DNA of 12,037 nucleotides from Candidatus Thorarchaeota archaeon (lineage in GTDB: Archaea; Asgardarchaeota; Thorarchaeia; Thorarchaeales; Thorarchaeaceae), in the NCBI GenBank assembly GCA_029858305.1, contig JAOUFI010000069.1, positions 1-12,037 of the forward strand. The letters run 5' to 3'. A program made the translations under genes and the position numbers. Below the pieces are notes generated by a model. That model saw only the letters and a list, made by a program, of their open reading frames with translations, had not been told where the DNA came from and did no database searches. Shown piece after piece: positions 1-12,037 of the stretch. Every line of letters begins with the position of its first letter. The stretch's first letter is position 1.

Positions 1-528
1 GCACTGAATTTTAGATCGAACTCCACGGAGCATGAGTCTACATATCAATATCATTGGGACGCTCCTGGTACTCGAACAGATGTATTTGGAATACATATTG
101 ATTGGAATGAGCAGTATGGAGAAGCTTATAGTTATGGAACTGGAGTACTCACTGAATTATTGCTTGATAGAGGTATTGAAGACTTTTGCATCCAATGGAC
201 CGAGCTCGAACCCTTCGCAAACAATACTTGGACGCTTCGAATAGATTTCTTTGTAGGTATGATATTTGATGGAGAACTCTCGCTGCGAGGAGATAATCAA
301 TCAGCACATGTTGATGATTTTAGAACTACTGATACTCAATTTTCATCCGATCTTTTAGAGGGATTAGATGCTCTTGGTATCGAAGGACTTGAGATCTGGA
401 TGAATATCACGCTTAGAATAGCAGCTGGAGTCCTTAGAAATTGTTTTTGGGAGATATCGAATGATTTTGAAATAATGAACGACATAGAGATGCTCGCAAC
501 AGATATCGTGTTTGGGATGATCTCCTAA
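1..528 (+). CDS. Hypothetical protein, 5'-truncated by the window edge
   Basis: Frame +1 is open from base 1 (ALNFRSNSTEHESTYQYHWDAPG...) and runs through the listed 160..528 ORF to TAA at 526-528. The protein is acidic and I recognise no family. Confidence 0.75.
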   Translation, partial: ALNFRSNSTEHESTYQYHWDAPGTRTDVFGIHIDWNEQYGEAYSYGTGVLTELLLDRGIEDFCIQWTELEPFANNTWTLRIDFFVGMIFDGELSLRGDNQSAHVDDFRTTDTQFSSDLLEGLDALGIEGLEIWMNITLRIAAGVLRNCFWEISNDFEIMNDIEMLATDIVFGMIS

Positions 529-535
529 AAAGCAA

Positions 536-596
536 ACACGAAAACCCCGGTATCGGAGCGACCAAGAGCAGCGCCTAGGTACCGTTGAAGTAAAAG
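536..596 (+). repeat. Direct repeat copy 1 (61 bp), left boundary of the arsenosugar-type module
   Basis: ACACGAAAACCCCGGTATCGGAGCGACCAAGAGCAGCGCCTAGGTACCGTTGAAGTAAAAG aligns without gaps to 4053-4113 at 53/61 identity (manual count). Confidence 0.95.
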
Positions 597-675
597 CGTT
601 CCTCCTCTGTTCTCTCATGGGATTCTGGATAACAATCTAGTGTATATTAGAAGGACTTAGGTTCATCGGATAATT

Positions 676-1383
676 CTAACGTTCCAATTTCCTAGATGAA
701 TAATAGGCATTATAAATTTGGAAAGGGGATCCTCCCAAGGCATACCAAATTCGACAAAGCAAAAATTTCCCAGTATACCCCATTAATCCATGTTTTCGAT
801 AATTTTCAGCACTCGTTACAACCTTTTCTTTGAGTAAAACTACTTTGCCATATTTGCGCATACATTGTGCTAATCGCACATCTTCGAAGAGCGGAACTTC
901 AAGCACTGACAAACAACGTTTTAGAATATGAGAACGAACAAACATGGCACGGTCACCATAGAGTTCTCCTGATATTCGAATCCATTGATTAATCATCCAA
1001 GTACCCAAATCCAAGTACGGTTTAGGCGTGTCATAGGTCATGGAAAACCCTCCGCCAACCACCTGTGGGTCCTCCAATGCCGTAAGAATTGCTTGATCCC
1101 ATCCAATGGGAGGAATTGTATCAGAGTGCAATAACATAGTGGTTGTACCTGTGATGTTAGCGATTCCCTGAAGAAATGCAAACCCACGACCTTTTCGAGG
1201 AGCAACTACTACTAATTCATTGGAGCCTTGGGGTACAATATGATTGGCAAGTTTCGGATTGTTTATCACTACAATAAGTTGTGTAGGTCCGGTTGCCGAG
1301 GATAATGCCTTCCTGATTTGTGGTATTTTGTGATTTGTAGTATGTATGGGGGTAATGACAGAGATCAAGGGTGAACCTACCAT
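676..1383 (-). CDS. GT2-fold glycosyltransferase, TIGR04283-like (rSAM-associated / arsenosugar biosynthesis glycosyltransferase)
   Basis: Motifs LISVITP, LLHSDT (family LHADT), VGGGF, YGDRAMFV (YGDQ), PLFEDV (PLMEDV) and VVTSA. It lies near ArsS-like and TIGR04282-like genes. I placed the start at ATG 1383, which has a GTGGTG SD 6 nt upstream and is where the domain begins. The track start at 1512 overlaps the divergent gene. Confidence 0.82.
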   Translation of the reverse strand: MVGSPLISVITPIHTTNHKIPQIRKALSSATGPTQLIVVINNPKLANHIVPQGSNELVVVAPRKGRGFAFLQGIANITGTTTMLLHSDTIPPIGWDQAILTALEDPQVVGGGFSMTYDTPKPYLDLGTWMINQWIRISGELYGDRAMFVRSHILKRCLSVLEVPLFEDVRLAQCMRKYGKVVLLKEKVVTSAENYRKHGLMGYTGKFLLCRIWYALGGSPFQIYNAYYSSRKLER

Positions 1384-1505
1384 AACGTGCACCACATTAT
1401 ATAATTCAGACGGTGTTTTATCTCGAAAATGAATAAACATATTATTATCGCTACTATTCGTTGCTGTCAGGTTGATTTTGTCCATAAAAGAAAGGGGATA
1501 ATATT

Positions 1506-2261
1506 TTGACAAACGATACTACGCCTGATACAAGCATAACTGCATCGAATAAATATCAGATTGGTCCGGGATTAGGACTCTTGTTAATGGGAATAATGTA
1601 TCTAGTCTTTTGGATATTACCTTACACTATTGAATCCTTCATCGAGGATCCCCGATGGTCCCATAATTGGGTTTATTCATTGATAATTATTACAATAGGT
1701 GCGTCGTTCTACCAAAAAACCGTGGTTAGCAGAACTGTTGCAGTCATTCAAGCACTATTGATGCCACTCACCGCGAGTGGAGCGTTTAATACAACTTTGA
1801 TGACCTTAGTGGCGCTGTCAATCCTATCAGTATGGATTATCGTTGTATTGATTGAACATAGAAACAATTCCCCCCTTCTTAATAACCGAATAGCACAACG
1901 TACTCAGAATTGGGTGATAATGCATTCATTAATTGTCTGTTGGATGCTTATTGCACATATGGGATTGGTGTTTTTCTTTGGCCGGTTACCATTTGAATCT
2001 CAACTTGACACAATTGGTACAGGTCTAGGGGAAAGTCTTGGTTTCTTAATCAATCTTCCAATTGAACGCTATGACCTAGTTACATACGTGTTTGACATCA
2101 ACCTGATCATTCTAGCGGTCCTGTTTGGTTACGAGCAATTCAAGGTCGGATACAACCTAAAGAATAAACCTTGGCCGAAAATCAGTTTTAGATTTCTCTG
2201 GATCACAGTTACACTAGGCCTAGTACTACTCCCTTTCAGCCTCCAAGGTATCATCCCCTAA
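1506..2261 (+). CDS. Uncharacterised polytopic membrane protein (about 7 TM helices)
   Basis: 251-aa ORF with many hydrophobic segments. The TTG start is preceded by AAGGGG. Polar residues sit in or near the membrane (WSHNW, MHSLIVCWMLIAH, FDIN, YEQ). Confidence 0.8.
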   Translation: MTNDTTPDTSITASNKYQIGPGLGLLLMGIMYLVFWILPYTIESFIEDPRWSHNWVYSLIIITIGASFYQKTVVSRTVAVIQALLMPLTASGAFNTTLMTLVALSILSVWIIVVLIEHRNNSPLLNNRIAQRTQNWVIMHSLIVCWMLIAHMGLVFFFGRLPFESQLDTIGTGLGESLGFLINLPIERYDLVTYVFDINLIILAVLFGYEQFKVGYNLKNKPWPKISFRFLWITVTLGLVLLPFSLQGIIP

Positions 2262-2292
2262 AATAATCAATCCCATAGAGTCTTGCTACCAA

Positions 2293-2997
2293 TTACGAGA
2301 AAAGAATCTGCAAAAGCTTGGAATGACTGCGAAGATATTTCATAGTATGTAGAATCTTTGATGGCTGCAACTGACATGTTTCATAGAATTTCTGTAGATC
2401 ACTCTTGGTGTCGATATCCGCCCATTCCGGTAAAACATGGACCTGACTGGTTACTGATTCAATTCGTGATAGGGTTTCTCGAAACACCGTCGCTGTGCTC
2501 CAAGGTATGTCTTCAAAAACCTTGGAAATGAAGAGATCATGCGAAAATCCGATTAAATAATAGCCTCCATCAGATGCTGGTCCGATTACCACCTTATGTG
2601 TTTGGAGGCTAGATACTGCTTTCTGTAGAATCTCAATGGGAAGATCCGGGCTGTCACTTGCAAGAGCAATTACCTGTTGATACTCCTTTTTATACATCGT
2701 TGCAAAGCCATTTTGGAGACGTTGCCCAAGATCTACACCCTCTTGACCAAAAAACTGATGCGATGGTCCAAGCCATTGTGCAAACCGCTCCTGAGATGCC
2801 GGCGGATACACTGCAATGTGATAGGGAATATCAAGAGATTGCACAGTTTGGAGTGTGTCTTGAATAAATGCGCGATATAGGTCAATTGCAGCTTCTTCTC
2901 CAACAGATTGTGCGAGGCGCTCCTTGACCATTCCTAGCTCAGGATACTTCACCATGATGAATATCCCAGAACGAAATGGATTCCTAGTATTTTCCAT
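2293..2997 (-). CDS. TIGR04282/DUF2064-type glycosyltransferase-like protein (CofC-like; arsenosugar biosynthesis associated)
   Basis: Motifs VKYPELGMVKERL, QEGVDLGQRL, SDSPDLP, VIGPASDGGYYLIG, IPWST and DIDTKSDL. It lies directly downstream of the rSAM gene. ATG 2997 follows AAGGTG; the track's GTG 3003 abuts and overlaps that SD. Confidence 0.9.
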   Translation of the reverse strand: MENTRNPFRSGIFIMVKYPELGMVKERLAQSVGEEAAIDLYRAFIQDTLQTVQSLDIPYHIAVYPPASQERFAQWLGPSHQFFGQEGVDLGQRLQNGFATMYKKEYQQVIALASDSPDLPIEILQKAVSSLQTHKVVIGPASDGGYYLIGFSHDLFISKVFEDIPWSTATVFRETLSRIESVTSQVHVLPEWADIDTKSDLQKFYETCQLQPSKILHTMKYLRSHSKLLQILFS

Positions 2998-3023
2998 ATT
3001 CACACCTTATTCTCTCTATAACA

Positions 3024-3983
3024 TTACTCGAGGGCGCCTGCACATGAAGATCCATATCCAGCGGTGCAACCAAAACAGTGAGATCCAGTGACTATCTCGC
3101 GGTTTATGTGAGAAACGGAATCAAATTGATGGATATATTTTGGCGTAGTGATAACAGGAAGTTTAAGGGCGAAATTAAAATCGCAATCATAGATCAATCC
3201 ATCCCATCCAATACATATCTGATGGCGGCACATCAACTTCTCCAAGGTATCAGGATTGAAAGTGTTTTCGAGTAGTTGCTGATAGTGTACAACTTGCTGA
3301 TTAGCTTCCAACAATTGCTTAAATCGTCCAATCGGCATATTCGTGATGGTTAGCAGACGGTTAAAACGAATTCCCCATTCTGATGACAGTATTTCTTTGT
3401 AAGTGTCTTCTAACTCGGATTGGTTAGGAGGCAGAAAAGCGCCTTCCGGATTAAAGACCAGATCTAATTCTAACTCAGGATTTACTCCGTACTCAAGCGA
3501 GTTGAGTATTCCTAAGATGTGAAGACTCTTCTTGAATACGCCGTCTCCTCGTACCTGGTCCACATCAGCTTCTATGTAACATGGCAAAGATCCTACTAGT
3601 CGAATCCGAAGGTCTCTATACAGTTCCATCAGCCCTCTTAACTCAGGATCTAATAACACTGTGAGGTTTGTACGAACTTGAACTTTGTAAGATTTATCAA
3701 CCAATGCTTTAAGAAATCGAGGAAGGGAGGGGTTCAATTCAGGTGCCCCACCTGTGATATCTATGAGTTCTGGATTAACACACTCAGCGATCTTAAGGAC
3801 TTCTTCCATTAGCTCCCACTTCATAATATCCATGCTTGTGGGTGTGGCTTGTACATGACAATGGGTACAAAGATGATTGCATCGATTTCCCACATTTACC
3901 TGTAGCGTCCTATGAGTTAATCCTGAAAGTTTGGACCCTGTTTTGCCAAGTATGTGCTGAGTAAATGTATTCATTCTTTGCAC
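3024..3983 (-). CDS. arsS: Radical SAM / Cys-rich domain protein, TIGR04167/DUF3641 family (arsenosugar biosynthesis radical SAM, ArsS-like)
   Basis: TLQVNVGNRCNHLCTHCHV (CxxxCxxC), DITGGAPELNP, VRTNLT, SLPCY, LMCR...WDGLIYDCDFN and the C-terminal HCFGCTAGYGSSCAGAL signature. The start may be GTG 3983 or ATG 3974. Confidence 0.9.
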   Translation of the reverse strand: MQRMNTFTQHILGKTGSKLSGLTHRTLQVNVGNRCNHLCTHCHVQATPTSMDIMKWELMEEVLKIAECVNPELIDITGGAPELNPSLPRFLKALVDKSYKVQVRTNLTVLLDPELRGLMELYRDLRIRLVGSLPCYIEADVDQVRGDGVFKKSLHILGILNSLEYGVNPELELDLVFNPEGAFLPPNQSELEDTYKEILSSEWGIRFNRLLTITNMPIGRFKQLLEANQQVVHYQQLLENTFNPDTLEKLMCRHQICIGWDGLIYDCDFNFALKLPVITTPKYIHQFDSVSHINREIVTGSHCFGCTAGYGSSCAGALE

Positions 3984-4052
3984 TATATCTGATTGAAGAG
4001 TGCAAAGGAAATTAAAACTCTGTCTAATTCTCAGTTTCTAGCAAACAGTAAT

Positions 4053-4113
4053 ACACGGAAACCCGGGTATCGGAGCAACCAAGAGCAGTGCATATGTACA
4101 GCTGAAGTAAAAG
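4053..4113 (+). repeat. Direct repeat copy 2 (61 bp), right boundary of the arsenosugar-type module
   Basis: ACACGGAAACCCGGGTATCGGAGCAACCAAGAGCAGTGCATATGTACAGCTGAAGTAAAAG matches 536-596 with 8 mismatches. An AGCAAACA motif also occurs at the 5' side of both copies (531-538 and 4040-4047). Confidence 0.95.
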
Positions 4114-4201
4114 AAGAAGTATTATCTTTCTTTTTCGAAAGGGTGTTCAAGAGCCTCCCTGATTACAAAGAACGAGGCATGCATGTCCTAATCAACTGAC
4201 C

Positions 4202-4220
4202 AACATATGTTTATTATATC
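4202..4220 (+). promoter_or_regulatory. Candidate archaeal TATA box (TTTATTATA) with adjacent AACATATGTT palindrome
   Basis: TTTATTATA at 4210-4218 lies about 35 nt upstream of ATG 4251. A 10-bp palindrome occupies 4202-4211. Confidence 0.4.
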
Positions 4221-4250
4221 ATATTATTGTCTATCATAGCGTGAACCGTC

Positions 4251-4931
4251 ATGTGTTTAAAAAAACGGACTGTGTATATAGCAGCCATCATCGCGCTAAC
4301 AATGCTAACAGGTTTTGCCAATATTCCATCCGCTGCTGCGACAGTAGCAGAAGATATACAACTTGTTTATGACTATGATTCACAGATTCTAACGGTGAAC
4401 ATCTCACACTATGTTGCAAACACAAAGACTCACTATATTGAAGATATTGAGATTCATAAGAATGGTATCTCCATTCTGAACAGGTCCTATGCGAATCAAT
4501 CCTATAATTGGGGGATGTACGACATGTTCAATGTTCCAGCTGCTGTAGATGATAATCTTACAATTACTGGAATCTGCAATAAGGGATATTCACTCACTAG
4601 ATGGTTGATTGTTACATCTGCCATTGCAACAAATACCCCGCCTTCCAGTACAACATCAACCACAGAGCCAACCAATGGTGTCGATGTACCTGGAACATCG
4701 CTCGGCACAGGTCCAGCAATCGCGGCCGGAGCAGTGGTCATCATTTTCTTCGTCTTATTCTTTGCATGGCTCAAGCCTGAATATGTTCCGGACGTATTCA
4801 AGCAGCTAGGAGCACGAATAAGGAATGGAGTCACCTGGTTGGGAGAAAAGCTGAGAGACATGCTATCATGGTTAAAAGCTGGGCTCAGCAGCCTTGTTCA
4901 GCAAGGTGCAGCCAAGTTCGCTTCAAAATGA
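4251..4931 (+). CDS. Type I membrane/surface protein with superoxide reductase/desulfoferrodoxin-like beta domain
   Basis: N-terminal signal peptide (KKR plus hydrophobic stretch ending SAAA). Beta-rich domain LTVNISH...THYIEDIEI...ICNKG. Thr/Ser/Pro linker, TM helix AIAAGAVVIIFFVLFFAWL and an amphipathic cytoplasmic tail. Confidence 0.7.
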   Translation: MCLKKRTVYIAAIIALTMLTGFANIPSAAATVAEDIQLVYDYDSQILTVNISHYVANTKTHYIEDIEIHKNGISILNRSYANQSYNWGMYDMFNVPAAVDDNLTITGICNKGYSLTRWLIVTSAIATNTPPSSTTSTTEPTNGVDVPGTSLGTGPAIAAGAVVIIFFVLFFAWLKPEYVPDVFKQLGARIRNGVTWLGEKLRDMLSWLKAGLSSLVQQGAAKFASK

Positions 4932-4932
4932 T

Positions 4933-4989
4933 CTACTCTTTGTTTCCCTAGAATCATTCAGAAGTTGATTCTAAGAGCAAACAGAGTGG
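4933..4989. other. Imperfect 24-bp-arm inverted repeat just after the stop codon (possible 3'-UTR hairpin or terminator)
   Basis: Core TAGAATCA (4949-4956) / TGATTCTA (4966-4973) is a perfect inverted pair. Arms 4933-4956 and 4966-4989 give 17/24 Watson-Crick pairs plus two G-U pairs. Confidence 0.45.
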
Positions 4990-5085
4990 CGTTGAATCCC
5001 TAGAAAAACTCTCAAAAACTCCGAGAGAGTGAGTTATCATTAAGAATGGTGGTCATCCACACCGACTTATTATGAGGTGTTAAAA

Positions 5086-5874
5086 GTGACCGAAGTGTCT
5101 ATTGAGCTTGCAAAACCGATTGATGCTGAAAGATTAGCGGACATCTCGAAGAGAGCCTTTGATTCAGATGTTGAGGTCGGTGCTCCTGGAGAGGGAGGAC
5201 CGCCAGGATACGATTCTCCCGACCATCAAAGACGGATGATAGAAAATTCATCAAGTGATTATCTGAAGATCATGTATGATGGAAAGATTGTGGGGGGCAC
5301 CACAGCCTACAGAATCAGTGATACGCATCATGAGATTTTCAATGTCTTCATTGATCCAGACTATCATCGAAAAGGAATCGGAAGAGAGTCCTTTCGGCTG
5401 ATAATGGAGAGATATCCACAGGCAAAGAGATGGACTCTGGATACCCCTGAATGGAATACTAGAACAAAGGCATACTATGAGCACTTAGGTTTCAAGCAAT
5501 ATGGAATCTTCCGATGGGTTCCTACTTTTGATTTACGGGCATACGAGCTAGTCTTAGATTCAGAGTATAAGATTGAAACAACCAGAATTGCAGATGTAGC
5601 TGATGATAACCAGAGATACATCATCGAAGGTACTGTTGATAGCATATCTGAATCCCGAGAGGTGTTTTCAAAGAAGGAGAACAAGTATCATACTGTGGCA
5701 GAGGCTGTAGTGACCGATGATTCGGGATCAATGAAACTCGTACTATGGAATGAGATGATTCGACAGGTCAAGCAGAACGAACGAATTCGAGTTGAAACAG
5801 CATATGTTTCTACATTCAAAGGCGAGATGCAGCTTAATGTAAGCAAATTCGGGCGGATAGCTATTCTCCAGTAA
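5086..5874 (+). CDS. GNAT N-acetyltransferase fused to a C-terminal SSB/RPA-like OB-fold
   Basis: GNAT motifs GPPGYDS, FIDPDYHRKGIG and WNTRTKAYYEHLGF. The C-terminal ~100 aa (VAEAVVTDDSGSMKLVLWNE...VETAYVSTFKGEMQLNVSKFG) match the single-OB archaeal SSB pattern. The GAGGTG SD at 5074-5079 favours GTG 5086 as the start. Confidence 0.88.
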   Translation: MTEVSIELAKPIDAERLADISKRAFDSDVEVGAPGEGGPPGYDSPDHQRRMIENSSSDYLKIMYDGKIVGGTTAYRISDTHHEIFNVFIDPDYHRKGIGRESFRLIMERYPQAKRWTLDTPEWNTRTKAYYEHLGFKQYGIFRWVPTFDLRAYELVLDSEYKIETTRIADVADDNQRYIIEGTVDSISESREVFSKKENKYHTVAEAVVTDDSGSMKLVLWNEMIRQVKQNERIRVETAYVSTFKGEMQLNVSKFGRIAILQ

Positions 5875-5889
5875 TCCCCGGATTATTCG

Positions 5890-6219
5890 CTATCCAATCC
5901 TTACACATCCACGAATCTTCTGTGTGTCATCAAGAAGGCGAATTCTCGTTTCAGAAACCAATTGCTCAAAATCATCAAGAGGGATCGCAGAAGTGATACC
6001 ATCAGTCAGCATTCGGCTGTAACGTTGAGTGATGAATTCCTGTAACTCTCTAAAAGACCTAAGAGTTGCTCGAAGGTTTGAGTCGTCATCACAATCAAGG
6101 ATTTCAACTCTAGCATCAATCCCATTCTGTCTCAGTTTTTCAACCTCCTTAAGGGCAACTCGAATCTCATCTAGACCTGTCAACTCTGCCTTTGTGAGGT
6201 ACAAATCCTGATTTGGCAC
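5890..6219 (-). CDS. Hypothetical protein (109 aa)
   Basis: GTG start preceded by AGGATGA. Composition is charged and helical. It packs tightly with its neighbours. No family recognised. Confidence 0.7.
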   Translation of the reverse strand: MPNQDLYLTKAELTGLDEIRVALKEVEKLRQNGIDARVEILDCDDDSNLRATLRSFRELQEFITQRYSRMLTDGITSAIPLDDFEQLVSETRIRLLDDTQKIRGCVRIG

Positions 6220-6240
6220 GGTATCATCCTGATGTATTGA

Positions 6241-6717
6241 TCAAGTATGGCTATCTCTAGAAACCTGATAATCCATTATCTCGGGTGTTCCGAGCTGTGA
6301 TACTGGATTCTTTTCTTCTTTAGTAAGTAGTTTCATTGAGACATTCAAATCTTCAAAGAATAGAAAACCAAAGAGAAGATCACCAGATACAACAACTAGG
6401 ACCCATATTGATGCTTGTGCAATAATGAAATAGTACAGACCCATTACAAAGACCCATGTCTTCTCAAAGATGGCGATCTTGACAAGTCCATGGTTATCAG
6501 TTTGGCTTTTACTGATGAAGTAAAATCCAAGACCAAAGGCAAAGACAAGACCAAAGAAGGAGTCGAACCATAGTAGAGTTGGTGGAGGATTCATGGGACC
6601 TGCCAATGAGAAGTACGCAAGATCAATTCTTGGCAAAACAAGAAAACTAATCGACAGTACCCAGTTCCAGACAGCTGCTATAGTGTACATGTATTTGTGG
6701 TAAGTTTGTCGTTCCAA
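6241..6717 (-). CDS. Small 4-TM membrane protein of unknown function
   Basis: Four hydrophobic segments (AAVWNWVLSISFLVL; FFGLVFAFGLGFYFI; IAIFEKTWVFVMGLYYFII; WVLVVVSGDLLFGFLFF). The GGGTGA SD favours TTG 6717 over GTG 6726. Confidence 0.78.
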   Translation of the reverse strand: MERQTYHKYMYTIAAVWNWVLSISFLVLPRIDLAYFSLAGPMNPPPTLLWFDSFFGLVFAFGLGFYFISKSQTDNHGLVKIAIFEKTWVFVMGLYYFIIAQASIWVLVVVSGDLLFGFLFFEDLNVSMKLLTKEEKNPVSQLGTPEIMDYQVSRDSHT

Positions 6718-6809
6718 AGACTTCACCCTAGAGAGAGAATCCGTGACAATCCATCATATATCTACTAGGGAGAAACAGTGAGGGCAAAACCGATTGCAAA
6801 GTAGTAGAG

Positions 6810-7379
6810 CTATTCTACTGGGAGAACATCAGCAAGGTATACTGTTTCATGCTCCCGGGCAAGATTATCCATCATTATTGTATCGTATCTCTTCGCCCCG
6901 ATTATACGTGACTCTCGGCGTCGCCCGATTTCCTTGAATCCGACTTTCTTGTAACAGGCGAGAGCTCTCTTGTTGAATGAGTATGTACCAAGATTGACAC
7001 TATTCATGTTCAAAATGTTAAATGCATACTCAAGAAGTAGATGAAGAGCCTCGGTTCCGAAGCCTCGATCCCAATGGGTCTTTTCTCCGATTACAATACC
7101 TAGTCTACAACTTCGGTTGACCTCATCCAAAGAGCCTAGAAAGCATCGGCCTATGAGATAATCTGACTCGATTTCAAGAATGTCAAACCCGTGCATCTTT
7201 TCTTTAATAATTGAGGCGATGTTCTCCTCTGTCGTTTCAATTGTTGTTGGCGTGTAGGGTTCACTCCCCAATGGAATTCCAACCTCTAGATCGTTATCCC
7301 ATCTTGCCCAGCTCTCTGCTGAATCATTGCTTACGGGTGAAAGATAGCAGATTCTACCAATTAGTTTCTTGAAATACAT
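6810..7379 (-). CDS. GNAT N-acetyltransferase, RimJ/RimL (Acetyltransf_3) family
   Basis: LGIVIGEKTHWDRGFGTEALHLLLEYAFNILNMNSVNLGTYSFNKRALACYKKVGFKEIGRRRE is typical of RimJ/RimL/SpeG-like GNATs. Confidence 0.9.
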   Translation of the reverse strand: MYFKKLIGRICYLSPVSNDSAESWARWDNDLEVGIPLGSEPYTPTTIETTEENIASIIKEKMHGFDILEIESDYLIGRCFLGSLDEVNRSCRLGIVIGEKTHWDRGFGTEALHLLLEYAFNILNMNSVNLGTYSFNKRALACYKKVGFKEIGRRRESRIIGAKRYDTIMMDNLAREHETVYLADVLPVE

Positions 7380-7546
7380 TGAACGTTCAGTCTCCCAGAC
7401 TTTCGCAACCCGACATTGTTATCAAGTATTTTATCTGAGCACTACAGAATCACATGTTTATTCGTCGCGGTTTCCATGTTTTTCCGAGGCTCTTCCAAAT
7501 CTGGATTAATGATATTCTTCAACATATGTGATACAAATAGAATGAA

Positions 7547-7570
7547 AGAAGGGACCCAAAGATCCCTTCT
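7547..7570 (-). terminator. Hairpin followed by a U-rich tract downstream of the M14 peptidase gene
   Basis: Minus strand AGAAGGGATC-TTTG-GGTCCCTTCT forms a 10-bp stem including one G-U pair. It is followed by TTCATTCTATTT and sits about 20 nt after the stop codon. Confidence 0.6.
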
Positions 7571-7589
7571 CAATGGTAGATGGAGAGCT

Positions 7590-9281
7590 TTACCGTTTTT
7601 TCATGTACACAAAGACTACAACAGCGACCAACACCACACCGACACTGATACCAATTAAGACGAGATCAAGACCTATGGTGGTTCCCGCAGTGAGTTGGAA
7701 TTGGGTGTATCCAGTGTAGTTGTTTCCTATCAGGATGGTGTATTGAGAACCTCCTAAGTCATCAGAAAGAATGAATGAAGGATAATCAGTAAGGGTTTGG
7801 TCAGCCCCAATAGCAATAGCAGTATCAAGAACGACACTGTTGTTGTCAAGGACCTTCATTGATTCCTTACTTCCTAACCGTGGACTCAGACATTGCATCG
7901 AAGCAGTTAGTGTCACACTATCGCCAGTATTGACACCTCCCGAGATACCTGTAATCTCAATATCAACACGAGGTGTCATCTCCAGAAAGTACTCAAAGGC
8001 TGGAGCGAGTTCGAGCCAGAGAGTCTGGATATACTCAGGAGTGGGATTGAAGTAGCCATAGATGCCTTCCCATTCGCGAATCATGTGTGTGTTGTTGTTC
8101 TCTATGATAACATAGGCTTCTTCAACATTTACAGATTCATTGGTATAGACCTCAAAAGTTATTGGAACGGTGCAGCCCTGCTCATAATACATCCACTCTC
8201 CCCAACCTCCTGCTGTTGCTGATTCGATTTGACGATATTCACTAGCTGGATAGCCGATTCCTTGATTGAACCCTGATGGGAGAATATCACGGTAATCACT
8301 CGCAATCTGGTAGTAGAGAAGTGGCTCTACCCAATCAAAGGATGTGTCTTGTACAAAGAAGGTAGCATTTGTGCCTGAGTGGAGGGAGTATGCCATGGCG
8401 AACTTGTGTTGCTGTGCGAAATCCCTGAATGCCTGAGTTTCAGGCTCTGAGAAGGGAGCAGATCCGCGATACTCCTGTGTTGTAACATCTGTATTTCCAA
8501 TGTCCCAAAGGACAGGATAGTTACGGTTCAGATCCACAAGTCCAACTTCATCCTCATTGTATAAGGTATCATTGTCATTATCAATACCCTCCCAGTACTC
8601 CCAGTCGTAGTCATAAATATGGGGAACTTCTGTCGGATAGGCTTTTTCGTAAACAAGGAAATTAGAAATCCATCCGTCACCGTCCGTATCCTCTGCATCA
8701 TCCTCTCCAAATAACCCATCACCGTCGTTGTCGTATGGTCTCAGATTCTTTCTGAGCCAATGATTACCTTCGTTGATGACAATCTCGAGTGCGTCTGGGT
8801 TCAAAGTGGGAATGACATAGATTTCCTGTGTATCTACATACTCTGTTAGAACTGTGTCAGTACCATAGCCATTGAGTAGCCATAGAATAAATCGAAGCGC
8901 AAGCTCCACTGTAATCTGTTCACGTCCATGATGCTGAGCGACAATCAGTGTCTTTGCCTTTTGGACCGTATTCAACTCATTTGTGATTCGAAGGCTGGTG
9001 ATATTTCTGCCTTCAAAGCTCTCACCAATTATCTCTATGTCGACAAGTTCAGGAACAAGACTAAGGATATTTTCAATCTCTTCGTCAAGTTTTGCAGGAT
9101 CATGAAACTGATCTTCATAGATGAGAGATAGCAGATCCCATGTTCGTGTGACAGAAGGGAATACGACTTTTTCAGCCACAGGAACGTAATTCTCATTCTG
9201 CGCTGCCATTACCTCGGTAGGGAGTAGAGTAGCAGAGAGAAGGAGAACTAGAAAGATTATAAAATTTCGTGATAGCCTGAT
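7590..9281 (-). CDS. Secreted, C-terminally membrane-anchored M14 zinc carboxypeptidase with DxDxDG Ca-binding insert
   Basis: Motifs HGRE (HxxE), RKN, DLNRNY, SLHSG and TFEV (catalytic Glu). C-terminal TM helix followed by KKR. The frame stays open 24 codons upstream of ATG 9209 and encodes a signal peptide starting at ATC 9281 behind a GAGGTGA SD. The start position is inferred. Confidence 0.9.
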   Translation of the reverse strand: MRLSRNFIIFLVLLLSATLLPTEVMAAQNENYVPVAEKVVFPSVTRTWDLLSLIYEDQFHDPAKLDEEIENILSLVPELVDIEIIGESFEGRNITSLRITNELNTVQKAKTLIVAQHHGREQITVELALRFILWLLNGYGTDTVLTEYVDTQEIYVIPTLNPDALEIVINEGNHWLRKNLRPYDNDGDGLFGEDDAEDTDGDGWISNFLVYEKAYPTEVPHIYDYDWEYWEGIDNDNDTLYNEDEVGLVDLNRNYPVLWDIGNTDVTTQEYRGSAPFSEPETQAFRDFAQQHKFAMAYSLHSGTNATFFVQDTSFDWVEPLLYYQIASDYRDILPSGFNQGIGYPASEYRQIESATAGGWGEWMYYEQGCTVPITFEVYTNESVNVEEAYVIIENNNTHMIREWEGIYGYFNPTPEYIQTLWLELAPAFEYFLEMTPRVDIEITGISGGVNTGDSVTLTASMQCLSPRLGSKESMKVLDNNSVVLDTAIAIGADQTLTDYPSFILSDDLGGSQYTILIGNNYTGYTQFQLTAGTTIGLDLVLIGISVGVVLVAVVVFVYMKKR

Positions 9282-9431
9282 ATTAGTTCACCTCATATTC
9301 ACCGGATAGCAGAGTATCAAAGGGCGTGCCTGTCTTCTGCAAATAAAGGAAAGAAGCTTCAATCTACATAATAAGCAGTTAGATTAACGTAAGCATTTAT
9401 CTGTTGAAGAGTGTAAGCCATTACGAACGGC

Positions 9432-9500
9432 TTATAGTTATAACCTATTGTAATATATTATAAAATAAGATTTCTGGCTGTGCTGGATGTAATATTAACC
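9432..9500. promoter_or_regulatory. AT-rich divergent promoter region with palindromic TATA-like motifs
   Basis: GTTATAAC (9437-9444), TAATATATTA (9451-9460) and TAATATTA (9490-9497) lie between the divergent M14 and thioredoxin-like genes. Confidence 0.4.
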
Positions 9501-9568
9501 TAAAAATTGACTTGTGCATGGTTCACTGATGTCTATGAGATGAGCAAATGAAAGCCGAGGTAGAGCAA

Positions 9569-9883
9569 ATGTCAGAAACACAATCCACAACAACGCCTTG
9601 TGGAAAGTGTGGGTGTATTATCATGTACAAAGGAGAGATCTGCATTTTTTGTGATGCGGTTATCGAAATCCTACAAGAAGCCCTGTCTAGCTTCGGAGTT
9701 CCAAGAAGTGCCATCCGCTCAGTAGATATAGATTCGGAGGACACCTGTGGATGCAGTATTGATGATATTCAGATGCTGCCCACTATCAAAATATGCGATG
9801 TGAAGCTCACTGGAATACCAGATGAACAAATAGTGAATGATGCAGTAATTAGAGCTATCATGAAAGATTGCTTCTGTGAGTAA
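9569..9883 (+). CDS. Small Cys-rich thioredoxin/glutaredoxin-fold protein
   Basis: CIFC (CxxC) follows a beta strand (IIMYKGE). VDID and LPTIKI (cis-Pro motif) are present, then GIPD plus a C-terminal helix. 10 Cys in total. The GAGGT SD favours ATG 9569. Confidence 0.75.
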   Translation: MSETQSTTTPCGKCGCIIMYKGEICIFCDAVIEILQEALSSFGVPRSAIRSVDIDSEDTCGCSIDDIQMLPTIKICDVKLTGIPDEQIVNDAVIRAIMKDCFCE

Positions 9884-9889
9884 TACTCT

Positions 9890-10402
9890 CTATTCTTTCC
9901 AAACATATGTGAAATCGCAACAGTCATCGCCATTCATCAGGGTCTTGGTGCGAACTAACTCAATTTTTGGATGATAGATACTTGCAGAAACAAAATCGTT
10001 GTCGCACATGGTTAATTGGCCTAGCTCAGCTGCGCCTAACTCCTGCATTGTCTTTGCCCAGATGCATTCGGTCACCCTGTATGTCACTCTGTCGGGCTTA
10101 TCATCAGTAGTCTGGCTGGTGTGGGTATGTTTCACATGAGGCCCATTCCACATCTCATCCTGAACCTTCTTAAAGTCCTCAAAGGTCTCAATCTGAATTC
10201 CTTTATTTTTTATAAAACGCTCCATGCTTCTAACTGTTCGTTTCTTTGTCCAGTCACGGAGTAATTTGTGCGCCTTTTCTTTGCCTAAGGTTGTTTCCAG
10301 CTCTTTTTGGAGAGCAACTTCTCCTTCCATCGTGTCCTTGATATATTGACTATAGGTAAGTTCGAATTTCGCATCGAACTTGTGCGTTTCTGAATCAGTC
10401 AT
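9890..10402 (-). CDS. L-2-amino-thiazoline-4-carboxylic acid hydrolase (ATC_hydrolase) family protein
   Basis: Signature VTECIWAK...LGAAELG...CDNDF...IELVRTKTLMNGDDCCDF. A GAGGT SD lies upstream of the ATG. Confidence 0.85.
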   Translation of the reverse strand: MTDSETHKFDAKFELTYSQYIKDTMEGEVALQKELETTLGKEKAHKLLRDWTKKRTVRSMERFIKNKGIQIETFEDFKKVQDEMWNGPHVKHTHTSQTTDDKPDRVTYRVTECIWAKTMQELGAAELGQLTMCDNDFVSASIYHPKIELVRTKTLMNGDDCCDFTYVWKE

Positions 10403-10539
10403 ATGGATACCTCGTTCTTGTGTGAAGTGCCGTTCCTCCTTATTGAGCCTATATTAACTGACTTTTCAACGCAGGTTGGTCAAACGGAAGGGCTTGACTA
10501 TATGGCGGAAATCATCAAGATACTCTCAAATATACACGC

Positions 10540-10995
10540 CTAGAAATCAAGTTGAATTGTTTCCCATCGGACGCGTCCAGATTCAACTGCTTCCTTAATC
10601 TTCCTCTCAGTCTTGTTCAGAGTTGCATTCCCTGTCTTAATATCAGCAAGAATGACTGTGATAGGGTCATCAGAGTTATTGTCTTTGACAGCAGTGTAGC
10701 CATCAAAGATGAGATAGTCGATGGGAGCACCAATAAAACGAGCATCGGATGGATCATACTTGAATATATCTGAAAGAAGTGGAACCATATGCTCTGCTAT
10801 CTTCCCCTTCAGGACATAGCGACTTCTATCCGCAGCATCCCTACGAACAGAAGATTCCTGTTCAGCCCAGGTCTTTTCAAACTCCTTAGTCACAAGCGAG
10901 ATTCGATGTCGTAGCTGCATCTTCATGATAAAGAAGATACAAACCGCTACAATCAGACCGATTGCAAGTCCAATCAGAGTGTCCTCGAAAGCCAT
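10540..10995 (-). CDS. Holliday junction resolvase-like PD-(D/E)xK endonuclease (Endonuc_Holl family) with N-terminal TM anchor
   Basis: SRYVLKGKIAEHMVP, DARFIGAPIDYLIFDG, DIKTG...L...E.KIKEAVESGRVRW, plus an N-terminal hydrophobic helix. ATG 10995 is preferred over 11019. Confidence 0.85.
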   Translation of the reverse strand: MAFEDTLIGLAIGLIVAVCIFFIMKMQLRHRISLVTKEFEKTWAEQESSVRRDAADRSRYVLKGKIAEHMVPLLSDIFKYDPSDARFIGAPIDYLIFDGYTAVKDNNSDDPITVILADIKTGNATLNKTERKIKEAVESGRVRWETIQLDF

Positions 10996-11160
10996 ACGTA
11001 CTGGTATATACAATTGCATATATTCTCAGGTAATAGGGGGATATTCGCTGGGGGATATGTAAAATGAAAGAGAAAGAAGACATTACATGACAGTAAATTG
11101 TCATCGAATAATAAGATGATGCTTAAGTGTGAGTAATGCCTTGGGAAAACGGTGGATAGA

Positions 11161-12036
11161 ATGTCGGAGCATATCCTTGACCTCTTGAAAACGCTCTCTG
11201 CAACTCCTGGACCGGTGGGACGGGAGGATTTGGTTCAGGAGATAATGAAGAGGGAGCTTGGCAACTACTGTGAACATGTAGACATAGATAAGATTGGCAA
11301 TCTCATTGCTACACTGGAGGGAAGCAAGAAGCACTATACAATCGTTGCTCATGCAGATGAAGTTGGGTTTCTTGTGAGTGGGATTGATGATAGAGGGTTT
11401 ATTCATGCAAAGTGGAATACACAGGGTCATATGCCCGATCTTCGATTGCTTCCCGGACAATGGGTCTTAATCATGACAGAGAGAGGTCTGATTCCGGGAT
11501 GTTTTGCGGTCAAGACTGGACATATCGCTGGTGAAGAGGGTAAGAATCGAATCCCTACGTATGAAGAAGTGTTCCTTGACATCGGTTTCAACTCTCGAGA
11601 TGAGGTCGAAGAATATGGTATTCATATTGGAGACCCGATTATCTATGCTGCCCCGGTTGAGAGCGTTGGACACAACCTATGTGGTAAATCAATGGATGAT
11701 AGGATTGGTCTTGTCATCATGATATTGCTAGCACAGGAATTATCTAAGATTCCAATGGCTAAACGCCCAAAAATCACCTTTGTATCAACTGTTATGGAGG
11801 AACTTGGAGCCAGGGGAGCTGCAGCAATTGCGAGAGATCTCGATGTCGAGGGGGTTCTCATCCTTGATATTGGACTTGCGGATGATTATCCGGGGACAAA
11901 GGGAGAAGCTGGTGTTGCCTTGGGGAAGGGACCTGTAATAGTTATCAAAGATAATGCAATGCATTACTCTCACAAGTTGATACAGGAAATTCTAGATACA
12001 GCTGGGAAGGAAGAGATACCAGTTCAACGTGCGGTT
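11161..12036 (+). CDS. M42 family (TET-like) metalloaminopeptidase, 3'-truncated by the window edge
   Basis: Absent from the ORF track because there is no stop in the window. Translation: MSEHILDLLKTLSATPGPVGRED...DKIGNLIA...AHADEVG...FLDIG...GKSMDDRIG...TVMEELGARGA...ILDIG...LGKGP. The metal-ligand motifs H-x-D, DDR and EE are present. GGTGGA SD upstream. Confidence 0.93.
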   Translation, partial: MSEHILDLLKTLSATPGPVGREDLVQEIMKRELGNYCEHVDIDKIGNLIATLEGSKKHYTIVAHADEVGFLVSGIDDRGFIHAKWNTQGHMPDLRLLPGQWVLIMTERGLIPGCFAVKTGHIAGEEGKNRIPTYEEVFLDIGFNSRDEVEEYGIHIGDPIIYAAPVESVGHNLCGKSMDDRIGLVIMILLAQELSKIPMAKRPKITFVSTVMEELGARGAAAIARDLDVEGVLILDIGLADDYPGTKGEAGVALGKGPVIVIKDNAMHYSHKLIQEILDTAGKEEIPVQRAV

Positions 12037-12037
12037 T

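Follow-up and report, generated by a model that had tools for sequence, protein, structure and literature searches.

Introduction

The Sulfolobus single-stranded DNA-binding protein SsoSSB (PDB 1o7i, 2mna, 7wcg) and human SSB1/SOSS-B1 (5d8f, 4oww) each contain a single OB fold of the family PF21473 and are stand-alone proteins with a flexible C-terminal tail. The flexible C-terminal tail of SSBs recruits partner proteins. RimI and other protein N-alpha-acetyltransferases (5isv, 2cnm, 6wqb; TIGR01575) have the GNAT fold and no nucleic-acid-binding domain. GNATs that are directed to nucleic-acid-borne substrates are also known. In TmcA/NAT10, a distinct GNAT family is combined with an ATPase of the helicase type and with a domain dedicated to tRNA binding, and GNAT toxins of the TacT/AtaT type are paired with antitoxins. 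Archaeal protein and RNA acetylation is poorly mapped, and to our knowledge no acetyltransferase carries its own SSB-type reader of single-stranded nucleic acid.

Here, we describe a gene of a Candidatus Thorarchaeota archaeon (contig JAOUFI010000069.1) that joins a GNAT domain to an OB fold. The OB is of the same PF21473 type as that of SsoSSB and SSB1, but is tail-less and carries the GNAT on its N-terminus. The gene lies in a stretch of 12,037 nucleotides (the window), in which no tRNA genes and no Rfam elements were found. An earlier reading of this DNA from its letters and translations (the sequence-only reading) had drawn attention to the fusion and stated that no characterised protein is known to have such an architecture. 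In agreement with this, our literature search found no description of a GNAT-SSB/OB fusion and nothing on the motif string, and the available part of a 2026 preprint on Asgard histone acetyltransferases mentions neither SSB nor an OB fold.

Results

A single uninterrupted gene encodes both domains

The reading frame is open without interruption from 5077 or 5086 to 5874 on the forward strand, on which all features described below lie. The start codon GTG at 5086, from which the sequence-only reading had counted, agrees with a GAGGTG at 5075-5080, 5 nt upstream, which is Shine-Dalgarno-like by resemblance to the consensus only, and with the length of 262 aa in most relatives. The whole gene (5086-5874), as defined by the ORF, Pfam, NCBIfam and the AlphaFold2 (AF2) model, has 262 codons followed by a stop codon at 5872-5874, and the frame that had been called uninterrupted is one intact gene.

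The GNAT acetyltransferase domain spans residues 4-156 (5095-5553), as delimited by Pfam, AF2 secondary structure and Foldseek. It is followed by a short conserved linker of residues 157-163 (5554-5574), in which D158 is at least 90% conserved among 40 sequences, and by a tail-less SSB-type OB fold of residues 164-262 (5575-5871), identified by PF21473, NF005049 and the model. The alignments to the NCBIfam SSB models begin at residue 164 (base 5575), the point near which the sequence-only reading had placed the start of the OB.

The full-length protein was modelled by AF2 with a pLDDT of 93.9 and a pTM of 0.87. The pTM suggests that the two domains are held in a fixed relative arrangement in the model. 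A Foldseek search with the whole model returned single-domain GNATs only and no two-domain structural analogue. The approximately 50 top matches listed were GNATs, aligned over about 165-197 columns with TMt values mostly of 0.63-0.80 and one of 0.58; the best of them had 0.66-0.80.

The GNAT domain belongs to an uncharacterised subfamily

Acetyltransf_1 (PF00583) matched residues 48-136 with an E-value of 3.7e-14 and 53.4 bits against a cut-off of 20.7, and Acetyltransf_7 and Acetyltransf_10 (PF13508, PF13673) also exceeded their Pfam cut-offs. Judged by this Pfam score, the cofactor loop and the mixed alpha/beta fold of the model, the domain is a member of the GNAT superfamily. It had been described as complete on the basis of two motifs, and both are present: HRKGIG at residues 94-99 (5365-5382) and N..YYEHLGF, which forms the motif-B helix NTRTKAYYEHLGF at residues 124-136 (5455-5493). 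The acetyl-CoA pyrophosphate loop of GNATs has the motif Q/R-x-x-G-x-G/A and corresponds to HRKGIG here. Conservation of G97 and I98 reaches at least 90% among 40 fusion-family sequences. When stand-alone relatives are aligned, G97 is invariant, G99 is at least 90% conserved and 12 of 14 aligned sequences begin the loop with H or Q; the H/Q-x-x-G-x-G pattern is present in the stand-alone GNATs as well. N124, R126, Y131 and E132 are invariant in 40/40 sequences, and by analogy with other GNATs Y131 is the putative catalytic residue. With the cofactor loop and Tyr131 retained, the domain appears from its sequence to be catalytically competent.

The loop GGPPGYDS at residues 37-44 (5194-5217), which connects helix 1 and helix 2, is a signature of the subfamily, and its G37, G38, P39 and Y42 are invariant in 40/40 sequences. 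From its place in the GNAT fold, we take it to have a role in acceptor binding. Stand-alone GNATs of 150-165 aa, for example from Gaiellaceae and Acidobacteriota, are 32-44% identical to the fusion GNAT and have the GGPPGYDS, WTLDTPxWNxRT and FYEKLGF motifs in common with it. Unlike the fusion protein they lack an OB domain; those with names are mostly bacterial, and they are uncharacterised. By these shared motifs, the GNAT domain is assigned to the same subfamily, which is uncharacterised and marked by the GGPPGYDS loop. No solved GNAT that carries the loop was found, and the best profile match, 3fnc, is without it.

Among characterised proteins, the nearest sequence relatives are RimI and protein N-alpha-acetyltransferases, which share the fold and the cofactor motifs and rank high among the structural matches, but have no GGPPGYDS loop in the alignments compared. 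RimI (5isv) matched with an E-value of 1.4e-6, and the N-terminal acetyltransferase 6wqb matched with 6e-11 when the subfamily profile was used. The RimI model TIGR01575 matched with an E-value of 5.2e-9, but its 36.3 bits are under the equivalog cut-off of 86.4. PaiA, SpeG, ArsN and MccE scored about as high as RimI in the Foldseek and profile searches; similarity of GNAT sequence and fold is a poor predictor of substrate. The protein has only 262 residues, and the GNAT family, helicase-type ATPase and tRNA-binding domain of TmcA/NAT10 were absent from its 12 Pfam families at E <= 1.

The OB fold retains the SsoSSB-type contact residues and ends without a tail

Ssb-like_OB (PF21473) matched residues 188-259 with an E-value of 2.8e-11 and a score of 43.9 bits (cut-off 24), and the alignment to NF005049 covered residues 164-258. 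The best score to an NCBIfam SSB equivalog (NF005048-NF005051) was 68.1 bits, far under the cut-off of 188. SsoSSB was the best match by both sequence and structure. HMMER aligned residues 185-259 to residues 22-94 of the chain in 2mna, 1o7i and 7wcg (E 1.2e-10), reproducing the Sulfolobus alignment proposed from sequence. The isolated OB was modelled with a pLDDT of 93.9, and its best PDB match was SsoSSB 1o7i_B, with a TMq of 0.84 and an rmsd of 1.8 Å over 99 columns, followed by ssDNA-bound human SSB1 and P. abyssi RPA. The superposition on SsoSSB that the sequence-only reading had suggested as a check thus gave the closest structural match.

In the HMMER alignment, W221 (5746-5748), Y240 (5803-5805) and F244 (5815-5817) stand opposite SsoSSB residues 56, 75 and 79, which we take from the 2mna study to be the aromatics that stack on ssDNA. 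W221 is invariant in 40/40 sequences and in all 30 fusion OBs compared. Y240 is at least 90% conserved among the 40 sequences; the 30 fusion OBs have Y in 26, F in two, H in one and A in one. Position 244 is F in 101/115 and Y in 12/115 relatives, while the 30 fusion OBs carry Y there 19 times and F 11 times. R191 is R or K in 112/115 and V193 is retained in 109/115. The aromatics at the stacking positions, said to be retained in this one protein, are kept family-wide as W, Y and F/Y, along with R and V. The five positions opposite SsoSSB 28, 30, 56, 75 and 79 are also kept in mini-OBs (46 rows; see below) and in tailed SSBs (10 rows). A helix motif, I225-x-Q227, is strongly conserved too, in 28/30 and 26/30 fusion OBs, respectively.

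The last OB strand of the AF2 model comprises residues 247-261. The fusion protein has no SSB tail, because its C-terminus at residue 262 is one residue past this strand, and the acidic tail is absent as had been claimed. The SSBs of the host genome have acidic and RGG-rich tails.

The fusion is conserved in sediment archaea without being universal

Full-length relatives of 250-330 aa, which aligned end to end, made up 115 of 121 retrieved proteins, and a search of species-representative genomes found relatives encoded in 141 species-level genomes; of these, 80 were listed and nearly all spanned residues 1-261. The hosts belong to Thor-, Hod-, Heimdall-, Hermod- and Promethearchaeota and to Bathyarchaeia. 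The host genome of the window encodes a second paralogue, likewise fused, with 40% identity over 259 residues and no gaps. With both domains present together in 115 of 121 proteins, and relatives in 141 genomes, the architecture goes beyond coincidence.

We considered whether the fusion might be artificial, created by loss of a stop codon, by a frameshift or by an assembly that joined two neighbouring genes into a chimera. Three truncated relatives fit this explanation (P0059, 178 aa; P0093, 164 aa; P0130, 159 aa and named 'partial'), as does one Bathyarchaeia genome (L086) in which a mini-OB gene lies directly 3' of a GNAT gene. The GNAT of L086, however, belongs to another, Sat-like subfamily (hhalign probability 74%) and is the sole GNAT neighbour among 45 mini-OB loci. 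A search for split genes showed that 77 of 151 sampled Bathyarchaeia genomes match over the OB part only. Close relatives that encode the two domains separately, which would have counted against the fusion in the sequence-only reading, were not found at the 45 mini-OB loci. The linker is conserved, and contigs from a second study bridge the domain junction, with one record covering 4945-5627. Given these contigs, the 115 full-length relatives, the occurrence in 141 genomes of two phyla and the paralogue, we rejected the artefact or split-gene explanation as extremely improbable.

The distribution in Asgard archaea is patchy, with matches in 38 of 201 genomes. Many sediment archaea of two phyla thus have the GNAT-OB fusion in conserved form, but it is optional to them, an accessory function rather than part of the core replication machinery.

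The OB groups with tail-less mini-OBs of Bathyarchaeia

The closest stand-alone kin of the fusion OB are mini-OB proteins of Bathyarchaeia, which are about 96-107 aa long, tail-less like the fusion OB and equipped with the same contact residues, but lack an enzyme domain. They are 44-61% identical to the OB of one Bathyarchaeia fusion and 35-43% identical to the OB of the window. No description of these proteins was found. In a tree of 93 OB rows, the 30 fusion OBs formed a single group (support 97) among the mini-OBs, and a branch with support 99 separated them from 12 tailed SSBs, including those of the same genomes. On this tree, the fusion OB is not descended from the tailed SSBs of its host, and groups instead with the Bathyarchaeia mini-OBs.

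A TRAM-domain gene lies directly beside the mini-OB gene in 22 of 45 loci, and a leucyl-tRNA synthetase gene in five of 45. Stand-alone TRAM proteins are described as archaeal RNA chaperones in the available text of PMC5572242, and the OB core of a crenarchaeal SSB is described as working as an RNA chaperone in that of PMC10684826. Because related mini-OB genes adjoin TRAM RNA-chaperone genes, RNA is as likely a candidate ligand of the fusion OB as ssDNA.

The fusion genes have no conserved neighbours

ORFs within 8 kb of 77 fusion loci were clustered, and for 25 clusters that recurred, representative proteins were compared with Pfam. No conserved operon partner was found among the 77 loci; the commonest cluster, a PEMT/ICMT-like methyltransferase, occurred in eight. 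Recurrent neighbours were transporters, regulators and metabolic enzymes, and the TRAM context of the mini-OBs was not shared by the fusion genes at these loci. PADLOC gave no defence-system match for the fusion protein or for four neighbours, and none of the neighbour clusters was antitoxin-like, in contrast to the toxin-antitoxin pairs of the TacT/AtaT type. The sequence-only reading had offered a role in replication, repair or chromatin, with which the unconserved neighbourhoods of the 77 loci and the occurrence in 38 of 201 Asgard genomes gave no link. Its interpretation thus stood as to a real, conserved architecture, the key residues of both domains and the missing tail, but not as to this role.

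Discussion

Together, these results suggest a single two-domain enzyme, composed of a RimI/NAT-like GNAT, a conserved linker and an SSB-type OB, that would be tethered to nucleic acid and acetylate a protein bound to the same strand. We favour this explanation, although tentatively and at somewhat less than even probability. The fusion probably places acetylation beside single-stranded nucleic acid. In the tether model, whose binding step, catalytic step and acceptor are inferred, the OB would dock the enzyme onto exposed single-stranded RNA or ssDNA, the GNAT would acetylate an amino group kept close by, with acetyl-CoA as the donor, and the likeliest acceptor would be the N-terminal or a lysine amine of a protein on that strand. 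The acceptor may instead be a small group of universal occurrence and not a protein bound to nucleic acid in archaea, because stand-alone bacterial GNATs with 32-44% identity share the putative acceptor loop.

A related, less probable possibility is an acetyltransferase guided or gated by nucleic acid, whose mini-OB would read ssRNA (or ssDNA) and whose GNAT would acetylate an RNA-borne amine, such as that of aminoacyl-tRNA, or RNA-chaperone or SSB-type proteins on the strand. Should this hold, RNA folding, translation or cold/stress responses would be linked to the acetyl-CoA status of the cell in Asgard archaea and Bathyarchaeia. The acceptor might also be part of the nucleic acid itself. 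The OB would then hold the end or loop of an ssRNA, for example the 3' end of aminoacyl-tRNA, while the GNAT acts on the alpha-amine of the aminoacyl group, on an aminoacyl-nucleotide or on the exocyclic amine of a base. Consistent with this are a match to the tRNA_anti-codon OB family (PF01336) that stays below threshold at 26.1 bits (cut-off 27), the TRAM and leucyl-tRNA synthetase genes beside mini-OB kin, the presence of MccE (3r96), which acetylates an aminoacyl-nucleotide, among the structural neighbours, and the conservation of the acceptor loop from bacteria to archaea, which fits a universal chemical acceptor. However, the sequence is more similar to SSB/RPA OBs than to anticodon-binding OBs, the GNAT family and helicase domain of RNA cytidine acetyltransferases are absent among the 12 Pfam families, and the loci have neither the conserved antitoxin-like neighbour nor the PADLOC match expected of the GNAT toxins that acetylate aminoacyl-tRNA. 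We regard this alternative as unlikely.

The remaining two alternatives are rather doubtful. The enzyme could acetylate a small molecule (a polyamine, an amino acid or an antibiotic-like amine), with the OB as an allosteric on/off sensor of single strands or as a means of concentrating the enzyme on nucleic acid to which polyamines bind. The widespread stand-alone relatives in bacteria, the structural and profile neighbours PaiA, SpeG and ArsN, and the optional family with its paralogues and varied metabolic neighbours would all fit, but polyamine or antibiotic genes are not conservedly linked to the fusion at the 77 loci, and a permanent fusion in two archaeal phyla with stacking residues intact suggests that nucleic-acid contact is integral. 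Equally, the OB might have ceased to bind nucleic acid and serve in protein-protein or substrate recognition, for example by docking on a protein that normally binds OBs of the SSB kind, or do no more than cap the GNAT structurally. In favour of this, OB folds are known for their versatility, the pTM suggests tight packing on the GNAT, I225-x-Q227 is strongly conserved and Y240 is replaced by H or A in two of 30 members. Against this, all five positions aligned with SsoSSB contacts are retained in the fusion and in bona fide SSBs, exposed aromatics are unlikely to persist without a ligand, and ssDNA-bound OBs are the best structural matches.

In the tethered-enzyme reading as in its alternatives, the conserved family offers a small, soluble and easily expressed protein with which to ask whether exposed RNA or ssDNA can direct acetylation or switch it, and what the substrate is. 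The tail-less mini-OB lineage, with its neighbouring TRAM genes, is itself widespread, and carries over to uncultured lineages the recent finding of RNA activity in the archaeal SSB core. Bathyarchaeia also have proteins of 206-237 aa in which an N-terminal domain with no Pfam match and no Atlas match of at least 0.9 is joined to an OB.

A single reading frame joins a GNAT domain to a tail-less OB fold

The fusion is encoded by an uninterrupted ORF, read from the sequence at 5077/5086-5874 on the forward strand. Because a GAGGTG box (5075-5080) lies 5 nt before the GTG at 5086 and relatives are most often 262 aa long (38 of 121 sequences), the start was placed at 5086, in agreement with the sequence-only reading. 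Pfam assigned residues 48-136 to Acetyltransf_1 (53.4 bits against a cut-off of 20.7) and residues 188-259 to Ssb-like_OB, PF21473 (43.9 bits against 24). The GNAT motifs described earlier were found at residues 94-99 (HRKGIG) and 124-136 (NTRTKAYYEHLGF), and alignments to NCBIfam SSB models begin at residue 164, which is base 5575, where the OB fold had been said to start. A HMMER search of PDB sequences matched SsoSSB, the single-OB SSB of S. solfataricus, at E 1.2e-10 (query 185-259, chain 22-94) and reproduced the alignment previously made by hand. In the AF2 model the protein ends one residue past the last OB strand, and the fusion therefore has no tail, as had been claimed.

The HMMER alignment places W221, Y240 and F244 on SsoSSB residues 56, 75 and 79, and R191 and V193 on residues 28 and 30, all of which we take to be ssDNA contacts according to the study behind PDB 2mna. 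W221 was present in 40/40 alignment sequences and 30/30 fusion OBs. Y240 was found in at least 90% of the 40 sequences, and among the 30 fusion OBs this position was Tyr in 26, Phe in 2, His in 1 and Ala in 1. Across 115 sequences, position 244 was Phe in 101 and Tyr in 12, position 191 was Arg in 99 and Lys in 13, and V193 was retained in 109. The middle aromatic is also Tyr in the tailed SSB of the window's own genome, so the reported 'Y for W' exchange is the norm of the lineage. When the OB was folded alone (pLDDT 93.9, 30-sequence alignment), the PDB entry that matched the model best was SsoSSB 1o7i_B (E 1.5e-6, TMq 0.84, rmsd 1.8 Å, 99 columns), bearing out the superposition suggested earlier; the next matches were ssDNA-bound human SSB1, P. 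abyssi RPA and other archaeal RPA OBs. All elements of the earlier observation were confirmed. Despite its SSB-type OB, the fusion is not an SSB by sequence criteria: it is tail-less, its score of 68.1 bits falls short of the equivalog cut-off of 188, and it occupies a separate tree branch.

The GNAT domain represents an uncharacterised subfamily

In a 40-sequence alignment, S21, F25, D28, G32, G37, G38, P39, Y42, G70, F88, P91, W116, L118, T120, P121, W123, N124, R126, Y131, E132 and G140 were invariant. The cofactor loop is intact, as is the motif-B helix with its invariant Tyr131, suggesting that the GNAT enzyme is probably active. Foldseek searches with the full-length model (pLDDT 93.9, pTM 0.87) returned only generic GNATs (8osp, ArsN, PA4794, RimI, PaiA, SpeG, MccE and Naa60). 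The nearest characterised sequence relatives are RimI and an N-terminal acetyltransferase, all under the family cut-offs; identity with RimI was rejected (36.3 bits against 86.4), as was a TmcA/NAT10 type from the Pfam profile matches. Judged from its sequence, the domain belongs to a separate subfamily that is uncharacterised and recognisable by two features, a GGPPGYDS loop between helices 1 and 2 and the motif WTLDTPxWNxRT. Members that stand alone are 150-165 aa long with 32-44% identity; the named ones are bacterial, such as those of Gaiellaceae and Acidobacteriota, and GNAT-only matches are present in two Asgard genomes too.

Four proteins of the representative library (P0141, P0191, P0200 and P0236, one representative each) join the same subfamily to a SWIM zinc finger, pentapeptide repeats, a transglutaminase-like domain or an unassigned C-terminal extension, and cluster mates of the member with the extension are named rubredoxin (Bacillota). 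These other fusions are leads only.

The fusion recurs in Asgard lineages and Bathyarchaeia

A word-indexed search returned 209 proteins at E <= 1e-3. The best 120 were almost all 254-325 aa with both domains present, and names among these 120 came from Thor-, Odin-, Sif- and Hodarchaeota records. End-to-end alignment was obtained for 115 of 121 sequences, at 250-330 aa. A scan of one genome per species, which bears on the proposed check of architecture and spread, found 141 relatives; in nearly all of the 80 listed, residues 1-261 were covered, and their record titles were Thor-, Hermod-, Hod-, Heimdall- and Promethearchaeota and Bathyarchaeota/Bathyarchaeia. About 14 clusters of full-length fusions emerged when 1.84 billion representatives were searched exhaustively with a profile, and the ESM Atlas contained three, with 56, 104 and 56 members. 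Relatives carry only the database name 'GNAT family N-acetyltransferase', and no description of a GNAT-SSB/OB fusion was found in the literature.

Matches at E <= 1e-20 were present in 38 of 201 genomes sampled from the window's phylum, two of which (G136 and G196) match the GNAT part only. By group, they occurred in 13/14 genomes of the own genus, 21/43 of the own family, and 9/19 and 5/10 of two other families; given this uneven distribution, the fusion gene is common but optional. Phylogenetic analysis of 78 fusion proteins, with 9 stand-alone GNATs as the root, separated clade A (17 rows including the window, nearly all Thorarchaeota) from clade B (61 rows: Bathyarchaeota 20, Thorarchaeota 19, plus Prometh-, Hod-, Heimdall- and Hermodarchaeota), with support of only 65-84 at the deepest splits. 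The own genome holds a copy from each clade, the second lying on contig C151 with 40% identity over 259 residues and no gaps. At that locus (L004; 1288-2148 and 2185-3021, both on the reverse strand), the clade-B paralogue follows a 278-aa ORF of that strand after a gap of 36 nt, and a C-terminal GNAT-like motif was seen by eye in this ORF; the pairing was absent from the other loci compared.

Two contigs carrying a fusion gene are binned as bacteria, under Patescibacteria and Krumholzibacteriaceae (L034 and L036), and the bacterial label of L034 was read as mis-binning because its sequence nests among those of Bathyarchaeia in the tree. Two loci with identical fusion proteins, L056 and L057, come from records titled Thorarchaeota and Heimdallarchaeota. 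These cases probably reflect labelling or binning inconsistencies.

The OB domain is related to stand-alone mini-OBs of Bathyarchaeia

When 151 Bathyarchaeia genomes were searched with a Bathyarchaeia fusion, 96 matched, with only 18 full-length fusions and one cut by a contig end. In the 77 others, the match was confined to residues ~165-265 (39-61% identity) and corresponded to mini-OB genes that stand alone, lack a tail and span about 96-107 codons (PF21473). When 93 OB domains were placed in a tree, the 12 tailed SSBs (Thor, Bathy, Heimdall, Prometh) were set apart by a branch with support 99. The remainder comprises 46 mini-OBs, five proteins of 206-237 aa and the 30 fusion OBs. The fusion OBs cluster together (support 97) amid the mini-OBs and the five proteins, and the first branches inside this cluster are Bathyarchaeia fusions; since the tree rests on 104 columns and a quick search, its deeper order is tentative. 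One scenario compatible with this topology is that a GGPPGYDS-type GNAT fused with a mini-OB once, perhaps in Bathyarchaeia, and that the fusion then spread to Asgard lineages. The 206-237-aa proteins, also from Bathyarchaeia (L094:2974-3663, L095:2950-3591, L096:2980-3675, L097:2695-3315 and L097:11990-12703), have no Pfam match in their N-terminal part and, from their C-terminal mini-OB-type domain, are a second kind of predicted fusion on the same OB lineage.

The own genome encodes two canonical SSBs with acidic and RGG-rich tails (L001 and L002) and a third SSB-like protein of 166 aa. In the canonical pair, an acidic stretch precedes a long Gly/Arg-rich (RGG-like) C-terminal tail, whereas the tail of SsoSSB is short and acidic.

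Among 89 immediate neighbours of mini-OBs at 45 Bathyarchaeia loci (L086-L092, L098-L137), a small TRAM-domain gene directly adjoined the mini-OB at 22 loci, often on both sides. Leucyl-tRNA synthetase lay upstream at 5 loci, a LigD 3'-phosphoesterase gene alongside at 4 and a GNAT gene at 1 (L086), the latter of a Sat-like subfamily with an hhalign probability of 74% to that of the fusion. A Yip1-domain membrane protein, FEN1 and UvrB were further neighbours. No description of the mini-OB and TRAM arrangement was found; the two genes may form an RNA/ssDNA chaperone module. One study describes archaeal stand-alone TRAM proteins as cold-shock RNA chaperones (PMC5572242). In another, the OB core of the canonical crenarchaeal SSB is reported to melt dsRNA and to complement loss of E. 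coli Csp, the SSB gene itself being dispensable (PMC10684826). By analogy with these chaperones and given the TRAM adjacency, the OB of the fusion may read RNA as much as ssDNA.

Possible functions of the fusion protein

We tentatively favour a tethered acetyltransferase with a protein acceptor. The OB would attach to RNA or DNA exposed in single-stranded form, and an amino group close by, most probably one belonging to a protein, would then be acetylated by the GNAT. What speaks most against a protein substrate specific to archaea is the putative acceptor loop, which is common to the fusion and its bacterial stand-alone relatives. The earlier interpretation, an acetyltransferase perhaps recruited to ssDNA or RNA, is partly supported: the fusion is conserved and keeps its stacking residues, but no conserved neighbour was found in 77 loci.

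We consider it unlikely that the acceptor is instead carried by the nucleic acid, for instance as aminoacyl-tRNA. It is rather improbable that the protein is a small-molecule acetyltransferase gated by nucleic acid, and we give equally little weight to an OB repurposed for protein contacts. That the fusion is an artefact is hardly credible: truncated forms exist (P0059, P0093 and P0130), but they are few, no systematic split into two genes was found among the relatives retrieved, and a 683-nt contig from another study's run covers 4945-5627 and bridges the domain junction.

Genomic neighbourhood

The commonest cluster within two genes of the fusion was a PEMT/ICMT-like methyltransferase (8/77 loci), and an MFS transporter lay within the same distance at 6/77; other recurrent clusters were regulators, ABC transporters, EutA, aldo-keto reductase, creatininase and similar. 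A toxin-antitoxin GNAT was rejected, there being no conserved neighbour and no PADLOC match to a defence system at the fusion. In the window, a second GNAT of another type (Acetyltransf_3, E 1.4e-18) lies ~1 kb downstream on the opposite strand (6810-7379), and nearby genes encode an M14 carboxypeptidase, an ATC hydrolase, a Holliday-junction-resolvase-like nuclease, an M42 peptidase and unannotated ORFs. A 70-nt direct repeat, 85-87% identical, occurs at 527-596 and 4043-4113, its only two sites in the genome; the first copy begins at the stop codon of an ORF ending at 528. Between the copies is a four-gene block (676-3983) comprising GT2-like, unknown ORF, DUF2064 and radical SAM plus DUF3641 genes.
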